DNA of 61,117 nt from a virus (lineage: Duplodnaviria; Caudoviricetes), in the IMG/VR virus record IMGVR_UViG_3300044878_000080, positions 1-61,117 of that record; one strand, written 5' to 3'. Shown piece after piece: positions 1 to 61,117 of this stretch (position 1 is its first letter; the number at the start of each line of letters is the position of its first letter). A program made the translations under genes and the position numbers. Below the pieces are notes generated by a model. The model saw only the letters and a program-made list of their open reading frames with translations, was not told where the DNA came from and did no database searches.

Positions 1-127
1 ATAACCTTCTCGCCCATGTCGGTCAGGATGGTCTCTCGCGCTACCTTGCCCACCTTGTGCTTGTTGAAAGCAGTCTCAAGGGAGTCCATGAGCGTCTGGT
101 GCGTGGCGGTGATGATGCCAATGACCT
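1..127. repeat. 127-bp exact direct repeat of 60991-61117 (circular assembly overlap)
   Basis: First 127 nt are identical to the last 127 nt, and a reading frame runs through the junction; 127 is a common de Bruijn k-mer length. Confidence 0.95.
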
Positions 128-476
128 GTTCGGCCAGCAGGCGGTTGAGCTTATCGGCCTCTCGCTCTGCCTCTTCCTTGCGGGACAGGTTCAACGACTG
201 AAGGGCCTCAATGCGATCCAGCAGCTTGAGCATCACCTCAAAGTCGGAAATCTCTTCGTAGTTCTCAAGGGCGGCTTCCACCTTGACCATGAGGTTTTCG
301 AGTCGTAGGAGGTGGAGCAGCCAGCGCTCTTCCTTGCTCTCCACCACAAACGCTGAGACGTAGCTGCGCCATTCGGCTACAGCGTCCTCAACCGGGATGC
401 CGATTTCGGTTGCGACAGATTCAAGGCTGTGGCCCTTGACACGCAGATCAATGACCTGCTTCGTCAGGGCAGACAT
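1..476 (-). CDS. Putative terminase small subunit, 5' part (172 aa in total; continues across the circular junction to the stop at 60948)
   Basis: Not in ORF track. ATG at 476; MSALTKQVIDLRVKGHSLESVATEIGIPVEDAVAEW... has an N-terminal HTH-like segment and a helical body, and lies three genes upstream of terL. Confidence 0.6.
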   Translation of the reverse strand, partial: MSALTKQVIDLRVKGHSLESVATEIGIPVEDAVAEWRSYVSAFVVESKEERWLLHLLRLENLMVKVEAALENYEEISDFEVMLKLLDRIEALQSLNLSRKEEAEREADKLNRLLAEQVIGIITATHQTLMDSLETAFNKHKVGKVARETILTDMGEKV

Positions 477-557
477 TGTATTGTGTATCTCAGTCATTTC
501 GGGGTGATTTCCGTTTCTCAGCCGTTTCTGGTATAGAACCGAGACTATCACAGACGC

Positions 558-585
558 AAAAAGACCCCCTCCGAAGAGGGGGTCT
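558..585 (-). terminator. Intrinsic terminator after the tRNA cluster
   Basis: AGACCCCCTC-TTCG-GAGGGGGTCT followed by a T-run on the minus strand. Confidence 0.8.
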
Positions 586-663
586 AGTGCGTGTTTACCG
601 GCCACTCGCCAAGAGCCATCGGCCCCAAGAGTATCTAAATCTTGGGCGCTCATGCTGCTCTTG

Positions 664-736
664 CTGGGAATACAGGACTCGAACCTGTGACCGAGGCATT
701 AACAGTGCCTTGCTCTGCCAACTGAGCTAACTCCCA
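664..736 (-). tRNA. tRNA-Asn(GTT)
   Basis: Cloverleaf: TGGGAGT/ATTCCCA acceptor, GCTC/GAGC D stem, AGGCA-CTGTTAA-TGCCT anticodon arm, ACAGG-TTCGAGT-CCTGT T arm; CCA not encoded. Confidence 0.95.
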
Positions 737-814
737 ATGTGGCGGTTTCAAGGCAACCGCCAAGCCCCGAGTGATCCGTACACCGCCGTTTGCGAAGCAG
801 CCGTCACACTCTCG

Positions 815-887
815 TGCTCCCTGTAGGACTTGAACCTACGTCCCCGCATTAAGAGTGCGGTGCTAAAACCATCTCAGCTAAGGAAGC
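815..887 (-). tRNA. tRNA-Lys(CTT)
   Basis: GCTTCCT/AGGGAGC acceptor, CCGCA-CTCTTAA-TGCGG anticodon arm, GTAGG-TTCAAGT-CCTAC T arm; CCA not encoded. Confidence 0.93.
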
Positions 888-958
888 GAAATGCCGCACT
901 TTTGAGCTTTTTCCGTAGAAATTACTCGGTCTCTTCGGTGTGCGGCGAACCGTTGAAA

Positions 959-1303
959 CTATCCTACCAGACTCAGCTTAGTCTGGTTGAAACGCCTGAC
1001 CTGACTCGCGTGTTCGCTGATCTGCTTGGGAGTCCAAGCACGTCCGGGGTGGTGCTTCTGGACAGTCTTGGCACACACGCCGAACATCTGAGCAATGTGC
1101 TTGTAGGCCATGCCCTCATCCAGACACCTGCCCCATTCGGCTATCGTCTCGGGGCTGTGTTCGCTGGCTGGGTGAGCTGTAACCCAGTCTCCGATTGTGG
1201 AGCGGGCTACGCCATACTTTCGGGCAATCGCGCTGTTGCTCATGCCAGCTTCAGAGTCAGCCCGCCAGCGGGCCTTATCTTCCCGTGAGTAAATCTTAGG
1301 CAC
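959..1303 (-). CDS. Tandem helix-turn-helix DNA-binding protein
   Basis: GMSNSAIARKYGVARSTIGDW and GMAYKHIAQMFGVCAKTVQKH HTH signatures. Confidence 0.8.
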   Translation of the reverse strand: MPKIYSREDKARWRADSEAGMSNSAIARKYGVARSTIGDWVTAHPASEHSPETIAEWGRCLDEGMAYKHIAQMFGVCAKTVQKHHPGRAWTPKQISEHASQVRRFNQTKLSLVG

Positions 1304-1598
1304 GGACCCAGCCCCGGAGCTTGCCTAGCTCATTGAGCATGGCGTAGACGCCGTTCTCACAGTGCTGTTCGACGCTGAGCTGAATGTAGCAGTTGTTCAG
1401 CTCATCCCACTCTTCGTAGGGCTCCCAGTCGTCTGGGAGTGCGTGGAAGGCGATTTCAAAGGGGTCAAGACCCTCAAAGCTGACGTGGGCCAGCGTCTCG
1501 CCGCCGTAGCGAACGTCCATGCCCCCGGCGTCAAGCACAAGGGTGTCTGCGTAGGGTGCTTCTGCGTCGTGCTCTTGGTGCAGGTTGTTGATCTTCAC
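1296..1598 (-). CDS. Hypothetical acidic protein
   Basis: Overlaps neighbouring genes in an operon-like run. Confidence 0.7.
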   Translation of the reverse strand: MKINNLHQEHDAEAPYADTLVLDAGGMDVRYGGETLAHVSFEGLDPFEIAFHALPDDWEPYEEWDELNNCYIQLSVEQHCENGVYAMLNELGKLRGWVRA

Positions 1599-2020
1599 TT
1601 GGCAACACCCTCAAAAACAACCTTGAAGTCAGTGACCTGATCGCTTTCGTTGGCCAGCCGAGTCATAGCCTCGGGAGACTTGGTATCCTGCCAGTCACCC
1701 ATACGGTTGTACGCCTTCCACCCGCCTTGGGGGGTCAGAACCGCGAACCGCTCCGCGCCGTTACGGCTGTAGGTCACCTGTGCGAACGTGTTGGTGGGGA
1801 TTTCGATCTTCGGCTTGGGCCGGTCCAGCAGCTCAATCACGTCAGCGAGGTCAGTGAAGAGCGCGTAACCATCGGCTGTACGCCAGCGGGGCTTGCCGCA
1901 GTGCGAGGTATCGAAATGGTTGGCTACGCCCTCGTAGGATGCGGTGCGGGTGCCGTTCGTGAAGGTGGCCTTGATCTTGTCGCCTTCAAGGACGTCTGCT
2001 GCGGTAATGATGGTGTTCAC
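1595..2020 (-). CDS. Hypothetical protein
   Basis: RBS AGGAGAG, GTG start, upstream promoter. Confidence 0.75.
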   Translation of the reverse strand: MNTIITAADVLEGDKIKATFTNGTRTASYEGVANHFDTSHCGKPRWRTADGYALFTDLADVIELLDRPKPKIEIPTNTFAQVTYSRNGAERFAVLTPQGGWKAYNRMGDWQDTKSPEAMTRLANESDQVTDFKVVFEGVAK

Positions 2021-2059
2021 TTGCTCTCCTGTTTTCGTGCGGTTGGTTCGTATGGATCA

Positions 2060-2089
2060 AACATAGGGGCTAGGTAGCAAGTCTGTCAA
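2060..2089 (-). promoter_or_regulatory. SigA-type promoter
   Basis: TTGACA-N18-TATGTT on the minus strand. Confidence 0.6.
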
Positions 2090-2100
2090 CACACGGCACG

Positions 2101-2132
2101 AAAAAGCCCCTCCCGCTTGTTGCGAGAGGGGC
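2101..2132 (-). terminator. Intrinsic terminator of the DGQHR gene
   Basis: GCCCCTC...GAGGGGC hairpin plus TTTTT on the minus strand. Confidence 0.7.
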
Positions 2133-2145
2133 CAGTTCGGCCTTG

Positions 2146-3513
2146 CTAACTGTCAGGCTCTACCGGGTCTCCCGGTGCCTTGTCGAGGTAGACCAGTGAA
2201 TACAGCATCTGGTACAGGCCCGCAGACCCCGCGTGACCCGCCGAGGTGCTTACCCAGACATTATCCGGGCGCTTCTCCCAGTCAACCTGCCCCAGACGGC
2301 TCACAAGGTCAGCCATAGCCGAGTTGAAATCCTCTTCCGTGTTCCCCTTCTCAAGGGCCGAATTGAGAATATCCTCACCGAGACGGGCCGTGGCGTTCAT
2401 GCCTGCCAAGTCCTTGAGCTTGTACTTGACCGGCTCCATGACGATGAAGCCCTCATCGTCAATGACCTCTCGGGGGTGCTCATCCCAAGCGATAGCACAC
2501 GCCTTGGACACCATTTCCCAGTAGCGCTTTACAACCTTATCCACCCTGAGCTTCCGGTCCTGAAGTCGGCTCACGAGACGGACGTTGAGCATGTCGCCCG
2601 TGGAGCGGCGCAAGCCCTCGTAGGTCACCGGCTTGCCCTTGCCTTCCGGCCCGCCAGTCATGTTGACCAGACCATGCCATACCGAATCGCCGTCCTGTGC
2701 CAGCGAGTAGGCGATTTCCCGCACGAACTGGGCGTGGGACTTCTCCCCGGCTTCCATGTGGACCTTCGTGGCCTCGATGAGCGCCTTGGGCAGCTTGCGC
2801 TGGTTGGTGTTGATTTCGTCAAAGAGGTTGGCCTCTTCGGTGTAGTGCAGGCCGTAGTAGATCATGATCGGCACATCGGCATTGAATCCCTCAAGGTGCT
2901 CCCAAGCCCAGTGCAGGCCACCCATCCGGTGCTGGCCGTCCACGATGCTGAAGACATTCTTGCCGAACTCCTTGTGGATCGCGGCCACGTCGCCCTTGGC
3001 GAAGAGCTGGTTGAACTGCGTCTGGTCCTTGGGGTTGTAGATGCGGGCCGACGCGATAAGTGGGGTGATGAGGTGGCGGTTGTTGTCACGGGCGTAGTAG
3101 CGTCCGATTCCGGGGTACCGGGCCTCAAACGGCTCCCGCTGGTAACCGTTCTTGCGGGGGCTTGTGCTCTGGTCGTCCTTGGCCGAGTAGGTGCTTACGA
3201 AGGCTAATTCCTTCAGCTTGTCCGGGGTCATCGTGGCCATTGCCACCTTGCCGGGGATGAAGTGGGACTGGATCATCACCTTGGAGGTTTTGGTCCCGTT
3301 GTCCTTGACAACCCGCTTGCGGGGTGCCGGTACCGGCGTGGGGACCGTGGGGGTCTCTTCGACGGCGAGGGGAACGCGGCGGGCGCGGCTCCGGTTGTGG
3401 ACGGGTGCGGGCTTCACGGTTTCGGTAACGGTGGCGGTCTTTGCTGCTGCAATCGTGGTGTTCACTGTGTATCTCCTGTAGCTGGTTGTTTGAGTGGCCT
3501 CTTGGTTCCTCAT
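2146..3513 (-). CDS. DGQHR-domain (DndB/DpdB-like, ParB/Srx superfamily) protein
   Basis: GYQR motif, FSIVDGQHRMGGL, EEANLFDEINTNQRKL; start is either leaderless ATG 3513 (TTGACG-N18-TAGCTT-N6-ATG) or GTG 3465 with AGGAG RBS. Confidence 0.85.
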   Translation of the reverse strand: MRNQEATQTTSYRRYTVNTTIAAAKTATVTETVKPAPVHNRSRARRVPLAVEETPTVPTPVPAPRKRVVKDNGTKTSKVMIQSHFIPGKVAMATMTPDKLKELAFVSTYSAKDDQSTSPRKNGYQREPFEARYPGIGRYYARDNNRHLITPLIASARIYNPKDQTQFNQLFAKGDVAAIHKEFGKNVFSIVDGQHRMGGLHWAWEHLEGFNADVPIMIYYGLHYTEEANLFDEINTNQRKLPKALIEATKVHMEAGEKSHAQFVREIAYSLAQDGDSVWHGLVNMTGGPEGKGKPVTYEGLRRSTGDMLNVRLVSRLQDRKLRVDKVVKRYWEMVSKACAIAWDEHPREVIDDEGFIVMEPVKYKLKDLAGMNATARLGEDILNSALEKGNTEEDFNSAMADLVSRLGQVDWEKRPDNVWVSTSAGHAGSAGLYQMLYSLVYLDKAPGDPVEPDS

Positions 3514-3610
3514 GACTCAAAGCTAGGCCCTCAACTCCTACACCGTCAACACTTGACTTGACAAATCGCAAAAGCGAGTACCTAGGAAAAAATACTAAGT
3601 AGTGGTGGGT

Positions 3611-3639
3611 TTGACAGCAAGTACCGCTAGGCGTAGCCT
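3611..3639 (+). promoter_or_regulatory. SigA promoter for a leaderless mRNA
   Basis: TTGACA-N17-TAGCCT, 6 nt before ATG 3646. Confidence 0.75.
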
Positions 3640-3645
3640 CTACGC

Positions 3646-3816
3646 ATGAACAACAGTGAATTGAGTAATGGTGACGCCGTAGAGGTCACTAAGGGCCTCT
3701 GGAAAGGCGTCAAAGGCACCATTGAGGACGTACACAAGGAATCCTCAGTCGTCAGGATCAAGGATGAGCGCGGAGAGACCGCCTACGCCCTGAAAGAGGA
3801 CGTAAAGCGCCGCTAG
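3646..3816 (+). CDS. 56-aa KOW-motif (SH3-like) protein
   Basis: Not in ORF track. MNNSELSNGDAVEVTKGLWKGVKGTIEDVHKE... fits KOW GDxVxVxxGxxKGxxGxI; has its own promoter and terminator. Confidence 0.75.
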   Translation: MNNSELSNGDAVEVTKGLWKGVKGTIEDVHKESSVVRIKDERGETAYALKEDVKRR

Positions 3817-3864
3817 GCGTCTATACAGGTACAAAAGCCGGTTACAGGGGACATAACCGGCTGG

Positions 3865-3899
3865 AAAGGCCCTAATCCCCGTGATTAGGGCCTTTTTTT
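3865..3899 (+). terminator. Intrinsic terminator
   Basis: AAAGGCCCTAATC-loop-GATTAGGGCCTTTTTTT. Confidence 0.8.
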
Positions 3900-3945
3900 G
3901 ACCCCAAAACTACATATTGGTACGTGAGAAAGCCGGAAAAGCACG

Positions 3946-4293
3946 ATGAAGGTCTCGATTTACAGGGTTGAACAACCTCGCGGGGGGTTTGGACCGTATT
4001 CATGGGATTACGCCGACACGCTGGAAGACATGTTCTCCGAGCACAACGGTGGAATCCACACAGCACCCAAGCAGGATGATCTGCTGGGGTACATTGACCC
4101 GGATGAGCATTGCGGGTTTGCCACACTGGAACAGCTCAGGGAGTGGTTCGACGGCTGGGAGGAAGAGCTGGCGTCTCTGGGGTTCATCATTGCTAGGTAC
4201 TCTGTGCCGCTGCCACTGGTGAGGTACGGGAAGACACAGGCCGTGTTCAGGCGGGGTGACCTCTTCCCGGAGGATTCCCAGCCTATCTGGTAA
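3946..4293 (+). CDS. Hypothetical protein
   Basis: GGAAAAG RBS, ATG, ends at a bidirectional terminator. Confidence 0.75.
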   Translation: MKVSIYRVEQPRGGFGPYSWDYADTLEDMFSEHNGGIHTAPKQDDLLGYIDPDEHCGFATLEQLREWFDGWEEELASLGFIIARYSVPLPLVRYGKTQAVFRRGDLFPEDSQPIW

Positions 4294-4300
4294 GGCAAAA

Positions 4301-4336
4301 GGAAAGGCCCCTAGCTTGATTGCTAGGGGCCTTCTC
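4301..4336. terminator. Bidirectional terminator
   Basis: AAGGCCCCTAGC-ttgatt-GCTAGGGGCCTT between convergent genes. Confidence 0.7.
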
Positions 4337-4357
4337 TATGTGTACCGGTCGGTACAG

Positions 4358-4582
4358 TTACTTGTAGTTCCTGAAGCCCTTGGGCAGGACCGGCTTGACC
4401 TCAACCTTGCTGGTCAGGACCGTAAAGGCGTAGATCGGCAGGGCGAGCTGCCAGTACGTCAGACCAAGCTCAGGGAACCACACGGCCACCGCCCACCAGA
4501 CAATCAGTGTGCGGTAGGCGAGCACGTACAGACCGGCAAACAGGCCAGCGAGGAAGGGCATACGCTGCTTGACTACCTCCAC
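4358..4582 (-). CDS. Small membrane protein (possible ATT start at 4669)
   Basis: Hydrophobic segments; frame stays open to an ATT 6 nt after AGGAG. Confidence 0.7.
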   Translation of the reverse strand: MEVVKQRMPFLAGLFAGLYVLAYRTLIVWWAVAVWFPELGLTYWQLALPIYAFTVLTSKVEVKPVLPKGFRNYK

Positions 4583-4664
4583 CCGTTGTACGGTTGCTGT
4601 CTTGCTGACAGTGGTGAAGCTGTTCAGGTTGTCAGCGGCGGTGTTGATTTTCAGGGTTGCAGTG

Positions 4665-5033
4665 CTAATTTGATGCTCCTACTGGGTTGAATTTCCAAGG
4701 TCGAACAAATGCGGGGTCATAAAACCGGGGGCTGCGGCCCCCAGCGGCTCGGGCGTGCATGGACCGGAGTGGCCTTTGGGTCATCACCGCGCGCTGGTGG
4801 CCGGTCAGCTCAAGGCGCTGGATCACGGCTATCTCCCAGTCATCGTAGTAGTACGGCACGTCAAGTGCGCGCCGTCGCTCTTCCACGAAGGGCAGTACCC
4901 ATTCCTTGAACTCTGCCACGTCGATAGCAAGGCAGGTTCGGCACAGAGGGTGCCTGACCGCCCTGTACATGGCGAACTGCTTCAGCGGGAGGTCAAGCCC
5001 GCAGTCAGCGCACTCTTTGGTCTCAAGCCTCAC
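4665..5033 (-). CDS. Zn-ribbon-containing hypothetical protein
   Basis: CADC...CRTC; GTGA overlap with the upstream stop. Confidence 0.65.
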   Translation of the reverse strand: MRLETKECADCGLDLPLKQFAMYRAVRHPLCRTCLAIDVAEFKEWVLPFVEERRRALDVPYYYDDWEIAVIQRLELTGHQRAVMTQRPLRSMHARAAGGRSPRFYDPAFVRPWKFNPVGASN

Positions 5034-5278
5034 GCGGGGGCCTGCCAGTGATCCACGGTGCCGTCGAGGTTCCACGAGTTGTAGCAGCCCTCATGCGAAC
5101 AGAGAATTTCCTCCGGCTCGCCTGCCCTGTAGGAAATCCACAGTGGCATCCCGTGGCAGGGGGTCACGATGTTCCGGGGCCGATCTTCAGGCACAACGGC
5201 CTGCTCTGCGTTGTGTGCGAACGCGCTGCCCAGCAGCTCGTGGTCGTAGCGCTGTCGTTTGGGCTGGCCTGTTGTCAT
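5030..5278 (-). CDS. Hypothetical protein (Cys/His)
   Basis: ATGA overlap in operon. Confidence 0.65.
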   Translation of the reverse strand: MTTGQPKRQRYDHELLGSAFAHNAEQAVVPEDRPRNIVTPCHGMPLWISYRAGEPEEILCSHEGCYNSWNLDGTVDHWQAPA

Positions 5279-5565
5279 GATGCACCGTCGATAAGGGTCA
5301 GCAGGTACTCGCGGTCCCGAATGGACTGGTCATAGGGGTAGCTCGTGAACTCTGCCTTGTCCAGTTCCAGCCGCTCGCGGATTTCCTGAAGCACACGGTC
5401 ACCGACTCCGGGGTTGTCAGCCACCCAGTCAGCCCACTGCATACCCCAGCCTTCCTTGGTCTGGTGGGAGCCGTCGTGCCCTGCGACAAGGCCGCACTCA
5501 AAGAGGTGGCCGAAGGGTCCGGTGTACTGGCTGGTGCAGGTGTTCGTCTTAGTCAAAGTGTTCAT
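5275..5565 (-). CDS. Hypothetical protein with C-x-L-x3-H-x-G-x-H motif (leaderless)
   Basis: TTGCAG-N17-TAGGCT-N7-ATG 5565; ECGLVAGHDGSH. Confidence 0.7.
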   Translation of the reverse strand: MNTLTKTNTCTSQYTGPFGHLFECGLVAGHDGSHQTKEGWGMQWADWVADNPGVGDRVLQEIRERLELDKAEFTSYPYDQSIRDREYLLTLIDGAS

Positions 5566-5631
5566 ACCGCTGAGCCTACCTTCCCTTTCCGTTGCCTGCA
5601 AGCCAATAGGCCATTTTTTCTTCGCGTATTT

Positions 5632-5922
5632 TTACGGGCAAAGTCGCTCTGCTGCCCTTGTAATTCTGATTGCGCCGTGCTTCTTCATCTTCTGGTCTGC
5701 CCAGCGGACAGCCATAGCCAGCTTCCCCGCCTCAACCAGCGACATGCCCGTGTAGTCGGGGTAGTGGTTCTTCACGGTGGCTGTGCCGATGCCGTAGGTC
5801 TTGATGATCTGCCGTATGGGCCAGCCGTCTGCCACGGCTGCGTCCAACAGGGCCTTGCGCTCCGGTGAGAGCTTCCGGCCTCTTGTCACTGCTGGCATTC
5901 TTGTGACTTGTCTCGGAGCCAC
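5632..5922 (-). CDS. HTH DNA-binding protein (paralogous to C-terminal half of 959-1303)
   Basis: GWPIRQIIKTYGIGTATVKNHYP; start may be ATG 5898. Confidence 0.7.
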   Translation of the reverse strand: MAPRQVTRMPAVTRGRKLSPERKALLDAAVADGWPIRQIIKTYGIGTATVKNHYPDYTGMSLVEAGKLAMAVRWADQKMKKHGAIRITRAAERLCP

Positions 5923-6098
5923 TGAGACTCGGGTGGGGCGGTAATGAAGACCTCAAGGTTCTCCGTGCCGATGCCGTAGTCCCTGAACTCTGCCAGCCGT
6001 GCTTCGGCAGATTCTTGGGTGAGGTGGCGCTCGCTGAAGATGGAGCGCGCCACTACGTTGACGATGCGGTATTCAAGTTTGCTCTGTTGGATTGTCAT
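5886..6098 (-). CDS. Hypothetical protein (leaderless)
   Basis: TAGGCT-N7-ATG. Confidence 0.7.
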   Translation of the reverse strand: MTIQQSKLEYRIVNVVARSIFSERHLTQESAEARLAEFRDYGIGTENLEVFITAPPESQWLRDKSQECQQ

Positions 6099-6702
6099 GC
6101 AGATGAGCCTACAGGGTGCAGTACGGAAAATCCACTACTCCAACTATGTATCTCGAAGCGGGGAGCTTATTGACGATGATTCTCATCTTTATTCTGATTT
6201 AGTCAGAACTTCACGCGGAAGTGATAGCAAGCTCTCTATGCATATGCATGTATACCCTCCCCGCCCAGTGAATAAACATGTGAATAAATTCTCAGTACAC
6301 CGCATTACTTTACATGCAAACGAATGTATATGTATGCGCTCCCACACCTCCCACCCTGTGACGGCACAGATGCATGGATATGTCAAGTGCTGCCCAGTCC
6401 TCGAGAATACTTGAATGCTCAACGCTCTAAGGCTCTGTATGCCTCTCTAAGGGCCTCGCATGGCTCTTAGGCACTCTCACCTATCCATGCCCTTGATAGG
6501 GCCTCAGCGTGGCGTGTAGGGCTCATGAGGGTATGCACAGCACACGTACCCACAGACAGGGCAGCTCCATAGGAAGGGCCTGTTATAGGGCTTCCATACA
6601 GCGTATGGGAAAGTAGTTGCAAACGCGGCATAAGGTACCGATTTTTTGTGTTGCCCTCTATCACCCAATTTATTTATTGAAAACAGAATATGTAAGTAAG
6701 GA

Positions 6703-6731
6703 ATAATAATAAATACATATATAAGTTACCT
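6703..6731 (+). repeat. 29-bp AT-rich element, copy 1 (copy 2 at 34942-34970)
   Basis: ATAATAATAAATACATATATAAGTTACCT exact match. Confidence 0.9.
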
Positions 6732-6861
6732 ACGGGAGATGTCGATTATTGGATAGTGATGGTATCTAACCCGCGCTCCTCCCTACTCCCATATGGCCTG
6801 TACCCACATTGTACTGCCCTTTGTACTGCCCTCTCCGATACCCCGATTTACCCTCAAAACA

Positions 6862-6978
6862 GGTAATACATTTCATTATCACGATGTAATACGTTACCTA
6901 TTTTGTGACCATCGTCACACCTCCCAAATTCCCCTCAATTCGGTAATACATTGCATCGACATAATGGAATGCGTTACC
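6862..6978. repeat. Two 37-bp imperfect palindromes (6862-6898, 6942-6978)
   Basis: GGTAATACATTKCAT-N7-ATGKAATRCGTTACC. Confidence 0.8.
6904..6919. promoter_or_regulatory. Perfect CRP/GlxR consensus site
   Basis: TGTGA-CCATCG-TCACA. Confidence 0.6.
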
Positions 6979-7170
6979 TCCCAAGCCCCGTATTCCGACC
7001 TCGCTCCGCAGGGCACGTAGACCCTGTGGAGAGTACCCGCACACAACGTGTGCTCTCAGCGCATAGGGACGCTGTAAGCCTCTGTAAGCGCCTATCAGCA
7101 CAGCTACCCTCTCCCAGTGCCTAAGACGTACCGTTAGAGCCTCACAGAGCCGCCTAGGCCCTTAGAACGC

Positions 7171-7200
7171 AAAAAAGCCCCCTACGTGTGTAGGGGGCTT
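7171..7200 (-). terminator. Terminator closing the low-GC island operon
   Basis: AAGCCCCCTAC-acac-GTAGGGGGCTTTTTT on the minus strand. Confidence 0.8.
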
Positions 7201-7215
7201 GAATGCTTGTTGGGG

Positions 7216-7710
7216 TTACTGGCCGTCGATCCGGTTTACTTTGTCGTTGCAACGATCGCAGATAGGCACGTCACCCAATACCGGGTGGTTACGTGCGCCG
7301 GTTGCATCATTCTCGCAGCGTGCAAACCACTGGCACTGAACGGGGGTTACTTCCTGTTCAGTCATGAACTCGTCGTAATGGTCTCGCATCTGCTCAAAGT
7401 GCCGGATCAATTCACTTTCCAGCGTGTACTGCTTCACAGTGACTAGGCCCTGCTCATTCTCGCTGACCATGAAATGCCCAACGAGTGAGTCGCGCAACTC
7501 TTGAGTAAAGGGGAAACCTTCACTTTCAACTAGCAACTCGATAACAGAATTGAACTCTGTATTTGTTTGGGATACTTCCATTGCATCTAGGGAGATACGC
7601 CAGATATAAACGCCATAGTCTGTGACGTCTCCAAAGCTGTCATTTCCCCAGTCTTGGGTGCACAGGAAGTGGAGAGCTGAATCACGGAATGAATCGAATT
7701 TTCCAAGCAT
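7216..7710 (-). CDS. Hypothetical early protein with C-terminal Cys4 motif
   Basis: AAAGGA RBS; CQWFARC...CDRC. Confidence 0.8.
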   Translation of the reverse strand: MLGKFDSFRDSALHFLCTQDWGNDSFGDVTDYGVYIWRISLDAMEVSQTNTEFNSVIELLVESEGFPFTQELRDSLVGHFMVSENEQGLVTVKQYTLESELIRHFEQMRDHYDEFMTEQEVTPVQCQWFARCENDATGARNHPVLGDVPICDRCNDKVNRIDGQ

Positions 7711-7744
7711 GTTATTTGTCCTTTGTTTTGTGTGGAGAGATTAG

Positions 7745-8155
7745 TTACTGATTTTTGTACGGGCGCATGTGGATAGCCATGCCACTACCGCCGTTTTTGC
7801 CGTAGTAGCGAGTGCCGTTGGGTGCTACAGCTTGCACGTAACTAACGCTTGAGCCATGCCAACCAGTATTGGCAGTACCGATATACGTCACTTTCATCAG
7901 CACAGCACCGGGCCATGTAGTGATCTGCTTACCGTCACTGGACACATAAGCAAACACAGACTCACCGCGCTCCACAGCTTCAATGTCCGGTTTAGATGCA
8001 CAGGCATAGCAAAGGGTCTTACCGTCGTTGTCCCTAGCGGCTCCTGTGAACATGGCTACTCCGGTGCTGTGGAATGCCGTGGGGGCCTCTGGCAAGTGTC
8101 CACAGTCCAGTGGAGTAGTCCAGTAGGGAGAATTGAGAGAGTAAGTGTTGTCCAT
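7745..8155 (-). CDS. Hypothetical early protein
   Basis: AAAGGA RBS; LDCGH...LCYAC. Confidence 0.8.
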   Translation of the reverse strand: MDNTYSLNSPYWTTPLDCGHLPEAPTAFHSTGVAMFTGAARDNDGKTLCYACASKPDIEAVERGESVFAYVSSDGKQITTWPGAVLMKVTYIGTANTGWHGSSVSYVQAVAPNGTRYYGKNGGSGMAIHMRPYKNQ

Positions 8156-8199
8156 GATTTATTTTCCTTTGTTTTGTGTGGAGTGAATCGGGAGAGTAA

Positions 8200-8484
8200 T
8201 TACTCTCCCCCAAAGTCGTCGGATGCCTGATATTCGGCACTTGAAATGTCCCTAGTGGAGAACTCAAGGAAAGTGTCAGACTTCCAAGGGCTTACATAAC
8301 GGTCAATGACCCTCACAAAGGTAAGACCCTTGAATTCAGGGTGCTTATCTCCAAACTCAGTACCGATTGAAATAACGGCAGGATCTTCCTGCCCGCATAC
8401 TGTCTCCCCCAATTGCCAGTAGTCCAGCATGTTCGCCATAACGTCGGCAAACAATTCTTTGTTGTATGGGATGGTCTTAGCCAT
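8200..8484 (-). CDS. Hypothetical acidic early protein
   Basis: TAATG coupling; GGGGAG RBS. Confidence 0.75.
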   Translation of the reverse strand: MAKTIPYNKELFADVMANMLDYWQLGETVCGQEDPAVISIGTEFGDKHPEFKGLTFVRVIDRYVSPWKSDTFLEFSTRDISSAEYQASDDFGGE

Positions 8485-8825
8485 TAGTAATTCTCCCCAG
8501 CTAGGCGCAACAGTGAATCGTACTTAGCAAGCACCTTTAGAGCGTGGCCTACGTGCTTACGGAATTGGTCAAGCGTAAGAGGTTCATAGATGTACTCCCC
8601 AGCCTGTAGCAGTCCCTCTAGGGCCTGATAGCTGTAGTCCTCCGCATCTCCACCAAAGGGACTTGCTACGTATTGCAGCTCACTGGGGATAGAGACCTCA
8701 TATTTGGTTGCAATGTCGCACAGGGCAAACAAAAACCTAATGTTGCTCCCCCATTTGTCACCGGAGTCGAAATTCTCCCGTAGCACAGTCAGGACGGGAT
8801 TAGTGTTGCTAGGCCATGTAGTCAT
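8484..8825 (-). CDS. Hypothetical early protein
   Basis: AAAGGA RBS. Confidence 0.8.
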   Translation of the reverse strand: MTTWPSNTNPVLTVLRENFDSGDKWGSNIRFLFALCDIATKYEVSIPSELQYVASPFGGDAEDYSYQALEGLLQAGEYIYEPLTLDQFRKHVGHALKVLAKYDSLLRLAGENY

Positions 8826-8837
8826 GTTGTGAATCCT

Positions 8838-8918
8838 TTACTTAAGTTTGTCTTGAATTGCATATCGGTAGACCCAAGCACAGGCAATAACGAGTGCAAG
8901 GAATTGAAGCCCGTTCAC
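8838..8918 (-). CDS. 26-aa single-TM peptide
   Basis: MNGLQFLALVIACAWVYRYAIQDKLK; GTGA overlap. Confidence 0.5.
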   Translation of the reverse strand: MNGLQFLALVIACAWVYRYAIQDKLK

Positions 8919-9010
8919 AGTGTCACCAGTAGCGCGTATGCGTTATAGATGACCGTTACGAATATGAGAACTCTTACGTGCCTGTAGTACCTGATTTCGT
9001 AAGCTTCCAT
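8915..9010 (-). CDS. 31-aa hydrophobic peptide
   Basis: MEAYEIRYYRHVRVLIFVTVIYNAYALLVTL; AAGGA RBS. Confidence 0.55.
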   Translation of the reverse strand: MEAYEIRYYRHVRVLIFVTVIYNAYALLVTL

Positions 9011-9021
9011 TGTTTGTTTCC

Positions 9022-9120
9022 TTAGAACGGTGGGCTAATCCAACTGGGGAGGAATACAAATACAACGATTAGTGACCAGCCAAAGACTTTTGAAGCGTGA
9101 GGGAATAGTTCAGTCTTCAA
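9022..9120 (-). CDS. 32-aa hydrophobic peptide
   Basis: TTG start; MKTELFPHASKVFGWSLIVVFVFLPSWISPPF fills the gap between genes. Confidence 0.4.
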   Translation of the reverse strand: MKTELFPHASKVFGWSLIVVFVFLPSWISPPF

Positions 9121-9685
9121 TGTTTACAGCCCTAGCCTTTACAAGAGCTGCCAACATTTCAATGTCTTCCTTTGTGGCGTAGGGAGTCGCCCCGTCGCTA
9201 TCAATTTCAACGTATTCCCACCAATCAATGTTGTCATCTAGCCATTCACCATTAGGCAAATAGGTAGGCCTAGTCTCTAGCACTTCCCCTATTTCCTCTT
9301 TTGTCATGTCTTCAATGGCGTAGGCCAATTCATCGACTAGGAATTCAAGCTTTGTTTCTGTCTCAAGGTCTGAGTAATCAGTGTCGTTGAATATCGGTTC
9401 ACGTTCCGCTAGGTCTTCCACTAGTTCCCGGTAGTCCGCATTACGAATGAACTGTGATGCGCTCATGGTTAGTGAGTAGTGCATATCGATAAAGCGTGAC
9501 TTCCTGTAATGCCTTTTGATTGAGCGACGGTTACTATCGTCAATCAGTGTCGCGCCGTAGCCGTAATAGGTATTCGGAATGATGACTCTCTTTACTTCCC
9601 CTCCCTTGCACAGCTCCAACAGAGACTCAATCGTTGGGGTCTGTGCTTCCTCTTCATACCAAACATTCTTCAAATAGCTAAACAT
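9110..9685 (-). CDS. Hypothetical early protein with strongly acidic C-terminal half
   Basis: AAAGGA RBS; D/E-rich. Confidence 0.8.
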   Translation of the reverse strand: MFSYLKNVWYEEEAQTPTIESLLELCKGGEVKRVIIPNTYYGYGATLIDDSNRRSIKRHYRKSRFIDMHYSLTMSASQFIRNADYRELVEDLAEREPIFNDTDYSDLETETKLEFLVDELAYAIEDMTKEEIGEVLETRPTYLPNGEWLDDNIDWWEYVEIDSDGATPYATKEDIEMLAALVKARAVNIED

Positions 9686-9756
9686 TGTGTGTTCCTTTGT
9701 TTGTTGGCTAATAGGGCATAACGCGCTAGGTGCGAGACCCAGCGCGCAAAGCCTAA

Positions 9757-10074
9757 TTAGTCGTTATTGGCTTCCCGGTATTCAGCAAGCGCCTGCATTG
9801 CTTGCTGCTTTGTTGCGTACGTCATGTGCTCGCCGATTGTTTCAATGTCCAATCTTTCATCCGACTCCCGGACCACTTTGCGGACATTGAACAATTTAGG
9901 TTCGCCGGATTCGTAACGTTCCGACGTGATGAAATACCGTCCACCGATCAATGAACTTTCAATTTTGCTGTTGAAGAATTTCATTGCTTTGGGAGTGAAC
10001 CAGAAACTCCCCGCCGCGCTAAATGCTGCTTTCACAGCAGGAATGGAAGTGAACTCGTCATAGCCTTTAGTCAT
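9757..10074 (-). CDS. Hypothetical early protein
   Basis: GSFWFTPKAMKFFNSKIE; AAAGGA RBS. Confidence 0.8.
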   Translation of the reverse strand: MTKGYDEFTSIPAVKAAFSAAGSFWFTPKAMKFFNSKIESSLIGGRYFITSERYESGEPKLFNVRKVVRESDERLDIETIGEHMTYATKQQAMQALAEYREANND

Positions 10075-10092
10075 TGTCTTTTGTTCCTTTGC

Positions 10093-10284
10093 TTAGTTGT
10101 TCGGGTTGCTGAAGTCGAAAATTCGGATATTGAATGGTGCATCTGCGTAAAGCTCAGAGCCACCATTAGGGCCTTCAAGCACTACATGCTCAGGTGTGCG
10201 GCCTGCTTTGCTGCTCACCTTGAAGGGGCCTATCCACTCGCCGCGCTCCAAAATTTCTACTTTGTCCCCAGCCTTGAATCCCAT
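10093..10284 (-). CDS. Small SH3/KOW-like protein, first gene of the island operon
   Basis: FKAGDKVEIL; GGGGAGAG RBS. Confidence 0.7.
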   Translation of the reverse strand: MGFKAGDKVEILERGEWIGPFKVSSKAGRTPEHVVLEGPNGGSELYADAPFNIRIFDFSNPNN

Positions 10285-10400
10285 GTCTCTCCCCTAGCTG
10301 CTAACGACTGATTAGGGACTCTCCCTAAGCAGACCAAAGCCTCTAGTCTTCCCGCGCTAGGTACCTAGTAATGACTAGGCCCTAGCGCGCTACCCGCGTT

Positions 10401-10417
10401 CACTGTTTAGTTTTCAA
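10401..10417 (-). promoter_or_regulatory. boxA-like antitermination element in the island leader
   Basis: TTGAAAACTAAACAGTG resembles Gram-positive rrn leader boxA. Confidence 0.45.
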
Positions 10418-10532
10418 TTCCTGCCTAGCGGGTAGGTGTTCCTGGGAGCTAACCGCGCTCCCTTTCCCCTGCCTCCCTGTCTTGCGCCTTCAGCCTAACC
10501 CGTACCAGCAAAAAGTGCACCTTTCCACAGGG

Positions 10533-10666
10533 TTATCCACAGAAAAGGGGTAGTTATCCACAGTTGCAACCAGGTTTTACACAATTGGGGCCAGGTTATC
10601 CACAGTTTCATGCAAGTTATCCACAGATTCATACGTGTTATCCACAGGAAAACGGGGTTATCCACA
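10533..10666 (+). repeat. Phased array of DnaA boxes
   Basis: TTATCCACA at 10533, 10554, 10596, 10617, 10638, 10658; degenerate TTTTACACA at 10575; another perfect box at 10925. Confidence 0.9.
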
Positions 10667-11408
10667 GGATTTTCTGTTACTGGCGAGTAACTTAGTGGAA
10701 AAATAAAAATACTGTTACCTATCTGTTACCTAACCTGTTTTCTGACCTCTCGAATACGCGCCCGCGCGCATGACGCGCGTGAAATAACACAGGTATGAAG
10801 CTCTGTCTACCCTTTGGGAGCCGTTATCTAAATCGTGACCTTTAGGCCCTGTGAGCCGATCTAACAGCTTGGGGGTCGAAAACAGGTATTTGTCCACGGG
10901 CGTAAAAAGCTGAGTTTCCACAGGTTATCCACAGACAACTGTTTCGTATTTGACAACCTGTAGTCATACTCTCACTTAGGTGACTTCTAATGAATGGCAT
11001 TCATTTAGGCTTCCTAATGGTTAGGTATGCCTAAGTCAGCCTCACAGGGCAGCGGCAAACTACATGCAAACGCATATACCTTGGAGTGCATATAAATACA
11101 GGTTGGCTATCGCGCGCGTTCAACTATGCAAGCGGTACTTTGTACTGCTATTTGTACTGCCGAAACTAAGCAGTAGGCAGCTATCGGTTAGGCAAACGAT
11201 AGTAAAGCTCTCAGTTAGCGAGCTTGGGAGGCCATACCAGCCCCGGAGACGGCTTTCGTCGGATCGCACCAGCCCCCGCGGGTGTGGTCTAGGCGTAAAA
11301 CACCCTAAAGAAGTCCCCTTGGACCAAATTCTCGGGAGGTCTGGGGGATTTTTGGCGGGATTCTAGTTTATCTTCAGGGACTTTGGCAACTTATGGTAGG
11401 CTATAGCC

Positions 11409-11903
11409 GTGAAAGAAACTAAACCCAAAAAATACAACGTGATCGACTGGCGTATACGCTTCTGGGCCAAGGTCAACAAGACAGACACATGCTGGCTCTG
11501 GACTGCTGGCCAGAATGAGAATGGGTACGGGGTGTTCAGGGTAGCGGGAAGGCTTACGGGGGCACACAGGGTGGCCTACAAGCTTGAGCATGGGAGCATC
11601 CCAGCCGGAGCCGTCGTTGACCACATATGCCACGTAAGGCATTGCGTGAGACCGGAACACCTACGAGCGGTCACCCAGAAGCAGAATGCTGAGCACAAGA
11701 AGGGTGTTGCAGCTAACAACACGTCCGGGTACAACGGTGTCCATTGGAACAAGCAGTTTGGCAAGTGGAAGGTCACGATTAGGCACAACGGTAGGCTGCA
11801 CTACTTTGGCTTGTACGATGACTTGCACGAAGCAGGAGAGGTCGCTAGAGTCAAGCGCAACGAACTCTTCACACACAATGACAAAGACAACAAAGGAGTG
11901 TAG
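11409..11903 (+). CDS. HNH homing endonuclease with C-terminal AP2 domain
   Basis: AHRVAY...VDHICHVRHCVRPEHL...N; NTSGYNGVHW...YFGLYD. Confidence 0.9.
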   Translation: MKETKPKKYNVIDWRIRFWAKVNKTDTCWLWTAGQNENGYGVFRVAGRLTGAHRVAYKLEHGSIPAGAVVDHICHVRHCVRPEHLRAVTQKQNAEHKKGVAANNTSGYNGVHWNKQFGKWKVTIRHNGRLHYFGLYDDLHEAGEVARVKRNELFTHNDKDNKGV

Positions 11904-11912
11904 GTTAGTCCC

Positions 11913-12125
11913 ATGACAACTTTCCCGAACGGCCAGAAGGTCCGAGTGACCGAAGCTTACGGCAACACCAGCCAGAACGGTGACGGCAGCGTCCAAGGAC
12001 TTCACGGCGTGGTGGGTGAGGTCAGCCAGCATATTGCGGGGTACGTTGAGGTAGCCCTGAGCTACGGCGATAGCCCCGCCAAGTACCTGTACTTCTTCCT
12101 CCCCGAGGAACTGGAAGCCGTCTAG
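11913..12125 (+). CDS. Small SH3-like hypothetical protein
   Basis: FPNGQKVRV...FLPEELEAV. Confidence 0.7.
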   Translation: MTTFPNGQKVRVTEAYGNTSQNGDGSVQGLHGVVGEVSQHIAGYVEVALSYGDSPAKYLYFFLPEELEAV

Positions 12126-12270
12126 GGTACCCCACCCCCTCACGAAACGATTTTGACTTTTGGCAAAAGGCCGTTTGCCTTATAGATCTGATGGGGCTTG
12201 CACCACCCGAAACAACCTGCTATCGTATCCCGGTAGCAGGTTGTTTTTATTTGTACGATAGGAGAGCAAA

Positions 12271-12981
12271 GTGGAAGAATTGAAAGAGAAATACGGCGAC
12301 TGGGTAGCATTCACCCGCACCCGTGAGGCCGAGCGTGCCAAGGTCATGAACCCCGAGAGCACACAGGCACTACGGCAGAAGATCAAGGACCAACAGGGCG
12401 TCGTGCTCAAGGCACAGGCAGAGTTGCAGATGCTCAAGGCCCAGCTCACCCTGTCAGGGGCAGACGGCGCACCCTACCGCAAGGCAGCGTTCGACCTTGA
12501 ATGGTCTGAGCGCAAGGCAGTTCTCAAGGATGAGGTGGAAACCCTCATTGCCGAGCAGATTGAGGCTGGGGTGTCCATCCCCAAGCTCATGAAAGAGCTT
12601 CAGTGCAAGTCCCCTAACTGGCTGTACTCCATCAAGGAAAACCTTGCCCTGTACCGTGGGGCAACCAAGGAAGACACGCTGGACGCACTGTGGGAGTGGT
12701 CCGACGCCACCAGCGTCCACCGCTACGGCCTTGCCAAGGCACCGGAGACAAACGAGTGGGCCTTTGTGCTCCTCATTGGTGCGATTGACTCTGAGTTCGA
12801 CGGAGAGCGCTGCGTCTTCGACTTCAAGACTGGCTTCTTTGTCAGCGGCAGTCGTGCCCTGTTCGACAGCGTTACTGACGGTGTGAAGAAACAAAGGGCC
12901 ACGCTACTTGCGTCAATTCTTGACAGCACGTACACTAAAAAAATAAGGCGGGATACCAACCCGTACTTTCACACCAAGTAG
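12271..12981 (+). CDS. Hypothetical protein (coiled coil plus possible HTH)
   Basis: AGGAGAG RBS; GVSIPKLMKEL. Confidence 0.8.
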   Translation: MEELKEKYGDWVAFTRTREAERAKVMNPESTQALRQKIKDQQGVVLKAQAELQMLKAQLTLSGADGAPYRKAAFDLEWSERKAVLKDEVETLIAEQIEAGVSIPKLMKELQCKSPNWLYSIKENLALYRGATKEDTLDALWEWSDATSVHRYGLAKAPETNEWAFVLLIGAIDSEFDGERCVFDFKTGFFVSGSRALFDSVTDGVKKQRATLLASILDSTYTKKIRRDTNPYFHTK

Positions 12982-12995
12982 GAGAGAAAACAAAA

Positions 12996-13505
12996 GTGAC
13001 TAACACTGTAGTTGACACCAACCTTGCCCGAACCATTACGGTTGTCCCCCAGACCGGAGGGGCCAAGCACCTCACCGTCATGGACACGTACCGGTCCAAG
13101 GAAGTCCGCTCGTACATCTACAAGGAGGACGCAGAGAAGCTGGGCCTTGCACTGCTGGGTGAGAACGCCACCGTCGTCACCGACCTGCCGGAAGCAACGG
13201 TGGAGGCAGGTTACGGCAGCCGAGACATTGTGAATGCAGGCGACACCGCCTACTACTCCGACAAGAACCACGAGAGTGTTCTAAAGCACGCCAAGGAACT
13301 GCTGGCCATTCACAAGCACCTCGTGGAGCAGCAGGCCCTTGCAGCCAAAGAGGCTGAAGTAGCCAAGGCCAAGGAAGCCGAGCGTACCAAGCGCCGGGAT
13401 GAACTGGTCATCGAACACCGGGGCTGGGGCACCTACGACAGCAGCTCTGTTATCTTCCAGAGCGCCATTGACCACATCATCAAACTTGAGGAAGCCGCCA
13501 AGTGA
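12996..13505 (+). CDS. Hypothetical protein
   Basis: AGGAGAG RBS. Confidence 0.8.
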   Translation: MTNTVVDTNLARTITVVPQTGGAKHLTVMDTYRSKEVRSYIYKEDAEKLGLALLGENATVVTDLPEATVEAGYGSRDIVNAGDTAYYSDKNHESVLKHAKELLAIHKHLVEQQALAAKEAEVAKAKEAERTKRRDELVIEHRGWGTYDSSSVIFQSAIDHIIKLEEAAK

Positions 13506-13900
13506 AGAAAAGCATTACAGCAGTAGCCGTAGCAGCCGTCCTGACCGTCACCGCCCTCACAGGGTGCCAGCCCGCATCCAAGGTGGCATCGGACAACGTA
13601 TCCAAGCAGGCCGATAACTTTGAGGTCCAGCGCAAAATCGTTGGAGTCAACGGCATCACCGACAAGGTTGCCTTTGAGGTTGAAGGCCGGTGCTCCATTG
13701 AACCTGAAGACCGCAAGTTGGTGGTCATGTGCAAGCACGGCGAGAACGACTACCGCAAGCACTATGTTGGCCTCAGCGACAACACATACTGGGTGGCCGA
13801 GCAGTTGGACGGCATTGACGTGAGCGTGTACCACACCAGCATCATCATCCGGCCTGAAGCGCTGATCCCTGAGTTCAAGCTGGACGCTGGCAAGCAGTAA
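13502..13900 (+). CDS. Lipoprotein
   Basis: Signal peptide MKKSITAVAVAAVLTVTA plus lipobox LTG-C. Confidence 0.85.
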   Translation: MKKSITAVAVAAVLTVTALTGCQPASKVASDNVSKQADNFEVQRKIVGVNGITDKVAFEVEGRCSIEPEDRKLVVMCKHGENDYRKHYVGLSDNTYWVAEQLDGIDVSVYHTSIIIRPEALIPEFKLDAGKQ

Positions 13901-14002
13901 CAAAACTCAAGCCCCCTGTGCCAGTCGGTGCAGGGGGCTTGCTTGTACCCTCAAATGTGTGTATTCTCTTATGTACACCCCCTAGCGAGAGAAGAAAAAG
14001 AA

Positions 14003-14332
14003 ATGAATCTCACCAAGACACAAGCCCTCATGGTCATTGAACACTTCGCTGCTCAGGCAGCAGAGGATGCGCCCATTGTGGGTGCTGACAAGCACATGTG
14101 GCTCACCCGCTATCAGGCCAGCATTGCCATTGAGCGCCAGATCGGGGAGTGGTGGTGGGACTCGCTGGTTGCCAACATGTCGGACCTTCAGAGCTTCGAT
14201 CGTGACCCAGCAGGCTTCTTGCACGAACAGGGCTGGGAAGACAGCCTTGCCCAGCGGGACAACGCACGCCAGCACATTGAGCGTCAGGTAAGCTGGTCGA
14301 TTGACAACGTATACAGGAATTCAGGAGCGTAG
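14003..14332 (+). CDS. Hypothetical protein
   Basis: ATG 14003 follows a purine-rich RBS. Confidence 0.7.
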   Translation: MNLTKTQALMVIEHFAAQAAEDAPIVGADKHMWLTRYQASIAIERQIGEWWWDSLVANMSDLQSFDRDPAGFLHEQGWEDSLAQRDNARQHIERQVSWSIDNVYRNSGA

Positions 14333-14787
14333 TGGCACTAGAGGAACGATTCTGGGCTAAGGTCAACAAGACGGATACATGCTGGCTGTGGACAGCATGT
14401 AAGACACTCAACGGGTACGGAAGGTTTAGGGTTACTTCTAACAAGGCAGAGTATGCCCATAGAGTCGCCTTCGGAATGGCAGGACATGTACTACCCCGAG
14501 GCATGTTCTTGGATCACACTTGCTACACCAGAGAATGCGTCCGACCGGACCACCTACGTCCTGTGACTAGGAAACAAAACATGGAGAACCGAGAGGGGGC
14601 AGCTAGCTCTAGTTTGTCCGGGTACAGGGGTGTACACTGGGACTCCCGACAGCGGAAGTGGAGAGCAAGTGTACGACACAACAGTAAGGCTCACCACGCG
14701 GGGCGATTCGACAGCCCCGAGGAAGCCAACAGGGCTGTCATAGCACTGCGCAACAAGCTATTCACGCATAACGAGCAGGACAGGTAA
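14332..14787 (+). CDS. HNH homing endonuclease with AP2 domain
   Basis: RFWAKVNKTDTCWLW; AHRVAF...DHTC...CVRPDHL; SGYRGVHW. Confidence 0.9.
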   Translation: MALEERFWAKVNKTDTCWLWTACKTLNGYGRFRVTSNKAEYAHRVAFGMAGHVLPRGMFLDHTCYTRECVRPDHLRPVTRKQNMENREGAASSSLSGYRGVHWDSRQRKWRASVRHNSKAHHAGRFDSPEEANRAVIALRNKLFTHNEQDR

Positions 14788-16226
14788 TGGAACCTCTAAT
14801 ACCGTTTGAAGATCAGGAAACTGCAATAGACTATATCCTGACAAACAAACGCATTTTGCTGAAAGCCCCGACAGGAGCAGGCAAAACGCTCGTGGCCGTG
14901 GAAACTGCTAAACGTTCGGGAGCCAAGGTTGTGCTGGTCATTGTTCCGTTGAACACTGTCAAGGGCTGGCGGGAGACAGTAGAGCGCCAGTATGGCGAGG
15001 GTGTGATGCCCTTCCACCACATCACCTCTAAGGTGGCAGGCAAGCGAGCACACGGGGCACTGCTGTCAGGCGAAACTGGCTTTTACGTGATCGGCAGGGA
15101 GTATTTCAAACGGTTTGGTTGGAGTTCCCTACGCAAGTGTGAGTTCGTAGCGTTGGATGAGTGCCACGGTGCTACCAATCAGAAGTCACTCATGTGGCGC
15201 ATGTTGAAGACAGCCAAGGCACCCTACCAGCTCGCCATGTCGGCTACCCCATTCGGTAACAAGGTGGAAGGTGCATGGGCACTAGCCCGCTGGCTGTGGC
15301 CCACACAGACCCCACGGGGCTACTGGAACTGGGTCACGGAGTTCTTCACCACAGAGAAGAATATCCACGCAGAGCGCAGAGCCAAGGACAAAGGGCAGTA
15401 CGCCAGCCCGGACATTGTACGTGAGAAGGTACCCGGCAGCGTGTGGAGGTCACTGCCTCACGCCTTCCGCATGAAGTCCGTCTACAAGGGCGTGCCTGTC
15501 ATCCACACGGTTGAGGTGGAGCTGTCCCCGCAGCAGCGCAAGCACTACAAAGAGCTTGAAGAAGAGGCAATCACTTGGCTGGATGACCACCCTCTAGCCG
15601 TGGACCTCCCCCCTGTGCTCAGCATGAGGTTGAGGCAGGTATGCCTTGCCGTACCGTCCATCAAGCAGGATTGGAAACGTGTCTACGACAAGGACACGGA
15701 AGAGTGGTACAAGGAATGGGGCGACGTTGTTTACTTTGACGACGACGCCAAGAGTTCCAAGGCTGACGTGACCATGGAGATATTGGCTGACCAATTTGCC
15801 GGTGGCCCCATCCCGTTCCTCATCTTTACGGACTCACGTATCTATGCCACGCTGCTGACCAAGCGCTTGCAGGCCAAGGGCTACCGCGCACGCCAGTTCA
15901 TCGGCGGCATGTCCCCGGCTGAACGTGCATGGAAGCTTGAAAACTTTGGCGTTGAGTTTGAAATCATGGTATGCACCATCCCCACGGTGGCAGAAGGCAC
16001 GGACGGCCTACAGCGGGTGTGCTGGAATGAAATCTGGGAAAACGTTACTTGGAACCGCTTGCTAAATGTCCAGACACAGGGTAGAAATAGTAGGACAGGT
16101 CAGACAAAGATCGTGAACCGCTGGATGTTGCAGGCAGTGAACACCGTGGAGATAAAACAAATCGGCAAACTCAAGTCCGATCAGGACTTGATGGACGCCG
16201 CCATTGAGGAAGAGGAATCCGCATAG
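14787..16226 (+). CDS. Superfamily 2 (SNF2/DEXH-like) DNA helicase
   Basis: APTGAGKT, DECH, SAT, QTQGRNSR motifs. Confidence 0.9.
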   Translation: MEPLIPFEDQETAIDYILTNKRILLKAPTGAGKTLVAVETAKRSGAKVVLVIVPLNTVKGWRETVERQYGEGVMPFHHITSKVAGKRAHGALLSGETGFYVIGREYFKRFGWSSLRKCEFVALDECHGATNQKSLMWRMLKTAKAPYQLAMSATPFGNKVEGAWALARWLWPTQTPRGYWNWVTEFFTTEKNIHAERRAKDKGQYASPDIVREKVPGSVWRSLPHAFRMKSVYKGVPVIHTVEVELSPQQRKHYKELEEEAITWLDDHPLAVDLPPVLSMRLRQVCLAVPSIKQDWKRVYDKDTEEWYKEWGDVVYFDDDAKSSKADVTMEILADQFAGGPIPFLIFTDSRIYATLLTKRLQAKGYRARQFIGGMSPAERAWKLENFGVEFEIMVCTIPTVAEGTDGLQRVCWNEIWENVTWNRLLNVQTQGRNSRTGQTKIVNRWMLQAVNTVEIKQIGKLKSDQDLMDAAIEEEESA

Positions 16227-16486
16227 TGGCTACAGGAACAGTAGAAGTGCAGGTCAAGGTATCGGACATGGAGCAGGTTCAGCAGGTGATTCATGAGCTG
16301 GCAGTGACGCAGCGCCAGTTGGACGTTCTGGGGGAGTATTTCCTGCTCGCACTGAACTGCCTCCCCGGCAAGCAACTGAAGGTGTCCCTCACTGAGCAGG
16401 CGCTTCTGGGAGAGGTGCCCCTTGTCTTGCAGGCACGTTCGGATGAGCACGGCAACGTCATCTTCCGAGCGGTGGAGGACAAGTGA
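16226..16486 (+). CDS. Hypothetical protein
   Basis: Coupled to the helicase stop. Confidence 0.7.
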   Translation: MATGTVEVQVKVSDMEQVQQVIHELAVTQRQLDVLGEYFLLALNCLPGKQLKVSLTEQALLGEVPLVLQARSDEHGNVIFRAVEDK

Positions 16487-16662
16487 ACTTTGACACCGAG
16501 TGGGGCGTAGCGTGGTCCACGGCTGAGGCCAACGGCCCTAATCCTGTGGAGACCAAGGCCAAGGCAAAGACTATGGTCAAGAACATGCGCGCCTATGGCC
16601 TTGAAGCCCGCGTTGTGTGGAGGGGCATTACCCCTTGGATGGAAGAGGCGGAAGCAGAGTGA
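16483..16662 (+). CDS. 59-aa hypothetical protein
   Basis: Not in track; GGAGG RBS and GTGA overlaps at both ends. Confidence 0.65.
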   Translation: MNFDTEWGVAWSTAEANGPNPVETKAKAKTMVKNMRAYGLEARVVWRGITPWMEEAEAE

Positions 16663-16838
16663 ACAAGAAACTCCTGACCACGCTGTGCGTCGTGCTGGCG
16701 GTCCTCTGTGGGGTGGCTAGCGTGGTCATGTTCATCATGAATATCTGGATTCCTGACATTCGGTGGGCACAGACGGGTGGCATCTTCCTCACAACGGGCG
16801 TTGCACTAGGTTTCGCCGCTGGGGGCGTAAACATTTGA
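16659..16838 (+). CDS. Small two-TM membrane protein
   Basis: Two hydrophobic helices. Confidence 0.7.
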   Translation: MNKKLLTTLCVVLAVLCGVASVVMFIMNIWIPDIRWAQTGGIFLTTGVALGFAAGGVNI

Positions 16839-17125
16839 GCGGTATCTTCCAGCAGGCAGCGCGCCAGTGGCATGAAATGCGCAGTGACTTCCTTGGCCAC
16901 GTAGACAACGAGTACGACAAGGCGCTTGAAGCCTGCTCCGGTGTGCTAGTGAACAAGGAAGGCCGCTCACTACACGTAGACGGCTATGACCTCTTCAAGG
17001 GCACACAGAGACGTGCAGACAAGTACGCCAGTGAAGAGCTGAAGGAATACTGGGAGACGCACCCGCGACTCTCCCTCGAAGATTACGAACTGCTCTGGCT
17101 CTCAGGCCAGCTACAGGAGGTATGA
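16835..17125 (+). CDS. Hypothetical protein
   Basis: TTGA overlap; KYASEELKEYWETHPRL. Confidence 0.7.
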   Translation: MSGIFQQAARQWHEMRSDFLGHVDNEYDKALEACSGVLVNKEGRSLHVDGYDLFKGTQRRADKYASEELKEYWETHPRLSLEDYELLWLSGQLQEV

Positions 17126-17126
17126 A

Positions 17127-17357
17127 GTGACTTTTTCACAGTACATGGTGGCCACGGACGCTGACAAAGACGATTGTTTCGTGCATCACAGCGTGGGTGT
17201 GGACAGCCGTGTGGGCCTCTACGTGATCGACGGACAGGGCAGAGAATTGAGCTTCAGCCCCGAGGTGCAGGAGAGCATCTGGGAGGCATTGGGGGACTAC
17301 TTTCACACCACCAAAGCGGCTGAGCTTGCGGTACTATTGAGTACCGCGACTAACTAG
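17127..17357 (+). CDS. Hypothetical protein
   Basis: AGGAGG RBS. Confidence 0.7.
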   Translation: MTFSQYMVATDADKDDCFVHHSVGVDSRVGLYVIDGQGRELSFSPEVQESIWEALGDYFHTTKAAELAVLLSTATN

Positions 17358-17542
17358 GAGCACATTGGAACACAAAGTACATTGCCCAACCACCGTCAAG
17401 GGCGGGTCAGGATTCACCTGTACCTGCTGGCGCGAAAACGGTAACCCGAAAAAATAAAATAAGTTGACACGAAGGCCGGATGCCCTTACTGTAGAGATAC
17501 AGAAGGCATCCGGCCTTCAGCTTTAGGTAGGAGAGAACCGAA

Positions 17543-17926
17543 ATGGCTAAGAAGCCCACACAGGCAGAGCTGGAAAAGCTCGCAAGCATTGCCCTCCGTG
17601 CTCAGATCAAGGCTGACGCAGCCAACGCTGAGCTTGAGAAGTCCAAGAAGGAACTGATCGGTGCCCTCATGGACGCTGGCAAGTTCAACAAGGACACGAA
17701 GGCCATAGGCAACGTGAAGCTCAACATCACGCCCAACCGCTTCTTCGACGTGGAAGAGGCCCTGACTCTGGTCACCCCGGAGGACATTGAGGAATCCACC
17801 ATTGAGGTTGTGGACGCCAAGCTGCTCAAGCAGCACATGACCCCCATTCAGGTTGAGAAGGCCATGAAGGACTACCCCGTTCCCTTCAAGCTGGGAATCA
17901 AGCCCAACGTACTGGATGAGGCGTAA
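17543..17926 (+). CDS. Hypothetical protein
   Basis: Own promoter TTGACA-N17-TACTGT; AGGAGAG RBS. Confidence 0.8.
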   Translation: MAKKPTQAELEKLASIALRAQIKADAANAELEKSKKELIGALMDAGKFNKDTKAIGNVKLNITPNRFFDVEEALTLVTPEDIEESTIEVVDAKLLKQHMTPIQVEKAMKDYPVPFKLGIKPNVLDEA

Positions 17927-17929
17927 CCC

Positions 17930-19039
17930 GTGAAGATCACTGAACTGTTCAGCCTTGAAGACCTTGAGCTGGAACTACAAGACGGCTACGTGGTGGAGCG
18001 GAAGCACCCCACGTTGCCCCTGACCATCCTAAACTACACGGACAGGGCCACGTTTGAGCAGCGCTGGAACTGTGTCACCGAGAACTGCCGGGGCCTCATC
18101 GTGAACAACGTCACGGATGAAGTCATTGCCCGTGGCCCCCGCAAGTTCTTCAACTACGGTGAGCCGTCTGCTACACCGTGGCCTCTGGACACTCAGGTAC
18201 GCCTCACCCGCAAGGAAGACGGCTCGCTGGGTATCGGCTGGCAGTATGAGGACAACTACGGCATTGCTACGCGGGGCAGCTTCACGTCGGAGCAGGCCGT
18301 TCACGCCACAGAGCAGATGACTCCTGACGAAGAGGGCAGCATCGACTTTGGGGATGTCAACGGCAACTCCCGCATGTGGGAGATTGTCTACCCGGAGAAC
18401 CGGATTGTGCTGGACTACGGAGACCGGGACGAACTGATTCCTCTGGGCACCGTGGACAACAAGACGGGTCTTATCCGCTACCGCCCAAGCCATGTGCTTG
18501 TGGACGGTCAGCCTGCCGTCATGACACTGGCTGAGGCCATTGCCCTGCCCATCCCCGACGATGAAGAGGGCTACGTCCTTGACATTCTGGATGAGTACCT
18601 GAATGTGGTTGACCACCTCAAGCTCAAGGGTGACAGGTACAAGGAACTGCACGCGGCTATCTTCGGCCTGACTGAGGCCAGAGTGTACGAAGCGTGGCTC
18701 AAGGACGATGTGCTTGACTTCATTGAAGCCCTGCCGGATGAGGTACAGCCGTGGGCACTCGCTGTGGCTCAGCGTCTTGACAGCGAGCATGAGGGCTACA
18801 TGTTCCGTGTGCGGGAAGCCTACGAGGACACCTACTGGAACATCCGAGGCAGCGTGGTTGATCGCAAAGAATGGGCGCAGTACATCATGGCCAACCACAA
18901 GGACTTGTCCGCTGGTCTGTTCGCCCTGCTTGACGGCAACACCGAGAAGTGCCATGCTTGGGTAGACAAACAGATCAAGCCGGGACACGTACCGTTCTCG
19001 TCACTAACTACGCAGAAACAGGAGCGAATTTCACTGTGA
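17930..19039 (+). CDS. T4 Rnl1-like RNA ligase
   Basis: NCRGLI, KFFNYGE, motif I KEDGS, EGYVL, KLKG. Confidence 0.9.
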   Translation: MKITELFSLEDLELELQDGYVVERKHPTLPLTILNYTDRATFEQRWNCVTENCRGLIVNNVTDEVIARGPRKFFNYGEPSATPWPLDTQVRLTRKEDGSLGIGWQYEDNYGIATRGSFTSEQAVHATEQMTPDEEGSIDFGDVNGNSRMWEIVYPENRIVLDYGDRDELIPLGTVDNKTGLIRYRPSHVLVDGQPAVMTLAEAIALPIPDDEEGYVLDILDEYLNVVDHLKLKGDRYKELHAAIFGLTEARVYEAWLKDDVLDFIEALPDEVQPWALAVAQRLDSEHEGYMFRVREAYEDTYWNIRGSVVDRKEWAQYIMANHKDLSAGLFALLDGNTEKCHAWVDKQIKPGHVPFSSLTTQKQERISL

Positions 19040-19986
19040 CAGCAGAAATCATTATTACGAGGGGCCTGCCGGGTAGCGGCAAGAGCACATGGGCCAAAGC
19101 ATTTGCCAGCCTTGCAGGCAACGTCGCCATTGTTGAGCGTGATGAACTGCGCTTGCAGCTCTTTGGCTCCTACTGGACGGGCAAGCAGGAGGACGAAGAG
19201 CGGGTCACCCGGCTTCAGGAAGCGCTGGTGCGTTCGTACCTCACTGAGGGTACGCGGGTGGTTATCTCGGACACCCACCTCCCCGACCGTTCGGTGAAGA
19301 AGTGGCTCAAGCTGGGGGCTGAGCTGGGTGTGCCCGTGGAGGTACAGGAGTTCCGTCACGTCCCGCTGGCTCAGGTGCTTGTCCAGAATCAGGCTACCGA
19401 ACGCTTGCGTGGCGGCAAGGCTGTGGCCCGAGAAGTCATCACGGACAAGTACGAGCGCTTCATCAAGGGCCGTAACCTTGACAAGGTAGTGGAGTACACC
19501 CCCAAGGCAAAGGCTGTGATTGAGCCTTACGTGCAGCCCCCTGTACCGGCCTACCCGCGTCTCAACGCTGTCATCTTCGATATTGACGGCACACTGGCAG
19601 TCATGGGTGACCGCTCGCCCTACGACGGGGCTGCTGTCTGGAAGGACGCGCCGAACCACGACGTTGCCACCGCCCTCACCTTGCACCGTGAAGCCCAGCA
19701 CACCATCTACATTGTCAGCGGACGGGACGAAGAGTACCGTGACGTGACGGAGAAGTGGCTGGACTCCCACGGACTCAAGTACGACGGCTTGTTCATGCGT
19801 CCCACCGAACAGGGTGACAAGCGCGAGGACAGCATTATCAAGCACGAGTTGTTCAACAAGTACATTCGGCCCTTGGGCCACCGCATTGTGGGTGTGTACG
19901 ATGACCGGCACCGTGTGCTCCGCATGTGGCGGAAGCTGGGACTCACCACCTTCCACGTCAACGGACCCGACGCGGGCGACTTCTAA
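19036..19986 (+). CDS. pseT: Polynucleotide 5'-kinase/3'-phosphatase (T4 PseT-like)
   Basis: P-loop GLPGSGKST, RD motif, HAD DIDGTL, SGR, YDDR. Confidence 0.9.
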   Translation: MTAEIIITRGLPGSGKSTWAKAFASLAGNVAIVERDELRLQLFGSYWTGKQEDEERVTRLQEALVRSYLTEGTRVVISDTHLPDRSVKKWLKLGAELGVPVEVQEFRHVPLAQVLVQNQATERLRGGKAVAREVITDKYERFIKGRNLDKVVEYTPKAKAVIEPYVQPPVPAYPRLNAVIFDIDGTLAVMGDRSPYDGAAVWKDAPNHDVATALTLHREAQHTIYIVSGRDEEYRDVTEKWLDSHGLKYDGLFMRPTEQGDKREDSIIKHELFNKYIRPLGHRIVGVYDDRHRVLRMWRKLGLTTFHVNGPDAGDF

Positions 19987-19999
19987 GGAAAGAGAACAA

Positions 20000-20170
20000 G
20001 TGGCAAAGCACTACACAGCAATCGTAGAAATCCTTGAGGTGCAGCAGGTCGTGGGCACGCGGGAATCCAACGGCGGTAAGGACAAGACTGAGGTGGCACG
20101 TATCGTGGTACGTGCCGACACCTTGGAAGAACTGCGTACCAAAGTCGGAAAGCACATCGAACTGGTCTAA
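20000..20170 (+). CDS. 56-aa hypothetical protein
   Basis: AAGGAAAGAG RBS, GTG start. Confidence 0.6.
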   Translation: MAKHYTAIVEILEVQQVVGTRESNGGKDKTEVARIVVRADTLEELRTKVGKHIELV

Positions 20171-20244
20171 CGCTTGACAGGCGGCGGATAAGGGACTAAG
20201 CTCTTCTTATCCGCCGCTTTTTTACGAGAGGAACAAAAGCAACT

Positions 20245-20796
20245 TTGGAATACAATGACTTTCAGGTACAGGCTTTGAATACCGCAATATACCCTATTGA
20301 CCGCGAGGTTGACTACACCATCGTAGGACTTGGCTCTGAAATCGGGGAGCTGGCTGAGGTTTACGCCGAAGCCAAAAAGGGCTTCTACGGCAAGCTCAAC
20401 GGGGCTACCACGAAGGAAGCACTCAGCGAGTGCGGAGACATTTTCTGGTACGTTGCAGCTACGGCTGACGCACTGCACCTTCAGCTTGACTGGGTGCTGA
20501 AGCAGACCACCACGGACATTCACCACGTCAGCAAGGGCCTGACTCTCGTGGACATGGTTGCGGCACACGGACGGATTCAGGGAATCCTGAAGAAGTCCAT
20601 CCGGGACAACGAAGGTTTCCTGACACCCAACCACGAGGTGCTTATTGCCTTGGACCTTTGCAACGTCTGGCACCACACGGCCCAGTTCATCTACCTGCTG
20701 GGCGGCACCGAGAATGGCGTCATGAACGCTAACCTAAACAAGCTTGCTGACCGCAAAGCGCGTGGTGTGCTTCAGGGGAGTGGTAACAACCGTTGA
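20245..20796 (+). CDS. MazG-like nucleotide pyrophosphohydrolase
   Basis: GLGSEIGELAE, ECGDIFWY, NLNKLADRKARGVLQGSG. Confidence 0.85.
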   Translation: MEYNDFQVQALNTAIYPIDREVDYTIVGLGSEIGELAEVYAEAKKGFYGKLNGATTKEALSECGDIFWYVAATADALHLQLDWVLKQTTTDIHHVSKGLTLVDMVAAHGRIQGILKKSIRDNEGFLTPNHEVLIALDLCNVWHHTAQFIYLLGGTENGVMNANLNKLADRKARGVLQGSGNNR

Positions 20797-20990
20797 GCAA
20801 ACAGCACAGCGTAACCGTCCGCGTAGAGCTTGAAGACGGCACGATTATCCAGCAGGTAGTAGGCTTCAACGGCGGGAATCCGCTGTTCCACGTCAAAGAG
20901 ACTGGCAAGGCTGGTATCGACGCCTTGGAAATGGTAGGACAGGCCCTTGAGGCTATTTACGGAGCGGTGGAGAACCCCCTGTGGAAGTAG
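20793..20990 (+). CDS. Hypothetical protein
   Basis: TTGA overlap. Confidence 0.65.
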   Translation: MSKQHSVTVRVELEDGTIIQQVVGFNGGNPLFHVKETGKAGIDALEMVGQALEAIYGAVENPLWK

Positions 20991-21352
20991 ACAACCGACG
21001 TAAGTACCTCACCATCCTGAAGAACCTGTACAGCGGTGACAGAACGCTGGTGAGCATGGCAGGACGGGCCAAGGCCAAGTTCGAGGAAGCCGAGCACGAA
21101 GCCTTCAACGCCTTTCAGGTGGACGTAGGGGCTCTCTTCCTTGATCTGAAGGAAGAGCTGGATCAGGGTATCGAGGACTTGGGGGAGTTCAGTGACCCTG
21201 ACCCCGCCAAGTGGGACTTTGACGATTGGTTCCAGTTCCAGAACGCCATTGCTGGGCACAAGTTTGAGGAAATCTATCACCTCATGGCCACGCGCCAGCC
21301 CAACGTACACCTCATCTGGACGGAGCTTGAAAACCGCCTTGACATTTCTTGA
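20981..21352 (+). CDS. Hypothetical acidic protein
   Basis: GGAG RBS; lies in operon. Confidence 0.7.
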   Translation: MEVDNRRKYLTILKNLYSGDRTLVSMAGRAKAKFEEAEHEAFNAFQVDVGALFLDLKEELDQGIEDLGEFSDPDPAKWDFDDWFQFQNAIAGHKFEEIYHLMATRQPNVHLIWTELENRLDIS

Positions 21353-21593
21353 GATAGCCACGGGCTACAAACTTCCCTGCCGGGAACCCAAGCCTGACCT
21401 GTACTTCGGCGACTCACAGGATGAGGAAGAGAAGTACAACGACGAAGAGGCACACGAGGTAGCAACCCTGTGTGCCTCTTGTCCGCTGAAGTTCCCCTGT
21501 CTTGAGTGGGCACTGCTGAATGATGAGCAGGGGGTCTGGGGCGGCATGACCCGTTCACAGCGCCAGCAGCTCAAGGATCGGGGCAAGCACTGA
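21339..21593 (+). CDS. whiB: WhiB-family Fe-S transcription factor
   Basis: C...CASC.....C and GVWGG turn. Confidence 0.9.
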   Translation: MTFLEIATGYKLPCREPKPDLYFGDSQDEEEKYNDEEAHEVATLCASCPLKFPCLEWALLNDEQGVWGGMTRSQRQQLKDRGKH

Positions 21594-21598
21594 AATCC

Positions 21599-22231
21599 TT
21601 GACCAATGAGCTACGCGACATGCTCAGCCAAGAGTCTGACAGGGACAAGCAAAGGCTGGTAGGGCCGTCATCCCTCGCGGGGTGCCCCTACTGCCTTGGC
21701 TTGGACATGCTGGGGCAGAAGGAACAGTCGTTTGGCTGGTACCCACGGCTGGGGACTGCCTTTCACTACTGGGCTGAGCATCACAACACTATACCGGGCG
21801 CTGTGACCGAAATGAAGGTGACCGTAGGCGAGATTGAGGGCTACGGAATCATCAAGGGGACATGCGATTTGTATTTGCCCCATCGAAAGACTATTGTTGA
21901 TTACAAGCTGGTAGGCAAGAACACCAGACAGGCTGCAATGGTTGACCGCCCGAGCACACAGTACCGGGGACAGCAACACCTCTACTGCAAGGGCGCTATC
22001 GCCCACGGCTTTGAGGTGAAGAAGTTCGCCATTGCGTACATTCCACGGGACTCTGCGAGCCTCAAGGACATGTACGTGTACACCGAAAATTACAGCCCGA
22101 CATTTGCTAACAAAACACTTGACAGGGCAAAAAAAGTGTGGGACTATTCTTCAAGTGGTCGAGTCGAAGAGCTACCTTCTGACCCTGAATGTTACTCATG
22201 CACGAGAGAGGGACGCGCACCAATTGGCTAA
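21599..22231 (+). CDS. Cas4-like PD-(D/E)XK exonuclease
   Basis: GPSSLAGCPYC, GTAFH, GTCD..IVDYK, QQHLY, ECYSC. Confidence 0.85.
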   Translation: MTNELRDMLSQESDRDKQRLVGPSSLAGCPYCLGLDMLGQKEQSFGWYPRLGTAFHYWAEHHNTIPGAVTEMKVTVGEIEGYGIIKGTCDLYLPHRKTIVDYKLVGKNTRQAAMVDRPSTQYRGQQHLYCKGAIAHGFEVKKFAIAYIPRDSASLKDMYVYTENYSPTFANKTLDRAKKVWDYSSSGRVEELPSDPECYSCTREGRAPIG

Positions 22232-23012
22232 AACTGACGTAGAGCTTGAAGTTGATCCGTTTGCAGATTTCGATTTGAGCGGATTGGGGCTGGAATTGGA
22301 CGAACCCACAGAGGCCACCGACAAGCACACGATGCTTGTGTACGGACGGCACCGGGTAGGCAAGTCCACCCTTGCATCAACCATTGCAGAGGTTGAAGGT
22401 AAGTACCCTGTCCTCTGGGTAGCTGCGGAGGACGGTACCACCGCCTTTGCAGGCAAGTACCCCAAGGGCCGTATCAAGGTGGTGAACGTCCGCACATGGA
22501 AAGAGATTGAAGCTCTCGTGAACATGGTGCTGGACAACGACACCCCGTTCAAGACCATTGTGTTCGACACACTGGGTGAAATTCAGGAAATCATCAAGCG
22601 CGATTACCTCAAGGCCAACAAGTCTTCGGACTTTGCCATGTGGGCGCAGATTGCCGACAACCTGACGTGGTTGGTCACCCAGTTCCAAGACAAGGAAGCG
22701 CCGTACAACGCAATCTACATTGCGCACACGGAGAAGGTCAAGGATGATAACCTCGGCTCTGTGCTCTTGTCCCCGTACTTCCTTGGCAAAAAGTCCATCG
22801 TGGACATTCCCAAGATTCCCGATACCATTGCCTACCTTGCGAAGGCAGAGGACGGGGACGGCGAAACGGTGCGTGTGCTACAGTTGACGAGCACGGAACG
22901 CATTGATGCCGGAAGCCGAGTGGAACACCGACTGCCTAAGCAGATGGTAAACCCAGACATGGGAAGCTTCTTTGCTTACCTTACAGGTGAGAAACCGCTT
23001 CCCGAGCAGTAA
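22224..23012 (+). CDS. Sak4-like AAA ATPase/recombinase
   Basis: YGRHRVGKST, IVFDT, YIAH; lies between exonuclease and SSB. Confidence 0.8.
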   Translation: MAKTDVELEVDPFADFDLSGLGLELDEPTEATDKHTMLVYGRHRVGKSTLASTIAEVEGKYPVLWVAAEDGTTAFAGKYPKGRIKVVNVRTWKEIEALVNMVLDNDTPFKTIVFDTLGEIQEIIKRDYLKANKSSDFAMWAQIADNLTWLVTQFQDKEAPYNAIYIAHTEKVKDDNLGSVLLSPYFLGKKSIVDIPKIPDTIAYLAKAEDGDGETVRVLQLTSTERIDAGSRVEHRLPKQMVNPDMGSFFAYLTGEKPLPEQ

Positions 23013-23075
23013 ACGCACTAAACGAACAAACGCAGTAAACGACAAAACGAAATCAAAAGAGAAGAGAACCACATA

Positions 23076-23591
23076 GTGGCACGCGAAGCACTCATCATTG
23101 ACGAAGAAGTTGCCAACGGCGGAGGTACTTTCAAGCCCCTCCCGGCAGCATGGTACACCGTCGAGATTGAGGACGTGGAAGAGGTTCAGGTCAAGGCTGG
23201 CAAGAACGCTGGCAAGGACATGTTCAAGTACAAGCTCAAGGTCATCGGTGGAGACTACGACAACCGGAAGCTGTTCGTACAGGCTTGCCTGTGGAATGAG
23301 GCGATCTTCACCCAGCGCGACATTCAGAAGGCGGTTGGCATCCCGCTTCCCGAGCCTGTGAATGGCAAGGTCAAGTTCGAGATTGCGGACGAAGACCAGC
23401 TCATCGGCAAGGAAATCAAGGTGCGCGTCATCGTCAAGGACAAGTTTGTAAAGCCGGGCGAAGAGGCCGAGCTGGACGAAGACGGCAACGTTGTCAAGGA
23501 CAACGAGGTCAAGGGCTTTGCGCCTGCGGCTGGCGCAGCTCCCGCTGCAAAGAAGGCTGGCGCTAAGAAGGCCGGTGGCTTCGCTCTCTAA
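23076..23591 (+). CDS. Single-stranded DNA-binding protein (DUF669-like)
   Basis: FKPLPAAWY.VEIEDVE, RKLF, NEVKGF; position after Sak4. Confidence 0.75.
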   Translation: MAREALIIDEEVANGGGTFKPLPAAWYTVEIEDVEEVQVKAGKNAGKDMFKYKLKVIGGDYDNRKLFVQACLWNEAIFTQRDIQKAVGIPLPEPVNGKVKFEIADEDQLIGKEIKVRVIVKDKFVKPGEEAELDEDGNVVKDNEVKGFAPAAGAAPAAKKAGAKKAGGFAL

Positions 23592-23599
23592 GTGAGAGC

Positions 23600-23628
23600 G
23601 CTCCTGAGCATGAGTTCTAAACTGCTCA
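23600..23628 (+). ncRNA. Predicted H-type pseudoknot
   Basis: S1 GCTC/GAGT, S2 TGAGCA/TGCTCA. Confidence 0.5.
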
Positions 23629-23632
23629 CCTA

Positions 23633-23701
23633 CGGGGTTTGGTGTATGGGTAACACATGAGGGTAGCTCCCTCAGCAACAGGTTCGAGTCCTGACCCCCG
23701 A
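23633..23701 (+). ncRNA. Atypical tRNA-like element (nominal anticodon AGC)
   Basis: D arm GTGT/ACAC, TGAGG(G)/(C)CCTCA arm, CAGG-TTCGAGT-CCTG T arm, CGGGG/CCCCG acceptor; non-canonical anticodon loop. Confidence 0.65.
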
Positions 23702-23725
23702 CTCATCGTTGAAAGGAAGTGCAGT

Positions 23726-23815
23726 GTGGCACAGAGAAGTATCCGTGACGGCCAAGAGGTAATCATTGGCTACTGCTCCTGTTGCACTAAAGACGAAGAG
23801 ACCAAAGACGATTGA
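23726..23815 (+). CDS. 29-aa Cys-rich peptide
   Basis: AAAGGAAG RBS; MAQRSIRDGQEVIIGYCSCCTKDEETKDD. Confidence 0.45.
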   Translation: MAQRSIRDGQEVIIGYCSCCTKDEETKDD

Positions 23816-23820
23816 CAGGG

Positions 23821-23844
23821 AAGCCCCGAAAGGGGCTTTTCTTT
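23821..23844 (+). terminator. Intrinsic terminator
   Basis: AAGCCCC-GAAA-GGGGCTTTT. Confidence 0.75.
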
Positions 23845-23907
23845 ACACCGAGGATAATGCAATATGTTTCACTGTGATACAGTAGGACTTTTGGAGGAAG
23901 GAGAGCG

Positions 23908-26145
23908 GTGACCGACGTGCAACGCGAGTTTTTGGAATTTGTATGGGGCGAGCAAGAGGGGTACGCCGACATTGCCCGGATGCTGGATGGTGACCTGAAG
24001 AACCACAAGTGGTTTGAATGGCCCACCCAGAAGGAAGAACTGCTGGCCTATGTGGAGAAGTACAGCCACGAGGACATTTACTACACCCCCGTCCTGTTCC
24101 GTGTGCCCCAGCGTCGGCGCTCTGCCGTCAAGACGGCTCAGGTTGTCTACGGTGACGCTGACCTGTTCAAGCCCGAGCACCTTCACGCCCGCCCTTCCGC
24201 CATTGTCCGCACCTCCCCGGACAAGACGCACGTTCTGTGGAGCGTCACGGACAGCAACGACGTGGCCACCCTTGAGGGACTGGCACACTCAGTGTCACTG
24301 GAACACCCCAAGGCCACCACGGGCTATGACAACGGGTGGAGCGCCACCAAGCTGCTGCGTGTCCCCGGCACAAAGAACCTCAAGTACGAGGGCCAGTCAT
24401 TCGACGTGACCGCGGAGTACACGGGCGAGCTGTACACCGTGGCTGACTTCACCGAGCACTACGCCCTTGTGCCCGAGATGATCTTTGACCCCAAGCCGTT
24501 CCCTACGGATGAAATGCCGTCCTACACGGTGGCTCTGTCCTCTGTCCCCTCTTCCGGTGTGCTCGAAGACCTGCTCAAGCGTCGATTCAGCAAGGGTGGC
24601 AGTGGCTCTGAGGCCCTGTACCTGCTTTACAATGAGCTGTTCCGTCTGGGAGCACAGGCCGGTCTGGATGACGACGCCGCCGACAAGATTGTGTACGTCA
24701 TTTCCGAGAAGTCCCCGCTGAACAAGTGGAAGCGCGACAATCAGCGCGGGGCTGCAAAGCTGCTGTGGGATGACATTCAGCGCGCCCGGAACAAGTACGG
24801 CAACACCATTGAGGGTGACGAGCCGGATGACCTTGAGCATGATTCCGTCATCACGGTTGCCCCCAAGCCCAAGCCGAAGGGCAAGGACTTCCTCACCCAG
24901 TACGAAAAGGAAAACCTGCCGCGCACCTTCATTGACGACTACCTTGCGTGGGCCACGTCCAAGACTGATGCTGCGCACGAGTACCACGTAGCGGGCGCGT
25001 TCACGATCCTGTCTACGATCTTCGGGGACTTTGGCCACGCCATGCCCAAGTGGGGGCCTCTCCCGCTCAACCTATGGTTCATGGTGCTGGGGAGCACAAC
25101 CCTCTCCCGTAAGTCCACCACGAAGCACCTCATGCTGTCCATGATTGAAGCGCTGGAAAACGAAGCCTACCCGTATGACCTTGGCTCAAAGTTCACCGCC
25201 GAAGGTCTGGATGAGGCGCTGCGGCGCGGAGCCAACCGCTCTGCCCTGCTCCACCGTGACGAAATTCAGGCGTTCATGAAGGAAGCTGACGCCAAGCCCT
25301 ACCTTCAGGGTGTCAAGGGTGAACTGACCGAGCTGTACGACGGCAAGGTATCCGGCAAGCTGCGTGCGTCCGGTGAGAAGCAGGAACAGCAGCGGAAGGG
25401 TGCCCGTGTGGCCCTTGTGCTCTTCACGATGGGCATTGAGAAGCAGCTCGCGGAGTACCTGACGCTTGAGGATTTCCAGTCAGGCTTCCTGACCCGCTTC
25501 ATCTACGTTCGGGCTGACGCTCCTATCCGTACCAAACAGTCTGACTATGTTGAGCAAGCAGACCCGTGGGAAGCCAAGCAGGGCGATCCGATCTTTGACG
25601 CCATGAAGAAGCGGCTGGAAGAGGCCCGCGAGCACTGGGAAGGCTGGGCTGACCCAACCGAGAAAACCATTCCGGTCATGTGTACCCCGGAAGCGTGGGA
25701 GCGCTGGAACAAGTTCATCACAGAGGCTTTGGACGCTGCTCAGGGGACAGAGCGCTCAGAGGTGGTTGAGGCTGCGGCAAGCCGTCTGTCCAACTCTGTG
25801 CTCAAGGCAGCTACGCTGCTGGCCATGTGGGATATGCACGATGAGGTCTCCCTGAAGCACATGCTGGCTGCTATCAACTACTGTGGCCAGTGGTTTGAGC
25901 ACATGGTGGGTATGGCCAACAAGATTTCAGCCTCTACGTGGAAGCGTCGGCAGGACCAACTGACGGACTTCATTGACGAACACGGCGGTGAGGTCAACTG
26001 GAAGGCAGCATACAGGCACTTCAAGGCTGACCTGCGCTCGCGGGAGTTCTTTGACCTTGTACAGGCCCTTGAAGAGGCTGGCATGGTCACGATCCGCAAT
26101 GAGAAGACTGGCAGCAAGTTCATCACAGCAACAGGAGTGAAGTAA
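23908..26145 (+). CDS. Primase-helicase (RepB-like primase N-terminus, DUF3987-like ATPase C-terminus)
   Basis: VYGDAD, TSPDKTHVLW, LLRVPGT.N.KY; GSTTLSRKST, RDE, GFLTRF. Confidence 0.8.
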   Translation: MTDVQREFLEFVWGEQEGYADIARMLDGDLKNHKWFEWPTQKEELLAYVEKYSHEDIYYTPVLFRVPQRRRSAVKTAQVVYGDADLFKPEHLHARPSAIVRTSPDKTHVLWSVTDSNDVATLEGLAHSVSLEHPKATTGYDNGWSATKLLRVPGTKNLKYEGQSFDVTAEYTGELYTVADFTEHYALVPEMIFDPKPFPTDEMPSYTVALSSVPSSGVLEDLLKRRFSKGGSGSEALYLLYNELFRLGAQAGLDDDAADKIVYVISEKSPLNKWKRDNQRGAAKLLWDDIQRARNKYGNTIEGDEPDDLEHDSVITVAPKPKPKGKDFLTQYEKENLPRTFIDDYLAWATSKTDAAHEYHVAGAFTILSTIFGDFGHAMPKWGPLPLNLWFMVLGSTTLSRKSTTKHLMLSMIEALENEAYPYDLGSKFTAEGLDEALRRGANRSALLHRDEIQAFMKEADAKPYLQGVKGELTELYDGKVSGKLRASGEKQEQQRKGARVALVLFTMGIEKQLAEYLTLEDFQSGFLTRFIYVRADAPIRTKQSDYVEQADPWEAKQGDPIFDAMKKRLEEAREHWEGWADPTEKTIPVMCTPEAWERWNKFITEALDAAQGTERSEVVEAAASRLSNSVLKAATLLAMWDMHDEVSLKHMLAAINYCGQWFEHMVGMANKISASTWKRRQDQLTDFIDEHGGEVNWKAAYRHFKADLRSREFFDLVQALEEAGMVTIRNEKTGSKFITATGVK

Positions 26146-26550
26146 TTGGAAGACAGGAACCTTGCGGGGCTGCGCCTCGCCAAGCAGTATTGGATGGACA
26201 GCCGCAACGCTGACCGCAAAATCAAGCTGGACATGGCCCGTGATCTGCATGGCTTTGAGCTGTTCAGCCTCAACCAGCTTGCCAAGATTGTCCGTATCAA
26301 CGTCAAGTTCATTGCGGCCAGCCTGAAGAAGAACGCTACCGGGGGCAAGTTTGAGCCCGAAGCCCTGAGCACACTCGTGGCTATCCGCCAGCTTCAGCTC
26401 ACCCGGGGCGAGCGTGTGCCCAAGTCCCTGCTCAGGATCGCGTTGGAGAGTGACACGTCATTCTCTTGCGTGGTGCGTCTCACTGGGATAAGCTACGGTT
26501 CGTACTACAAAGACGTCCCCGCCGCACACAGGAGAGAAGCAAATGACTAA
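26146..26550 (+). CDS. Hypothetical DNA-binding protein
   Basis: LFSLNQLAKIVRI HTH-like segment. Confidence 0.7.
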   Translation: MEDRNLAGLRLAKQYWMDSRNADRKIKLDMARDLHGFELFSLNQLAKIVRINVKFIAASLKKNATGGKFEPEALSTLVAIRQLQLTRGERVPKSLLRIALESDTSFSCVVRLTGISYGSYYKDVPAAHRREAND

Positions 26551-26725
26551 GACTAAGGCCATAGAGGTGCTGGAACAGCACATTCAGGCCCAGCGCAACA
26601 AGCGCTGTGTTTGCGGTTGGAGGCCTGACTACTCGGCAGTGAAGGGGAACGAGCTTCTCCCCGAGTATCGGCAGCACCGTGAGCACGTAGCGGACATGCT
26701 GGAAGCAGCGGAGGTGCTTAAGTGA
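26543..26725 (+). CDS. Small Zn-binding protein
   Basis: H...CVCG...H...H. Confidence 0.7.
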   Translation: MTKTKAIEVLEQHIQAQRNKRCVCGWRPDYSAVKGNELLPEYRQHREHVADMLEAAEVLK

Positions 26726-26907
26726 GCGACAAGGTACCCACCGCCAAGGTCTATGTGCTGAAGAACCCCAAGGTGGGTGACCCGGAGTACGACTGGAAAG
26801 TGGGATTCATCACTTGGGGTGACGTGTTCCTTGTGGTCAAGGACTGCAAGACGTTTGAAGAGGCGTGGGAATGGCTCTATGCCAACTACAAGAGGGAGAC
26901 CCCGTGA
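26722..26907 (+). CDS. Hypothetical protein
   Basis: GGAGG RBS, GTGA overlap. Confidence 0.65.
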   Translation: MSDKVPTAKVYVLKNPKVGDPEYDWKVGFITWGDVFLVVKDCKTFEEAWEWLYANYKRETP

Positions 26908-26915
26908 GGGAACAC

Positions 26916-26999
26916 TTGAAGACGTGGGTTTACACCTACATTGTTCTGGCAGGAATCGCTGGAATGTTCGCCGGTTCGTGGATGAGGTTGCACGGTTGA
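26916..26999 (+). CDS. 27-aa single-TM peptide
   Basis: MKTWVYTYIVLAGIAGMFAGSWMRLHG; TTGA overlap with the polA start. Confidence 0.5.
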   Translation: MKTWVYTYIVLAGIAGMFAGSWMRLHG

Positions 27000-29218
27000 G
27001 GGCTTACCTACAGTCCCAGCAGGACGTAGAACCGGGTGTCATTGCGCTGCTGAAGAAGGCCAAGGAAATCTCTGGCATTGAAGAGACCATTGACTTCACA
27101 CCCCTGCCTGAGCACCCCGCACGCAACGTCCCGGTGCTGAGCCTTGGCCCTATGGCCGAGAAGGTATTCAACCACACGGTGAACGCACCATCTGTGGCTG
27201 CGCTCATGTCCAAGAATGACAGCCTCTCACGGCTCTCTGACGCCCTCAAATTGCTCGCTGGTGGAATTACCCTGCCCAAGATGGAATACACCGTCTGTGC
27301 CAACGTCAGAGACGTGCATGACACCCTCTGGGGCTTTGATCCGAAGTCTCCTGTGGTGCTGGACATTGAAACGTCTGGTGACGTGGAAGTTGACCTGCCG
27401 GAATTTGACCGGATTATCAGCATTGCGCTCTACGACGGCACCGGCAACGTTGTTGTCATCCCTGAAGAGCTTCTGCGCTTGCAAGAGGTAGAAGACATGC
27501 TGGGGCCGTGGCTTCCGGGCAGTTACATTGTCGCCCACAATGAGAAGTTCGACCTTCCGTACTTCCCCGAGCGCCCGCCTACGGCTCAGCGGTTCGATCC
27601 GATGGTGGCCCATTACGTGATGTTCCCGGCAGGGAGCACACACGGTTTGAAAGAGCTGTGTGAGCAGTATTTCGGCGTCGGTGACTGGGATGACGCACTC
27701 AAGCAGTACACCACCGGGAAGACCTACACGGAGGACGGTACGGGGGAAGACGGCGTGTGGTGGGATGCTCGCAAGTACAGCAGCGGCTCAGGGTACGAAC
27801 GTATCCCGCGCTCGCTGCTTTACGAGTACAATGCCTACGACGTTTTCTACACATGGCACCTGTTCCTCCTGCTCAGCGACATGCTGAACACCACCGGCAA
27901 GTGGGCTGTGTTCGCGCGGCGCATGGAAGTCTCTGGCATGTTCATGGACATTGAGCAGAAGGGCTTCACAATTGACCGTGACCACCTGTTGAAGCTCAAG
28001 GTCATGCTTGAGGCTGACTTCAAGCGCGCACTGGAAGAGCTGGAAACCATTGCAGGCTACCCTGTCAATCCCAACTCACCCATGCAGATTCACAAGTGGT
28101 TCAATGAGCGCGGGCAGGAGCTTCCCCGGCTGCGGGAAAAGGATGCCAAGGGCAGGATCACGGTCAAGCCCCGCACGTCTGCAAAGGCCATGGAAATTGT
28201 CATGGAGAACGCCAAGGGCAAGTACGATGGTCAGTCGCTTGAGTTCGTTGAGAAGCTGCTAGAGCTGCGCGGCATCACAAAGAACCTTGGCACCTACGTG
28301 AACGGCTTCCTTGACCGAGCACACGGGAACACGGTTCACACGACGTTCAACGTCACCGGGCCTATGACAGGGCGCATTGCCAACCGTGGGGCTGGCATCC
28401 TCACCATTCCGCGAGACAAGACGTACCGCAAGATGGTGGTTCCCAGCGGTCCGGGCCGTGTGCTCGTGAAGCCTGACTACGGCCAGCTTGAAATGCGTCT
28501 CGTGAGCTTCTTCAGCATGGACCCGCGCTTTGTCGCTGCGTTCCAGCCGGGGATGCCTGACTTCTTCACACAGATGATGCCCGAGGTCTACCCGGACGTT
28601 GACCTGTCCTCGCTGACCAAAGAGGAACACGCGGCGTTGCGTAACGGCGTCAAGCCTATCTCGCACGGTGCCAACTACGGCAGGCAGTACGCGGCCATTG
28701 CGGCTCAGCTCAAGATGGACGTGAACGAAGCCAAGGAAATCTATGACCGCTACATGGGTCCGTTGGACGTGGGTCTGTACCCATGGCAGCAGGGCATCCG
28801 TGAGGCCGCGAGCAGCAACGGTGAGATTGTGACGCCTTACGGCTGGCACTATCAGGCTGAGGTCATCACGGAGAAGAACCGCAACAGCGTGGAAAACTCA
28901 GCGCTGGCCTTTGGTCCTCAAAGCACAGGCAACGACATTTGCTTGGGCGCTGCGTTGAACGCACACCCCCAGTTGGCTCAGTACGATGCTTGGATTGTGG
29001 CCACGGTCCATGACCAGATCATTGCGGACAGCCCCATTGAACATGCCACGACTGTTGGCAAGCTGCTGGAAGCCGAAATGCTGGCTGAGGGCAAGCGTGT
29101 CGTGGGTGATGTGCTCGTGTTTGAGGCAGCGCCCGAGTACGGCTTCAACTGGGCTGAGAAGATGGATCAGCCTGAGTGGGACGCATGGCTTATTGAAAAT
29201 AGTTACGCCACTGCGTAG
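26996..29218 (+). CDS. polA: Family A DNA polymerase with 3'-5' exonuclease
   Basis: ExoI LDIET, ExoII HNEKFD, ExoIII YNAYD; motif A DYGQLEMR, B RNGVKPISHGANYG, C VHDQ; likely TTG start 26996. Confidence 0.95.
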   Translation: MRAYLQSQQDVEPGVIALLKKAKEISGIEETIDFTPLPEHPARNVPVLSLGPMAEKVFNHTVNAPSVAALMSKNDSLSRLSDALKLLAGGITLPKMEYTVCANVRDVHDTLWGFDPKSPVVLDIETSGDVEVDLPEFDRIISIALYDGTGNVVVIPEELLRLQEVEDMLGPWLPGSYIVAHNEKFDLPYFPERPPTAQRFDPMVAHYVMFPAGSTHGLKELCEQYFGVGDWDDALKQYTTGKTYTEDGTGEDGVWWDARKYSSGSGYERIPRSLLYEYNAYDVFYTWHLFLLLSDMLNTTGKWAVFARRMEVSGMFMDIEQKGFTIDRDHLLKLKVMLEADFKRALEELETIAGYPVNPNSPMQIHKWFNERGQELPRLREKDAKGRITVKPRTSAKAMEIVMENAKGKYDGQSLEFVEKLLELRGITKNLGTYVNGFLDRAHGNTVHTTFNVTGPMTGRIANRGAGILTIPRDKTYRKMVVPSGPGRVLVKPDYGQLEMRLVSFFSMDPRFVAAFQPGMPDFFTQMMPEVYPDVDLSSLTKEEHAALRNGVKPISHGANYGRQYAAIAAQLKMDVNEAKEIYDRYMGPLDVGLYPWQQGIREAASSNGEIVTPYGWHYQAEVITEKNRNSVENSALAFGPQSTGNDICLGAALNAHPQLAQYDAWIVATVHDQIIADSPIEHATTVGKLLEAEMLAEGKRVVGDVLVFEAAPEYGFNWAEKMDQPEWDAWLIENSYATA

Positions 29219-29263
29219 TGGTGTATCCTGTAGTAGTTGAGAGAAATAACCGTTAGGGAGAAA

Positions 29264-30283
29264 TTGACACACATCGCACTTGACCTTTTTTCGGGGCACG
29301 GCTGGGGAGTCGCGTTGAACAAGTTGGGCGTACACGAATACGCTGTGGACAACATGCCCGAGGTGAATCAGACCCGGCTGGCCAATGGAATGTCAGCGGT
29401 CACGTATGAAAACGTCTGGGACGTGGACAAGGCAGAGGGGCTGGTTTTTGACACCCTCATTGCGTCCCCGCCTTGCCAGACATTCAGCACAGCCAACTCA
29501 AACGGCACTGGGCGTCAGGCTCTTGATCAGATCATTGCGCTTATCAAGGCCAAGGCGTACAAGAGCGTTGACGAGCTGCGCGCGGCGGGGGAGGAACTGG
29601 GGGATGACCGTACCGCGCTGGTGCTGGCTCCGCTGCACTACATTCACCGCTTCCTGCCCGAGTACGTGGTGCTTGAGCAGGTTCCCACCGTCCTCCCCGT
29701 CTGGGAAGCCTACAAGCCCGTACTGGAAGAACTGGGCTACAACGTCTGGACTGGTGTGCTGAAGGCTGAGCAGTACGGCGTTCCTCAGACCCGCAAGCGA
29801 GCTATCCTGCTTGCAAGCAAGCACACCACTGTCAGCAAGCCCGAGCCGACACACAGCCAGTATTTCAACCGTGAGCCGTACCGTCTGGATGCTGGCCTGC
29901 CGTCGTGGGTGTCCATTGAGGATGCACTGGGCCGTCAGGAAATCCCCACCACGGGTGAGAAGGTCAACTACCTGAAGCTGGGCAAGCAGAAGGGTCAGGC
30001 CATCCGTAGGGTGGACACCCCGGCACCGACGCTCGCGTTCGGCAATGACCACGGCACACCCCGTTGGTTCAACAGCCGGGACCACGCTGACGCTTGGAAG
30101 ACGTTCCCCGAGGACTGGATTCACGACGTGGTAGACAAGTTCTCCCTTGAGGAAGCAGGGGTGCTTCAGAGCTACCCCAAGGGCTTCACCTTTGAGGGAA
30201 ACACGATGCTGAAGTTCCGGCAGATCGCCAATTCCGTACCCCCTGTGCTTGCAGAGGCCATTCTGAAGGAAGTTTGGAAATAG
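29264..30283 (+). CDS. C5-cytosine DNA methyltransferase
   Basis: DLFSG, SPPCQTFS, LEQV, YGVPQTRKR, QIANSVPP. Confidence 0.9.
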   Translation: MTHIALDLFSGHGWGVALNKLGVHEYAVDNMPEVNQTRLANGMSAVTYENVWDVDKAEGLVFDTLIASPPCQTFSTANSNGTGRQALDQIIALIKAKAYKSVDELRAAGEELGDDRTALVLAPLHYIHRFLPEYVVLEQVPTVLPVWEAYKPVLEELGYNVWTGVLKAEQYGVPQTRKRAILLASKHTTVSKPEPTHSQYFNREPYRLDAGLPSWVSIEDALGRQEIPTTGEKVNYLKLGKQKGQAIRRVDTPAPTLAFGNDHGTPRWFNSRDHADAWKTFPEDWIHDVVDKFSLEEAGVLQSYPKGFTFEGNTMLKFRQIANSVPPVLAEAILKEVWK

Positions 30284-30353
30284 CGTTGACAGGGAAATAA
30301 ATAGGCATTACAGTAGGTGGTACAGGCAAACAGCTTGTACCACCTACTTTTGT

Positions 30354-30731
30354 TTGGAGCACGAAATGAAGAAGACCTACTGCGTACCGGCTGCGCTCAG
30401 CAACAACGGCACCTTCCAGCACAAGGTGGACAAGTTCTGGGACTGGATCGAAGGCAGGTACCAGACGGATGAGCTGTGGCGCGTTGCTGCCAACGGTGAC
30501 ATGATCCTTGAGGTGGACGAAGCACTGCTGGTGAAACTCCTTGGGGATGACGGGACCAAGGCTTACGAGGACTTTGACGCCTACGAAGAGCACAGCCCGG
30601 AGGCCGCTGCTTGGGAGTGGCATGACCTCCCCTATGATCTGCTGGGTACCTACATCATCAAGGGTGTCTATGATGCCAGCCAGCGTCTCGTGGACGGCGA
30701 GCGCTCCTACTTCTTCGTACAGGGAGCCTAA
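30354..30731 (+). CDS. Hypothetical acidic protein
   Basis: Own promoter TTGACA-N17-TACAGT; start may be ATG 30366. Confidence 0.7.
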   Translation: MEHEMKKTYCVPAALSNNGTFQHKVDKFWDWIEGRYQTDELWRVAANGDMILEVDEALLVKLLGDDGTKAYEDFDAYEEHSPEAAAWEWHDLPYDLLGTYIIKGVYDASQRLVDGERSYFFVQGA

Positions 30732-30735
30732 GACT

Positions 30736-30936
30736 GTGACCTGCACCAAGCGTTCATTCTGCAACAAGCACGAAGCCAAGGCCATGCTCCGAAGCGCCAA
30801 AGAGCGCAACGTTGAGCACCGGGCCGAGTGCCGTATCTACCGCTGTGACTCGTGCCGTTGCTGGCACCTCACGTCCATGCCCCTTGAAGAGTACGAAGCT
30901 CAGTTGGCTTCTGAAGACTTCATGAACCCAAACTAG
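30736..30936 (+). CDS. Small Zn-finger protein
   Basis: CTKR...YRCDSCRCWHLTS. Confidence 0.7.
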   Translation: MTCTKRSFCNKHEAKAMLRSAKERNVEHRAECRIYRCDSCRCWHLTSMPLEEYEAQLASEDFMNPN

Positions 30937-30944
30937 GAGCATTT

Positions 30945-31037
30945 TTGGATACTAATACAGCAGTTGTCCTGTTGGTAGGGATCATATGGAGTCCCGTCAT
31001 CATCCTCATAGTCGTAGCCCTTTGGAGAAAAAAGTGA
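30945..31037 (+). CDS. 30-aa single-TM peptide
   Basis: AGGAG RBS; MDTNTAVVLLVGIIWSPVIILIVVALWRKK. Confidence 0.55.
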   Translation: MDTNTAVVLLVGIIWSPVIILIVVALWRKK

Positions 31038-31321
31038 CTGAAGTACCGGATTTGTGCGGAGACCTTGTAGGCGTGGGCGACACGATTGCCTACGCGGCCA
31101 CAGACGGACGTTCGGGTGGCTTGCGTGTCGGCAAGGTAGTCGAAATTGTACCTGAGCACGAGGGGTTTGAACGCTGGGATAAGGCCAAGGAATACGGCCA
31201 TACCGTGCCCACGAAGCTCAAGGTGTCTGTAGAGCACACCAGTGGTCTTTACAGCGGAGTTGAGGGCAAGACAACCCTTATTCAGGCTAGCTTCAAGAGG
31301 TTCGTCAAGGTAGGTGCGTAG
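31034..31321 (+). CDS. SH3-like hypothetical protein
   Basis: GDLVGVGDTIAYA...GKVVEI. Confidence 0.7.
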   Translation: MTEVPDLCGDLVGVGDTIAYAATDGRSGGLRVGKVVEIVPEHEGFERWDKAKEYGHTVPTKLKVSVEHTSGLYSGVEGKTTLIQASFKRFVKVGA

Positions 31322-31584
31322 TGAGCATTTTCCTTGGCAAGACAATCAAATGTCGCAAGTGCAAGACTAAGAACTTCAAGCAGGACGTGTACCGCTACTG
31401 GCACAACGTGGACTGCGTTGAGAGCATCATTAGTCCCAATGACTTGATTGACATTGCTTGGGTCAAGAACTGGTGGATTTGCAGCCGCTGTAAGCCGGTG
31501 ACGACGGGGGATTTCAAGCTCCACGACATTGACGGCTGGACGTACTTCCTGAGCTGGAAGTTCCCCTTTGTGAGGCGCGGATAG
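31321..31584 (+). CDS. Zn-ribbon hypothetical protein
   Basis: CRKC...CSRC. Confidence 0.65.
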   Translation: MSIFLGKTIKCRKCKTKNFKQDVYRYWHNVDCVESIISPNDLIDIAWVKNWWICSRCKPVTTGDFKLHDIDGWTYFLSWKFPFVRRG

Positions 31585-31919
31585 TGCCCGAAGTTTGCTC
31601 TAACGGCCACGTAAGAACCGAAGAGAACACCACTTGGCACAAGGATGGTAGCAGGGTGAGGCAGCGTTGTAAGGACTGCAAGAGCCTGTACATGCGTAGA
31701 GCGCGTCCTGACGGTCCCAGCGCCTCTGAGATGAGGCGTCAGGCTACTGACTTCCTCCATGAAGACATTGAAGACCTGCTCAAGTTCGGTGCCACGTATG
31801 CGGAAATCATTGAGCGTGGCGGGTACTGTGACTGGAACACCATGCAGAAATCGTTGAAGCGGCGTGGCAGGACTGACCTGCTGGAAGCAATGCGAGAGAA
31901 GAAGAGAGCAGCAATTTGA
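31584..31919 (+). CDS. CxxGH/CxxC Zn-domain plus HTH-like protein
   Basis: CSNGH...RCKDC, as in the C-terminal domain of the 60201 HNH. Confidence 0.7.
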   Translation: MPEVCSNGHVRTEENTTWHKDGSRVRQRCKDCKSLYMRRARPDGPSASEMRRQATDFLHEDIEDLLKFGATYAEIIERGGYCDWNTMQKSLKRRGRTDLLEAMREKKRAAI

Positions 31920-32392
31920 CATACATACTCGGGGTAGACCCCGGACTCGCAAGTGGAATGGCGCTCTACGACTTGGAGACGTGCAAGGTGGTGAAGACCT
32001 ACGAAGCACCCAAGGGTATCTACGGATTCCGAGACGATTTCCTGAGACTGCTAGACCCGTCCAAGGACGTGCGCGTGGCCTGTGAGGGCTTTACGCTACG
32101 GTCCAGTAACAAGTTCACGGCTGACCTGTCTGGGGTGGAGATTATCGGCTGGCTGAAGGGCGAGGGCTTCTGTGAGACGTTCCCCGAGCCTGTACAGCAC
32201 ATGACCATCACCCGTCTGCGGAAGAACAAGGACGACTACAAGAAATCTGTCATCACGCAGATGATGAAGGATGCCGGTTTCCCAATTGGGGCTGGGCATA
32301 ATAGGATGGGGTTGTCAGTCGCGGTTTGGTACGCGGCTATGGTGCTCAAGCACCGCCCTACTTTGGAAATGCTGAAAGCGAGAGACAAATAG
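31916..32392 (+). CDS. RuvC-like Holliday junction resolvase
   Basis: ILGVDPGLASG, VACEGF. Confidence 0.75.
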   Translation: MTYILGVDPGLASGMALYDLETCKVVKTYEAPKGIYGFRDDFLRLLDPSKDVRVACEGFTLRSSNKFTADLSGVEIIGWLKGEGFCETFPEPVQHMTITRLRKNKDDYKKSVITQMMKDAGFPIGAGHNRMGLSVAVWYAAMVLKHRPTLEMLKARDK

Positions 32393-32601
32393 TGTCACGA
32401 GAGACAAGAACTGACTTCCCCGGAGCGTTCCGTGTAGTCATTGATGACAACGGCTGGGTCACGTACAAGGGTCCGTATCAGACCCTTGGAGCGGCCAAGG
32501 GGCAGCTCACTCAGGCGGTTGACGGGTGGTACGCCCGCAAGGGCAAGACAGGTTATGTCGAGAAGACGCCTGACGGCGCATGGGAAAAGGTGGAGAACTA
32601 A
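32392..32601 (+). CDS. Hypothetical protein
   Basis: GPYQTLGAAKGQ; coupled start. Confidence 0.65.
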   Translation: MSRETRTDFPGAFRVVIDDNGWVTYKGPYQTLGAAKGQLTQAVDGWYARKGKTGYVEKTPDGAWEKVEN

Positions 32602-32602
32602 A

Positions 32603-32827
32603 TTGATTGCTACGGTCTCAACTGTAGAGTGTGTCCTGTGCCACAAGACGCACCTTGAAACCCCGGCAGAGCGCATGTGCCGGAACCGGGAAGGCATCAT
32701 GGTCATGGGCTACGACGCCCACGACTGGACGTATAACCGCGAGCTGTACAAAGGGGTGTACAGTGTTGTTTGCAAGAAAACGCATGACGACATTCTTGCC
32801 CCGAAACTGACGAGAGTGGAGAGCTAG
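32603..32827 (+). CDS. Hypothetical Cys-containing protein
   Basis: GGAG RBS, TTG start. Confidence 0.55.
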   Translation: MIATVSTVECVLCHKTHLETPAERMCRNREGIMVMGYDAHDWTYNRELYKGVYSVVCKKTHDDILAPKLTRVES

Positions 32828-32831
32828 AAAA

Positions 32832-33269
32832 TTGACTGAATTCAAAGTTGGGGACTGGGTAGAAATCACCGGCTGGGGAGGCTCGAACGGTACGAAGCTT
32901 CAGATCAGGGAAGTACCGACTCCCGAGGACAGGTTCTATAGGTTTGAGGGCAAGGACAACTACTACGGCTTCACGGACACGTACCTGAAGGCTTCCAAAG
33001 CCCTCAAAGCTGCCAAGGCAGCACACCCGTCCAAAGGCAAGGTTGACGTGGTGAACGATCCGGTCAACAAGCCAGCTCACTACACCCAGTACCCTGTTGA
33101 GGTCATTGAGCTGACCCGTCACATGTCCTTCAACCGGGGCAACGCTGTCAAGTACGTGGCTCGCGCTGGCTTCAAGGACAAGGCCACAGAGAAGCAGGAC
33201 ATTGAGAAGGCAATCTGGTACCTTCAGGATGACCTCAAGGAACTTGAGCGCAAGGCGGCTGCTAAGTGA
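32832..33269 (+). CDS. DUF3310 (SaV/T7 gp1.7-like) protein
   Basis: DPVNKPAHY, FNRGNAVKYVARAG.K, DIEKAIWYL. Confidence 0.85.
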   Translation: MTEFKVGDWVEITGWGGSNGTKLQIREVPTPEDRFYRFEGKDNYYGFTDTYLKASKALKAAKAAHPSKGKVDVVNDPVNKPAHYTQYPVEVIELTRHMSFNRGNAVKYVARAGFKDKATEKQDIEKAIWYLQDDLKELERKAAAK

Positions 33270-33379
33270 GCGAACTGGAAGCCAACGTAACTGGCGGTCT
33301 CATCGTTGCGGCTTGTGTGCTGTACATGGTCTACATGTACAAGGTAACTTGGAACGACAAATGGCCTTGGCCGTGGTAG
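33266..33379 (+). CDS. 37-aa single-TM peptide
   Basis: MSELEANVTGGLIVAACVLYMVYMYKVTWNDKWPWPW. Confidence 0.5.
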   Translation: MSELEANVTGGLIVAACVLYMVYMYKVTWNDKWPWPW

Positions 33380-33597
33380 CCTCAGCGACGTGTGAGGTGC
33401 CCACGACTCAGGCAGGCAAGGGCCATGTGCCTGAAGAGAACCTTGACCGCTACCGCTCGCTGGCACGAGTTGCACGCCAGCTTGACTCGCTGGGCAACAC
33501 CCTAAATGGCAAGGGTGAGTACGAAGACGGTACGGCCATGTGGGCGCTGTCTCAGAAATACTGGGGCAAGGCCAACGCATTGCGGGTGGACCTATGA
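33373..33597 (+). CDS. Hypothetical protein
   Basis: Last gene before the convergent terminator; start uncertain. Confidence 0.5.
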   Translation: MVASATCEVPTTQAGKGHVPEENLDRYRSLARVARQLDSLGNTLNGKGEYEDGTAMWALSQKYWGKANALRVDL

Positions 33598-33603
33598 TTG
33601 AAT

Positions 33604-33644
33604 AAAAGAAGGCCTTGACCGGAGTAGCGGTCAAGGCCTTCTTT
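33604..33644. terminator. Bidirectional terminator where the two genome arms converge
   Basis: AAAGAAGGCCTTGACCG-gagtag-CGGTCAAGGCCTTCTTT. Confidence 0.85.
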
Positions 33645-33648
33645 GTGT

Positions 33649-33756
33649 CTACTTACCGCAACGGTAGCAGCGTATTCGATACACGATAGACGGGGCCAGC
33701 CGGTAGGTGGCAAATAGCTCCCAGTCATGCCTGCCAAACCAACACAGGAGCCTCAA
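33649..33756 (-). CDS. 35-aa Zn-binding peptide (DUF1660-like)
   Basis: MRLLCWFGRHDW...RCYRCGK; TTGA overlap. Confidence 0.55.
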   Translation of the reverse strand: MRLLCWFGRHDWELFATYRLAPSIVYRIRCYRCGK

Positions 33757-34571
33757 CCGATAGCTCGTGTCTTCAGCTTTGTGGAGCGCACACGCGTCCC
33801 TCTGAGCCATTTGCCACAGCCAGTACAGGCGTAGCCGTGGTAGGCCGTCACATGTGCCACGGAGAGCTTGTGGTCGATGTTCTCAGGGTCAACCGACGTG
33901 CCACAGTTCGGGCAGGCCCACGCATCCCCGATCCAGATTCCCCGGTGCGGGTGGTTCGGAATCCATGGGAGCACACGGTCATACAGCTTCTCGGTGAGAA
34001 CCACGTCCTGCTTGCAGTATTTCTCCATGAGCTTCCACGCGGCGGGGTCACCGTCAAGGCAGCGTACCCAGAGGTCATGGCCGGTGTGGGAGGTCTTTGA
34101 CCCCAGCCCGAACTGCTGGGCAAGGAAGTCCAGCTTGTTCGACGTGAACCGGAACTGCTTACGGGCTACCCGGAGCAGGTCAACGTTCTTGTAGGGCTTG
34201 TTCGGCCCAAGTCCCAAGAGCACAGACTCCCTGTTGATGTGCGGGAGGTCAAACCCTACGTGGTTGAAGCCAACCACAATGTCAGCTTCATCCAGCAGTG
34301 CGTGTGTCTGCTCCACCATTGCTGCGTGGCCCTCTACGTGGTCACTGATGAAGTGTGGCTGCTTCTCGTGGTACCACTTGTAGCCGACGCCGAACGTGTA
34401 GGCAGGCTTGATGATCTGGTTGACACCGATGTTCTGCTTGAACAGGCCCCACGTATGCACGAGGTTCGGCGCGTTCTCAATGTCAATCGTGAGCACACGC
34501 ACGTCCTGTGCTGCCAGTTGCTTGTGCATCTTGGCGGTCCGGGCTTCCATAGCCTTCAGTAGCTCGCTCAC
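33753..34571 (-). CDS. RNase H-fold (DnaQ-like) exonuclease with C-terminal Zn ribbon
   Basis: TIDIE, VGFNHVGFD, YCKQDV, CPNCG...CTGCG. Confidence 0.85.
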   Translation of the reverse strand: MSELLKAMEARTAKMHKQLAAQDVRVLTIDIENAPNLVHTWGLFKQNIGVNQIIKPAYTFGVGYKWYHEKQPHFISDHVEGHAAMVEQTHALLDEADIVVGFNHVGFDLPHINRESVLLGLGPNKPYKNVDLLRVARKQFRFTSNKLDFLAQQFGLGSKTSHTGHDLWVRCLDGDPAAWKLMEKYCKQDVVLTEKLYDRVLPWIPNHPHRGIWIGDAWACPNCGTSVDPENIDHKLSVAHVTAYHGYACTGCGKWLRGTRVRSTKLKTRAIG

Positions 34572-34804
34572 TTGGAAGCCCTACGGTAGCGCCTAACGGA
34601 CGCTTCTGAGATGGAGTGACCCTGAGCCGTAAGAAGCTCTGCAAGGCCCTCATGCGTCCACTCACGGCTTCCCAGAGCCTCTAGCAGGGCTTGCTGCTCA
34701 GGCCCCGTAACCTCTGACAGGATTTGAGCCATTCGGCTCTTGGCTACAGGCTTGGGCTGGGGGTTTTTCAGTGCGTCAATCAGGCTCAATGCGAGTCCCT
34801 TCAC
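34568..34804 (-). CDS. Small HTH-like protein
   Basis: THEGLAELL...ISEASVRRYR. Confidence 0.7.
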   Translation of the reverse strand: MKGLALSLIDALKNPQPKPVAKSRMAQILSEVTGPEQQALLEALGSREWTHEGLAELLTAQGHSISEASVRRYRRASK

Positions 34805-34859
34805 ATAGCTACAGGTGTTCCGTCACCAGCGTAGCACACCCAGTCAAGTACCCGTCACC

Positions 34860-35137
34860 ATTTACTTGACATAACTACCGCTTTTTCAGGGGGGTAGTCT
34901 GTCTCTGTTCCATCTCACTATTTTCACTCATATGAATTTATATAATAATAAATACATATATAAGTTACCTCTAGTAGATACTGTTTTTGGACTTCCGCGA
35001 GATGTAGGGGTTTTCGTCGGAGTTATGTCAAGTAAATCGGTAACACATTTCATCGAGTTTATAACAACTTAGGGCACCCTAAGTAAGGATGCCCTAAGTT
35101 TCAACTTTTTGAAGTTTTTTCGATGAAATGCGTTACC
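34860..35137. repeat. Gene-free block with nested inverted repeats and copy 2 of the 29-bp element
   Basis: 17-bp perfect IR 34860-34876/35021-35037; 18-bp IR 35039-35056/35120-35137; 29-mer at 34942-34970. Confidence 0.85.
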
Positions 35138-35181
35138 CTACTTGCAACAGGCCGATGGGGGCAGTCTGTAGTCAAGTTCGG

Positions 35182-35268
35182 CTATGAAAGCTTCCGCTTC
35201 CGCTGGATATTCCACTGGCGGAAGGGATACCTCAGCCAGTATCGGCGTGCCAGTCGCCAGCTCCGCAT
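35182..35268 (-). CDS. 28-aa cationic Arg/Trp-rich peptide coupled to the holin
   Basis: TAATG overlap; MRSWRLARRYWLRYPFRQWNIQRKRKLS. Confidence 0.5.
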   Translation of the reverse strand: MRSWRLARRYWLRYPFRQWNIQRKRKLS

Positions 35269-35540
35269 TAGAGGCCGGTGACATTTTCAGCTACCGGAGG
35301 CTTGGGAGCCACCTTCAGACGGAGCAGGTAGGCCCCCAGAGCGCTCAGGATCGACTTGACTACCAGAATCCCGGCTCCTGCCCAGAAGGCCGCTGTAGAG
35401 ACGTCTACGGCGTTCAGCAGTTCCAACAGCCCTGTGCCAATGAGCACAAGGGCGTCAGCGCCGAACGCAATGTACAGGGTGCGCCAAGCGCGGTTGAGTG
35501 CGTCGAGTCGGACGGATAGGGGTGCTGCGTGGTCTGCCAC
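35268..35540 (-). CDS. Holin
   Basis: RAWRT motif, two TM helices, directly after the endolysin. Confidence 0.8.
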   Translation of the reverse strand: MADHAAPLSVRLDALNRAWRTLYIAFGADALVLIGTGLLELLNAVDVSTAAFWAGAGILVVKSILSALGAYLLRLKVAPKPPVAENVTGL

Positions 35541-36251
35541 TTACTTGCCTGCCTTGATGATGTTGATAACGCGGTCTGCGTTCTTGTTGCTGGTGGTCTG
35601 GTTGAACACGCGGTCAGCGTAGGAAATCTCTGCTGCCTTGTCGTTGACCTGCTTGACAACGGTGGCCCGCGTCACGTCGTGGTACTGTTCAAGCATGGTG
35701 CCCAAGGTCTTGTAGATGAAGTCCTTGAGTTCCTGCATCTGTTCTGGTTTCACTTCTTCATCCTCCGGGGTGATGGTGCCCAGCGAAACGATTTCGCCGG
35801 GAAATTCGGTCATGTAAATTCGGGGGTCAATACGCCCGTAGGTTCCGTTGTAGGTGTTCCAGTTCGGGGGCAGGGCCTCAATGTGGCAGTGCGGGCCGGT
35901 TGCAGCCCCGGATTCCCCGGACTCAGCAACGACCTGACCCTTGACAACGCGGTCACCTTCCTTCACGAACACCTTTGACAAGTGCGCCCAGCCGAACGTC
36001 GGCTCGTCAGTACCACAGTCCTCCACGAGCGTCAAGCCGCCCATAGGCCCATAGAGCCATTCGTTGTTGTAGTTGGGGAAGTAGCCCGCCGCAACGATTA
36101 CACCGTCTCCTGCCGCGTGTACAGGCGTCCCCACAGGCACCGCTGCGTCCTCACCCGTGTGCTTCCCAGACAAGTTGTACTGCGTGTCGTTGGCACCGAA
36201 CTTCTGTGAGACTCGTGTGTCCCTAGCAAACGGGTACATGTAGGTTTTCAT
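35541..36251 (-). CDS. Endolysin, M23 peptidase
   Basis: HTGED (HxxxD), AHLS, TGPHCH (HxH). Confidence 0.9.
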   Translation of the reverse strand: MKTYMYPFARDTRVSQKFGANDTQYNLSGKHTGEDAAVPVGTPVHAAGDGVIVAAGYFPNYNNEWLYGPMGGLTLVEDCGTDEPTFGWAHLSKVFVKEGDRVVKGQVVAESGESGAATGPHCHIEALPPNWNTYNGTYGRIDPRIYMTEFPGEIVSLGTITPEDEEVKPEQMQELKDFIYKTLGTMLEQYHDVTRATVVKQVNDKAAEISYADRVFNQTTSNKNADRVINIIKAGK

Positions 36252-36607
36252 TATTCCAAGCCTTCCGGTCGCTTGATACGCATGTGTTCGGGAATCAACA
36301 GCTCAAGGATGCCGATGTGGGCGATAGCCCGGAGCAGCAGCCGTTCCTTCGCCCCGAGCTGAGCCTTTAGCTGCTCCTGCCCCTCCTCAAGCTTCTCGAT
36401 CTTCCCCGCGAGGAAGGTGAGTTGGCCCTGAAGGTTTTCCACAATGGAGTCCCATGTGGTGTTGATAGTCTTGTTGGCCTCATTCTCAGTAGTCCTGAGA
36501 CCGATCTTGCGGTTGGAGAACACCGTGACGCCAGCCCAGATGCCACCACCGCCGAAAAGCAGAGCAGACAATGCCCCCAATAGCAACACTGTCTGCTCAA
36601 TCGGCAT
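36251..36607 (-). CDS. Single-TM plus coiled-coil membrane protein (lysis cassette)
   Basis: N-terminal TM helix, heptad-rich C-terminus. Confidence 0.75.
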   Translation of the reverse strand: MPIEQTVLLLGALSALLFGGGGIWAGVTVFSNRKIGLRTTENEANKTINTTWDSIVENLQGQLTFLAGKIEKLEEGQEQLKAQLGAKERLLLRAIAHIGILELLIPEHMRIKRPEGLE

Positions 36608-37028
36608 GGTGAACAGCCCCCTGCAACTTGACAGCGCGAACCGTCTTCTGCCAGAACACCGTGAGGTCCACGATCCGAATGAGCATCAAGAGCACAAGGA
36701 CCGTGAAAAAGCTGGCCCCGGCAATGACCTTGTTGTTATTTACGGCGGAAACCCAAACAGCAGCAACGTACATGCTCGTTCCTGCCGTAAGGAAGAATAG
36801 CGAGACCCATTCAATGACGTAACGCTTCCACGCGGTAGCCAACATACACACCAGTCCGAACACCAGCATTGAGCCAACAATGCCGTAAGCCTCTGGCTTC
36901 AGTGAGCTTGGAGTGAACAAAATTGCGCCAATACCAGTGAGCGTACAAAAGGCGTAACTGGCTATGCGGAGTATCCACACGGTGAGTTCGGCCCACCGGG
37001 GATACCCGTGAACGATAAAAGGACTCAT
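36597..37028 (-). CDS. Four-TM membrane protein (holin-like, lysis cassette)
   Basis: Four hydrophobic segments; ATG 37028. Confidence 0.75.
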   Translation of the reverse strand: MSPFIVHGYPRWAELTVWILRIASYAFCTLTGIGAILFTPSSLKPEAYGIVGSMLVFGLVCMLATAWKRYVIEWVSLFFLTAGTSMYVAAVWVSAVNNNKVIAGASFFTVLVLLMLIRIVDLTVFWQKTVRAVKLQGAVHHAD

Positions 37029-37124
37029 ATAATCAGCACCCTGTGCTCCTGTTAGACAAAAAATTCCCTCATACCATAGTAACATTTGTGTGTCAATACG
37101 GTATGAGGGAATTGTTTGTGTAGG

Positions 37125-37679
37125 TTAGACGGGCACAGCCTGTACCATTGCCACAGTAAAGTGTGTCATGGCGAGGTTGGACGCTACCGCAGCACCGCCA
37201 GCCGCATCCCCTACCCACATGCTGAGGGTGTCACCGGCCACGCAGTTCACCACCGTACTGCACTTGGCTGCTTGGAAGAACGTAGCGTCAGACTTCTGGG
37301 AGTCCACTACGAGCTGGGTACTGCCTCTACGCAACTGGATTTCCGCCGTATGCCCTGCAATGTTCGTGACTCCCAGACCTCCCGACACCATATACATGCC
37401 CGGAGTGACCACAGTGACTACGCCACCTGAAATGTCAAGGCCCTGCTTGAAGCTGCCGTTGGACGTGTTGATCGTGACGTTGGCAATGGCCATAGTTGAG
37501 CTGAGGGTAGGGGCTGACGTGTAGCCAGCCTTCAGGCCGATAGCAAGCTCCTGCGTGCGTAGGCGGTCACCTATGCCGTCCTCAACGGACTGAGCCATTG
37601 TCTTGAGGTACACGTCAGGCTCAGCGGGGTCATTCTCATCTGGCGTCCAGATGAGGTCAAGGGCGGTAGTGCTTCCCAT
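37125..37679 (-). CDS. Minor tail / receptor-binding protein (C1q/TNF-like beta domain)
   Basis: VVTPGMYMVSG...VAGDTLSM. Confidence 0.7.
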   Translation of the reverse strand: MGSTTALDLIWTPDENDPAEPDVYLKTMAQSVEDGIGDRLRTQELAIGLKAGYTSAPTLSSTMAIANVTINTSNGSFKQGLDISGGVVTVVTPGMYMVSGGLGVTNIAGHTAEIQLRRGSTQLVVDSQKSDATFFQAAKCSTVVNCVAGDTLSMWVGDAAGGAAVASNLAMTHFTVAMVQAVPV

Positions 37680-37846
37680 TACAGCCCGTCCAGAGCGGCA
37701 GGCTCAACAACGACAGCGGCAGGGCGCGAGGGGTCAACCTGCATATTGATCTGGGGGATTTTAGTCACTGCATCCTCCAATGCCTTGATCTTTGTACGAA
37801 ACTCGTCAAGAGTCTGCTCAAGCTGCCCGAGATATTCCATGTCCAT
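37679..37846 (-). CDS. Small coiled-coil tail-module protein
   Basis: MDMEYLGQLEQTLDEFRTKIKALE; TAATG coupling. Confidence 0.6.
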   Translation of the reverse strand: MDMEYLGQLEQTLDEFRTKIKALEDAVTKIPQINMQVDPSRPAAVVVEPAALDGL

Positions 37847-37854
37847 ATGGCTAG

Positions 37855-38382
37855 TTACACCGCTTTCACTGATAGGCGGGCGCGATTTACAAAGCCAGCG
37901 CTGTTGGCACCGACCGTACACACCCCGTAGAGGTAGAGAGACAAATCCTGCACGCCCGGACGGGCGCTGATAACTGTTGAATACGAGGCACTGAAGGGCT
38001 TCCATGCCGTCTGCCCTACAGGGGCCTGTGCCACCACGCCGTACCTTGGAACGTCATAGTCAATCTGGTAGGGGTAGTCCACCGACTCAAACCCCGCACC
38101 CATGATTGCGCCGTCCCGCACCAGCCCCGCTAGCGAGACCGTAACCTCATACAGGCCGGAGGTGGAGAGGTAGCGTAGTGCCACGGCAGTGCTGGGGGAC
38201 ACCTTGCCATTGGTACCAAGGCTAAGGTTCTGCGCGCCTGATTCGGCGTACACAGTCTTGTCTGCGGTACCCGGCTTGCCGCCGAGCCTGCCCACAGCAG
38301 CCGCCAGCGAGTCCAGCCGTGACTCCACGGTGCGCGCCCACGGGAGGACGTTCGTTGGGACGCCCTTGGGGATGATTCCCAC
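37855..38382 (-). CDS. Minor tail protein
   Basis: PWARTVESRL N-terminal motif; position in tail module. Confidence 0.75.
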   Translation of the reverse strand: MGIIPKGVPTNVLPWARTVESRLDSLAAAVGRLGGKPGTADKTVYAESGAQNLSLGTNGKVSPSTAVALRYLSTSGLYEVTVSLAGLVRDGAIMGAGFESVDYPYQIDYDVPRYGVVAQAPVGQTAWKPFSASYSTVISARPGVQDLSLYLYGVCTVGANSAGFVNRARLSVKAV

Positions 38383-40518
38383 TTAGTTCACCTTCCGTAT
38401 GGGCTTGATGTTGACCTGCCTAATAGTCTTTCCGGCGTAATATGCCTTTTGCTGAGCAATAGTCATGCCGCTGAAGCTGCGCTTGAGCTGGTAGAGCGTG
38501 TTGTGCTGGGACGCCGAACCTGAGAGCACAGTGGGGCTTTGGCCCGCGCTGACGACTCTGAGAATGTTCCCATCCATCTTGACTACTGCCCCAACAGGAT
38601 ACGTTCCTAGCTTGCTTACCCCGTCGTATGCAATCGGCTCAGCAAGGCTGACCGTGACTTCAGGTGTTGCGAACGTCCGGGCTGCGTACACGGCTGCGTC
38701 GTAGGCATGTTCGGCACTGCCGATGAAGGGGCTGTCAAGAGTCACGCCCACGTCCTTAGCCGCCTTGGCCTTGCCGGTACCTACCTTCAGCGTCTTTGGG
38801 TCAGACAGGATGCCCAGACCCGTGACGTACAGGGCAGGACGGCCCGCGTCACCTTCAGAGATTCGGTACGGTGCGCGGATAGAGTCAAAGTCAGGCCCCT
38901 TGATGGTGACTTTGATTTCACCCTCCACGTCAGTAATGTCCGTGGTGATCTTGCCGCCCTGATCTGCCCAGAAGGTAGGGCTGACAATGTAGCCGTCCGA
39001 ACCTGTGACCACGTACTGCCCCGCTCCCGTCTTGTAGGGGAATGGGCTGATGCCTGAGACACAGACCGGCTGGGAGGTTTCCAGAATCGAGTGGGGAGTC
39101 TGTACAGTGAACTCCTGCACTTCCCCCACAGCCACCTGATAAACAGAGTCGGCCTTCCAGAGCACAGTGGGGGTGATCCCCGTGGCCTTGTGGTTGTTGT
39201 TGACAACCTCCACATTGCGGGCCTGCTCGCGGTCCTGAACTGTGGTGGTGCCCTCGCTGAGGCTGGCACCTACTACCACGTCACGCTTACGGGGGCCGAT
39301 GGTCAGCTTGCCGTTGACAAACCCAATGTCAAGGTGGTATAGGCTGCAATACTGCTTGATGTGCTCCCAGACGTTTCCGCTGAAGCCAACCATGAACCTG
39401 TCCCCCCGAACACCGGGGGTGAGGGCCTTGGCGTCAGCGAACCGCTCCGCAGGGTCAGCCTTCATACGGGACACGAACATGCTGGAATACGCCAGCTCAC
39501 TGCCCGAGCCGCCCGTGTTGCCGTGGAACTTCACTGAGGTCAGCGACAGGTTGCCCTTGATGTTGGATGCGAAGAGCACCGTTTGGGTGTCCTTGAGCAC
39601 ACCGGCACTGTCGAACACCTTGAGGGTAAGGCGGGTGTTGGAGCCTGACCGGCTGACACTCGTGTACGCCGAATACATGTCACCCTTGGGCACAACAGAC
39701 GTGATGCGGGTGGTATACGGGCTGTTGCCGTTGTCATCCGAGGACTTGAGCGTGAAGCCACCATCGGAGGCCACTGAGAGCCGGATAGCGGGCTTAGCGC
39801 CACCGGAGCGCTTCAGGTACCACGTCAGCTCTGCCGTGCGCCCTGTGCCTACGAGGTCAACGTCCACGCCGAACACAAGGCGCTCCGTGTTATCCGGGAC
39901 CGGAGTGGCAAGGTAGCGGTCCTTGGGGAACGTCGCAATCGCGTCAAAGTCGTAGCCGAAGCCAGACATGATACGTCCGTAGCGAGAGGTCATACTACCG
40001 GCAGTGCCACCAGCGTTGACGATACGGTTTGAGCGAAGCGGGCGGGTGTAGTCTCGGGCGAACAAGCCGAAGTGTCCGTAGCCTGACTGGTACAGCAGAA
40101 CGTCGCCGGTCACCTTCGTGTAGAACAGGCCACACTGCTGTGTCCAATATTCAAGGCAGTACAGGGGCATGTAAGCATTGTCAGAGGTGAGTCCGTAGTC
40201 AGCCAAGGGGTAGGTGCGAAGCTCAGAGTTGAGCCGTACCATGATGCTATCCACGCTAGCGTTGTAGAGGGCAGAATTGGACGCCTTGGACCGGCTAACA
40301 ACCTTACCCTCAAATGACCCTATGGACGGTGAAGACACGGTGAGGTCTTCACCAATCAGGTACTCAGTGTCCGTACCATTAGCGAACGTCGTTGTCAAGG
40401 TCGGCACAGAGCCGGTGGAGTCTGCGGGATCGGCAGACACCGCTGTGGTGGACACGTTGAACGTGCTAATATCACCTAGCTTTGCTAGCTGGCTGGAACT
40501 TTTTACGACGGTGGGCAC
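38383..40518 (-). CDS. Minor tail (tail-tip hub-like) protein
   Basis: Large beta-rich protein downstream of tape measure; GTG 40518 with GGAAGGA RBS. Confidence 0.75.
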   Translation of the reverse strand: MPTVVKSSSQLAKLGDISTFNVSTTAVSADPADSTGSVPTLTTTFANGTDTEYLIGEDLTVSSPSIGSFEGKVVSRSKASNSALYNASVDSIMVRLNSELRTYPLADYGLTSDNAYMPLYCLEYWTQQCGLFYTKVTGDVLLYQSGYGHFGLFARDYTRPLRSNRIVNAGGTAGSMTSRYGRIMSGFGYDFDAIATFPKDRYLATPVPDNTERLVFGVDVDLVGTGRTAELTWYLKRSGGAKPAIRLSVASDGGFTLKSSDDNGNSPYTTRITSVVPKGDMYSAYTSVSRSGSNTRLTLKVFDSAGVLKDTQTVLFASNIKGNLSLTSVKFHGNTGGSGSELAYSSMFVSRMKADPAERFADAKALTPGVRGDRFMVGFSGNVWEHIKQYCSLYHLDIGFVNGKLTIGPRKRDVVVGASLSEGTTTVQDREQARNVEVVNNNHKATGITPTVLWKADSVYQVAVGEVQEFTVQTPHSILETSQPVCVSGISPFPYKTGAGQYVVTGSDGYIVSPTFWADQGGKITTDITDVEGEIKVTIKGPDFDSIRAPYRISEGDAGRPALYVTGLGILSDPKTLKVGTGKAKAAKDVGVTLDSPFIGSAEHAYDAAVYAARTFATPEVTVSLAEPIAYDGVSKLGTYPVGAVVKMDGNILRVVSAGQSPTVLSGSASQHNTLYQLKRSFSGMTIAQQKAYYAGKTIRQVNIKPIRKVN

Positions 40519-40605
40519 TTGATTTAGTCCTTCCGGTGTGCTATGCGTCAAGTCTATCAAACGACCAAAAAGCCCCCGCTACGGCGGGGGCTTTCAGACT
40601 GCTTA

Positions 40606-41622
40606 CTACGGAATACCTATCACACCGTAGAGCCAGATATTCCCCAGCGGGTAAGCAACTGTGTCCACGGTCTGCGGGTTTATGTCAACGTTCTTTGCCG
40701 AACCGTGGGTCAGGTAGAACTTCATGTTGGTGTTCGGGGTGGTCACGTAGTTCCCCGAGTGGTCCCGTACACCGATCTCGATAAACGTTGAGCCGGTGGG
40801 GGATGAGTCGGGGGAGACGCTGTACTCGTAGTCCCCGCCGCGTGGCATGATGCTGACTGAATAAGTCATGTCACTGGCGATAGCCTTGTGATCCAGATGG
40901 ATTTTCCCGCCTGAGAACGTAATGCCGTTGAAATTGTTGTCCTGAGATACCCATGAGGTGCCGTTGTAGTACACGTAATCAGAGACGGGGGGCACAAGCC
41001 GTGTCATCTTTATGTCGGTATACGCGGGCGTTACGCTACACCCCATCATGAATCCTGCTTGGGCAAGTGTTTCATCCGGCAGAGCAATAAAGGTAATGGT
41101 CATATTGCCATTAATGGAGGGGTAATTCACCCGGATTTTGCTGGTGTCCGTGGTGATGCTGTCAATGTTGACAGGGCGGTGCGTGCTGGATTCCGTCAAA
41201 AGCTGGAAATAGCTGGTGCCTGCCCCGTCATTGCGGATAACCCCAGCAATGAACGCATACTTGTTGCCGTCCCTTGCCGCAAGGTCAGCCGCCTCGCGCG
41301 CGTCAACATAGCTCTTGTTGGCTGCGTCAGTGCCGCCTGTCGGGGACGTGACACCCAACCGCCCGTCAGAGTACCGCATAGCCAGCGTAGAGCCTGTAGG
41401 GCTACCAGTGGCCGCGTCAAGCTCTGCCTTGTCAGCAGCGGACATGAAGCCCGCTGCCCCAGACGTGGCGGCAGAGTGAGTGTGGGACGTGGAAGCTTTA
41501 CCCGCGAGAGCGGAAGTCGTGGCAGCGGCGTCAGCCTTGGCCGCTAGGTCAGTTTCAAGGGAGTTGAGGTTAGCGGCAGAGATTGCGAGACCGCCGCCGT
41601 TTACCCAAGTACGAGTTGCCAT
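40606..41622 (-). CDS. Tail fibre / receptor-binding protein
   Basis: ISAANLNSLE, HTH, AGFMSAADK, DAANKSYVD fibre motifs. Confidence 0.75.
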   Translation of the reverse strand: MATRTWVNGGGLAISAANLNSLETDLAAKADAAATTSALAGKASTSHTHSAATSGAAGFMSAADKAELDAATGSPTGSTLAMRYSDGRLGVTSPTGGTDAANKSYVDAREAADLAARDGNKYAFIAGVIRNDGAGTSYFQLLTESSTHRPVNIDSITTDTSKIRVNYPSINGNMTITFIALPDETLAQAGFMMGCSVTPAYTDIKMTRLVPPVSDYVYYNGTSWVSQDNNFNGITFSGGKIHLDHKAIASDMTYSVSIMPRGGDYEYSVSPDSSPTGSTFIEIGVRDHSGNYVTTPNTNMKFYLTHGSAKNVDINPQTVDTVAYPLGNIWLYGVIGIP

Positions 41623-41634
41623 TAGATAAATTCC

Positions 41635-42591
41635 TTAGTTGTTCGGGTCACGGCTTACTTCACAAATGTCAACGGAGAATCCGATACGGTCAATTACCGC
41701 CGAATCCAACTTGCCCCCTAGAACTCCCGTGAATTGTACGGGGCCTGTACCCATTCCGGCACGGAACATTGTATTAGTGTTCGGGCCAGCCGGGAACAGA
41801 AGCATTCCGGGGTAGAGGGTCAAAGAGGGGTAAAGCGCTGGGTCCAGACCATAAATGTATGGCGTGTACGTCCGGTAGTCGTTGATAGCCAAGTCAATGT
41901 GCGCCAGTGTTAGCACAGAACCGGTAGGGTTGTAGGGCACCAGCTTGACGGCTGCTACATCGTTGGCGTTGGCCTCAGCCTGCGTCACGAGCAGCGTTGG
42001 AACATCGTTGGTCACAGTCGGCACAAGGGTGAAGTCCCTAGTCCACGCGCGGGTGGAGCGCTTGTAGCGGTACACCCTCACAGCAGCGGTGCCCGTCCGG
42101 GAACCCCATGTAGACGTGTAGAGCGGCTGTCCGGGGATGACAGGTACAACGATGGGGGTGGGAAACTCGTCAGGATCATCGGCATTGCCGGTGAACGTGA
42201 CCTGCCTACCCTCTGGCGTTAGCGTCTGGGTGGAGACAACTGGATCGCCCCAGCCGTTGCAAACATGCGCCAGCAGATGACTTGCAGCCCACTTGGCCGG
42301 TAGGAGATTGTACCCCTGCACACCTGCCAGTGAGTCAGTGATGTAGTAGGGGCCGCTACCGTAAATGCCTGCGTATACGTCTACGAGAGGCTGAAGCTTC
42401 ATGGCCCCGCCACGCCAGCTCATGTTGTACGTCTTGTAGGTCACCGGGGCACGGTATACTGCCTGTTCACCGGAGAGCAGTGTCGTGGTCTCAGTCACGA
42501 GGTTCACGTCACTGCCCATCCCCGATTGGGGCCAAGGTACTTCTACCTGTGCCCCAATCGGGCCGAACAGCATAGTCTTGTTGACTGCCAC
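41635..42591 (-). CDS. Distal tail-like minor tail protein
   Basis: Immediately downstream of tape measure. Confidence 0.7.
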   Translation of the reverse strand: MAVNKTMLFGPIGAQVEVPWPQSGMGSDVNLVTETTTLLSGEQAVYRAPVTYKTYNMSWRGGAMKLQPLVDVYAGIYGSGPYYITDSLAGVQGYNLLPAKWAASHLLAHVCNGWGDPVVSTQTLTPEGRQVTFTGNADDPDEFPTPIVVPVIPGQPLYTSTWGSRTGTAAVRVYRYKRSTRAWTRDFTLVPTVTNDVPTLLVTQAEANANDVAAVKLVPYNPTGSVLTLAHIDLAINDYRTYTPYIYGLDPALYPSLTLYPGMLLFPAGPNTNTMFRAGMGTGPVQFTGVLGGKLDSAVIDRIGFSVDICEVSRDPNN

Positions 42592-45500
42592 TTAGTTAGC
42601 TCCCTGAGAGGCTAGAATCTGGTTGCCGTCGTTTACAGACTGGGCAAGCTGGGTTGAATCTGCGTACAGGTTGATTTGCGGCAACCGCTGTATAGCAGCA
42701 ATGTTCTCTGCTGTCAATTCTACCAGCACAGGGCCATTGGAGCCTGCCCCGCTGTTGCGCCCGCCAACCTGACCACCAGCGTTGAAGGCTGGCATCTTCA
42801 TGTTGTTCAGGTTCTTGAAGAAGTCCAAGCCCCAGTAGTCAACGGCAGGCTGCTGTACAATGAACTCGCCCGAGCGAACCTTAATCATTCCCTTGCCGTC
42901 AACCGTGGCGAACTTGTTGTCTGCCCGTGGATCGGAGGGGGACTGACCCGGAACCATGCCGCCCCCGGCAAAGCCGGGAACCTGACCGCCACGGTTGAAC
43001 AGAATCTCGTTGGTCCGTGTGCCGTCAGCACGAACCACGCGGTAGCTAGGCTGTCCGTTGGCCACGGTGTTGCCGGTTTTCTCAAGGTGGCCCTTGAAGT
43101 TGGCCGTGACCGTGACTTCCTTGTTCCGAAGCCCCGAGAGCTGGCTAGCAATGCCGCTCAGGGCGTTGGATGCCTGCCCCGTGTTGGCCGTGACAGTCGT
43201 GGGCTTGGTCCGTGGCACACCATCAACGACGCGAATGTACCGGCCCATCTCGCCAGTCAAGTCCTTGACAGCCGCCTTGTTCCGGTAGACCTGACCAGCA
43301 TCCGTCTGGAACTGAGCCGTGAGCTTCTGCGCGTAAGCCTTGACCTCCTGCTGTGACGCTCCCGTAGCAGCGTAGGCCGCTACCATGTCAAGCATCTTGG
43401 ACTCAAGCCCCCGCAGAGCTTCACGGTTTGCAATGGCTGCATCCGAGTAGCCCTTGAAGTTTCCAATGCCAGCCTGCAATGAAGCTGAGGTCTTAGCGTT
43501 GGCGTCGATGTCAACCTGCTTGGCAGCAGCCGCGTCCAGCGCGGTCTGCTCCTGATTGGCATAGTCAGCAGCGCGGTCAACCTCACCGTACTTCTGTGAG
43601 ATAGCCTTCTCAATGCCAGCCTTGCGGGCTGTGATGAGGTCTTCCTTGCGGGCGTTGTTCAGTTCTTTTTGCTTGGCAATCAAGTCCTTGATCTGTGCCA
43701 GTTCGTCGTCACGCTTTTTCTTGATAGCGTTCAAAGCGGAATGGTACTCATCCGTGGCCTTGGTCAGACCATACTGCTTGTCGAACGCGGAAGTCAGGCC
43801 GGTCTTCAGACGGTTGGCGTAATCGTCAGCAGCCTTGGCAGCGTCGTCAACACCGTCCGCCATATCCTTGCCAGCCTGCTTGCCAGCGTCACCGGCACCC
43901 TTTGCCGCCTTGGCAGCATCGTTGTAGCCGTTGTTCAGAGCACCGAAGTTCGGCTGTGCAACTGCCGGGGCAGCTACCGGAGCAGCAGCCTGTACGGCAG
44001 GGGCAGCAGCGCGGGAAGCGTCAGCCTGTGGACCGAAGTAGGTCTGTGCCCCCTTGCCGTCCCAGCCCTTGCCGAGAGCGTCATTGGACGCACCCTTGAG
44101 GAAGCCCTTGGCGTTCTGGGACATGGCGAGAACATTGTTGTACGCCGTCTGAAGGTTGGCGAGTTCCTGCCGCGCGTAGGTGCTGAAGTTCTGGACGTTC
44201 GTGATTGCCGTGGACGTGTCCGCACCGATAGGCGCGACGTAGGTACCGTTGGTAATCGACGTGATGAGAGCGTACAGTTCGTTGGACTTCTCAGCAGCCG
44301 GGTTGGTCAGCGCATCCATCACCACGGCGTAAGGGTAGCCGGTGATTTCAACCAAGGCGTTAGCCAGTTGTGCCGTCTTGCCCGTAGCCGAATCCGTGTT
44401 GGCGTCCATGTAGAACGTCGGCTTGTTGGCCGAGACGAACTGCTGAAGAGCGTCAGTGGTCAGCTTGACCTCTGTGAGCACAGGGCCAGCCTCAACCTTG
44501 GGCGTGATGGTCGGCTGTGCGGAAGCAAACGTGTCACCGAAGATGCCCTTGGCCTGATCCGCGAGGGCCTGTACCTGAGCCACGTCAACACCCTTTGACG
44601 CGAGCTGCTGAAGCAGCCCGTCAATGAACGCCGTGTAGTTGCCAGCAGCCTGCTCAGCCGTCTGCTTGCCCGAGTCAATGAGCTGCTGCTGTTCCACAGC
44701 AGCAGCCTTCAGGGTGTCCTGAAAGTTCTTGAGGTTGGTACGCCCACCGTCAGTGCCAGTGCCAATGTCCGTGCTCTTGGCAAGGCCCTCACCCAAGCTG
44801 GACAGTGCGGAGTCAGTGCCCGCGGCAGCGTCCACCAGCCCGAAGATAGCGTCAACAGCCTTGCCGATCTGAGTTGCAGCGTCCTCAGCCTCAGCGCCAA
44901 CGCCGTCAAGCCCTTCCTTCAGACCCTCAGCTTCAGGGGCAGCGGAGCCAGCAGCCCCACCCACCTTCTTTACGGCGTCGTCTGTGGCGTTCAGACCCTC
45001 AGTGGTTTTTGCACTGGCGTTGCCAATGTCAGTGACCTTCTGTACGAGGAAGTCAAGCTGCCCCCGGTGGTTCTGGGAACCTACGTTGCCAGCCTGCAAG
45101 TCCTTGAAGTCGCTGAAGCCCTTGTTGCGTGCTACCTCATCCATGACCGCGAGGACTTCCTTACCGGCGTCCCGTCCCTTGGTAGCAGCAGCGGCCAGCT
45201 TCTCAAACGGCACCCCTGCGTCCTTGGCAACCTCAACCAGTGTTCGGTCAAGGTTGCCAACAGCGATAGCGTCAGTGAGGGACACCTTGATCTGGGCCAA
45301 CGACTCACCAGCAGCGCGCACCCCAGCGTCAGCACCGTTCTTGATGCCCCGGGCAATGGCGTCACCGGCTGCGTCAGCCTCTTCCTTTGTGCTGACAAGC
45401 ATGGTAATGACAGCGCCAAGGCCCAGCACAAGGGCACCGATGGGACCGCCCACGAGACCAAGCATGGCAGAGCTAGCGCCCTTCAGACCGGATGCAAACC

Positions 45501-47541
45501 CCCCAGCAGCAACGCCAGCGTTGCGAGTGATAGCGGTGCCATTGGCCATAGCCGTAGCCCCGGCAGCAACCTGTCCGCGCGTGGTCATGGCTGCGGTACC
45601 GAGCTGCTGCATGGCAGTCTTGTTGGCGAGCAGGGTGGCTGCGTATTCAGCGGACGCGCCCTTGGCCATGAGCATCGTCTTGGCCAGCTCAGAGACGTTG
45701 CCACGGAGCGTCAGGGCACCAGCGATAGACGCCTTGCCCATGACCTGCTGCAAGCCCACGAGACCGGCAAGCACAAACGCCTGAGCAGCTTTGAACGCAA
45801 GGAACACGCCCGTCACAGCACCCACAGTGAGCAGGGTGTTGATGACTGCTGCAATGGCAGGCTGCTGCTGGAGCAGGCGGTCAAAGCCACTGACCACGTT
45901 CAGTACGGTGTGTGCCATGCCTTCCAGCTTGCCCAGCGAGCCACCGCCGAGACGTGCAGCCAAGTTGCCAAGGGCAGTGCCGACACGCTGAAGCATGGCA
46001 GCGAACGTCTCAAACGTTGCCGCCGTGTTCTCGCTCAGGAAGGTGCCTTCCTTGAAGGCAGACGACGAGTCACCGAGAGCCTGATTGTATACGTCAAGGC
46101 CGTTGGCAAGGCCAAGGATGAACTGCTTGTCAAAGACGTTCTTGGCCCCAATGTCATCGAGCACAGAGGCCACGGACTTGCCTGAGTCAATGGTGCCCTT
46201 GATACCCGTGATGTACTGGTTGAAGAACGCAGACGGGTCCTGCTTGAAGAGGTCAACAGCGGCCTGCCCGGAGACCTTCGTGTACTTGGCGAACTTGTCA
46301 AAGCTGGCCGAGCCTTCGTCAGCAGCGCGGGACAGGTCGAGCATGATGCGCTGGAAGGCACCACGCGCCAGTTCAGGGCGGATACGCACGGACGCGAGCG
46401 CGCCGGAGAGGCCCACGATCTGGTCTGCCGTGAAGCCGAACTGGGCACCGGCAGCAGAAATCTGGTTGGTCACCGCAATGATTTCGGTTTCCGAAGCAGC
46501 CGAGTTGATACCAACCTGAGCAATGGCAGAGCCTACCCGGTTGAAGAAGTCAGGAATTTCACCGTCAGCGTTGAAGCTGTTTTCCAGACGGCCAAAGGAC
46601 GTGGCAGCCTCAGAGGTGGCCACGTTGGTTGCCGCGCCGAACTTGGCCACGGTTTCCGTGAACGCAATCAGTTCGTTGTTCTTGATGCCGAGCTGGCCAC
46701 CGATGGACGCAATGTTGGAGAACTCCCCGAACGTCAACGGAATCTGGGTACCGAGCTGCTGAAGCTGCTGGTATAGGCCAGCGCTCTTCTCTTCCGCAAT
46801 GCCGGTGGTGCGGAGTACCTGAGTGAAGTCCTTCTGGTAGCTTGCGGCAACCATAGTCGTTGCCACCGGGATTGCGAGCAGGGCAGCGGAGAGTACGGTG
46901 TAGGTCTGGGCTACATCGTACAGGAGGTAACGCGAGTTGGAGAGCGAGTCATTGAGGGCAAGGCTAGCGTTGTTCGCGCGCTCTTGTGCGGCGCTCAGAC
47001 GCATGGCAGTCATGGCGGCGCGGTCCTCAGCGGCAGAGCGCTGGGCAATGGCGGCAGCGGTGCGCTGCTCAGCCCCGGTACGGCGTTCCAACTCTGTGCC
47101 AAGGCGGGCCTGAGTCAGGATTCCCTGATTGGCAATGCGGGCGTCATTGGTAGCGTTCTGGCGCGTGGCAGAGCCGAGCGAAGAGGCAGCGGCCCGCCCG
47201 CCCTTGGCCTTGGCGTTGGCCAAGTCCTGCTCAGCCTTGGTAGCCTTGGCGGTTACCTCAATGCCCTTTTGCTTGGTGACGATCTGCTCGCGCTCAAGCT
47301 TGGAAGCAGTGATGAGCGCCTGATCCTTGGCCTTCTGATCGCGGATAGCCGCGCGCTGCGTGTCGTTGAAGACCTTCAGGGACTTGGCTACTTTGTCAAG
47401 GTCACCCTGAGACTGCTGCATGGTGGTGTGCAAATGCGCCAGCGTCTTATCAAGGTCTTTGCTTGCCGTGTCCAAGCTGCGGACGTTCGTAACCGCTTGC
47501 GAGGTGCTGATGACCAGACTTGCGTTGAAGTCGTTCGCCAC
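42592..47541 (-). CDS. Tape measure protein (1649 aa)
   Basis: Longest ORF, Ala-rich helical, follows tail assembly chaperones. Confidence 0.95.
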   Translation of the reverse strand: MANDFNASLVISTSQAVTNVRSLDTASKDLDKTLAHLHTTMQQSQGDLDKVAKSLKVFNDTQRAAIRDQKAKDQALITASKLEREQIVTKQKGIEVTAKATKAEQDLANAKAKGGRAAASSLGSATRQNATNDARIANQGILTQARLGTELERRTGAEQRTAAAIAQRSAAEDRAAMTAMRLSAAQERANNASLALNDSLSNSRYLLYDVAQTYTVLSAALLAIPVATTMVAASYQKDFTQVLRTTGIAEEKSAGLYQQLQQLGTQIPLTFGEFSNIASIGGQLGIKNNELIAFTETVAKFGAATNVATSEAATSFGRLENSFNADGEIPDFFNRVGSAIAQVGINSAASETEIIAVTNQISAAGAQFGFTADQIVGLSGALASVRIRPELARGAFQRIMLDLSRAADEGSASFDKFAKYTKVSGQAAVDLFKQDPSAFFNQYITGIKGTIDSGKSVASVLDDIGAKNVFDKQFILGLANGLDVYNQALGDSSSAFKEGTFLSENTAATFETFAAMLQRVGTALGNLAARLGGGSLGKLEGMAHTVLNVVSGFDRLLQQQPAIAAVINTLLTVGAVTGVFLAFKAAQAFVLAGLVGLQQVMGKASIAGALTLRGNVSELAKTMLMAKGASAEYAATLLANKTAMQQLGTAAMTTRGQVAAGATAMANGTAITRNAGVAAGGFASGLKGASSAMLGLVGGPIGALVLGLGAVITMLVSTKEEADAAGDAIARGIKNGADAGVRAAGESLAQIKVSLTDAIAVGNLDRTLVEVAKDAGVPFEKLAAAATKGRDAGKEVLAVMDEVARNKGFSDFKDLQAGNVGSQNHRGQLDFLVQKVTDIGNASAKTTEGLNATDDAVKKVGGAAGSAAPEAEGLKEGLDGVGAEAEDAATQIGKAVDAIFGLVDAAAGTDSALSSLGEGLAKSTDIGTGTDGGRTNLKNFQDTLKAAAVEQQQLIDSGKQTAEQAAGNYTAFIDGLLQQLASKGVDVAQVQALADQAKGIFGDTFASAQPTITPKVEAGPVLTEVKLTTDALQQFVSANKPTFYMDANTDSATGKTAQLANALVEITGYPYAVVMDALTNPAAEKSNELYALITSITNGTYVAPIGADTSTAITNVQNFSTYARQELANLQTAYNNVLAMSQNAKGFLKGASNDALGKGWDGKGAQTYFGPQADASRAAAPAVQAAAPVAAPAVAQPNFGALNNGYNDAAKAAKGAGDAGKQAGKDMADGVDDAAKAADDYANRLKTGLTSAFDKQYGLTKATDEYHSALNAIKKKRDDELAQIKDLIAKQKELNNARKEDLITARKAGIEKAISQKYGEVDRAADYANQEQTALDAAAAKQVDIDANAKTSASLQAGIGNFKGYSDAAIANREALRGLESKMLDMVAAYAATGASQQEVKAYAQKLTAQFQTDAGQVYRNKAAVKDLTGEMGRYIRVVDGVPRTKPTTVTANTGQASNALSGIASQLSGLRNKEVTVTANFKGHLEKTGNTVANGQPSYRVVRADGTRTNEILFNRGGQVPGFAGGGMVPGQSPSDPRADNKFATVDGKGMIKVRSGEFIVQQPAVDYWGLDFFKNLNNMKMPAFNAGGQVGGRNSGAGSNGPVLVELTAENIAAIQRLPQINLYADSTQLAQSVNDGNQILASQGAN

Positions 47542-47657
47542 TTATTGACCGTCCTATACCATAGTGAGTTGCTAGAGTCAAGTCTATCAGCAACACAAAA
47601 AAGCCCCCGCGTCAACGGAGGCTTTTTTGTGGTGCGAGTTTCTACAAATGAATAGGT

Positions 47658-48098
47658 CTAGCCTACCACAGGTGGCTTGGACTCTTTCAAAGCTTTGGCT
47701 AGCATCTGCTCTTGGAAGTCGCGGCGGCTGGGGAGAGAATCGAAACCCTCTTCAGGAACCGCCTTGACGAACCGGGTTACACCCGGCTTCTCTTCCTTGA
47801 CCTTTTTGTCTTCAGCTTCCTTGTGGGCACACGAGTGGCAAGTATGCTCATCCATTGCAAAGGCAATGGTACTGTCTTCCGAGAATGCGTACCATGCTGG
47901 CACACCGCACTTGCCACACTTCTCAGCCTCAAACGTTTCATAGGCTGTGGCCAGAACGTAGTCTGCCCAGTGGGGCTTGTCACGTTTCTTATGATCGCCA
48001 AGGATCATTCGTGCTGGTGACCAGCCCCACTCTTTAGCCGTCTTGATTACTCGGAGGTAACCTGACTGTCCGGGGCGTCCGAGGACTTCGACAAAAAA
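47658..48098 (-). CDS. Tail assembly chaperone, -1 frameshift extension (gpGT-like)
   Basis: T-TTT-TTG slippery heptamer at 48092-48098; the -1 frame reads on into the 47658-48008 ORF. Confidence 0.8.
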   Translation of the reverse strand, partial: FFVEVLGRPGQSGYLRVIKTAKEWGWSPARMILGDHKKRDKPHWADYVLATAYETFEAEKCGKCGVPAWYAFSEDSTIAFAMDEHTCHSCAHKEAEDKKVKEEKPGVTRFVKAVPEEGFDSLPSRRDFQEQMLAKALKESKPPVVG

Positions 48099-48739
48099 TC
48101 AGCGTCCTGAAGCGCGACGTTCTGGAACAGAGTGTGAGCAAAGGTCAGGTTCTCAATGGCAGACTTGAGCTTCATGAACTCAGTTTCCAAGAGCACATCG
48201 AACAAGGCTTCAGCAGTCTCGGGGGTAACCGCGCTGTTGTCCTCGACGCCTTCAGCGTTGGTGATCTTGACGGTACCCTTGGCAATCAGTTCGTTGTTGA
48301 CGTACTGGTTGCGCTCAAGCTGGGCCTCAAACTGGTCTTCTTCAGACTTGGTGTTGGGCTTGATCTTGCGGCGGGCTTCCTTGTCGATCAGACGCCACAC
48401 GGCGGGGGCCACGCCACGCATGGTGAAGGTCAGGGCAGAGGCAGAGATTTCCTTGATGAGGGCAGCTTCCTGAACCTTCAGGTCTGCAATCTCAGCGTCA
48501 ACCTCTGCCTTCTCCGGGTCATCAACCATGGACCCCTGAGCCTGTGCGGAGAGGCCTTTAGCCTTGTGCTCAAGCTCAGAGATTTCGTCAAGGATGACGT
48601 TCAGCTCGTGGGCCTTGTGGCCGTCAAGGTAGACAGTCACGTCTTCCGTGGGGTACGATACCTTTGAAAGCGCGGAGCGGAGGTCAAACTTCTCAACGCT
48701 CTTGAGGTCTTCAACAATTGCTTCGGGGGTCTGAGTCAA
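48047..48739 (-). CDS. Tail assembly chaperone (gpG-like)
   Basis: Between major tail and tape measure genes; frameshift site near the 3' end. Confidence 0.85.
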   Translation of the reverse strand: MTQTPEAIVEDLKSVEKFDLRSALSKVSYPTEDVTVYLDGHKAHELNVILDEISELEHKAKGLSAQAQGSMVDDPEKAEVDAEIADLKVQEAALIKEISASALTFTMRGVAPAVWRLIDKEARRKIKPNTKSEEDQFEAQLERNQYVNNELIAKGTVKITNAEGVEDNSAVTPETAEALFDVLLETEFMKLKSAIENLTFAHTLFQNVALQDADFLSKSSDAPDSQVTSE

Positions 48740-48818
48740 AACGGTTCGTCTCCTGAAAATAAGAAAGGGCGTAGCCTTTATGGCTACGCCCTATCCTATC
48801 AGACTGGGTTTGTCAAAC

Positions 48819-49316
48819 TTAGACTAGCGCCTTGTTGAGGGCCATTTTTCCCGTGGGCTTGAAGGGCACAGTCGTCTGGATCGGAGAACCGCCGTCGCCT
48901 TCAACTACCTGATGGTAGTCAGAGACAACACCGTAGACAGAGACAAGCTGCGTGACTGCCGGGGCAACGGTGGACTTGTAACCCTGACGGGAAACAAGCC
49001 AGCCCTCGGTACGGCCAGCCGTGAACAGGTCATTGGCCGTGGTGAACACGGTGGACGCATCCCCAATGCCGTCGCGGAAGAAGGACAGGGAAGCTTCGTA
49101 GTTGCCAAAGGTCGGCGTCGAAACGTTACCTTCGTCAACGATAGTCTTGCTGTCATCCGTGTCAGAGTCAGTCGCGGCCAGCGTGTAGCCGGTCACGATA
49201 GCAGCAGACAGGTTGATGCCAGCGGTAATTTCAGCCACCGTAGGGGCTGCGTAGTTGGCGATTCCGGCAGACGGAACCCACCAGATAGTCGTGTTAGGAC
49301 TCATCATTTTAGCCAT
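48819..49316 (-). CDS. Major tail (tube) protein, copy 2
   Basis: Paralogue of 49332-49829. Confidence 0.85.
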   Translation of the reverse strand: MAKMMSPNTTIWWVPSAGIANYAAPTVAEITAGINLSAAIVTGYTLAATDSDTDDSKTIVDEGNVSTPTFGNYEASLSFFRDGIGDASTVFTTANDLFTAGRTEGWLVSRQGYKSTVAPAVTQLVSVYGVVSDYHQVVEGDGGSPIQTTVPFKPTGKMALNKALV

Positions 49317-49331
49317 TACTCAGTGGCCTCC

Positions 49332-49829
49332 TTACGCTACGAGAGTCTTGTGAAGGGCCATTTTGCCCTGCGGGAGGAACGGGACCGTGTACTCAACCGG
49401 GCCACCATCCTGTACAGCATCCTGCGGGTTGTCCGCAATGAACTTGTACGAGGAAACCTTCTGACCAGCGGCGGCAGCAACGGTGGACAGGTAGCCCACC
49501 CGACGCACGAGGTAGCCGGAAGCCTTGCCGTCCTTGAAGAACGCGAAAGCCTTGGCAAAATCAGACGTGGTTGCCGCAACGTCAGCATCACGGAAGAAGG
49601 TCAAGTTGCCTTCGTAGTTGTAGAACGTCGGCACACCCGCGTTGGCACCGTCGCAAATGCTGGTGCTGTCATCGGTATCCGAGTCAGTAGCATTCAACGT
49701 GTAGCCCGAGACAATGGCGCAAGAGATGTTTGCGGCGTTGGTCAGCAGAGCGGCAGACGGAGAATCGGGGTTGTAACCCGCGTCAGCAACCCACCAGATC
49801 GTGGTGTTGGGACTCATCATTTTTGCCAT
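49332..49829 (-). CDS. Major tail (tube) protein, copy 1
   Basis: Position after tail terminator; same first 14 aa as copy 2. Confidence 0.85.
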   Translation of the reverse strand: MAKMMSPNTTIWWVADAGYNPDSPSAALLTNAANISCAIVSGYTLNATDSDTDDSTSICDGANAGVPTFYNYEGNLTFFRDADVAATTSDFAKAFAFFKDGKASGYLVRRVGYLSTVAAAAGQKVSSYKFIADNPQDAVQDGGPVEYTVPFLPQGKMALHKTLVA

Positions 49830-50068
49830 TACGCGGTACCACCTTCAGTAGAGGCGCTGGCCTTGGATGCGGGAGCGGCAGGCTCAACAGGGATTTCTCC
49901 ACCCTTGAGAGGCGCACCGTAAATTTCGGTTTCCAGCTTGTTGTGTGCAATCTTGATCTGACGTTCCGTAGCCACTTCAAGCGCGGGAATCATGTCAATC
50001 AAATGGACAGGTACTTCAGAGATAATGCCGGTTACTTTGTGAACAGCCATTACAGTATCTTCAGCCAA
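49829..50068 (-). CDS. Small hypothetical virion-module protein
   Basis: AAAGGAG RBS, TTG start. Confidence 0.7.
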   Translation of the reverse strand: MAEDTVMAVHKVTGIISEVPVHLIDMIPALEVATERQIKIAHNKLETEIYGAPLKGGEIPVEPAAPASKASASTEGGTA

Positions 50069-50117
50069 TTGTCAACTCCTTTTTCATCTATTTACAGTTT
50101 AGCAGATACGTGATAAG

Positions 50118-50564
50118 CTACGCCGTTGCAGTCGTGTAGGGAGAGTTCACCAACAGGCGTAGTGCCTGTACGCTCGCGTAGCGCGTGGGGTTGCCCAGCG
50201 AGGACACCTGCCCTGTGCCACCGAACAAGGCAGTGTTGATTTCGCTACAGTCGGTAGGCACAAAGCCCACCAGTTTGTCAAGCGCGAGCTGAAGAGCCTT
50301 GCGTGAGGTCCGGTCAGTGTTGGCCACAGCCCGAACAACGAACGTGGTGTCTTGGCTGTCCTGCTTGGCTCCGGTGATCCCGTTGACGCGCTTGCGAGGA
50401 TCAATCAGACCACCGTAGGAAACCGTGATGAACGGCTTGATCTGGTTGGAGTCAGCCACGAGAGCAGCGAAAGCCTCATCACTCATCTGACCTTCGTACA
50501 GGTCAACGTTGGGGATGGTCTTTAGCTGAGCAGTAATCTCATCCTGTACGTCTAGGTAGCTCAC
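50118..50564 (-). CDS. Tail terminator protein
   Basis: Synteny and size. Confidence 0.7.
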   Translation of the reverse strand: MSYLDVQDEITAQLKTIPNVDLYEGQMSDEAFAALVADSNQIKPFITVSYGGLIDPRKRVNGITGAKQDSQDTTFVVRAVANTDRTSRKALQLALDKLVGFVPTDCSEINTALFGGTGQVSSLGNPTRYASVQALRLLVNSPYTTATA

Positions 50565-50965
50565 TTGATTCCCTCATCGTGTAGGTAGTTCGACACTGCC
50601 ACGTAAGAGTTGGTCAGCGCGTGCATCGGTGTGATGGTCTTCCCGAGGAAGAAGCCACCGTACTCTTGCGTCTTGAAGTATTTCTTTTTCGTGTCCACCC
50701 AGCCCCACTTGACAGTGATCCGGTTGCCCGTCTGGTGAACGTCAGAGGTGTACGCATTGAACATGGCACCAGTCCAGTAACGGTCAGGCTTGCCCTCGCG
50801 CAAAGATGAGGGCGTGGTCATGATCGTGTTCTGGCCGACGTTCTTTGCGAGGAACGCTGACTTGAGAGCTACGTCCTGTGCGTGCGCCTGAGTCTGTCGT
50901 AGCGCACCCTTGCTAAATCCGAGCAGGGCGTTGCGCAGCGCCACCCGCCCTTCAACGCCCGCCAC
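50561..50965 (-). CDS. Neck/tail-completion protein (HK97 gp10-like)
   Basis: TGAM...YFKTQEYG...PMHAL; synteny. Confidence 0.65.
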   Translation of the reverse strand: MAGVEGRVALRNALLGFSKGALRQTQAHAQDVALKSAFLAKNVGQNTIMTTPSSLREGKPDRYWTGAMFNAYTSDVHQTGNRITVKWGWVDTKKKYFKTQEYGGFFLGKTITPMHALTNSYVAVSNYLHDEGIK

Positions 50966-50966
50966 C

Positions 50967-51401
50967 CTAGCGCTGCTTCATGTTGGTCTGTGCTGTGAGC
51001 ACACGCTGCCAAGCATTGCTGCTGGATTCCTCACCGTGGACGTAGTAGTACGTCCCAACCTTCTCCGGGTCAGAGTGGTTCTGAAGCACGTAAATGCGGT
51101 CATTGACCTGCACGTCGTAGGCCTTGGGAGTTAGCTCATTTGTGTCAAATCCCAGAGTGACCTGCATACGCTGGAACTTGGCCGAGTCCTCAATGAAGTC
51201 ACGGTTGGTCGGAAAGGCAATGTTCTGAATCTGTGCGCTGCCCCGGTAGATCGGAGTGGCTGTGTCGCCGTCCACCTCGCCCGTGTCAAAGTTGTACTCG
51301 CCCGTGGCGGTCACCCGCTCAATGAGCACACGGGCCAGAGCACCGGAGTTGGCTGCTGGCCGGTGGTGGAAAATCCACTTGGGATGAAAGATGCCGCTCA
51401 C
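50967..51401 (-). CDS. Head-to-tail stopper
   Basis: Synteny; IYRGSAQIQ. Confidence 0.7.
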   Translation of the reverse strand: MSGIFHPKWIFHHRPAANSGALARVLIERVTATGEYNFDTGEVDGDTATPIYRGSAQIQNIAFPTNRDFIEDSAKFQRMQVTLGFDTNELTPKAYDVQVNDRIYVLQNHSDPEKVGTYYYVHGEESSSNAWQRVLTAQTNMKQR

Positions 51402-51802
51402 CGGATAGTCCAGTTGGGGTAGAAGTTCTGGAAGTTGACAACCTCAAAGGCATCGGCATAGCCAGCCTCTTCGTCAAGGCCACGCTGAGTTGCCCGGTAT
51501 TCCTTGGCTAGGTCATTGAGCCTCTGTGCCACAGCAGGGCCGTCAGTCTGAAGCCCACCCTCAGTACGAATCTTTTTGGACACGAGCGCTTCGTTAGCCG
51601 CCAGTGCGATAAGTGCATCCGAGGCAGCACCGTAGAGCTTGTCGCTGTTGATTGCAAGGTAGGCAGAGAGCTGGTCATCCGGCACAAGGTAGTCAGCCGG
51701 GAGGTCAGGGTTGGCAGGATCAACGTACCGCTCCGTCTGGAACAGGAGCGCGCGGAGTTGTCCCAGAGGGGTTTCATACTGCGGAGGGAAGATGTTAGCC
51801 AT
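51398..51802 (-). CDS. Head-to-tail adaptor
   Basis: GQLRALL...YGAASDAL; synteny. Confidence 0.75.
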   Translation of the reverse strand: MANIFPPQYETPLGQLRALLFQTERYVDPANPDLPADYLVPDDQLSAYLAINSDKLYGAASDALIALAANEALVSKKIRTEGGLQTDGPAVAQRLNDLAKEYRATQRGLDEEAGYADAFEVVNFQNFYPNWTIR

Positions 51803-51944
51803 ATACACCATTCTACCCCAGAAGTCAAATCTACTAAATCGCTACACTCCTGTAGATTTCAGTAGATTTCAGAGGGCAAAGCAAAGCCCCCGTGGGAGAG
51901 AGGTCACGGGGGCTTTGCTTCAGCGGAGTATTCTCTAGAAACGC

Positions 51945-52184
51945 CTAGATAGAGTCTACCACAGTCTGCTTAGTGGGGCCAGAGTACCAGAGCGTCTTAC
52001 GGAGAGCCTTTAGCTCATCCTCGCGCTGCTGGGTGCTCCTGCCCCAATAGTAATAGGCGACAGCCAGCAGTATGCCCCAGAGTGTGCTCATGAGAGGAAA
52101 CTTGAGCCAGAACTGAGCGACAGCTACGATGACGGAAAGCAAGAGGAAGATGTTGCACTTGACCATGTAAGAGATATTTTTCAT
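51945..52184 (-). CDS. Moron-like two-TM membrane protein
   Basis: Between two terminators, with leaderless TAGGGT-N6-ATG. Confidence 0.7.
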   Translation of the reverse strand: MKNISYMVKCNIFLLLSVIVAVAQFWLKFPLMSTLWGILLAVAYYYWGRSTQQREDELKALRKTLWYSGPTKQTVVDSI

Positions 52185-52251
52185 ACGCTCACCCTAACAC
52201 AAGAGGAAAGCCCCCCAGCCTTGTAAGGCTAGGGGGCTTCTCTGTTAGTCG

Positions 52252-53394
52252 TTAGACAGTCGGCTGGGTGCTGGGTGCAGCACCTTCTGCGCCGGTAGAG
52301 GCAAAGAGCGCCTGCGGGTACAGGTAAGCTCCGGTCACTACGTGACGGACGCGGTACTCAACGTCGTCATTCAGCAGCGAGCCTTCCAGAGAAGGGACAG
52401 AGCCACCGCCGAGGTACAGGCCGGTGTTACCGGACTGACGGAACTCAGGGGCTTCGTGACCGTTGAGGAAGCCAACGATGATGGTAGAGCGGGTACCGTC
52501 CGTGCCGTTCAGCGGGACAAGGTACCAAGTCTTAGCAGCGTTCGCGGACTTGTCAACCTTGGTCAGCCAGTCATTGACCACGAGGGTAATGTCACTGGTG
52601 TTGGCCTGAGTGACGTACTTCAGGTTGCCCTGAGTAACCTCAAGCGAGGACAGGTTGAGGATGCGCTTGGCCTGATCCTCCATCGTGGACGGAACCACGA
52701 GTGCCCAGCGGGTGACGGACAGGTAGTTGCCATTGACCTTGCGGTTCTTGACCTCAACCTTGGCCAGCTCAAGAGCGTCCAGCGACAGCAGGTAGTTGTG
52801 GCTGGAAACGTTACCGTTCGGAGCGTTGAACGTACCAGCGTTCGGGCCGGTAGCCGAGGTCAGGACGCCAACGGCTTCCAGCTCTTCGGTGTTCTTGGCG
52901 AACTTGGCGAGCTGACCCGGCAGGCTCTGGATGAAGGACCATTCATCATTGATGACGGCTTCCCAAGAGAACGGCACACGTGCACCGTGCTTGTTGATCT
53001 TAACCTGATTCGCGCCCGTGGTGAAACGGAAGCTGGGGTACTCGGTCAGTTCAGGGACAACCGGCAGGGACTCAGGCGCGGTAACAAAGCCGCCGTTGTC
53101 GTCCAGTCGAACGGTGTCCTCAAAGTTGAACTCGCGGAACGTGGTGACGTTGAAGTTCTGGAACTTCTCGCGCTTGGCGAACTGGGTCCAAGTGGACGGC
53201 AGTTCGGCGTACTGCTTCGTGACGGCAGCGCGGGTGACGAAGTTGAACGTCTTGGCGAGGTCGGAGGTGGACAGCGCTTCTACAAGCTGGTCGCCCTTGG
53301 CAACAGCCTTGATGAGGCCCTGTGCGCGGTAATCGCCGTTGACAGCATCCCCGAGGATGTTGGCGGCTTCTTCCATCTGCTTAGTGAAAATCAT
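52252..53394 (-). CDS. Major capsid protein
   Basis: 380 aa, strong codon bias, SWEAVINDE, YRVRH; followed by a terminator. Confidence 0.9.
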   Translation of the reverse strand: MIFTKQMEEAANILGDAVNGDYRAQGLIKAVAKGDQLVEALSTSDLAKTFNFVTRAAVTKQYAELPSTWTQFAKREKFQNFNVTTFREFNFEDTVRLDDNGGFVTAPESLPVVPELTEYPSFRFTTGANQVKINKHGARVPFSWEAVINDEWSFIQSLPGQLAKFAKNTEELEAVGVLTSATGPNAGTFNAPNGNVSSHNYLLSLDALELAKVEVKNRKVNGNYLSVTRWALVVPSTMEDQAKRILNLSSLEVTQGNLKYVTQANTSDITLVVNDWLTKVDKSANAAKTWYLVPLNGTDGTRSTIIVGFLNGHEAPEFRQSGNTGLYLGGGSVPSLEGSLLNDDVEYRVRHVVTGAYLYPQALFASTGAEGAAPSTQPTV

Positions 53395-53408
53395 TACTCT
53401 ATAGCCCC

Positions 53409-53807
53409 TTATGCGCTAGCGGTGATCTGACCCGGCTGAAGCAGCTTGACAACGGCGGGGCCAGTGCCCGTGCCCTTTGCCCGGATCGCTGCGCCGAACA
53501 GGAAGTTACCCGTGGCGGTCGCCGTGAGGGTGTTGTCGGACTTGATGAAGACAGCCTGACCCACGGTAAGAGCGCCAGCAACGTCCAGTTCCCAGACCTT
53601 GCCGAGAGCGACGGAGGCGAAGTTGTCCTTGTTGCCAATACCGCCAGTCTGCTGAGTGATGCCGTTGACAACGACGGTCGTGCCGCCTTCGTCGGTCTCA
53701 GCAACGGCGTTCAGGATGCCAATGCGGAGGGGCTTGCCGGAGGTCGTGCCGTCCGGTACGGGCAGGGAAAGCGCAATGCCTTCCCGGAAAACTTCATTGA
53801 GCGCCAC
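53409..53807 (-). CDS. Capsid decoration/cement protein (DUF2190-like)
   Basis: SGKPLRIG, VGQAVFI; directly upstream of the capsid gene. Confidence 0.75.
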   Translation of the reverse strand: MALNEVFREGIALSLPVPDGTTSGKPLRIGILNAVAETDEGGTTVVVNGITQQTGGIGNKDNFASVALGKVWELDVAGALTVGQAVFIKSDNTLTATATGNFLFGAAIRAKGTGTGPAVVKLLQPGQITASA

Positions 53808-53953
53808 TACGGGAACTTCCTTTCAAGAATTTTCGTCTTGTACCATAATAACAGATGAGTGTCAAGTGGTACCTGATACAAAGTTTGAGGGCACATTGTG
53901 ACTGCTTCTCAGCGTTACCCCGTGTGCCGACGGGAGATAGGATCACCTCCTAT

Positions 53954-54898
53954 TTAGCCAAAGATGCGGGCAGTCGCCTTGCTGGTGCGCTCAGATTCGT
54001 TGAGCTGTTTGCCGTCCTCAAAATGACCGCCACCGTTGCCGCCAGCGGACTCAAGGATTTCAGCGGCAATCTCTGCCTCTTCCCTGATGGACTCAGCGAG
54101 GTCAGCGCCAGCAGCGACAGCCTTGAGCACACGGGCACGAGCCTTCGGGGCAAGGTCAGCTTCAACCAGAGCCTCTGCAATCTCAGCAGCGGACGGAGCC
54201 TTGGCCTTGCCAGCCTCTTCTGCCTCTACGCGAGCGGCCTCAGCGAGGTCAGCAGCCTTGGTGGCCTCAGCCTCTTCCTTGGCGGCGAGAGCTTCAACGA
54301 GTGCGTTTACTGCCTTGATCTGGGTGTCCAGAGCTTCAGCAAGTTCCTTGGGGAATTCCAATTCAGTTTCCTCTTTCGATTCTTCCGCTTCTGCGGAGTT
54401 TTCTGGGGTGTGCGCTGATTCCAGCACTTCGACAAACTTGCCACCGGCACCAGCCTGAGTAACAACGTCAACGCTGTGGACAGAGGTGAATTTCTTCAGC
54501 TCCATACCGTTAGCGCCTTCGGTCATCTCACCTGTTGCCCGGATAGACATACCAATGACTCCTGCTTCGGCAAGCTGCTTTAGCTTGGCCTGCTCAGATT
54601 CAATGAACTCAGCGTTGGCGTACAGGTCTTTGCCGTCGTAGGTGGCGTCTTCGGAGAGCCAGCCGATAATGTCTTCGATCTTGCGTTCCGGCTGCTCCCA
54701 CTTGGCGCTCTCTGACGGGTGATTGCGGAAGATACGGACACCCTTGGAGAACAGGTGCTTACCGGACTCAAGTGCTTCCTTGGGGTAGTAGGCAGAAGAA
54801 CCCTGCCGGTCACCCTCAATGATCTTGATTTTCCACGTCTTGCCAGTCAGAGCGTTCGGTGCTAGCGCGGAAGCTTCGGAAAGCTTTGCAATAGTCAA
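53954..54898 (-). CDS. Capsid maturation protease with scaffold C-terminus
   Basis: NH, GMSI, SVDVVTQAGAGG; Ala/Glu-rich C-terminus. Confidence 0.85.
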   Translation of the reverse strand: MTIAKLSEASALAPNALTGKTWKIKIIEGDRQGSSAYYPKEALESGKHLFSKGVRIFRNHPSESAKWEQPERKIEDIIGWLSEDATYDGKDLYANAEFIESEQAKLKQLAEAGVIGMSIRATGEMTEGANGMELKKFTSVHSVDVVTQAGAGGKFVEVLESAHTPENSAEAEESKEETELEFPKELAEALDTQIKAVNALVEALAAKEEAEATKAADLAEAARVEAEEAGKAKAPSAAEIAEALVEADLAPKARARVLKAVAAGADLAESIREEAEIAAEILESAGGNGGGHFEDGKQLNESERTSKATARIFG

Positions 54899-54986
54899 TT
54901 TGTCACGCTCCTATCTGTTGACAATTTTAGCACGACATGGTAATAGGTATAGAAAAGCCCCCTCTAGCACAGAGGGGGCTTTTCGA

Positions 54987-56912
54987 CTAGGCGATAATGT
55001 TGTTCGCGCGGAGGGTTGCCAGCAGAGCGTTGAGCTGTGTGGCCGCGCTCGTGGCGTCTGCTGAGACGGTCGCGTTGGAGACTGCGCTGCCCTTGGTAGC
55101 CGTCAGCTTCACGTCAACGTAGGTTTTGATAGCAACGTCGGTGGGCTGTGTGGGGGTTGCGGCTTGGAACGTTCCGGTGCTGTGTCGGCGGACAAGTGAT
55201 GCACCTGTGCTTGAAGCATAGGTGGCGGTGTCAATGAGCGCCTTGTCAGCCATTGGCAACAGACCGTCCAAGGCAGCGGTGGCGTTCGCAATCCGGGCCG
55301 GGGCGATTGTCCCTGTGGTGATGTCGGAGCCGTCCCACACCATATCGTCCACATATTGCTTAGTCGCGGCATGAATGTTGCTGGTGGGGGCTGCCACGCC
55401 GATCTGCCCGGTGGAGGTACGCTTTGCCAAGGTGCTGCCGACGACGTTGGCCGTTGCAGCGTCGAACGTCGTCTTATCCGCTGCGGACATGAACCCCGCC
55501 ACTGAACCCGTCGCGGCTGCGTGCGTGTGGGCGGTATCCGCTTTGGTGGCTACCTGCGTGTCGGTGTAGGTCTTGCTCGCGGGGTGGCCACCGCTGGTCG
55601 GGTCCGGGACGTTGAAGAATCCATTGGAGGCCCGCTGAACAATAGCCGAGGCCACGCCCGAGCTGGAGGTTGCCGCGTCGAGTTTCGCCTTATCGGCGGC
55701 TGACATAAGGCCGTCCAGAACGGCAGTCGCAACCGCCGTCGTGGCCTGTTTCTTGAATGCGGTCCACACGTCGCCGTCCATTTCGGTGCGAACCCACACG
55801 TCAGAATCGACCTTGCCGGTGATGGTCTGCACGGTGCGTGCAGCGCCATAACGAAGCGTTGCGATAGTCGCGTAAGTGGTCGGCCACGTAACATCGTTAG
55901 AGACCGCGAAATAGCTGTAGCCTGTTGGGTAGCCACTCGGAGCGTCAGTGACCAGTTTCGCTGAAATGCCCTGCGCCTTCAGGGTGGCGGTGTCTGCCTT
56001 GAGGTTCAGCGCGGTCTGCGTGGCTGTGGAAACCGGCTTGGATGCGTCAGACGTATTGTCAACGGAACCCAGACCCACATGCGTCTTGGTGAGGCCGGTG
56101 GGAGTACCAGTAAATGCCGGTGATGCCAGCGGAGCCTTTAGATCAAGGGCGGTCTGAGTGGCAGTGCTGATCGGCTTCGCTGCGTCAGCAGTATTATCCA
56201 CGTTGCCCAGCCCCACGAGGCTCTTGTCAGGACTCACCCATTCAGTTGTGGTGTTTCCCGCGTTCTTCCGAATCAACTGAAGCGCGGCACCACCGGCAGG
56301 CACACCGGCTCCGGTGAGGCCCGTGTCGCCACGGGGGATCGTCAGGCCGAGAACCTGCGTGGGGCTTGCGCCCGTAAGCGTGGCAGAAGCCGAGCTGCCG
56401 GGGGCACCTGTGGTGACCGTGCCAACCGTAAGAATGTTGGAAGGCCCTTGTACGGTGATGGTACCCGGCGCGGTGGACACCGGCATGGCGTCTACAAGGT
56501 CAGTCGTGACACCTTCCGGCACAGACATGGAGAACGACGGAACGATTACCGTGAACCCTGTGGCCACGTCCACGAGATTGAACGTCACCTTCCAAGTGAA
56601 GCCCGTAGGGTTGAACAGTGCGGAGTTGGTAGCCGGAATCTCAATGCCGACGTTCGTCTGCCCCACAGGCACAAGGCGTCCCTGAGAGTCAAATTCAGCG
56701 TCGAACCTCATGGGGACAATGACGGCCTTCTTCGTCGGCATCCGAAGCGGTACCGGAATACCGTCGGCGTCTTTGGCCTCGCACGTAAAGGCGACTGTGC
56801 CGCTCACTACGGTGAGGTCAGGATCAGTGTCCGCGTCAATGTTGTCCTCATTGACAAAGTAGAACTGGGCCGTAACGAGGCCGGTGGGGATTTCTGCTGG
56901 TAGTACAGCCAC
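54987..56912 (-). CDS. Fibre-like virion protein located in the head module
   Basis: LGNVDNTxDxxKPxSTATQTAL x2, MSAADK repeats, KTYVD/KQYVD repeats. Confidence 0.7.
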   Translation of the reverse strand: MAVLPAEIPTGLVTAQFYFVNEDNIDADTDPDLTVVSGTVAFTCEAKDADGIPVPLRMPTKKAVIVPMRFDAEFDSQGRLVPVGQTNVGIEIPATNSALFNPTGFTWKVTFNLVDVATGFTVIVPSFSMSVPEGVTTDLVDAMPVSTAPGTITVQGPSNILTVGTVTTGAPGSSASATLTGASPTQVLGLTIPRGDTGLTGAGVPAGGAALQLIRKNAGNTTTEWVSPDKSLVGLGNVDNTADAAKPISTATQTALDLKAPLASPAFTGTPTGLTKTHVGLGSVDNTSDASKPVSTATQTALNLKADTATLKAQGISAKLVTDAPSGYPTGYSYFAVSNDVTWPTTYATIATLRYGAARTVQTITGKVDSDVWVRTEMDGDVWTAFKKQATTAVATAVLDGLMSAADKAKLDAATSSSGVASAIVQRASNGFFNVPDPTSGGHPASKTYTDTQVATKADTAHTHAAATGSVAGFMSAADKTTFDAATANVVGSTLAKRTSTGQIGVAAPTSNIHAATKQYVDDMVWDGSDITTGTIAPARIANATAALDGLLPMADKALIDTATYASSTGASLVRRHSTGTFQAATPTQPTDVAIKTYVDVKLTATKGSAVSNATVSADATSAATQLNALLATLRANNIIA

Positions 56913-58529
56913 TTAGCCGTTCCTTCCTTGTGAATACTTATGCTGGCCTACGGCCTTGCGGTTACTGTTGTCCCCGTAACTGGGGCTGTTGGACTGTGCC
57001 TTCTTAGCCTTGCCGTTGCCTGACCCCGGCTGGTTGCCTGCCCCGTTGGGCTTGCTCACCCCAGCGCCGGGAGCTACCGGGGCTGGGGGATTCTGTGCGG
57101 TCTTCAGCGCTGCCTTGCCCATTTCCGTGTTACTGGCCCAAGCCAGCCCCAGTTCCTCTTCAGTCGGCAGGGCCTTGTCATTCTCGATTTCCAGAGCGAC
57201 AACAACCAGCTCGCGCAATTCCTCAGCGTGGAGCACATTGAGTGGGAGGGCTGAGGTAATTGCCTGCATCTGACGCAGAATGTCGCCAGCGTCGATCTTG
57301 CCCCAGATGGACTTGACGTTGGGCTTTCCAACGTAATCGAACAGGCGCTCAAAGAAGCCTCCCCAGAGCTGCTGGCGGGCCTTCATAGCCTTCAGCGTCG
57401 GGGTCTCAAGGGTCTCAGCCGCCGAGCGGTTGCTAGAGCCGCCGTCAGCCGTCAGTGACGTGAGAGGAATCTCAAGGCCAGCAGCCACCATAGCTGCCAG
57501 AGGCAGGCCAGCGGAGAAGTCCACTGAGCCGCCCGTGCGCCCGATGGTGGAGAGCGAGGTACCCATGCCCATGACGGCTGTGCCACCGACGCCCTGTACC
57601 TCACCAGTGAACGGATCGCGGGTAGGCTGCTGGGCTACCTTCGTGGCAGCGCCCTGTACACCGGCCTTGGTCTGTGCTGTAACCTTGAACGCAAAGCGGG
57701 AGTACGCCTTGACAAGGGTGGCCGAATTCTCAAGGAATTCCTTGTACGCCTTCGTCCAGAAGATGACGCTCATGAGGTCAGGCGCGCCCCACTTCCAGCC
57801 AACCTGCTTGTTGGCAGTGTTGTGGAGGATAGCGGAGTTCCAGACGACGGGCTTGCCCTGAATGTTGAACGGTTTGCCGTTGGTCACGTCGTAGTCCGTG
57901 GCGGGGAACCACGCGGTCCTCACACTGGCGGACTTCTCCCCGGTGCTGTAGCTCTCGGACTCCACAGTCCACGAGCGGCGGTAGAACCACACGTCTTCAC
58001 GGTTCTGGGGATCACTGATCGTGGCGGTAATCTCAGCCATAGGGATACGGGTCATTTTTGGGACACCCGTGCTAAGTACCGAGCGGCGGGCCTTGCCCTT
58101 GGAAATGAGCACAAAGAGGTTGCCGTCAGTGGCCATGACAGCCTCAAGCTCAGCGAACGCCTGTGGGCTGAAGATGAACTTTTTGTTGGTCCGGTCGGTC
58201 AGGATCGGGTCATCCTCAGCGATACCCTCAAACTTGACACCGGCACCCCAGATGTAGGTGGTACGGACTGCCACGCCACGCTTGATAAGGGGATTTACAG
58301 CGACCAAGCCCCTTGTCGTTTGAGCAATGGTCTTCATCGTCTCAAGGCGGATTTCGGTAGCGTCTTCGTCACCGCCAAGTGGCTTCCAGCCAACGTCATC
58401 CAGAGCCAGCATTGCGTCGGTGAAGGACTCCTGAAGAACCTCCATCGAGTTTTGCAGAGCCGTGTTCTGCTCCTGAAGGTTAGCCAGCGCAGCGCTGTGC
58501 TTTACCTCTGCCAACGTCATGACTGTCAC
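56913..58529 (-). CDS. Portal protein
   Basis: 538 aa after terL; NPLIKRGV, DGNLF. Confidence 0.85.
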   Translation of the reverse strand: MTVMTLAEVKHSAALANLQEQNTALQNSMEVLQESFTDAMLALDDVGWKPLGGDEDATEIRLETMKTIAQTTRGLVAVNPLIKRGVAVRTTYIWGAGVKFEGIAEDDPILTDRTNKKFIFSPQAFAELEAVMATDGNLFVLISKGKARRSVLSTGVPKMTRIPMAEITATISDPQNREDVWFYRRSWTVESESYSTGEKSASVRTAWFPATDYDVTNGKPFNIQGKPVVWNSAILHNTANKQVGWKWGAPDLMSVIFWTKAYKEFLENSATLVKAYSRFAFKVTAQTKAGVQGAATKVAQQPTRDPFTGEVQGVGGTAVMGMGTSLSTIGRTGGSVDFSAGLPLAAMVAAGLEIPLTSLTADGGSSNRSAAETLETPTLKAMKARQQLWGGFFERLFDYVGKPNVKSIWGKIDAGDILRQMQAITSALPLNVLHAEELRELVVVALEIENDKALPTEEELGLAWASNTEMGKAALKTAQNPPAPVAPGAGVSKPNGAGNQPGSGNGKAKKAQSNSPSYGDNSNRKAVGQHKYSQGRNG

Positions 58530-58696
58530 TGGTGCTCCTTATACGGTAAAATACGTCTGAAGTCAAGTCTACAGTAGACACGAAAAAGCCCCGCACCCTG
58601 TAGAGACCATCGCTGGCTTGGAGTGCGGGGCTTTATCTATGAGGGCTACCAGACTCCCACATTCGACTACTATCTGTCAGGTATGGAACCACTGTA

Positions 58697-60214
58697 TCAC
58701 AAGGGGCTAATCTGCATCTCCCATTCGGCCAGAATGTCTTCCAGCCCCATGCTGTACTCTTCACCCGGCTTGAGCTTGGCTTCCTCTGTGCTGGGATCGT
58801 AGCCCAGATCGGCACAGGCGTAGCAGGCCGCGTCCGCGAAGTCAGGGGACTTGCCAGTCTGCTTGCGGATTTCAGCCTTGTCCATGATCTGCAAGCCGCC
58901 GCGCTTGCTGAAGAAGTATTCCAGCGAGCCGAGTTCTTCTTCCAAGTCCTTGTCAGCCGAGTCCTCAAGGGACAGGTCAAGCTGGCCGGTGTACATCTTC
59001 TCGCGCATCGTGTCGTACCAGTACGCGCGAGCGTTCACCCACTTGTCAATGTCCGGGCTGGAAGCGTTACCGATCATGCCAACCACGTCATAGCGGTTGT
59101 CGCTCATGTGAGCTACCATGTCGATCACGGGACCACCCAGACCAACACCGTCAATACGGATTTCCTTGCAGCCCAGTTCCCACGCAAGGTCACGGATGAT
59201 ACGTGCGGACTCAACCGAGTCCGTCTTGGACCACTTCTTCACGAACCGGAGCTGGCCCTGATGGTACATGTACGCTACCGAGAAGTCTTCACCGAACCGG
59301 GCAACGTCCACGCCAAGACGCGGGGGGTCTTCAGTAACCAGTTCAAGCTCTGTGGTGTGACCACGGTTCAAGGTCTCCATCGTGAACAGGGTGTTGCCAG
59401 CGTCCGTGGTGAACTCGCCAAGAATCTTGGACTTATACCGGGGGGAGTCCTCACCCCACGAGAACTTCTTTTCCTCCACCCACGCCACGGACACAAGGCC
59501 CTGCTTGGCAATCTCAGGCATGTCCTCCCCCGTGAAGTTCGGGGTGTCAAACGCGCTGATTGTGATCTTGTGCCACGACGGGTCATTCTTCAGGAAGATA
59601 CGCCCGAACTCAGACTGTGGAATGTCAGGGTTGGCAATGGCAAGGATGCGGTCAAGGCTACCCGTGGTAATGGCTTCAACACCTGTGAAGATCGTCTCAT
59701 TGACGCCACAAGCCTCATCTATCACAGCCAGCACACCACCGGAGCTATGTACCCCTTGGAAGCCTTGGCTGTTAGTATCGGCGGGTTTTCTACCCCACGC
59801 CAGAACCTCGCCCTTTGCATCCTTCCACTCATCCGTTTGAGTGACGTTACCCATGAGAGGGGTTTTGCCGTCGCCCTTGGCGTGGTGCTGCCTGATGTAA
59901 CGCCAGAGGATTTTATTCACCTGTTCATAGGTAGGCGCTGTAGACACCACCACCGACTCAGAGCCGTACCGCGTGTCTACCCACCATGCCACGAGAATAG
60001 ACGCAAAATACGATTTCCCGGAACCGTGACAAGACTTCACGGCAACTTTCTTATGTGTGATGATCGCGCGAGCAATTTGAATTTGCTTGCTCCAAAGCGT
60101 CAGCCCGAGGCGCTCTTTAGCCCAAAGTGCTATGTCATGCTTATACATCTCTTGCTTTTCCATGACAAGAGCATTTGTTCTAGCCTGCTCTAGTACAGCT
60201 TTACTTAGCTTCAA
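58697..60214 (-). CDS. terL: Terminase large subunit
   Basis: Walker A SCHGSGKS, Walker B VIDEA, GVDVARFGED, SPDFADA. Confidence 0.95.
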   Translation of the reverse strand: MKLSKAVLEQARTNALVMEKQEMYKHDIALWAKERLGLTLWSKQIQIARAIITHKKVAVKSCHGSGKSYFASILVAWWVDTRYGSESVVVSTAPTYEQVNKILWRYIRQHHAKGDGKTPLMGNVTQTDEWKDAKGEVLAWGRKPADTNSQGFQGVHSSGGVLAVIDEACGVNETIFTGVEAITTGSLDRILAIANPDIPQSEFGRIFLKNDPSWHKITISAFDTPNFTGEDMPEIAKQGLVSVAWVEEKKFSWGEDSPRYKSKILGEFTTDAGNTLFTMETLNRGHTTELELVTEDPPRLGVDVARFGEDFSVAYMYHQGQLRFVKKWSKTDSVESARIIRDLAWELGCKEIRIDGVGLGGPVIDMVAHMSDNRYDVVGMIGNASSPDIDKWVNARAYWYDTMREKMYTGQLDLSLEDSADKDLEEELGSLEYFFSKRGGLQIMDKAEIRKQTGKSPDFADAACYACADLGYDPSTEEAKLKPGEEYSMGLEDILAEWEMQISPL

Positions 60215-60701
60215 TGTCTACGGCTTTCTTACGTGCTCTGTCCTTACGCGCCCATTCGGCCCGGTAAGCTCTTCTTTCATCGCTGTTCAAACGCTTCTGC
60301 TTGTCTCTGGCACAGGCACGGCAGTACCGCTGCACCACGCCTTGCAGAGTGTTCTCTGGGGTGAACTCGTGGCCGTTCTTGCAGTGCGTCTTCTCACTGT
60401 GGAACCGAGCTTGCGTGTAGCCGCGCATGAGGTTTTCCTTGTGCGTCACTGGCTCAAGGTGGTCAGGGTTCACACAGTTACGAATCCTGCACAAGTGGTC
60501 TAGCACGAGTCCTTCTGGGACATGGCCAACCAACTGCTCATAGGCCAGCCTGTGTGCCCTGTGTGACTTACCTTGAAACCAAGTTGACCCATAACCCTCC
60601 GGGTCCAACCAACCTGTGAAGTTCCAGCAGAAGCCCGTAGGCTCCACTTTGGCCCAAAGAGCTTGGTCTATCGTAAACGCTTGTCTTCCCATAGATTCCA
60701 T
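60201..60701 (-). CDS. HNH endonuclease with C-terminal CxxGH Zn domain
   Basis: AHRLAY, DHLCRIRNCVNPDHL..VT..EN, HCKNGH. Confidence 0.9.
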   Translation of the reverse strand: MESMGRQAFTIDQALWAKVEPTGFCWNFTGWLDPEGYGSTWFQGKSHRAHRLAYEQLVGHVPEGLVLDHLCRIRNCVNPDHLEPVTHKENLMRGYTQARFHSEKTHCKNGHEFTPENTLQGVVQRYCRACARDKQKRLNSDERRAYRAEWARKDRARKKAVDIEAK

Positions 60702-60715
60702 GATACTACATGGGC

Positions 60716-60958
60716 TTATCCAGCTTCATTCGTCAACCGCCAGATTTCCTCATCGAAAGCTGCCTGATCTTCCGAGCACAGCCACATGAGCTTTAGCAGT
60801 TCGGTCATGAGCCACGAGTTGTGCTTGCGCATGTAGCAGTATTCCCGCACCACTGCCCAGTCAGGTTGCTCAGCGGACTCGAAAACGTAGTCCAACAGGC
60901 CGATCAGTTCTTGGGCCTTCCAGCGGGCTTGCAGGTCTTCGATAGTCTTAGTCTTCAA
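60716..60958 (-). CDS. Hypothetical protein
   Basis: TTG start overlapping the putative terS stop. Confidence 0.6.
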   Translation of the reverse strand: MKTKTIEDLQARWKAQELIGLLDYVFESAEQPDWAVVREYCYMRKHNSWLMTELLKLMWLCSEDQAAFDEEIWRLTNEAG

Positions 60959-61117
60959 TTTCTGCCTCAATCGCTTTCAGGGCCTTGGGGATAACCTTCT
61001 CGCCCATGTCGGTCAGGATGGTCTCTCGCGCTACCTTGCCCACCTTGTGCTTGTTGAAAGCAGTCTCAAGGGAGTCCATGAGCGTCTGGTGCGTGGCGGT
61101 GATGATGCCAATGACCT
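60948..61117 (-). CDS. Putative terminase small subunit, 3' part (joins 1-476)
   Basis: Same frame across the overlap; ...KALKAIEAEIED*. Confidence 0.6.
   Translation of the reverse strand, partial: VIGIITATHQTLMDSLETAFNKHKVGKVARETILTDMGEKVIPKALKAIEAEIED

Follow-up and report, generated by a model that had tools for sequence, protein, structure and literature searches.

Loci of the datA type, which titrate DnaA, and multicopy operators that titrate a repressor are chromosomal or engineered and act on a single regulator; they resemble the locus described here in holding clustered or symmetric sites away from genes, and we know of no description of several regulators titrated by one phage stretch. 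In the first-step-transfer DNA of phage T5, according to extracts of Davison (bioRxiv 10.1101/866236), non-coding blocks of ~1 kb, rich in repeats and palindromes, surround variable early genes and carry DnaA boxes in a phage with its own replisome, features that recur at our locus. The T5 boxes, however, are paired, lie in two inverted blocks of a 10-kb terminal repeat and are conserved, whereas our locus has one phased, optional array together with matches to TetR, MarR, IdeR, CRP and acyl-CoA operators. In Corynebacterium glutamicum, as excerpted from PMC7002338, insertion of a repressor operator frees phage promoters that the Lsr2-like CgpS silences, and the likeness to our case lies in low-GC phage DNA combined with operators of unrelated host repressors. 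The operators of that study were engineered, at most ~25 bp from the silencer peak and in a cryptic prophage, whereas ours are natural, occur in a lytic-type phage and are partly distant from the predicted promoters.

The window, by which we mean the whole stretch of 61,117 nucleotides analysed, is the complete genome of an uncultured phage related to Amigovirus (Arthrobacter cluster AQ), with which it has structural and replication genes and their layout in common. With Amigo and Molivia (PMC5513430) it shares a portal of ~50% identity, the arm layout, tRNAs, a divergent gap and an rRNA-leader-like motif within the early leader. However, the gap holds one perfect DnaA box in Amigo and none in Molivia, no island gene is held in common, and a gene-bearing terminal repeat of the Amigo type has no counterpart visible in the depth of the window left of block 1. 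A repeated palindrome is present in the gap of both Amigo and Molivia. The sequence suggests a host from the Micrococcaceae. Bacterial genomes searched for the endolysin yielded no relative, an alignment search of viral contigs added nothing, and neither block matched cultured phages in a DNA search with the region at E<=1e-5. Rfam gave three matches over 3000-12500, all below the gathering score, and no RNA holders were listed. The literature search, covering mostly non-subscription papers and so not establishing absence from print, found nothing on this combination.

Two gene-free blocks of unequal character

The original prediction placed two blocks without credible genes (block 1, 6100-7170; block 2, 10300-11400) around a low-GC operon and treated them as equivalent pads for host DNA-binding proteins. 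Both do look non-coding, since none of their 12 ORFs matched PHROGs and block 1 shows single-base indels in relatives, and the GC content is indeed low, at 48.1% in the island, 48.5% in block 1 and 49.2% in block 2 against 57.0% in the remainder; moreover, every listed motif is in its place (Table 1). Block 2 is a gene-free divergent hub, predicted to be early, between two gene arms, and several of its sites match host operators, judged by the adjoining host genes. Block 1 appears to be a separate element that combines a genome end and a promoter region. The equivalence of the two was not borne out: block 1 consists mainly of phage-specific repeats absent from the host genomes searched, besides which it has a CRP site that is not conserved and a single weak Zur-like site, and it was rejected as a pad for host proteins.

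Table 1. Features of the two blocks and the intervening operon, with their conservation in relatives (L and G numbers)
Feature	Position	Strand	Remarks
Predicted -10, leftward promoter	6106..6111	-	7 nt before start codon (6098); sequence reading; hexamer and spacing similar in L153, G001
Weak Zur-like site	6171..6185	.	2 mismatches from genuine host motif; 2-mismatch version kept in G001, lost in L153
ARG-like match	6279..6296	.	5 changes in a relative's contig; not kept in L153, G001
AT-rich tract, candidate genome-end region	6626..6775	.	28-32% GC; kept in L153, G001
12-bp-period direct repeat	6809..6828	+	second copy 11140-11159; 1 match vs 1 control in 4 host genomes
Imperfect inverted repeat, two 38-bp copies	6862..6979	.	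6862-6899, 6942-6979; phage-specific; kept in L153, L142
Perfect CRP/GlxR-type site	6904..6919	.	P=0.002; other sequence in slot of L153, L142, G001
Intrinsic terminator-like hairpin closing island	7175..7200	-	sequence scan
Low-GC leftward operon of small genes, probably early	7216..10284	-	48% GC; gene content varies among relatives
Predicted structured leader RNA	10285..10434	-	z=-4.4; absent from L140-143, L153
rRNA-leader-like motif, distal part of boxA-containing leader	10403..10417	-	single copy in genome
Predicted early promoter	10492..10520	-	-10 10492-10497, -35 10515-10520; by eye; aligned in L151, G001, L141, L143
Co-oriented DnaA-box array	10521..10666	+	20-21-bp period; six perfect boxes, one consensus variant, one imperfect
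Palindrome like host operator of acyl-CoA catabolism genes	10676..10691	.	kept in L141-143, L151
11-bp-period direct repeat, MtrA/GlnR-like	10713..10740	+	kept in L141-143, L151, loosely G001
Lone perfect DnaA box with imperfect neighbour	10925..10933	+	same position in G001
28-bp imperfect inverted repeat around operator cluster	10954..11105	.	fold z=-2.25; not in relatives
Match to host TetR-family operator	10989..11005	.	between tetR and flavin amine oxidase genes in hosts; not in relatives
Tandem palindromes, layout of host marR-MFS operator	11005..11034	.	16-bp period; second unit has one extra base and matches IdeR/DtxR core
ARG-like match	11087..11100	.	single box; strict pattern 2 vs 2 control
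Predicted -10, rightward promoter	11397..11402	+	6 nt before HNH gene start (11409); sequence reading

Motif density had been proposed as the signal. When both blocks were scanned against 1000 dinucleotide shuffles with general consensus patterns, perfect DnaA boxes numbered 7 against 0.02 expected, and lower P values were also obtained for the CRP (P=0.002), GlnR/MtrA-type (P=0.02) and two ARG patterns (P=0.017 and 0.049) than for Zur (P=0.06) and Fur (P=0.08; 0.001 in a post-hoc variant), while the full 19-bp IdeR pattern (P=0.41) and LexA, PhoP, NrdR, HrcA and HspR (P=0.47-1.0) showed no excess in the two blocks. Counts of perfect palindromes with arms of at least 6, set against 200 shuffles and 42 coding tiles (mean 3.3, maximum 9), uphold the density claim for block 2 (10 against 2.6, reached by 0 of 200 shuffles) and make it marginal for block 1 (6 against 2.4, P=0.03). 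The view that most sites are not placed at a promoter stands for 10676 and 10989-11034, ~160 and 360-470 bp away, and fails for the DnaA array, whose start and the predicted -35 are one base apart. The promoters were called by eye, and a sigma-70 scan recovered none of them (1 site against 7.0 in shuffles).

In block 1, the CRP/GlxR site could be confirmed by sequence, its 5-bp arms and free 6-bp spacer matching both the consensus and the motif in hosts, where it occurs at 14 sites against 3 in the control and, at 7 of the 8 loci fetched, stands ahead of carbon-metabolism genes; CRP-type sites (8 sites, 5 spacers) also ranked first among 184 inverted-repeat classes found de novo in 8.6 kb of family blocks. 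The Zur/Fur-like site resembles a motif that is genuine in hosts (16 of 41 genomes, with 27 sites in all against 0 in the control, searched at one mismatch; znuA twice and aztD once among 8 fetched loci), the window copy itself being weak. The 12-bp-period repeat is likely a site for a phage protein, the 38-bp inverted repeat was found in 0 of 41 host-family genomes, and block 1 holds no perfect DnaA box. Amigo has an AT-rich tract at the left end of its terminal repeat, comparable to that of block 1.

Site exchange and host-type operators in block 2

Relatives exchange their sets of sites, a DnaA array or a CRP site beside the predicted early -35 and other host-type operators further out. The array is kept in L141-143, L151 and G001, where, as in the window, it starts 1 nt from the predicted -35, whereas in L140 and L153, which lack it, the corresponding gap has a perfect CRP site separated by 10 nt from a -35; the array is thus absent from two of six relatives, which were collected without motif bias. 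Moreover, a LexA-like stretch stands in place of the lone DnaA box in L151. Eight phased DnaA boxes are not a product of chance. A copied oriC was considered as their source and rejected, as four Micrococcaceae host origins (dnaA-dnaN region) contain few boxes in mixed orientation.

The 10676 palindrome, assigned to GlnR/MtrA in the original prediction, occurs in hosts at 43 sites in 22 of 41 genomes, against 7 in the control, and in four genomes all 7 sites lie ahead of acyl-CoA dehydrogenase, thiolase or SDR/carboxyltransferase genes, neighbours that point instead to a regulator of acyl-CoA catabolism. In viral contigs the palindrome has DnaA boxes nearby at only 1 of 33 loci. The same label, as yet unsupported, fits the 11-bp-period repeat in part: the strict form is not enriched in hosts (5 against 4 in the control, 41 genomes), the period agrees with that of the MtrA/GlnR box (PMC6265350, in excerpt), and the repeat is kept in relatives. 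The 10989 palindrome was found at 22 sites in 13 of 41 genomes, against 1 in the control, with a tetR/flavin amine oxidase layout in 7 of 10 fetched loci, and its 20-nt exact match to such a site in host L313 is the best match of all. The adjoining tandem agrees with the host marR-MFS operator in period and first unit, its second unit being one base longer; the host form, made of 13-bp palindromes, occurs once per genome in four genomes and in 7 of 41 against 0 in the control, with MFS genes in 3 of 3 fetched loci and MarR named in one. Of the two IdeR/DtxR sites predicted here, only that at 11021 fits the core, whereas 11005, with its 3-bp spacer, appears to belong to the marR-efflux layout, and the full 19-bp pattern is missed by five mismatches. 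In hosts the 14-bp IdeR core with a 4-bp spacer (18 against 24 in the control) lies at efeU twice, acnA twice, a transposase and a glyoxalase, 6 of 9 sites being annotated. Neither predicted ARG box (11087 and 6281) held up, each being a lone, incomplete box, whereas two boxes in tandem with a 20-bp period stand at host argC; excerpts of PMC3293853 describe tandem boxes and report single ones as well.

Possible explanations for the operator-like sites of the hub

To judge from these sites, host regulators probably bind the hub and either aid the viral early genes or are drawn off their own genes. We give a probability of about 0.35, and the first place, to a reading in which exchangeable matches to host operators act in cis. 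Host regulators would occupy the operator-like sites as the DNA enters, and this occupancy would hold the low-GC hub in an open state and let the predicted early promoters fire, either through displacement of the host silencer Lsr2, as we read it, or because any tight-binding host protein present gates the promoters directly; the promoters, the binding and the effect in cis are what we infer. No operator is obligatory alone, as expected if occupancy outweighs identity. The lowest-GC 100-nt segments of block 2 (38-39%; host GC 64%) fall at the array end, the 10676 site and the 10989 cluster, Lsr2 is present in 3 of 3 host genomes and in 0 of 2 phage genomes, and one entering genome would bring too few sites for titration and enough for an effect in cis. 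This reading is weakened by the excerpted account of CgpS, where relief was confined to operators no more than ~25 bp from the silencer peak, close to the start site (PMC7002338), as the TetR/MarR/IdeR cluster lies ~360-470 bp from the predicted promoters; moreover, narrow repressors would be an odd choice for a general job, and most palindromes have no host match. Close behind comes a multi-operator decoy: the many phage genomes present after replication would sequester DnaA and those host repressors that occur in low copy, which would arrest host initiation and release amine oxidation, acyl-CoA catabolism, efflux and iron uptake from repression. On this reading, and with much the same probability, a lytic lineage would reprogram host metabolism without genes, a cassette of operators for DnaA, CRP, the acyl-CoA regulator, the amine-oxidase TetR, MarR, IdeR and, in one relative, a respiratory regulator soaking up repressors after genome amplification. 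The best-matched sites would suit this role, being symmetric copies of operators, each present as no more than 1-4 exact sites in a host genome, that overlap each other at 10989-11034, distant from the predicted promoters, as would the different host motif of G001 (in hosts ahead of sucC and cydA) and a DnaA array that is co-oriented and phased, unlike host oriC. However, only the DnaA boxes are multiplied, the TetR site is confined to the window, the array can be lost in relatives, and any benefit requires host transcription still running after replication.

It is unlikely that the host-like sites are for the most part accidental, captured fragments or chance matches under little selection in what would simply be a promoter and RNA-leader region. 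Site turnover is fast and most palindromes are unmatched, and in an unbiased test their host matches exceeded coding controls at P<0.001 (2/32 against 0/240; Fisher 0.013), less clearly at P<0.01 (2/32 against 4/240; Fisher 0.15) and not at all in a cruder permutation version (3/32 against 7/70), both tests drawing on 2.4 of 4.2 Mb of one host genome. Exact k-mers in common with host intergenic DNA were no more frequent in the blocks than in coding tiles, save at 10989, and DasR-like and McbR-like boxes of relatives were rejected as host operators (2 against 10 and 2 against 1 in 25 host-family genomes, with strict patterns of low power). Nevertheless, the arms survive with three spacers at 10676 and with five at the CRP sites in otherwise diverged DNA, phage and host DNA are identical up to the edge of the operator and no further (16-20 nt), and the phased DnaA boxes are not chance. 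Still less probable is a T5-like entry element, at which host proteins would take hold of the DNA that enters first, making injection pause or ratchet. DnaA boxes do occur among the repeats of the T5-like non-coding injection-stop region (extracts of the in silico proposal, bioRxiv 10.1101/866236), gene order puts the island near one genome end, like Amigo genes 84-89, and DnaA-box arrays lie within the first 200 nt of two Autographiviridae records. In those extracts, however, the T5 boxes are paired 3 bp apart, in two inverted blocks and in nearly all relatives, whereas our array has a 21-bp period in one block only and can be missing, and A1 or A2 was named among 0 of 73 scanned ORFs. Across the island the contig has a depth of 921, where GC predicts 936 +/- 69 and an island-long repeat would give 1410, so that no long terminal repeat is visible there, an argument valid only if the sequenced DNA is virion DNA. 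The two-step injection of the original prediction is therefore weakened by the depth and by the relatives without an array. Depth follows GC (r=0.70), and therefore no end was mapped and block 1 could still hold repeats of up to ~1 kb. An origin at which host DnaA would assist the first rounds of phage replication is as improbable as the entry element: the phased boxes lie beside an AT-rich stretch and the MtrA-like repeat, mycobacterial oriC has MtrA boxes among its DnaA boxes (excerpts of PMC4285127 and PMC6265350), and the phage lacks dnaA, but it has its own primase, helicase and polymerase, close relatives do without the array, and a phased array, the repeat and the palindrome are all missing from four host oriC regions.

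DnaA boxes in phage non-coding DNA have had no explanation since T5. Here they adjoin narrow host operator matches whose regulators and targets can be named from host genomes and, since relatives also provide natural swaps, the question is directly testable, as licensing in cis, a decoy and an entry grip predict different results. If the decoy were true, host takeover by non-coding DNA would be a route overlooked by gene-based annotation. The operators are, in addition, a clue to the host family and draw attention to Micrococcaceae regulons that have received little study.

The operon and its predicted leader RNA

The island proteins gave one DUF7447 match and otherwise PHROGs without names, and the Atlas held nothing usable on the 191-aa island protein. 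The predicted leader region contains 6 of the 18 palindromes of block 2, and 15 of the 49 pairs of the predicted leader RNA are changed on both sides, among only three sequences. The rRNA-leader-like motif and the hairpins of this early leader recall the rrn boxA and lambda nut antitermination elements (PMC13753749, in excerpt), from which it differs in a degenerate boxA, in that no N-like protein was identified and in the lack of the motif in some relatives. The motif is kept in L151, G001, Amigo and Molivia, boxA proper being near-intact in the latter two, and its counterpart in hosts was found ahead of 16S rRNA at 11 of the 12 loci tested.

Placement of the blocks and genome ends

The phage genome was assembled as a single circular contig with an overlap of 127 nt, carries siphovirus genes, including its own primase, helicase and polymerase, and has a portal about 50% identical to that of Arthrobacter cluster AQ phages; its hosts are probably Micrococcaceae-type bacteria. 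By gene order and direction, block 2 corresponds to the divergent gap that separates genes 83 and 84 of Amigo. On the same grounds, block 1 is the counterpart of the gap where the terminal repeat of Amigo has its left end; none of the genes flanking block 1 is common to Amigo or Molivia. GC content is 48–49% across the block region versus 57%, and both blocks appear to be non-coding.

Cluster AQ phages have terminal repeats of 1.5 kb (PMC5513430). Contig depth tracks GC. In a sequencing run that may be the source of the window, the contig spanning both blocks had a depth of 921; its GC predicts 936, and a repeat as long as the island would give 1410. This contig-level comparison speaks on the ends only if the reads represent virion DNA. 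A short repeat within block 1 is possible.

Features of the window and of related or comparable loci
Sequence	Position (strand)	Feature
Window	663-736, 814-887, 23633-23702	tRNA calls
Window	2146-3513 (-)	455-aa protein, weak ParB-like and DndB matches; 87-88% identical in close relatives, at a different location in complete relative G001
Window	6100-7170	block 1: Zur-like 6171; ARG-like 6279; 12-bp repeat 6809 (second copy 11140); 38-bp repeats 6862-6979; CRP 6904-6919
Window	7216-10284	low-GC leftward island
Window	7716-7740, 8162-8186	25-nt repeat, 92% identical, 5' of two island genes, includes ribosome-binding site
Window	9690-9765 (-)	strong hairpin between genes, z=-4.8
Window	10300-11400	block 2: DnaA array 10521-10666; palindromes 10676, 10989; 11-bp repeat 10713-10740; lone DnaA box 10925-10933; tandem 11005/11021
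Window	10950-10955	perfect sigma-70 -35 hexamer immediately 5' of operator cluster, no matching -10
Window	17930-19986 (+)	RNA ligase and polynucleotide kinase pair
Window	48819-49829 (-)	two neighbouring major tail protein genes, 165 aa each
L151 (relative)	~1725-1800	LexA-like boxes in place of the window's lone DnaA pair
L002 (Amigo)	8200-9000	gap with many copies of its own 15-bp palindrome around divergent promoters
L004 (Molivia)	7000-7830	as L002
L155, L156, L157	19-198, 22-135, 2141-2515	cultured phages of Klebsiella, Shigella and Lactococcus, with DnaA-box arrays missing from their annotation

Host-type sites

Every motif of the original prediction was found at its position. The density that it took as its signal holds for block 2, where palindromes are clearly dense, and is only marginal in block 1. 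When scored against shuffles with consensus patterns, DnaA, CRP, ARG and GlnR/MtrA-type motifs exceeded the shuffles, whereas full IdeR, Zur and Fur motifs and those of five other regulators did not. The labels CRP/GlxR, IdeR, Zur, LexA, DasR and McbR follow the consensus sites of these regulators, and promoters were predicted against the actinobacterial consensus. A hidden promoter at the isolated -35 hexamer would place the adjacent operators in a repressing position.

Single sites were searched for in Micrococcaceae genomes, using the reversed pattern as a control and annotating neighbouring genes. The 10676 palindrome occurs at 43 host sites in 22 of 41 genomes, versus 7 for the control, and in four genomes all seven sites precede genes for acyl-CoA dehydrogenase (four), thiolase (two) or an SDR/carboxyltransferase (one). 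The 10989 palindrome has 22 host sites in 13/41 genomes (control, 1). Of the ten loci fetched, six place the palindrome between a flavin amine oxidase gene and tetR, and in a seventh the partner of tetR is a weakly named FAD enzyme; in two it precedes a carbon-nitrogen hydrolase gene, and one is unrelated. A 16-bp tandem with the layout of 11005-11034 occurs once in each of four host genomes and, in the larger set, in 7/41 genomes (control, 0); in hosts it overlaps the start of marR, and an MFS gene follows. At four of six annotated host sites the 4-bp-spacer unit stands ahead of efeU or acnA, its count being no higher than that of the control. The CRP motif gave 14 host sites versus 3. Hosts do have the Zur-type motif, but the window site differs from it at two positions. 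Strict MtrA-like and strict ARG patterns found no support in Micrococcaceae genomes against the reversed-pattern control, nor, in the genomes searched, did the 12-bp and 38-bp repeats or two boxes of relatives (DasR-like and McbR-like) as host motifs.

In an unbiased test, all palindromes were compared with the predicted intergenic DNA (311 kb) of a 2.4-Mb part of one 4.2-Mb host genome; the known marR and efeU sites lie in the remainder. P<0.001 was reached by 2/32 window palindromes versus 0/240 from coding DNA. The same level was reached by three of 85 palindromes from relatives, two of them the 10676 motif again. A new match in G001 (L060, its block 2, ~2435-2455) has six host intergenic copies, three ahead of cydA and one ahead of sucC, and may mark a respiratory regulon motif. 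The permutation version gave no excess (3/32 window palindromes versus 7/70). Thus few sites give strong matches, and the majority of palindromes either lack an explanation or form part of RNA hairpins. In the literature searched, no report was found of narrow host operators gathered in a phage hub.

Exchange among relatives

With the flanking 236-aa protein as query, 17 loci were found, six of which extend to block 2. Four of these (L141-143, one lineage, and L151) share with the window the array of DnaA boxes, the palindrome at 10676 and the 11-bp repeat. All three are missing from L140 and L153, where a perfect CRP-type site lies in the same gap, 10 nt away from a predicted -35. G001 has kept the array along with the leader and the lone DnaA box, and lacks the 10676 palindrome; having been located via the array itself, it is a biased sample for array presence. 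A soil contig retains 10478-10941 and has 10941-12096 replaced. When all inverted 5-mers were counted in 8.6 kb of family blocks, the CRP motif came out top among 184 classes, with the 11005/11021 and 10676 types next. In block 1, L153, G001 and part of L142 keep the promoter end, an AT tract and two 38-bp repeats, and lack the CRP and ARG-like sites.

Possible roles of the operators and the leader

Host regulators bound to an exchangeable operator set would act in cis for predicted early promoters, countering Lsr2 silencing. This cis role is narrowly favoured, since the promoter-side slot is exchangeable with no operator obligatory, the sites lie in GC dips, Lsr2 is present in hosts and was not found in the two phages searched, and an Lsr2-like protein can be counter-silenced by an unrelated repressor (PMC7002338). 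The decoy of the original prediction, in which block 2 operators would titrate host regulators away from their own genes, is close behind, the 10989-11034 cluster lying far from predicted promoters, a distance that also counts against the cis role.

The DnaA array could instead serve as a T5-type injection stop, also part of the original prediction, or as a replication origin, and both readings are weakened by its loss in close relatives. Non-coding DnaA boxes are known from phage T5 (bioRxiv 10.1101/866236). They are common in phage non-coding DNA, with phased triplets at 94 viral loci, and arrays are present in cultured Lactococcus and enterobacterial phages. The four host origins compared are unlike the array, and the reading of it as a copy of one was rejected.

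The predicted leader (10285-10434) folds well and contains a motif that the window has in common with L151, G001, Amigo and Molivia. This motif is similar to the host rRNA leader; in 11/12 loci tested, its host form is located ahead of 16S rRNA. The boxA part binds NusB in Bacillus (PMC13753749); it is degenerate in the window, and a role in antitermination or in processing is thus a tentative suggestion. Hairpins similar to that at 9690-9765 precede several island genes in relatives and are possibly RNA processing sites.
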